Shown one piece after another: positions 1 through 20,000 of a DNA stretch of 20,000 bases. This DNA comes from an uncultured virus (IMG/VR IMGVR_UViG_3300027659_000029). Taxonomy: Duplodnaviria > Heunggongvirae > Uroviricota > Caudoviricetes. The position numbers were made by a program, and so were the translations under genes. The stretch is from the IMG/VR virus record IMGVR_UViG_3300027659_000029; one strand, written 5' to 3'. Within the stretch, counting starts at the first letter, position 1, and every line of letters begins with the position of its first letter. A model generated the notes under the pieces. The model made no database searches, was not told the origin of the DNA, and was given only the letters and a program-made list of their open reading frames with translations.

Positions 1-628
1 AAATTTTATAGATGATAGAATTTACGGCAACAAGGCAAAAACAATATAAAATCCACATTGGAACAATAACACAATTTTCGTATTTAATAAATCCTACATG
101 TGCGGAAAACTTTGTACCAATAGCAAATAAAATAGTACCCCAAAAAGATGCATAGCATTTGTAACACCCTATTAATGGTTTGTAGATTATTGATGGCAAT
201 ACAAACACATTGTATTGTTTTTTTATTTTAATCAATCCATCGTTATCTAATTCAACAATTATATTGTATTTTTCTTCAGCTTTAAATAATACATCTTCCC
301 ACAATCCTTTATGTGAATTATTTATTTCAATACATCCATTATGCAAAATACATTTTTTCAATTCCTCTCTTTCATCAAATGAGCAAGACTTTATTATTTT
401 TTCAAAAAATAATTTCAATTGTTCACCTTGATAATAAACGTAATTTATTTTAGTGGCACATATTAATTTTGTCAATGGGTACAAGATCATTGCCCACAAA
501 TCTACCTTAGTTCCATTTGGGGATATTTCTGTTTCACCTCTTGATGAAATAAATAATCCATTGCAAAAAAGACCGCCAACAATTAGCAGTACAAAAAAAT
601 GAATTATATATTGATAATAACATTCCAT
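1..628 (-). CDS. Membrane protein with CxxC motif (DUF1360-like), 3'-truncated by window edge
   Basis: Not in the ORF track; translated by hand. ATG at 626-628 overlaps the upstream TAA (TAATG). Open for about 209 codons to the edge: MECYYQYIIHFFVLLIVGGLFCNGLFISS...KPLIGCYKCYASFWGTILFAIG...VPMWILYCFCLVAVNSIIYKI. It has three hydrophobic segments. Confidence 0.8.
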   Translation of the reverse strand, partial: MECYYQYIIHFFVLLIVGGLFCNGLFISSRGETEISPNGTKVDLWAMILYPLTKLICATKINYVYYQGEQLKLFFEKIIKSCSFDEREELKKCILHNGCIEINNSHKGLWEDVLFKAEEKYNIIVELDNDGLIKIKKQYNVFVLPSIIYKPLIGCYKCYASFWGTILFAIGTKFSAHVGFIKYENCVIVPMWILYCFCLVAVNSIIYKI

Positions 629-741
629 TACGCAGCCTTTTTAATGCTTTTTGTTTTTATTATTTTAATAAAAATTGGCATTTGTGTAATAATACATCCA
701 CCGCCATTACCGCAAGAATTTTTAATTTTTATTGTTTTCAT
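628..741 (-). CDS. Small basic 37-aa peptide (MKTIKIKNSCGNGGGCIITQMPIFIKIIKTKSIKKAA)
   Basis: Hand-translated. A-rich upstream region, lies downstream of a TAtaTTTG element, and its stop is coupled to the next ATG (TAATG). Confidence 0.6.
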   Translation of the reverse strand: MKTIKIKNSCGNGGGCIITQMPIFIKIIKTKSIKKAA

Positions 742-774
742 GATTTTATTTTTTTAGTTTTTTAATAAGTACCA

Positions 775-782
775 CAAATATA
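775..782 (-). promoter_or_regulatory. Bacteroidota sigma70 -7 element (TAtaTTTG)
   Basis: caaatata on + strand, in the gap ahead of the 741 ORF; -33 element not clear. Confidence 0.5.
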
Positions 783-783
783 A

Positions 784-1560
784 TTAAAACAATCCAATTT
801 GATTCAATTCTTTATTCCAATTTACCAAACTTCCATCACGGGTGTGAATTGAGTAAAGTGAAGTAAACGCCTTAAAAAATTCAGGGAATATATTTCTTTC
901 CCACTCAAGTTCAATATGTGATGTAGATGACGTATCAATTTGCCAAGTATCGTCAGGCATTAGTTTGTAACCTATTTCACTTTTTAATGGTTGTTTTAGA
1001 TATCTAATTTCTATATGGGTTACTGTTCTTGGGCAAACCTTGAATGTAGTTCTATCAATAAACATTCCAATAGGTGAATTATATGTAGGTGGCCTTAATT
1101 TACTTATACTTCTTAAATCATACTCGTCTGATGACAAAATATCAAGTTTTCTATATGTACAAGATTCGGTACGTTTTCCATTTTCAAATAATCCGCTATT
1201 TGTTTCATCTATTGGATCATCCCCACAATCATCACAATCTTTTGGTGGGCAACTGCAAGGTGCTGTTTTGTTTTCGTTTGTTGCTATCGATATAGTCAAT
1301 ACGTTCCTATAATCTTCTGGGATTACAACTAATCCATTTTCAACATTAAGTAATTTACGTTTAAGGAATGGTCTTGCTTTATCAACTATCCTATCATTAT
1401 TTGGATAAATCCTTGCAATAGAATCAAGCAAAAAGTCAGTAACCAACCTACCTGCATTTGAGGCGATATGTGGTGGGAAATGTGCATTTTGTTCTTTATT
1501 CCCTACAAGATTTGATGTTGCTAATACCACTTCTTGCCATGTCAATATTGTATTTGCCAT
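784..1560 (-). CDS. Putative tail ring / tubular (head-tail adaptor) protein
   Basis: 258 aa in the virion cluster. The 'IPEDY', 'PTYNSP' and 'YLKQP' motifs recall crAss-like ring proteins. Contains a Cys-rich loop CSCPPKDCDDC. Confidence 0.55.
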   Translation of the reverse strand: MANTILTWQEVVLATSNLVGNKEQNAHFPPHIASNAGRLVTDFLLDSIARIYPNNDRIVDKARPFLKRKLLNVENGLVVIPEDYRNVLTISIATNENKTAPCSCPPKDCDDCGDDPIDETNSGLFENGKRTESCTYRKLDILSSDEYDLRSISKLRPPTYNSPIGMFIDRTTFKVCPRTVTHIEIRYLKQPLKSEIGYKLMPDDTWQIDTSSTSHIELEWERNIFPEFFKAFTSLYSIHTRDGSLVNWNKELNQIGLF

Positions 1561-1563
1561 TCA

Positions 1564-4500
1564 TTATGATATTAGTAGTTCGTAATTTGTATCAACAATT
1601 TGTGTATACGGCTGTTTTGTTGCTATTGCGCTATCTGCGCCAGATTCATTTGCATAAAGAATGTAATTACCTGATGAATTCCCTGTTACTATGGCTTGTG
1701 TTGTATTTATTGCGGATAACTTTCTAATACCTCCCACTAATGGGAATTCATAATATCTTGATTTGACAGGATGCCAAAACATACCAAGAGTAACCCCATT
1801 CGCTTGTACATTATTACCAAATGTAGAATAATCAACGCCATTGTCAGCAACAAGTGTAATTATTCTATAACTACTTGCAAGTGTTGGATTTGCTGTTGAG
1901 GTATCAAAACCTCTAAGTTTCATACCGCCAGCTGGTGGCGCACCGCCTGCATACTCTTCACTAAATACATAAACACTTTTGCCGTCATAATTTATTTTAG
2001 ATAATGTTATTGGGTAACGTATTTGTGCAACTCCTGTGCCTACACCACCGCTAACACTACAAGTACCATCAACAGTCCCAACGGTATTACTAATTACATC
2101 AATTCCTATGTATTGAGCGGAATCTGTAATATCTGTTAAAGATGTTAAACTGCCTTTAAAATAGTATTTTTTTATAGCCCCAAGCCCAAATACATAAATT
2201 ACTTGAATATTTGTATATGTATTCCCCTCATATGTGTACGTTTCTGTATCAATGTTTATGTTGCCCCCAACAGATGAACCTATATAATCAAGACCCAATG
2301 CTTTTACATTCCAATTTGAACTTGTTGTTACTGTTCCAGATACATAATATACAAAATCAAGTCTTGATGCACCTGTATTGTATATTATAAAACTTGGTTG
2401 CCCATTTATAGTCCCCATTCTTTTTGATCCATATGGTTGATTAAATCTTGCAGCATTTCCCAAATTAGGGACACTTGCAATACCACCATCACAAGCTCCA
2501 GCCAATACATAATTTCTCCAATTTGCTCTTTCATCGCATTCAGTACTTCTTTCACGAATTAATTTACAAAATACACCACCGAATGTAACAAAATATATTG
2601 CAGGGTGACCATTTGTAATTTCATTTCTATCTACATAGATTGATGAAGGATAATAGTATGTTACAGTATCACCATATGTTGGAGTTGTTGGGGTTACAAT
2701 TGGCAAACTTGCATTTAAATTACCAGCAATTTGAAATACTTCTTTTGTAACTGTATTATATGCTCTAATGCACCCGTTGCCTTTTGCGTCAACATTGTTT
2801 ATATAAATATAATCACCATAATAAGGCAAATCATTTATTTGTGGATTATATCTATATGGATACATATACCTTTCTGAATAGTCTACTCTTGGGTATGATG
2901 ATGTTTTTTGTGTTGTTAACTTACACCCTTTGTTTGTTGTTGTTTCAATTATAAATGTACCAGTTTTTGATACCAAATCTCTTGCACATTGGCTATTTGC
3001 TGCCAGTGTATAATCATCACCACCTGCATTTGTATTATATGTTGCAGGTATTGTTGATTCTGAAATATTTATGTTGGCAATTGTATCGCCTGTTATTGTC
3101 GTATTATCATGTAATTGGAAGTCAACTATCTTATCTGATTTTGTAAAATATTTACTATTTAAAACAGCATAGTATGTACTCAATCTATTGACATCCATAA
3201 TTAAAGGTGTGCCGTTTACAATTACCGAACTGCTACATGTTTCGTATAACCAAACAACAACTGTACAAGAGCCATTCGTAGGCACATAGCTTGATATTAT
3301 ACCTGTTTCGTCAGGAGATAAGGAAAATGTACCATATACATTTGTTAAGTCTGAATTGGCATTTAAATCATCAACAAGCATTGATATTGATGTAACTGTT
3401 ATTGGCTCAAACGTAACAATATTACCCCCACAAATTGTAACTTGACTAAATGATAATGGATTTGTTTCTGTTGGTGGCAATCCAGTTTGGCTTATAACAA
3501 TTACATTTGTTTTACAAGGACAAGTATTTATACCTAATACTTCTTGCCAAGCTGCTACTGCACCTGCTGTGGAAGATATTGCATTTAAAATATTGTTTTG
3601 TAATATAGCAAAATTTACAGAAAGACACCAAGTTTTACTACATCCGTCTTGTGATGGAGTAAAGCTAAACCCACTTGTATTATCACATACATCTACTATT
3701 GTATTTTTTGCGGTTATATATATTACGCCATCTCCGCCTGTTGTAATATCAACAGCACACAAACCTGCCAATGTTTTCTCACCAAATGATATTGGGTTCT
3801 TAGTTATTTGTAACCCTTTTTGGCACTTGCAATCACAACCTAAAATATCTTGAATTTGTTTTACTATTTTTTCACTATTTTTCCCATTTGCTTCTTGAAG
3901 CCATGCCATCCCAAATAGCACTTCTACATCTTTAAGTTTTTCTTCCATTTGCTTACCTACCACACCGCCTTTTTCCGCAATTTCAAGTGACTGAGTATAA
4001 CAGCAAAGAAGAGTAGATAAAGCACCTGAGCAAGACACCTGTTCCGCCCAATTAGTAATATATGTGATGTCCATATAATTATGACAACTATCAATTTTAT
4101 ATCTTGCAGTTGTAATAACTTTCACTTGATATAGCCCTGTTATGCTACCATCTAAATCTTGTGAATATGGAACGTAATTGAATGTTTTTTGCTCAATGTA
4201 ATTGTCTGGGTATGTAAGTTTACCAACAAATGTTTTACTTTCAGGTGATAGCCCATTGTATTTAAAATTTGTTTGTTCCTTAATAACCATTTTAGCAGTA
4301 GTGCAGTTTGTATCAACCGAAATACAACCCTGTATATGATTATCAACTTCTAATCTTGGATCATAACAAACAGATACATTAAAAGAACCATCAACATAAC
4401 TAATTAAATCCAAAACATATCTATATTCTATGGTATAATTTCCAAAAAATAATTCACCTGATGAAGATAATGGGATGGTAATATCTGTTTCGCCCAAATT

Positions 4501-4737
4501 TAAATCTAAAAAATAAGTGCCAGAAACAGGAGGAACAATATCACCTACAATATTCCCATTTGGGTCTTTTACAACAAAAATAATTCCTAACGGATTTGAT
4601 GCTTGGAAATCTGATAACTCGGCCGTATTAATATACAGCGTTTTATCATACGGATTAAATACTGTTGTAAATCCAAGTTTATCTATAAAACCTGATACTG
4701 TATTGTTTATTGATTTAGGGTTATTACAAGTAGCCAT
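1564..4737 (-). CDS. Large virion protein (tail fibre/hub-like) with Cys-rich middle region and C-terminal NHL-like beta-propeller
   Basis: 1057 aa, T/S/G/N-rich. CC, CDCKC and CPC clusters. NHL-like motifs 'YYYPSSIYVD', 'AARFNQPYG' and 'AQIRYPITL'. Confidence 0.6.
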   Translation of the reverse strand: MATCNNPKSINNTVSGFIDKLGFTTVFNPYDKTLYINTAELSDFQASNPLGIIFVVKDPNGNIVGDIVPPVSGTYFLDLNLGETDITIPLSSSGELFFGNYTIEYRYVLDLISYVDGSFNVSVCYDPRLEVDNHIQGCISVDTNCTTAKMVIKEQTNFKYNGLSPESKTFVGKLTYPDNYIEQKTFNYVPYSQDLDGSITGLYQVKVITTARYKIDSCHNYMDITYITNWAEQVSCSGALSTLLCCYTQSLEIAEKGGVVGKQMEEKLKDVEVLFGMAWLQEANGKNSEKIVKQIQDILGCDCKCQKGLQITKNPISFGEKTLAGLCAVDITTGGDGVIYITAKNTIVDVCDNTSGFSFTPSQDGCSKTWCLSVNFAILQNNILNAISSTAGAVAAWQEVLGINTCPCKTNVIVISQTGLPPTETNPLSFSQVTICGGNIVTFEPITVTSISMLVDDLNANSDLTNVYGTFSLSPDETGIISSYVPTNGSCTVVVWLYETCSSSVIVNGTPLIMDVNRLSTYYAVLNSKYFTKSDKIVDFQLHDNTTITGDTIANINISESTIPATYNTNAGGDDYTLAANSQCARDLVSKTGTFIIETTTNKGCKLTTQKTSSYPRVDYSERYMYPYRYNPQINDLPYYGDYIYINNVDAKGNGCIRAYNTVTKEVFQIAGNLNASLPIVTPTTPTYGDTVTYYYPSSIYVDRNEITNGHPAIYFVTFGGVFCKLIRERSTECDERANWRNYVLAGACDGGIASVPNLGNAARFNQPYGSKRMGTINGQPSFIIYNTGASRLDFVYYVSGTVTTSSNWNVKALGLDYIGSSVGGNINIDTETYTYEGNTYTNIQVIYVFGLGAIKKYYFKGSLTSLTDITDSAQYIGIDVISNTVGTVDGTCSVSGGVGTGVAQIRYPITLSKINYDGKSVYVFSEEYAGGAPPAGGMKLRGFDTSTANPTLASSYRIITLVADNGVDYSTFGNNVQANGVTLGMFWHPVKSRYYEFPLVGGIRKLSAINTTQAIVTGNSSGNYILYANESGADSAIATKQPYTQIVDTNYELLIS

Positions 4738-4763
4738 GCTATTGATTGTTTATTTTTTAATTT

Positions 4764-4807
4764 AAAAAAAGGAAAGGACTAAAGGCTTTTCGCCAATAGC
4801 CCTTCCC
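4764..4807 (-). terminator. Intrinsic terminator after the capsid gene block
   Basis: Minus strand reads GGGAAGGGCTA-TT-GGC-GAAAA-GCC-TT-TAGTCCTTTCC-T7: an 11-bp stem with 2 G-U pairs, an apical 3-bp stem, then a U-tract. Confidence 0.75.
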
Positions 4808-4837
4808 AAAGGTGTAACCCTTATATATGCGAGTTTA

Positions 4838-5530
4838 CTATAAAAGCGTCCAAGTCATTCCGTAGATAATAGTTCCGCCATTTGCCGTTACTGCTGAAAT
4901 TGTTGCAGGAATACCAATTGATGCAATTGTGTTAGACAAACAAACTTTGTACGTTGTTGTTGTCAGGTCATTTGCTGTATCAGGATACATTGTTATTTCC
5001 CCAATTCTATACTCTCCGACATAGGTTTGAAGTTGTCTTCTAGCAAGTGTAGTTTGCCCATCACCCGTTACAACAACTTTGTAACAATATGTTGTAGCGG
5101 TAAACGAAGGATAGTTTGTGGCATTTTCAAATTGACCAGCAATAACTTGAGTTGATCCCGTACAATCTAAACATTGATTGTTCAATGCATAGACAATGTT
5201 TGTCATTTTATCATTAGGGGTATCTGTTGTTGGAGTATAGGCTATACCAGTAATCCCAGTTCCAGAAATATCCCAAAATGTAAGTACGCCTTGACCTTCA
5301 GTATCTTCTGTAACAATACCACTAATTGCCTTAGCTCCATTTACATCTGGGTAAGTTGCTGAGGTTATATTGTCAACAAGATTGTATTGAATTTCACCAT
5401 TCATACCAGTTTGTGGTTGAAGTTGTGCAGGTCGTGGGTTTATACCTGTTAGTGTGCGTAATACGGTTGATGTGGCATTAAAACCATCATTGCTGTCCCA
5501 TACTTTATACGCTTGAAATAAACTTGCCAT
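4838..5530 (-). CDS. Virion structural protein (possible capsid decoration/auxiliary capsid protein)
   Basis: 230 aa, Thr-rich with predicted beta structure. Last gene before the terminator in the MCP transcription unit. Confidence 0.5.
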   Translation of the reverse strand: MASLFQAYKVWDSNDGFNATSTVLRTLTGINPRPAQLQPQTGMNGEIQYNLVDNITSATYPDVNGAKAISGIVTEDTEGQGVLTFWDISGTGITGIAYTPTTDTPNDKMTNIVYALNNQCLDCTGSTQVIAGQFENATNYPSFTATTYCYKVVVTGDGQTTLARRQLQTYVGEYRIGEITMYPDTANDLTTTTYKVCLSNTIASIGIPATISAVTANGGTIIYGMTWTLL

Positions 5531-5543
5531 TTTATGTATTTTT

Positions 5544-6473
5544 TTATGTTAATTGTAATAATTTACTTTCCATTTTTTTCCATTCAAGGAAACTTTTTTT
5601 ATCAGTCATAGAATAGATTGCCAATTCTTCCGCTATTTCTGATGGTTTTTCTGATTTGAACGTGTTTGGGTGAACTGTTTTTTTGTTTTCGTTTTCGATA
5701 ATTTTACCTTTCAGCATACTTACCGACCCCTCTTTGAACAAATACTCTGTTTGATTTTCTATCTTAGATTTGATTTTATCAATTTTATTAATAAACTCAA
5801 CTCCTTGACTTGCCAATAAGTCTGTAAGCATATCTCTTCGTGTATCTAAATCATATCCACTAGATATTTCAAAGATTTCAGAAAGAACTTCTACATACTC
5901 ATCGTTTTCCATCAAATTCTTTTTGACATCAAACAAAAGTTGTTCTTTTTTGAACAATTCTTTTTTGCTGTTAACGGATTTTGTTCCGTCAAGTTCAACA
6001 AATAGAATTCTTGTGTTTTTGTCACGTCTTTCGTAAGAGCCATTGTATGGTGCGTGTTTAAAAAACTCTAACATCAATGGTGGTGTATTTTCTATTTCAA
6101 ATTCAATTTGGTAATTGCCTCTGTACTCCCACCCAATTTGTTCTGTTTCTGTTATTGCGTCATACTTTTTAAGTTCTTGGTATTTCACATCAAGTGATGG
6201 GCATGAATTAAGAAATCTTATTTCAATAATTTCAGCACCTTCATCTCCAATACCACAAAACTTTATTTTCCCTTCATACTCCCCCTTTGCATTATACTGC
6301 TTTTGAACGGCATGTTCGTAGCCATTTGGCAGCCAAATTTCTGGTGGTTGTACTTCTACTTGAATAGTTGTCCCTCTTTTGTTTCCATTTTCGTCCAACT
6401 CCCCACGTTCCATTAATGTAGGTTTCAAATCTGGGGTAATGTGAATCCTATAAAAGTCTGATTTGTTTTGCAT
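5544..6473 (-). CDS. Conserved hypothetical protein downstream of MCP
   Basis: 309 aa, charged. Its position and the 'FFKHAPYN' motif recall the gene following MCP in crAss-like phages (from memory). Confidence 0.6.
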   Translation of the reverse strand: MQNKSDFYRIHITPDLKPTLMERGELDENGNKRGTTIQVEVQPPEIWLPNGYEHAVQKQYNAKGEYEGKIKFCGIGDEGAEIIEIRFLNSCPSLDVKYQELKKYDAITETEQIGWEYRGNYQIEFEIENTPPLMLEFFKHAPYNGSYERRDKNTRILFVELDGTKSVNSKKELFKKEQLLFDVKKNLMENDEYVEVLSEIFEISSGYDLDTRRDMLTDLLASQGVEFINKIDKIKSKIENQTEYLFKEGSVSMLKGKIIENENKKTVHPNTFKSEKPSEIAEELAIYSMTDKKSFLEWKKMESKLLQLT

Positions 6474-6489
6474 ATATAAAAATTAAAGA

Positions 6490-7920
6490 TTACGGTGTTG
6501 TTTGTTGCGAATTACCATTGATTAAACCAAAGTAACCCACACCATGTATATCAAATCCGAATTGATTTCGTGCGTACACATCTAATGTACGACCACCTCT
6601 CACACGAGTATCATCATACCAAATAGATGCATTTGTTCCATTTTGTGCGGATACTTGCATACCGTCACATCCTTTCAATTTAACAATCTCCATGTTAGGA
6701 ATTTTGCCACCTGTTGATGAGTTAAATGTCATGTCAGGAATCAACAATGCAAAGTTACGCATAATTGAACGATCATAATCCATTTGTTCCCAACCAGTAA
6801 ATCGTGCAAATTTAAAGTCAAATCCAAGACCTAAGAAGTTTTTAATACCTCCAAATCCATACCAATTCAACCAGCCGTTTGCATCACCACCCCAAATTGG
6901 CAAATTGTAGTTATTTGTACCAACGATACGAGCAGCAGCTTTATTCAAATTGCTATACATCTCTTGGTCACACCAAATTGTTGCACTTGTGATACCTTCT
7001 CTAATAAATCGTTTTGAAATAGCAGTCAATGAAGCTACAATAGAATTATAGTTATTGCTGTTGATTGTCATATTGAATTTACCTCTACGAGCAACACTTG
7101 TCAACAAACCATCTGTACCCGAATCAGTAGCCATATTATATGAACCAATCATCATTTGAATGAATTGACCATACATCATATCGTTTGCAATTTGTTGTTG
7201 CACACCTGAGCGTAAGCAAAATGTATCAATTTCTTGACCAGTGATAGTATCCAACATACGCATTGGCGTAGGGATGTTATCATGACCATAATGCGAAATA
7301 GCATCTTGGCAAATTGTTTTACCATTTTCGTATTCTTGGATAACACCATGACCAATGTTTGGTTGTGTTTGCGTGAAACCATTTTTTGCAATATTTCCTG
7401 AACACGCTTTTTGATAAGTGACATTTGGGTCAAACTGCCAAATATATTTTTTAGCTGACAAATCTAATACAGCTCCATCGTTACGATTAAGTGTAACAGT
7501 CCCATTAACTGACGCTTTAACGGTGGCTTGAACAATTACACCTGCAATATTTGTAAAACATTGCGCTCCTACTGGTGGAACAAAAGTACCTGTTGGTGCA
7601 GTTGGTGCTGATACAGTACATGCTACATCCGCTCCTGCACTACCAGCAGCGGTAACGGCAGTTGTGAAGTTATAAGAAAGTTTATTTGACAGAATCTCTT
7701 CCCACATATATTTTCTTGTAGTTACCTCACGATGACCTGCGCCAAGCAAATTTAATCGTTGGTCAAAAATATACATTAGAAAATTAGGCATATTGCCTCT
7801 TAGGATTCTTTCTTGTCTTACATCTGGGCGCAAGAAAATATCGGCATACTCGTTGTATATCGGGAATCCTTGCGAAATCTGTGCGCTTGATAGGGTTTGT
7901 ATTGGACTTTGATTTGCCAT
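6490..7920 (-). CDS. Major capsid protein (putative, HK97 fold)
   Basis: 476 aa, directly after an acidic coiled-coil scaffold-like gene. Carries 'KYMWEE' and 'TDGLL' motifs and an A/T/V-rich insertion domain, typical of crAss-like/Bacteroidota phage MCPs. Confidence 0.75.
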   Translation of the reverse strand: MANQSPIQTLSSAQISQGFPIYNEYADIFLRPDVRQERILRGNMPNFLMYIFDQRLNLLGAGHREVTTRKYMWEEILSNKLSYNFTTAVTAAGSAGADVACTVSAPTAPTGTFVPPVGAQCFTNIAGVIVQATVKASVNGTVTLNRNDGAVLDLSAKKYIWQFDPNVTYQKACSGNIAKNGFTQTQPNIGHGVIQEYENGKTICQDAISHYGHDNIPTPMRMLDTITGQEIDTFCLRSGVQQQIANDMMYGQFIQMMIGSYNMATDSGTDGLLTSVARRGKFNMTINSNNYNSIVASLTAISKRFIREGITSATIWCDQEMYSNLNKAAARIVGTNNYNLPIWGGDANGWLNWYGFGGIKNFLGLGFDFKFARFTGWEQMDYDRSIMRNFALLIPDMTFNSSTGGKIPNMEIVKLKGCDGMQVSAQNGTNASIWYDDTRVRGGRTLDVYARNQFGFDIHGVGYFGLINGNSQQTTP

Positions 7921-7942
7921 TTTTTAGTTTTTTATATTTTAA

Positions 7943-8956
7943 TTATAGACTATCTAAATAATTTTTGTATTGTTGTCTTGAATCAACTGTTTTTGTTGCT
8001 TCGGTAATATTTTTTGGTGGTGCTGTAAATGGTGATTTTGCTCCTATTGCCAATGATTTAAAACGGTCATCTGCTTTTTGCCATACAGCATCAGCAACTG
8101 CTTGTAAAACATCTTGTTTTTTACCTGCCATTTCACCAAGTAATTGACCAAGTATTTTTTCGGATGCATTTCTATCTTCTACAAATGCGGAAAACAACCA
8201 ATCGTTTTGAACCTTACCTTCTTCTGTATTTGTAAAGTGATTTTTTAAATCATCAAATGATATATTAGGTTTTACTTCAACCTGTATTTTTTCACCATTT
8301 ACAATTACATCTTTTACAATAGGGTGGTTATTAAATTCAGAAATAATAGTTTCTTGTTGTTTTCTGTAATCACCCATATTGGTCATTGCAACAAATTCAC
8401 TTTTAATTCCATGCACCTTATCTGTAATAGGCTTACGAATTTCAGAAGCCTCTTTTTCAATTAATGATTTACCTAAAGCTACAATTTTTTCATTTGAGCT
8501 ATTTAAGTTGTACTCATCTTCAAACGCCTCTTTTATTTCATCTTCAGTTAACGTGTCATCATTTTCTAATTGTTCAGCTTTGAACTTTTCGTATACTAAT
8601 GAGTTATCATCAACTTTACTTATTGATTCAAATTTCAATACTTCATCTTTTGACAATTTATTGCTTTTGATCCCATAGTTTACTAATTCCGCAAAAGCCA
8701 TTTCCTCTTTAGGTGGTTTGGACTTTTCTTCTTTTACCTTTTTTAGTTCGGCAATGTCTTCGGCAGTCAAACCTTGTTCTTTTAACATTTCTGCGTAAGC
8801 AGTTTCTTTTGAAAAGGTGGTTTGTTGTTCGGCAGATTTAATTGCCTCCGCTGAACCAGCATCAATTGATTGTGTAGATTGTGGTACAATCGTTTCGGCA
8901 GAAGGTGTTTTAACTCCTTCTATTAATGTTTCGATATTTTGTGTTTCTGTACTCAT
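7943..8956 (-). CDS. Putative capsid scaffolding protein
   Basis: E/K-rich and helical, immediately upstream of MCP. Start moved to ATG 8956 (MSTETQ), which lies downstream of the promoter at 8984-8991. Confidence 0.6.
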   Translation of the reverse strand: MSTETQNIETLIEGVKTPSAETIVPQSTQSIDAGSAEAIKSAEQQTTFSKETAYAEMLKEQGLTAEDIAELKKVKEEKSKPPKEEMAFAELVNYGIKSNKLSKDEVLKFESISKVDDNSLVYEKFKAEQLENDDTLTEDEIKEAFEDEYNLNSSNEKIVALGKSLIEKEASEIRKPITDKVHGIKSEFVAMTNMGDYRKQQETIISEFNNHPIVKDVIVNGEKIQVEVKPNISFDDLKNHFTNTEEGKVQNDWLFSAFVEDRNASEKILGQLLGEMAGKKQDVLQAVADAVWQKADDRFKSLAIGAKSPFTAPPKNITEATKTVDSRQQYKNYLDSL

Positions 8957-8983
8957 TTTTTTTGCATATATTAGATTACAACC

Positions 8984-9025
8984 CAAAAGTAATTATTGTT
9001 TTATATATCAATATTTGTATATTTG
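8984..9025. promoter_or_regulatory. Back-to-back divergent Bacteroidota promoters
   Basis: Minus: TActTTTG at 8984-8991, with TTG at 9009-9011. Plus: TTG at 8996-8998, 19-nt spacer, TAtaTTTG at 9018-9025. Confidence 0.7.
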
Positions 9026-9050
9026 CGTTATACAATATAATATTGTAAAT

Positions 9051-9545
9051 ATGGCAAAATCAAATAGCTTCACAATGTTCATGGGTAAAAAAGTAAAACC
9101 TAAGAACAATAGCGTACCACAATACTACGATGAATCAGAGTATATACAGCTTTTAATTGACGCTGAAAACGCAGGGCTAACCCCAAGTAAATTTAAATCT
9201 ATTCTATCACAGCCATGCCAATGTTGTGGCAACGATAAAGTGATGTTAGAGTTGATTAAAAAAGATATGAGAAAGAAATCAAATGGGCATAGTGTTCATT
9301 TGTTTATATATCAATCATCTGACATAAATAAACATACTGAATTAACCGAATTAAAAATTGATTGCATTTTATCATCTATGCTTCGTGTTGGGGCAAGTTC
9401 AAAAGTATATACACCAAAAGAAACTCATAAATATAAAGAGGGTAAAAAAGATGCCACAATAACTGTATTTAAAGATGGAATAAGGGGCAGTACGGTTAAT
9501 TGCATAATAAAAGAAAACACAATTTATCCTAATGAAAATATTTGA
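9051..9545 (+). CDS. Putative ribbon-helix-helix (MobC/CopG-like) DNA-binding protein with CxCC motif
   Basis: Start at ATG 9051 after the promoter. 'SVPQYYDESEYIQLLIDAENAGLTPSKFKSIL' fits the RHH pattern and is followed by PCQCCG. Confidence 0.55.
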   Translation: MAKSNSFTMFMGKKVKPKNNSVPQYYDESEYIQLLIDAENAGLTPSKFKSILSQPCQCCGNDKVMLELIKKDMRKKSNGHSVHLFIYQSSDINKHTELTELKIDCILSSMLRVGASSKVYTPKETHKYKEGKKDATITVFKDGIRGSTVNCIIKENTIYPNENI

Positions 9546-10182
9546 AGAAATACTCACCAATATTGAAGACTTAAAAAAAGAATCATACATCAAGTCTATT
9601 CTTTTAGAGTACAATTTATCTACTATTTTTTCTCCTATATATGCAACAAACAAAGAGGTGCAGAGATTTGGTGATGTCTGCACTTCTTTTATTATTTTAG
9701 CTTACTCAAATGGTTGTAAATGGCTTGATTATAGAAAGGATAGAAAGACTGTTAAAATGGAAGTAATGAAGTCTGTTCTACAATATACCAAAGTTCAAAT
9801 TGATGATAATTACCAAGTATTGATATCAAAAGTAATTGATGGTCAATTAGAGGAAGTTGAAATGGTTATATACGATTTTGTAAGATGGCAACGTAATGGA
9901 TTATTTGAAACATATGTGGCATTATCTACACAAATATCTCTTTGTAGAAGAGAAGCAAGTAGCACATTTGGAGTAAATGCAAAAACTTTAAATGATAGAG
10001 CAAAATTTCTTGAAAATTTAAGGGCATTAGAAAAAGATTTAAAAGATGTTGTCAATGAAATTGAAAGAGAATTTATATCACTTGACGAATCACTTAAACA
10101 AGAAAATAAAAAACAAGTATCGGCACAAACAGACTTTTATTCATGGGAAGATGTCGTTAAAGGATTAGACCAAACAAAATAA
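9532..10182 (+). CDS. Hypothetical helical protein, possible terminase small subunit
   Basis: 216 aa. The 'FSPIY...FIILAY...W...R' pattern and C-terminal coiled coil resemble the gene usually found beside TerL in crAss-like phages (recollection, unverified). The ORF is solid; the product call is tentative. Confidence 0.5.
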   Translation: MKIFEEILTNIEDLKKESYIKSILLEYNLSTIFSPIYATNKEVQRFGDVCTSFIILAYSNGCKWLDYRKDRKTVKMEVMKSVLQYTKVQIDDNYQVLISKVIDGQLEEVEMVIYDFVRWQRNGLFETYVALSTQISLCRREASSTFGVNAKTLNDRAKFLENLRALEKDLKDVVNEIEREFISLDESLKQENKKQVSAQTDFYSWEDVVKGLDQTK

Positions 10183-10183
10183 T

Positions 10184-12160
10184 TTACCAAAAACTTTTGT
10201 ATAATGCAGTTGCACCTAAATTACCAATAACTGTATTTTTTAAACTACTTGCCGCTAAAAAACATTGAATCATTGCAGCAATTAAATCATGTGAACGCAA
10301 CTTATCCCTTGTAAACGATTCTAATTGAGTTAATGTATTTGGGAATACAATTGTTTCAAGATAATCAATCTCTCCTTCTTGCGGTTTTTTTATATAGTTT
10401 GCAATCAACTCCATACCATCTCTAACTGGATTATTTTTTTCTGAATTTGAATGGACTCTTATGCCTTTACCGCCATCATAAGGGCTATCGTAAATCATTT
10501 TGTTATACCCTTTCTTTTTAAAATAGTTTACACCTACATTGCTTTCTGGACACATTAAAAAACCAAAATATTCGGATGCCATTGCAAATTGTTCGTGGTC
10601 ATCATCATTTACATTTTGTCTACCAAAATACTCACCTATTAATTCATTTTGAATTCCATTTTGAGAATAGTGGTCAAACTTTTTAAACAATAACATTGCT
10701 GCGTTAGATATATTCTGAGAAATGGTATCTTCTTTATCCATTCTTACAGGATCATATCCTCCAGCCCCCTCAGGTGTTCTTGGAAGAGAATATAAACCAT
10801 CGTATGAATACTTCACATTGTTTGGCATTTTAATATTAACCCCTTTTATGCTCCACCCAAAATCTTTGTATTCTTCCGATGTATTAAAATAGACTTTATT
10901 GGTGGTCATATCTCTCATAAATTTACCACACAAATACCCTCTTTCGGCTATAGGAGTTTGAAGAATTTTTTTCTTTCTTTTTGACACCCTCCCATCTCTA
11001 TTAAATGCAGAAAAATGTTGTGGCATTTCAAATATGTCATCGATAGTTCTTGGTAATGCTTTCAACTCGTCTATATGTTCTTTTGACCCTTCCCCAAATT
11101 CTTTTATTTTGGCTTGAACCTCTTGCTCATACTCAATTTCGGCTTTTTCTTTTTCCGCATATCCATATTTATTAATACCCATATAATCATAAATACCAAT
11201 AAAATATCTTAAAAATCCAGTTGCGGTTCTACCATTTTCTGATTTTTTTTCTGGATTACTACCATCCCACAAAGGTTGTGCTTTTGCTATTGCTCTTTTC
11301 ATTTTTGTGGTATCAGTCCCCATTGTTGAAAACAAACTAGCTTTACCAATTATCTTTCCTGAATGTATTTCCCTCATTGTTTTTAGTTGTGGTTCAATAA
11401 TACTCATTGGATCAACCCCTTCCCATTTTAAAAACTCATCAAATAATACTTTATTTAATTTATAGGCATCAAAGGCTGTTGCTATAGTAGCTTTTGTTTT
11501 AGCCCACCCCTTTAAACACTTTTCTATTTCATCTTTTTTGTTTGATGAAAGGCTTATTTCAGTTTGCAACAATTCACCACCACTTTTTGTTTTATATATT
11601 GGCCTTAATCGTTGGTGATACCTTGCCAATCCATCTTTCATTGGAGTAAGCATAGTATCCCTTGCTACTTCTTGTTTTGTGCTTATAAGTCCTATTTTCA
11701 TATACGATGCGGACTTCATTTTTCTTACAGCAAGGAATATTTCTTTTGCAGTAATACCACCACGTCTACCCTTAAACACAATTTTACCAAATGCTTTTTC
11801 ATCATTTTCTACCAAATCGTCAAAATAAAAATATTCCTTATCCATATGCCAAAACATAATGTCATATTCTACATTCCAAAATGTAAGGTATTCATAATGT
11901 GCGCCTGTTATGTAAATCGGTTCACTTTTTTCAATGATTGGATTGTAATTATAAAACCATACACCATTAATCATTCTACGATATTGAATTGACCAATACT
12001 CTTGTTCTTCTCTTGAACTTTTAAATTCATTCGGTACTATTGGTTTTCTCCAATATTGCTCTATTGGGTCTTGTATATCCCAATTAAGTATATCCATATT
12101 GTCATTTGGGACATTAGGTATCTGGTATTCATAAACATCTTGTAAAATGTAGGTCTGCAT
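10184..12160 (-). CDS. terL: Terminase large subunit
   Basis: 658 aa. Walker A-like KGRRGGIT, Walker B VLFDE, coupling motif FSTMG, and RNase H/RuvC-like nuclease motifs GGYDP, PESN and HDLIAA. Confidence 0.92.
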   Translation of the reverse strand: MQTYILQDVYEYQIPNVPNDNMDILNWDIQDPIEQYWRKPIVPNEFKSSREEQEYWSIQYRRMINGVWFYNYNPIIEKSEPIYITGAHYEYLTFWNVEYDIMFWHMDKEYFYFDDLVENDEKAFGKIVFKGRRGGITAKEIFLAVRKMKSASYMKIGLISTKQEVARDTMLTPMKDGLARYHQRLRPIYKTKSGGELLQTEISLSSNKKDEIEKCLKGWAKTKATIATAFDAYKLNKVLFDEFLKWEGVDPMSIIEPQLKTMREIHSGKIIGKASLFSTMGTDTTKMKRAIAKAQPLWDGSNPEKKSENGRTATGFLRYFIGIYDYMGINKYGYAEKEKAEIEYEQEVQAKIKEFGEGSKEHIDELKALPRTIDDIFEMPQHFSAFNRDGRVSKRKKKILQTPIAERGYLCGKFMRDMTTNKVYFNTSEEYKDFGWSIKGVNIKMPNNVKYSYDGLYSLPRTPEGAGGYDPVRMDKEDTISQNISNAAMLLFKKFDHYSQNGIQNELIGEYFGRQNVNDDDHEQFAMASEYFGFLMCPESNVGVNYFKKKGYNKMIYDSPYDGGKGIRVHSNSEKNNPVRDGMELIANYIKKPQEGEIDYLETIVFPNTLTQLESFTRDKLRSHDLIAAMIQCFLAASSLKNTVIGNLGATALYKSFW

Positions 12161-12168
12161 ATATTAAA

Positions 12169-12176
12169 CAAAGATA
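12169..12176 (-). promoter_or_regulatory. -7 element TAtcTTTG immediately upstream of terL
   Basis: caaagata on + strand, 8 nt before the terL ATG; -33 element not evident. Confidence 0.5.
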
Positions 12177-12180
12177 TTAC

Positions 12181-12213
12181 AAAAAAACAAAAAGCCACCA
12201 TTAAGGTGGCTTT
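12181..12213 (-). terminator. Intrinsic terminator
   Basis: AAAGCCACC-attaa-GGTGGCTTT forms a perfect 9-bp stem, followed on the minus strand by a long T-tract. Confidence 0.85.
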
Positions 12214-12235
12214 CTATTAAAATGTATTATGTATT

Positions 12236-12844
12236 TTAGTATGCCGATAATCGTCTACAAAGGTATCTAGCGGAAAGTGTCCATGTTTTTGATGTTGCAC
12301 CAGCAGTACCTAAAGCACTTGTTATAACTCGTATCATATAATACTTGTAGGGACTATATGCGTTAACTGTTGTAGCTGTTGATGCACCAACAGAAGCAGT
12401 AGTGGCTACGGATGCTGTGGCGTTAGGAAATTGCCAAACCCTTGTCCAACTTTTTAAAGTATTATGCCCTCCTGCTGTTGTAAATGGTATTGCTGTTGGA
12501 TAAACATTTGGAACTACTGTTGTCAATGTTGTGGTTGAATCGGCTGCGTTTGGATATGGGAAGTAATTAACCCCATCTAAAGAAGCATATAACCTTATTA
12601 CACCACTAATACTGTCAATAGAAGACCCAGTTGATGCAAGTGTAAGCGTTATGGTAACAGCCCCAGTTGATGGGATACTTGCTTTAAAGTAAGCCGTATC
12701 GACATATGACCCTGTGCCAGTAAACACATTTGCTGTTCCAGAACCATATGGAGTAAAAGCCCCTTCAATTGTTGTGTTTTGTGCTTGTGTGTTATTACAA
12801 GCCAAGAAAAGCACTGTGGCAAGTAAAAATAGTATTTTTTTCAT
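12236..12844 (-). CDS. Secreted protein / lipoprotein, Thr-rich, beta-sandwich-like
   Basis: Start at ATG 12844: MKKILFLLATVLFLA-C-NNTQAQ gives a signal peptide with lipobox FLAC or an SPI site TQA|Q. Contains an Asp-box-like 'YASLDGVNY'. Confidence 0.75.
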   Translation of the reverse strand: MKKILFLLATVLFLACNNTQAQNTTIEGAFTPYGSGTANVFTGTGSYVDTAYFKASIPSTGAVTITLTLASTGSSIDSISGVIRLYASLDGVNYFPYPNAADSTTTLTTVVPNVYPTAIPFTTAGGHNTLKSWTRVWQFPNATASVATTASVGASTATTVNAYSPYKYYMIRVITSALGTAGATSKTWTLSARYLCRRLSAY

Positions 12845-12879
12845 TTTTTTTATTTTTATGTTTTTTATATTTGTAGGTT

Positions 12880-12898
12880 CAAAAGTAAATTTACTTTT
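12880..12898 (-). promoter_or_regulatory. -7 element TActTTTG overlapped by a perfect 18-bp palindrome
   Basis: caaaagta at 12880-12887; AAAAGTAAATTTACTTTT at 12881-12898 is self-complementary. Confidence 0.6.
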
Positions 12899-12946
12899 AT
12901 AAATTAAAAATTTCATATTTAATTTATACAATATTTTATTGCAAAT

Positions 12947-13186
12947 CTACATTTTACCTTCCCTTATAAATCTTTTTATTGAATTTTTAGATACATCTTG
13001 AATTTCATAACCAAGTAGTGTCCCTGTAGAAATATCTTCAAGTTTCCAAAGTTTAGCATTTACGTTTTCAAGCAATTTTAAACTTTCTGTTATTGATTTT
13101 TCTTTTTCTGTAGAGTTAGTTTCTTCGGCATAACAAGCTCTGATTATTCTTTCTTTTTCGTATGTCAAAATTTTGGTAATAGCCAT
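12947..13186 (-). CDS. Hypothetical protein (79 aa)
   Basis: Start moved to ATG 13186 (MAITKIL), which avoids overlap with the plus-strand HTH gene and lies downstream of a -7 element. Confidence 0.65.
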   Translation of the reverse strand: MAITKILTYEKERIIRACYAEETNSTEKEKSITESLKLLENVNAKLWKLEDISTGTLLGYEIQDVSKNSIKRFIREGKM

Positions 13187-13193
13187 TTTATAG

Positions 13194-13224
13194 TATCTTT
13201 GTTTATTAATATTTAACAAAAGTA
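13194..13224. promoter_or_regulatory. Face-to-face overlapping promoters
   Basis: Plus TAtcTTTG at 13194-13201 and minus TActTTTG at 13217-13224, 15 nt apart, between divergent genes. Confidence 0.6.
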
Positions 13225-13562
13225 TGAGTTTAGAGCGAGATTTACAAATTATTGATGGCGTAAAGAAAAAAAGTTGTTTAACGGTGTCTGGGATAGAACG
13301 TAAATATAACATACCAAAAAATGTTTTACACAATACTCGCATAAATGGGGTATCTATCCCTGAAAAGCACAGAATAAAACTTTTAAATTATTTAATGGAA
13401 GAAGACATTAAACCAATTGATGATTGGAATAAACTTTCCGCAAAAAAAGTTTTAAAACACCAGTTTCCAAAATGGATAAAAAAATTAAAAGAATATTGTG
13501 TTTTAAAAAATATAACTATTCAAGAGTTAATTGATACTCATAGCCGTATTCCCCATGAATAA
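13224..13562 (+). CDS. Putative HTH transcriptional regulator
   Basis: 112 aa, basic. 'LTVSGIERKYNIPKNVLHN' is HTH-like, and there is a second helix-turn-like segment 'LKEYCVLKNITIQELI'. Confidence 0.6.
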   Translation: MSLERDLQIIDGVKKKSCLTVSGIERKYNIPKNVLHNTRINGVSIPEKHRIKLLNYLMEEDIKPIDDWNKLSAKKVLKHQFPKWIKKLKEYCVLKNITIQELIDTHSRIPHE

Positions 13563-13818
13563 ACTCATCAAATTTCATTTCAATAAACATTATATCTTTA
13601 ACAGCTATGCAATTTATATCATCAGCAAATTTTTCAAATGAATTTATAAGTTTTGGGTGTTCATTAAAAAATTGGTTATGTAGAAGGTAAGTATATAGCA
13701 TTTCTGTTATTTCAGTATATGTCAAATCCGCTTCAATTTTTTCTTCTGCGTGACACAAATAATGGCATAACTGAATAAATTTTTTTTTGTCAAATTTTTT
13801 GTGGTTGTTTTTTCCCAT
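13516..13818 (-). CDS. Hypothetical protein (100 aa)
   Basis: Tightly packed in the minus-strand operon, 2 nt after the upstream stop. Confidence 0.65.
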   Translation of the reverse strand: MGKNNHKKFDKKKFIQLCHYLCHAEEKIEADLTYTEITEMLYTYLLHNQFFNEHPKLINSFEKFADDINCIAVKDIMFIEMKFDEFIHGEYGYEYQLTLE

Positions 13819-13820
13819 TT

Positions 13821-14120
13821 TTAAATTGTTTTTATTGTTTCTATTAATTGTTCTTTTGTTCCGTGTGAAATAAGCCCTTCGTATTGAAATCCAAACATTT
13901 TAATTAATGTCACTATGTTTGGATTTTTTATAGCCATTACATTTAAAACAAGTGGTATTTTAAACCACTTGTTAGCATCGTCAGCTTTTATTTTGCCCAT
14001 TTTGCCTGTATGTAAATTTTCATATATATCATCTCCATGATACTGATAGATGTTTATATTTTGCTTATCAATTACCAATGTTGGTATATTGTTTTCTTCA
14101 ATTTTAGAAAGGCAAGTCAT
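13821..14120 (-). CDS. Hypothetical protein (99 aa)
   Basis: Overlaps the end of the SSB-like gene; operon packing. Confidence 0.65.
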   Translation of the reverse strand: MTCLSKIEENNIPTLVIDKQNINIYQYHGDDIYENLHTGKMGKIKADDANKWFKIPLVLNVMAIKNPNIVTLIKMFGFQYEGLISHGTKEQLIETIKTI

Positions 14121-14427
14121 CGGCTATATCTTTTAATTGTATTGGGGTTATTTCTTCTTGCTCACCTGCATTTAATTTAATAATCCAACCATTGCCAAGA
14201 TACCTTTTGTTGCCAAATTTCACTTTTTCTTCTTCTGATTTTTCTTTTGTTGATTTTATTTTTACAGAAACATCTTGACCATATTGGTCTTTTTCATCTT
14301 TATCCCATATTTCAAGGCTAACATATAACTTATCGTTATTTTTACCTTTTGTAATACCAGAATGGCCTTCTTTAATTAATTCTTTTAGGTCGGTAAGGCA
14401 AATCGACACGTTTCTTAATTTACTCAT
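14104..14427 (-). CDS. Putative single-stranded DNA-binding protein
   Basis: 107 aa with beta-rich core, 'DQYGQD' and 'YLGNG' motifs and acidic C-terminal tail DDLPF; lies next to the primase-helicase. Confidence 0.65.
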   Translation of the reverse strand: MSKLRNVSICLTDLKELIKEGHSGITKGKNNDKLYVSLEIWDKDEKDQYGQDVSVKIKSTKEKSEEEKVKFGNKRYLGNGWIIKLNAGEQEEITPIQLKDIADDLPF

Positions 14428-14477
14428 TGTTTTTTTTGTATTTAATAGTTAATAATAAATTTTTTATTGCAATTATT

Positions 14478-16490
14478 TTAAAATGGTGGTGAATCATCAG
14501 AGCTTGTAAGGTAATCTAAATTATCTTTATTTTCAAACATTTTATTTAATGTTTGTTGACCATATTGACTTCTTAATAATTTTTCTGCATCCGTTAATGG
14601 ATTTTGATCTTGGAAATAAAATCTATTATCTTCCCACTTAAATATCCCATCTCTAAAATCACCAAGAAGACCCCCACCAGTTGCTCTTTTTTTATTCTTG
14701 CCTACTATTAATTTAAACTGTGGCTGATTTACTTGCTCTTTATAAAAACAAAACATATTATCCATCTTATTAGCCCATAAAGCACCGCCATTCAAATCAT
14801 AATATGTTGGTATTGGTAATGGTTTATTTTTTTCTGCATTTGTAGGTTTATTGGGGTGGGCAACAATGTTATATGAAATCTGATAAGATAGGGCAAACCT
14901 TTTTATTTTTGCAAACACAACTGACAAGTATTGGTCATCTCTTTGGAAAACACTACCTGTTTTATCAAGTTGATTAAATGGATCAACTACTACCGCATTC
15001 ACTCCTTTTTTGAGTATTAAATATTTAAACTTTTCGTGTACACTATCTAAATCGTGTTCGTTTTCTGGGTACACAAAAAATATATTATCTTTAATAAAAT
15101 CAATACCTTTTTGATATTCATTTTCTGTCATTTTATATAAATCATTTTTTGGATGTATTTGCTTACCTATATATACTTCTATTAATGAATTATAAAAATC
15201 TGTACTTGGATAATTCTCTGGTGAAAATATAGCAAACTTCCACTTTTCTAAAAACACTTTACATACTATTAAAAAATTAAGGAAAGTTGTTTTGCCTTGA
15301 TTTGCATACCCATACCAACAATTAACTTCGCCTAATTTCCACACAAATAATTCATCTAATTCTGGCATTCCTGTTGTTGACCCCATTCTTGATTTAGTAT
15401 GGTAACTTGTCCATAAATCATCAATCATATCATCTACAAAATGTATACCATCAATGTGAACGCCTACTGAATTTTTTACAAGATTTATTACAGATTCTTT
15501 CCCATTTTTAATAAGCACCTCATTAAAGTCTTTACTGCCTGTTTTTGAATAATCTACATACTTACATCTTTCAGCACCAAATCTTAAAATAAGTGCATCT
15601 CTCATTTCTATACCTTTTGTATCTCCATCTGTGGCAATAACAATTTCATCAATACCAAAAAAGTAATCGGCACAATTATCTAAAAAATCTAAATTAATAC
15701 TTGCACCATTTGGAACAGAAACAACACCCCATCCTGATAAATAACTAAGCATATTCATTTCTTCAGTAAATACAATCTCATCATCTGAAATTGTTTTTAA
15801 ATCATCCGCACTATATCCAGTCTTTTTTTGCTTACGATTAAACTCATTTTCGTCAATCATTTCTTTTCTTCTCAAATCTATCTTTTCGGTTATTAAGTTA
15901 TCTAATTTTTCCTTATTGACTTTATTACCAAATCCACATTCATAAGCACTCATGCAATCAATTTGACCTTCTGTTATTATGCATTTTTTTACTCCATTAA
16001 GAGAATTAATATTGTAAAATATAAGTTCAGCATCTTTTTCAAGTCTAAAATCTTTATCTCTTGAACGATATTGCACATTAACCAAATCTAAATCTCTAAA
16101 ATATGGAAAAGCAATGCATTTTTTATTAATCCACTCCCCAGTTTCTTTACTTGGGAAACTTTGCACTTTTTCGTAAACCATAAAGTGAGATATGGTGCTA
16201 TCACTCAAACCCCTTTCGTTTAAATATTTTTTACTATCTGTAATTTTTGCATCTTTAAGATACTCTTCACGGCTTAACTTTTTATATTCTTTTTTAGGGG
16301 TGTATTCCTTAACGGATCCCTTCCACCCACAATGATGACAATTGTATTGACCAGTATCAATATTCACACTAAGGCAATAATCTCTTTTATTTTTCCTTTC
16401 AGAACTGCATTTTGGGCAAATTGTTTTAACAGATCCGCTACTTCTTTTCAAGTTAATACCCAAAAATTCTAATTTGTTTTTAAAACTCAT
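14478..16490 (-). CDS. Bifunctional DNA primase-helicase (T7 gp4/Twinkle-like)
   Basis: Zn finger CPKC...CHHC, TOPRIM ITEGQID / SVPNGA / ATDGD, KDFNE, SF4 helicase Walker A GYANQGKTT, Walker B VVVDP, and VAHP. Confidence 0.93.
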   Translation of the reverse strand: MSFKNKLEFLGINLKRSSGSVKTICPKCSSERKNKRDYCLSVNIDTGQYNCHHCGWKGSVKEYTPKKEYKKLSREEYLKDAKITDSKKYLNERGLSDSTISHFMVYEKVQSFPSKETGEWINKKCIAFPYFRDLDLVNVQYRSRDKDFRLEKDAELIFYNINSLNGVKKCIITEGQIDCMSAYECGFGNKVNKEKLDNLITEKIDLRRKEMIDENEFNRKQKKTGYSADDLKTISDDEIVFTEEMNMLSYLSGWGVVSVPNGASINLDFLDNCADYFFGIDEIVIATDGDTKGIEMRDALILRFGAERCKYVDYSKTGSKDFNEVLIKNGKESVINLVKNSVGVHIDGIHFVDDMIDDLWTSYHTKSRMGSTTGMPELDELFVWKLGEVNCWYGYANQGKTTFLNFLIVCKVFLEKWKFAIFSPENYPSTDFYNSLIEVYIGKQIHPKNDLYKMTENEYQKGIDFIKDNIFFVYPENEHDLDSVHEKFKYLILKKGVNAVVVDPFNQLDKTGSVFQRDDQYLSVVFAKIKRFALSYQISYNIVAHPNKPTNAEKNKPLPIPTYYDLNGGALWANKMDNMFCFYKEQVNQPQFKLIVGKNKKRATGGGLLGDFRDGIFKWEDNRFYFQDQNPLTDAEKLLRSQYGQQTLNKMFENKDNLDYLTSSDDSPPF

Positions 16491-17299
16491 TCGATTGTGT
16501 CTTTAAATAGTTTTTTAAATTTCTCATATAGAGCCTCAAATTTGGCAGATTCTTCTTTTTCGATATGGAAGTACTCTTTTTCATTTATATCGCAGTAAAG
16601 GGCAAGTAGTGACCACACAGAGGCATCCTTACCTGTTTCCTGACACCAATTTGTCAAATATCTTGAAAATTCCTTTGTTGTTACCCGAATTCCACCATAT
16701 TCGTTCAAAATATTACCCCCAGAAATTATGATGCTTGTGTACTTTTTTTCGTAAATATCTTTCCTGTGATGCCATAACATTTTTTTATCAATTCCGTCTG
16801 AATGATTTAAAATTCTCAGTTCTGATGTTGAGATGTTGCTTTGGGGAAAGTCCTCAAGACTTGACCCCAAAGTAACATTTTCTTTATTTTCTTTTTCTTT
16901 TACTTTACTTCTATTTACTTTAGGGGTGTTACAAACGCTTTCGTAATGCGTTACATTTTTTGTATCTTGTTGATTTTCACGCCATTGTCTAATTCTTTCA
17001 GCGTTTTTTTCTTTTTTTATTTGGTACTTTTCACTAAAGTTTAGTAATTGTTTGTTGAAAGTTTCTCCATTGTTTGATGAAATTAACCCAATTTGCTCCA
17101 TAAATTCCCAACATTTTTTTAGTTTTTTACCTACTTTTAATTGAGATTTCAAAACAGAACTTTTTATAGGCTTTTCTTGTTTTCCAATTTTTTCTAATAT
17201 TACATAAAACAATCCTACACCTTCGTAACCAAAGTGTAAAAATAACTCAGATACCTTTTCATCATCGAAGGCGGATGTATCGTGTAGGTAATACTTCAT
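16487..17299 (-). CDS. Replication initiator / replisome organizer (DUF4373/Lin1244-like N-terminus)
   Basis: N-terminus 'MKYYLHD..AFDDEKV..L...FGYEGVGLFYVILE', an R/K linker and low-complexity KVKEKENKE. Coupled to the primase-helicase by an ATGA overlap. Confidence 0.8.
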   Translation of the reverse strand: MKYYLHDTSAFDDEKVSELFLHFGYEGVGLFYVILEKIGKQEKPIKSSVLKSQLKVGKKLKKCWEFMEQIGLISSNNGETFNKQLLNFSEKYQIKKEKNAERIRQWRENQQDTKNVTHYESVCNTPKVNRSKVKEKENKENVTLGSSLEDFPQSNISTSELRILNHSDGIDKKMLWHHRKDIYEKKYTSIIISGGNILNEYGGIRVTTKEFSRYLTNWCQETGKDASVWSLLALYCDINEKEYFHIEKEESAKFEALYEKFKKLFKDTIE

Positions 17300-17311
17300 T
17301 TTATAAAATAA

Positions 17312-17441
17312 TTACCGAAGGGTAGTGGTGCAGACAAAAAAATGACTTATGAGAATCAAAGATTTGAACACTACCCTTCGGTAAGTTAATTTAAACTGTA
17401 AATAATTTATTGGAATTCATAATTTTATTAATTGTCTGCAC
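17312..17441 (-). ncRNA. Structured 5' leader RNA (two interleaved inverted repeats) of the initiator operon
   Basis: Perfect 16-bp IR 17312-17327/17369-17384 and perfect 10-bp IR 17328-17337/17432-17441. The second extends imperfectly in register to 17328-17358/17411-17441. Confidence 0.65.
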
Positions 17442-17443
17442 GT

Positions 17444-17474
17444 CAAAAGTAATACGTTGTATTTTATTCTGCAA
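17444..17474 (-). promoter_or_regulatory. Bacteroidota sigma70 promoter of the replication operon
   Basis: TTG at 17472-17474, 20-nt spacer, TActTTTG at 17444-17451. Confidence 0.75.
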
Positions 17475-17486
17475 GTATTTTATTAT

Positions 17487-17954
17487 TTATTTCTGTTGCG
17501 TTTTATTTCTTGCCGATAATTGAGCCACTATTTCGTTAAATTTTGAGTATAAATTGGTAAGAGATAATGCTTGTTTGTAAAAAGAAATAGTAATTGCAGA
17601 ACGATAATAAAGTTCTTGTTGTGTGATGCTTGTGTGTAAATCCCAAATCCCATTTTTTCGTCCCAAGTATCTTGTTTTTAATGTCTTATTGAGTCTTTTT
17701 AAGTTTATAGCTTCTATTTGTGTGAATTCTGGTTTATTCCCCGTAATCTCCTCGTAAAACACAACCCATTGTGTTACTAATTCGCTCCAATAAGGAGTAG
17801 AATTATCTGGTTTAAATACATTATTAAAATATTCTTGTAAAGACTCAGTAATGGGATTTAATAATTTAGGATCAATAAAAAGACCGTGTGATTCTAAAAT
17901 ATATTTAATCCCTTCATTGAATGAAATTTTTGATTTTTTTGTTTTTAATTTCAT
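17487..17954 (-). CDS. Hypothetical protein, possibly related to initiator C-terminal domains
   Basis: 155 aa, helical; ends 'LTNLYSKFNEIVAQ'. Confidence 0.65.
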   Translation of the reverse strand: MKLKTKKSKISFNEGIKYILESHGLFIDPKLLNPITESLQEYFNNVFKPDNSTPYWSELVTQWVVFYEEITGNKPEFTQIEAINLKRLNKTLKTRYLGRKNGIWDLHTSITQQELYYRSAITISFYKQALSLTNLYSKFNEIVAQLSARNKTQQK

Positions 17955-17965
17955 AAATGTAATAA

Positions 17966-18325
17966 TTATTGCTCTTCAACTTTGAATGTACCATCCAATA
18001 TATGACCTGCACACTCTTCAAGAATACGCCTTTGTTCGTCTGTCATATTTGATGACATTGTAATAATATTTTGGAACGATAGTGTTTCCCAATTATCCAT
18101 TACTTCTTTTTTTATTATATCGGCATACTTTGTAGATACAGATAAATAAATATCTTTTTCTACACCACGAAGTCTACTTATTATCATCAAAAATTTATTT
18201 TTTGAATTCCCCTGTAACGCCTCTTCTATAATAATCATTTCCGCATTTTTAATAGAATTTGCTGTATTCATCAATATTTGTTTGATATACATTGCGGTAA
18301 AATTGCTTTTATTTATTGTGTCCAT
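17966..18325 (-). CDS. Hypothetical protein
   Basis: ORF track start is 18370; ATG 18325 (MDTINK) has an A-rich leader and no overlap with the upstream gene. Confidence 0.6.
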   Translation of the reverse strand: MDTINKSNFTAMYIKQILMNTANSIKNAEMIIIEEALQGNSKNKFLMIISRLRGVEKDIYLSVSTKYADIIKKEVMDNWETLSFQNIITMSSNMTDEQRRILEECAGHILDGTFKVEEQ

Positions 18326-18357
18326 ATTTTTTTTAATGTTTTTAAATAATGTTATTA

Positions 18358-18582
18358 TTAACTTACCCATTGAAAATCTCTCCTATCTTCAAGCAATTCA
18401 TCTTTGTCAACAATATTTTTTTTTACTCTTGTATTTTTACCTCTACCACTTTTACATGATATGCCTTCTTTGTGAAGAACTTGGTCAATTTGATTTAATG
18501 AGCAATCAAACATTGCTTTAAACTCATTTCTTGTGTGTTTTAGGTGGTTCTTAATAAGAAACTCTTTGTCTTTTGGTAACAT
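18358..18582 (-). CDS. Small basic protein, possible HTH
   Basis: 74 aa; 'TRNEFKAMFDCSLNQIDQVLHKEGI' is HTH-like. Confidence 0.55.
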   Translation of the reverse strand: MLPKDKEFLIKNHLKHTRNEFKAMFDCSLNQIDQVLHKEGISCKSGRGKNTRVKKNIVDKDELLEDRRDFQWVS

Positions 18583-18597
18583 AATTATTAATTGGTT

Positions 18598-18843
18598 TTA
18601 TTTTTTTTTAATTGAAATTTCGCAATGTACGTCTTGCATTTGCATGCCCAATTTGTCAGCCACCAATTTAATTATACTGATGTGCATTAATGTTTGGCTA
18701 TCCCTTTCAAGCATTCTTCCCAATCCAGCAGGATTAGTATGTAATACATTGCAAATGCTTATATTTAATTCAATTTTAGAATTAATTTCCTCTTTAACCA
18801 TTTTTGTAAACGATCTATTTAATCTTATCCTTTTTTTTGGCAT
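18598..18843 (-). CDS. Cro/XRE-like HTH regulator
   Basis: 81 aa; 'ISICNVLHTNPAGLGRML...IIKLVADKLGM'. First gene of the leftward operon at a divergent intergenic region. Confidence 0.6.
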   Translation of the reverse strand: MPKKRIRLNRSFTKMVKEEINSKIELNISICNVLHTNPAGLGRMLERDSQTLMHISIIKLVADKLGMQMQDVHCEISIKKK

Positions 18844-18935
18844 TTTTTATGCAAAGCAAATACATAAAATTCATTTTTGCAAATTATTTTACAAATAAAA
18901 AGTAAAAAAAATTTTTTTTGTAACAAATGAATTTA

Positions 18936-18943
18936 TAAATTTG
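18936..18943 (+). promoter_or_regulatory. -7 element TAaaTTTG for the rightward early operon
   Basis: Ends 6 nt upstream of ATG 18950. Confidence 0.55.
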
Positions 18944-18949
18944 CACATT

Positions 18950-19753
18950 ATGAAGAACATACACTTAATACCAACATCACAACCAAGTAGGTTATTATGT
19001 AATCACACATTAAAATCATTTTGTTTTCAAAAAGAAGAAAATGGAATGTTTGTTAATGACGGCAAAGTTAGTGGAGCAAGTTTTTGGTCTATTGAAAAAG
19101 CAAAAAATAATGGATTTAATCCTCAACACATCTATATCACTAATGATGAAGTAATTAAAGCAGTTGATTATTTTTGGAAACCCGATTGTAATATGATTTT
19201 CAAAGCAGAGTACACACCACATAAAGGTTGTGAAAAAGTCATATTGACAACAGACCAAGACTTAATTGCTGATGGTGTACAAGCTATTGATGATGAGTTT
19301 TTAGAATGGTTTGTTAAGAACCCAAGTTGTGAGAGGGTTGAGATTGACAAAAATTGGAATTACCCATTAGAAAAAAGTTGGGAATATAAATTAAGAATCA
19401 TTCCAAAAGAAGAACATACTAAGCAGATTAAGTGTTATTGTGGTCACACAACAACTTGTGATTGTAGTCCATTAGAAGAACCTAAACAATTTACTCCTGA
19501 AATATTAGTAGATTTAAAACAGGGTTTAGATAACGCTATACAAAAAAGTAACCCACTGTTTCCAAACTATAAACATTTGAATAGACAAGAAACACTTGAA
19601 GAAGCTAATTGGAAAGTTTTAGGTACAAAGAATGATACATTTTACAATGGTGCTAAATGGCAACAAGAAGATATTTTAGAGCTATTAAAAGTAAATGGAT
19701 ATGAAGATGAACCTATATTTGATTTAATTACTGAACAATTTAAAAAGAAATAA
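18950..19753 (+). CDS. Mosaic phage hypothetical protein ('QETLEEA' family)
   Basis: Start at ATG 18950 (MKNIHLIPT). Modules: QHIYITNDE, KVILTTDQDLIADGVQAIDDEFLEWFVKNPSCE, CYCGHTTTCDC, QETLEEA and GAKWQQE. Confidence 0.75.
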   Translation: MKNIHLIPTSQPSRLLCNHTLKSFCFQKEENGMFVNDGKVSGASFWSIEKAKNNGFNPQHIYITNDEVIKAVDYFWKPDCNMIFKAEYTPHKGCEKVILTTDQDLIADGVQAIDDEFLEWFVKNPSCERVEIDKNWNYPLEKSWEYKLRIIPKEEHTKQIKCYCGHTTTCDCSPLEEPKQFTPEILVDLKQGLDNAIQKSNPLFPNYKHLNRQETLEEANWKVLGTKNDTFYNGAKWQQEDILELLKVNGYEDEPIFDLITEQFKKK

Positions 19754-19786
19754 AATGAGTAAACAAGAAACACTTGAAGAAGCTAA
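19585..19786 (+). repeat. Perfect 24-bp direct repeat ACAAGAAACACTTGAAGAAGCTAA
   Basis: Copies at 19585-19608 and 19763-19786, both encoding QETLEEA in adjacent genes. Confidence 0.9.
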
Positions 19787-20000
19787 ATTAAGACAATTAT
19801 TTAAAAACAGAAGTAATTGCTATGCTGATGCAGATGATGTAGTTCAAACAATGGATGAGGATTGCTTTATTTCAACTATTAATGAATGGCAAAAAGAAAG
19901 AAGTTATAGTGAGGAAGAATTTTTATGTTTTTCTGAATGGGTTTCATCTGAAGATTGGGTTTATTTACCAAGTAAAGGTTATTGGGTAAATGAAGAACAA
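19755..20000 (+). CDS. Second 'QETLEEA' family protein, truncated by window edge
   Basis: Hand-translated from ATG 19755: MSKQETLEEAKLRQLFKNRSNCYADADD...EWQKERSYSEEEF..., open to the edge. Confidence 0.75.
   Translation, partial: MSKQETLEEAKLRQLFKNRSNCYADADDVVQTMDEDCFISTINEWQKERSYSEEEFLCFSEWVSSEDWVYLPSKGYWVNEEQ

Follow-up and report, generated by a model that had tools for sequence, protein, structure and literature searches.

A candidate ribosome-gated fold-back leader heading replication operons of Bacteroidota-type phages

To our knowledge, it has not been worked out how Bacteroidota phages meter their replication initiators. The question is raised by the DNA analyzed here, a 20,000-nucleotide stretch from an uncultured tailed phage (hereafter the window), in which a spacer of 187 nt ahead of a putative initiator gene contains a promoter, a small upstream ORF (uORF) and two crossing pairs of complementary arms, all on the minus strand. 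How could a leader of this kind set the output of the initiator?

The gene behind the spacer (16487..17299, minus strand) encodes a 270-aa Lin1244_N protein (PF14297, E = 3.5e-6, residues 3–44) with a weak match to phrog_2562 "replication initiation protein" (E = 0.0016). Its stop codon is overlapped by the gene for a 670-aa primase-helicase (14478..16490, minus strand; phrog_239, E = 1e-71; Toprim_2; weak DnaB_C match), and the terminase and primase-helicase genes of the window fit a phage. A relative from another initiator clade is 46% identical to an annotated Porphyromonas phage initiator, behind which that phage encodes a DnaC-like loader. The name initiator thus rests on annotation, namely the Lin1244_N match, the weak PHROG match and the Porphyromonas phage relative. 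No relatives of the window initiator were found among annotated phages and plasmids, nor was a relative found in the PDB. Initiators 71 to 72% identical to it are encoded in L044 and L045, from bins labeled Syntrophaceae and Deltaproteobacteria; these may be misbinned phage contigs, since the upstream region of L045 matches the viral contig L031. Within the linker region of the initiator gene, a 14-bp inverted repeat (16833-16878, 93%) was observed as a possible origin feature. Elsewhere in the window, a strict Bacteroidota promoter on the plus strand (13173) overlaps with a convergent one on the minus strand (13247) around a small plus-strand ORF (13224-13562), and a divergent spacer (18843-18941) separates an 81-aa minus-strand ORF from a 270-aa plus-strand ORF, for neither of which Pfam, PHROGs or NCBIfam gave a repressor-family match.

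The leader promoter (17474-17444) is of the Bacteroidota primary-sigma type, with a TTG −33 element (17474-17472), 20 intervening nucleotides and the −7 box TACTTTTG (17451-17444). It is one of five strict Bacteroidota promoter boxes in the window and fits the consensus described in the available text of PMC7366714; this fit is the sole basis for assigning a Bacteroidota host. The transcript would start at about 17441-17439, and hence arm A (17441-17432) would form the 5′ end of the leader and overlap the region where ribosomes load onto the uORF. The uORF initiation region (17431-17417) has A at −3 and −6, with further A at −12 and −13 inside arm A, whereas the initiator has two of these four. 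It also contains a 6-nt strand over the uORF ATG whose partner lies at 17352-17347. The uORF itself (17420-17391) comprises nine codons (MNSNKLFTV) and stops 6 nt ahead of arm B (17384-17369), the 5′ strand of a 16-bp hairpin. Its ATG lies 23 nt past the −7 box, near the modal 5′ UTR of 23 nt given for B. thetaiotaomicron in the same source (PMC7366714). The 41-nt B/B′ loop contains, toward its 3′ end, the A′ extension that pairs over the uORF ATG (17352-17347) and the A′ seed (17337-17328), which directly abuts arm B′ (17327-17312); the initiator ATG (17299) follows after 12 nt. The AU-rich tail has five T among the eight nucleotides past the last G-C pair. It is part of a segment (17316-17287) in which the 3′ end of B′ can pair with the first initiator codons in an alternative helix, termed C, predicted in the window and in the related contig L048; as a feature of the whole family, helix C was rejected after folding across leaders. 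Contigs from three of four DNA runs span the leader (X5: 17306 to 17456) and carry no variant letters. There is no second copy of the leader within the window.

These parts had been proposed by a sequence-only reading of the window, and our recheck of the sequence found promoter, arms, uORF and the 12-nt gap at the places given there, together with the mutually crossing, perfect A/A′ (10 bp) and B/B′ (16 bp) pairings and the GC-rich arms in an AT-rich spacer (50% GC in the arms versus 17% elsewhere). Its further claim that A/A′ extends in register over 31 nt stood for the 10-bp core and the 6-bp helix over the uORF ATG (19 of 25 positions paired) and failed for the full length, which pairs at 21 of 31 positions, with only two pairs in the last 6 nt.

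The 16-bp stem is far beyond chance: among 20,000 dinucleotide-shuffled versions of the spacer, a single one contained a perfect stem of at least 16 bp, as did one of 200 shuffled versions of the whole window. Crossing pairs of stems, each at least 9 bp long, were obtained in 105 of 20,000 spacer shuffles. The leader region folds with z = −4.1, and the A/A′ duplex was calculated at −15.0 kcal/mol for the core and −21.5 kcal/mol with the extension. When folding of the growing transcript was followed, A/A′ together with the helix over the ATG was best once A′ had been made (−26.0 at 17328), B/B′ was best at 17312 (−31.3), A/A′ plus helix C over the initiator AUG at 17285 (−34.9), and B/B′ again at 17270 (−37.8). 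The window leader is thus predicted to be bistable, with two near-equal folds of which A/A′ forms first. In these models, alternative folds in the order of synthesis fit the data as well as a stable pseudoknot in which both helices coexist.

Two metagenome contigs (L048 and L049) encode initiators 89 to 90% identical to that of the window in the same gene order, and their leaders are 76% identical to the window's. In the alignment of the three leaders, all 88 scorable cells of the three helices were paired. Double-sided changes affect two pairs in A/A′ and one in B/B′, and one B/B′ pair becomes G-U; the helix over the uORF ATG is invariant in all three, with one pair gapped in two of them. Double changes at this level were reached in 19 of 500 shuffles, and three rows from two lineages amount to a description rather than statistics. 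L048 and L049 keep both promoter boxes while the intervening sequence differs, and they keep uORF length and stop position while three of nine residues differ (MNTYTLFTV versus MNSNKLFTV). The sequence-only reading had named the A-B-A′-B′ order and covariation in homologues as its test, and these close homologues retain both helices through compensatory changes. Beyond the TAA of the uORF, the frame in the window continues without a stop until 1 nt short of the initiator ATG, but by eye the register is lost in L048; ribosomal read-through or frameshifting past the uORF stop was therefore discarded.

More distant relatives of the initiator were collected as 103 loci and reduced to 71 upstream regions plus the window. 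Duplicates (identical last 100 nt), regions shorter than about 120 nt or with an unclear upstream end (L063, L065, L070, L074, L085, L087, L098, and L101) and weak or partial matches (L046, L105, and L108) were dropped. The regions were divided by the distance to the upstream ORF, blind to structure, into 32 spacers plus that of the window (≥114 nt, or a contig end that bears a promoter) and 39 spacer-less controls (gap ≤38 nt). A duplex-based detector of the A-B-A′B′ arrangement was applied to the last 150 nt, and a region was positive at a score of at least 23.5 that also exceeded all 20 of its shuffles. Positives were 23 of the 32 homologous spacers, plus the window, versus none of the 39 controls, counts that are not fully independent because several leaders are closely related; some positives are interrelated (L048/L049, L036/L079), and the controls include about a dozen phages that are nearly identical. 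Low scores that nevertheless exceeded those of the shuffles were obtained for one spacer (L069, 20.0) and one control (L059, 13.7). In a second initiator clade (19 loci less four duplicates and one that was too short), 7 of 10 spacers beat all 20 shuffles versus none of four spacer-less regions, and double changes in A/A′ are visible between L276/L277 and L278/L280. Shorter variants of about 80 to 105 nt with crossing arms were seen in L021, L024, L059, L284, and L288; L021 and L024 have an extra 5′ hairpin.

L048 and L049 aside, these leaders are 44 to 58% identical to the window's, which is near shuffle level, and the shared property is how each leader pairs with itself. With B′ placed by folding without the 5′ end, and so independently of A, the 5′ end of a leader paired with its own loop at −18.8 kcal/mol as compared with −9.4 ± 3.5 kcal/mol for the loops of other leaders; the cognate partner was best in 19 of 24 cases by row and in 14 of 24 by column. 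The gap between A′ and B′ ranged from −3 to +4 nt across the 24 detector positives. Single helix mismatches, read on the mRNA strand of 37 leaders, were G-T in 18 cases, A-C in two and others in five, and this asymmetry of G-T over A-C argues for an RNA structure on the sense strand. The leader is real and conserved, a member of a class in Bacteroidota-type phages that is defined by its architecture, and conservation across the family supports the earlier proposal of an RNA-level leader with a uORF ahead of an initiator and primase-helicase operon.

Features of the uORF and of the hairpin tail were scored in 38 of 39 leaders, as L287 gave no usable fold; the 38 include L075, L286, and L292, which were weak or nonsignificant in the detector, and exclude L021 and L024, in which no ATG follows the promoter. 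In 36 of the 38, the uORF starts within A or no more than 5 nt from it. In 22 leaders, the uORF stop overlaps the downstream ATG or is directly adjacent to it; it falls inside the hairpin in 9, lies no more than 10 nt ahead of B in 4 (the window included) and lies beyond the downstream ATG in 3; none stops far before B (uORFs of fewer than three codons were skipped in this scoring, which affects L071). The uORF frame was open to 10 nt before B in all 32 testable leaders (21.3 expected), and in 17 of 26 (6.1 expected) the stop lay no more than 4 nt from the downstream ATG. Because the uORF peptides are unrelated across the family, it is translation itself that seems to be kept. At least six T among the eight nucleotides past the last G-C pair, the intrinsic-terminator trait of a GC-rich stem followed by a U-run, were found in 17 of 38 leaders versus 4 of 183 control windows and 2.8% of shuffles. 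With its five T and 41-nt loop, the window hairpin was not called in a simple terminator scan.

Translation in Bacteroidota begins without Shine–Dalgarno pairing. It is set by A at −3, neighboring adenines and low structure, according to the accessible part of PMC6847099. The 15 nt before the start had an A content of 0.44 for the uORFs (n = 33) and 0.43 for leaderless initiators (n = 28), as against 0.22 A and 0.49 T for genes behind a leader. Some uORF starts deviate from the common pattern. In L278 and L280, about 114 nt before position 3001, a 7-codon uORF starts with TTG instead of ATG, and the aligned ATG ORF in L276/L277 has 28 codons. The uORFs of L075, L093, and L104 look leaderless, with arm A within the first codons, since their ATG lies about 4 nt past the −7 box (in L093, just after a TATAAT-type box).

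The sequence-only reading had described the leader as controlling the replication initiator, with the primase-helicase as part of the operon, yet the leader is not tied to the initiator alone. The leader often stands one gene further up: 10 of 33 genes upstream of leaderless initiators were preceded by one (score >23 and above all 15 shuffles), among them genes for HNH proteins (L032, L064, L076, and L082), a GIY-YIG-like protein (L107), an RNase H-like protein (L096) and unknown proteins. L005 has one leader ahead of a GIY-YIG gene and another ahead of the initiator. The leader heads the replication operon and not the initiator as such. HNH or GIY-YIG genes occur repeatedly between leader and initiator (L032, L064, L076, L082, L107, and L005), as if homing endonucleases inserted behind the leader and used its low-output control. 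The second-clade initiator also matched cultured Porphyromonas and Flavobacterium phages, in which the initiator gene is not immediately preceded by a leader. An unannotated gap before an Apyc1-like gene in Porphyromonas phage005b (L295, PP754928.1, 1181-1342) gave a high detector score. It reads as a small unannotated ORF with cysteine codons and a repeated palindrome, lacks a promoter and was left uncounted.

As to function, we favor, with slightly less than even confidence, a cis-acting switch in which a ribosome gates the folding back of the leader at the head of the phage replication operon. Its functional steps are proposed from sequence comparison and folding. The transcript would present A, the uORF, B, A′ and B′ in this order. 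A ribosome that occupies the uORF before A′ emerges, about 90 to 115 nt into the transcript, would cover A and thereby set the ON state. In most relatives, this ribosome would pass through B..B′, prevent the terminator-like hairpin and reach the downstream ATG by the overlap of stop and start. If no ribosome has loaded, A′ would fold onto A and the uORF AUG, the uORF would be silenced and the OFF state would result. The expected outcome is a low, translation-dependent output of initiator. This polarity, with uORF translation as ON and the helix over the uORF start as OFF, would follow from the course of the uORF through the terminator-like hairpin onto a weak downstream start in the family. 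The output step is least certain in the window, where the uORF ends 6 nt before B and the U-tail is weak. There, the terminating ribosome might delay or loosen B/B′; alternatively, A/A′ might free B′ to bury the initiator AUG in helix C, and the output may then be helix C instead of termination. Both options would keep the same overall ON/OFF logic.

Several results count against such a cis switch. In equilibrium folding, the accessibility of the downstream start was nearly equal with A blocked (0.47) and with B blocked (0.45, n = 24 leaders), so that occlusion of that start is unsupported family-wide; in the window, the values for the two blocked states were 0.22 versus 0.34. The window tail has only five T, and a ribosome at the uORF stop is predicted to cover too few bases of B to open the stem: with up to 3 nt of B covered, 13 bp remain, and the fold flips only when 9 nt are covered. 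L021 and L024 have crossing arms with no ATG after the promoter, and a purely cis design cannot sense the copy number of the phage.

The main rival, a trans-acting input to the same circuit, we consider possible but clearly less probable than cis action alone. A short leader RNA, produced either by termination past B′ or by cleavage in the stretch that separates the uORF from B, would accumulate as a B-loop-B′ hairpin that exposes A′, bind new transcripts at their 5′ end and block their uORF. The leader would then act as its own diffusible repressor, allowing a burst in a naive cell and a later shut-off, with phage-specific immunity or copy control like that by the P4 CI RNA. The fact that an initiator needs a dose sensor, the U-runs after B′ in 17 of 38 leaders and the leader-specific A/A′ sequences would suit this role, as would the loop of the isolated B..B′ piece, in which 7 of 10 A′ bases were predicted to be mostly unpaired. 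An uncut leader RNA, however, would titrate A′ with its own A, and trans action would therefore require processing. A second copy of A lies at the downstream ATG in L035 (15-nt repeat) and, by eye, in L107, L287, and L289, recalling seqA/seqC as described in the available text of PMC4825925. The window lacks such a copy, and its A′ ranked 14/26 in pairing with the initiator start; only 4 of 26 leaders ranked first, and a general pairing of A′ with the initiator start was rejected. None of six upstream genes with an HTH/RHH-type Pfam match (L004, L013, L016, L038, L047, and L062; two matches below cut-off) was preceded by a leader, as though a small repressor took the place of the RNA leader there; this contrast is small and only suggestive, and the HTH/RHH genes may be mid-operon. 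Carried further, the trans reading would imply that Bacteroidota phages use leader RNAs free of any conserved sequence as RNA-only repressors. As terminated or processed hairpins with a phage-specific seed exposed in the loop, these would silence the uORF starts of new transcripts in trans and replace a small repressor protein as the replication dose sensor, with a freely evolving address of 10 to 25 nt defining immunity groups, a generalization that we hold at the same low level of expectation.

The polarity of the circuit could also be the opposite. In a classical attenuator, A/A′ would be an antiterminator that traps B; an untranslated uORF would give read-through and a ribosome on the uORF termination. 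The order of synthesis is compatible with this, as A′ is synthesized ahead of B′ and, in the 24 positives, adjoins the top of B/B′ or overlaps with it, and the 16-bp helix would presumably wind poorly in a closed loop with its 3′ end held by the polymerase; the uORF of the window is also short. Yet 22 of 38 uORFs cross the hairpin and end on a downstream ATG with an A-poor, U-rich start, an arrangement that is sensible only if uORF translation means ON, and uORFs of 28 to 35 codons and of 7 codons coexist within one subfamily (L276/L277 versus L278/L280). We therefore regard the opposite polarity as improbable.

Less probable still is a literal repZ/repA-type system, in which a separate antisense RNA would compete with an activating pseudoknot. 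The sequence-only reading had drawn this analogy, to which the presence of a uORF, crossing helices and an initiator lends itself, and had called for a search for an antisense transcript. The corresponding promoter scan found strict antisense promoters in none of 26 leaders and loose ones in 5 of 26 leaders versus 16 of 39 controls, with none in the window leader, whereas strict sense promoters were found in 14 of 26 leaders versus none of 39 controls. The 18:2 ratio of G-T to A-C mismatches favors structure on the sense strand only, and the crossing helix covers the start of the uORF itself (36 of 38 leaders) rather than opening that of the initiator, so the analogy did not hold in its specifics. 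That the element is an ordinary leaky terminator or RNA-stabilizing hairpin with incidental 5′ pairing, or a DNA structure near a replication origin, is equally improbable: a lone 10-bp stem is unremarkable (1475 of 20,000 spacer shuffles, 7%), but compensatory A/A′ changes (window/L048/L049 and L276-L280), cognate specificity, selection for an open uORF and the sense-strand G-U bias argue against it.

The design was rare elsewhere. An exact search for arm B in viral contigs gave five loci, none of them homologous, and a two-arm pattern for the B/B′ core gave 37 loci, which on inspection all lacked the leader design. The 0.98 Mb surrounding primase-helicase relatives contained 150 promoter-ORF spacers, of which four scored higher than all 25 of their shuffles, and only L199 and L213 have the leader design, one of them preceding a Lin1244_N gene. 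PF14297 loci, present in 19 of 301 genomes, were mostly coupled to upstream genes, and no leader was recognized there. No promoter-anchored leader of this design occurred among the listed ORF6N genes in genomes of one phylum sample, where high scores, taken without a shuffle control, fell in GC-rich rows.

The sequence-only reading had recognized no named family, in line with the Rfam 15 search, which gave no credible match up to E = 10 in 16800-19200 of the window and no match at gathering score in 20 related loci. No published description of the design was found in full-text literature outside subscription journals, including the available text of PMC2864571, and the portions available of PMC12360218 and of the Minerva preprint (bioRxiv 2026.09.22.753630) contain nothing on this leader element. 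The supplements of PMC8040213, as far as accessible, list a candidate (HMP2_6669) of 122 nt with few Bacteroidetes instances and DUF4373 twice among the nearby domains; it could be a member of the leader class, some members of which may thus already be catalogued. Apparently, the class as such is uncatalogued, while its type of control, uORF-coupled RNA control of replication genes, is known. Since conservation is limited to the architecture, RNA catalogues built on sequence would overlook such leaders, which may be common yet unannotated. The class offers a concrete, testable circuit for the control of Bacteroidota phage initiators. If it acted in trans, it would also be a candidate immunity or copy-control system and a natural collection of RNA switches, orthogonal to one another, for use in Bacteroides and Flavobacterium.

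Among known systems, the leaders of ColIb-P9 repY-repZ and IncB repB-repA share with it a leader-peptide ORF, long-range crossing helices and a replication initiator. According to the text available of PMC4705826, the ColIb-P9 pseudoknot forms after the stop of the leader peptide and activates rep, and in both plasmids this activating pseudoknot competes with a separately transcribed Inc antisense RNA. The leader described here, in contrast, would mask the start of its uORF, and no antisense promoter was found; because the crossing helix covers the uORF's own start, it should inhibit. The repZ-type pseudoknot at the initiator start also has no counterpart, as A′ lacks specific pairing to the initiator start of the window.

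The P4 CI system (seqA/CI/seqC, kil), as described in PMC4825925 and PMC10111431, resembles the proposed circuit in that premature termination within a structured leader governs the replication genes of the phage itself. There, too, the inhibitory sequence lies in the same transcript as its upstream target, with no gene on the opposite strand, and translation through the region prevents termination. As with P4 CI and P1 C4, A′ is complementary to an upstream target, A, within one transcript. Unlike in P4, the uORF start precedes the inhibitory hairpin and lies right at the target, and the leaders lack a conserved sequence scaffold; trans action and processing are here only candidates. The second downstream target of these systems (seqC in P4, a2b2 in P1) is absent from the window, clear in L035 and seen in few others. 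Relatives of P4 CI are detected by the Rfam C4 and isrK models, according to the available text of PMC10111431, whereas our leader matched none of the C4, c4-related and isrK models. Another parallel is the Gifsy-1 prophage leader isrK-orf45-anrP (PMC4825925), which adopts alternative folds, occurs either as a terminated small RNA or at the 5′ end of an mRNA, and carries a uORF whose translation is coupled to that of the downstream gene. However, the short IsrK activates in trans, whereas the loop described here is predicted to repress, and part order and host phylum differ. The FopS sRNAs of Bacteroides have a conserved R1 sequence in a single-stranded 5′ part, a terminator and many copies per genome (PMC11697453, available text). 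The leaders of the present family, in contrast, share no conserved sequence and have no Rfam match.

The leader of the window differs from CopA and Sok, which are transcribed from the opposite strand, from C4, whose place is upstream of icd, and from hok, where fold-back uses the far 3′ end of the mRNA. In P1 C4-icd-ant, R1 CopA-tap-repA, and hok/sok, an RNA blocks a small upstream ORF that must be translated for the downstream gene, and the same would apply to the leader described here.
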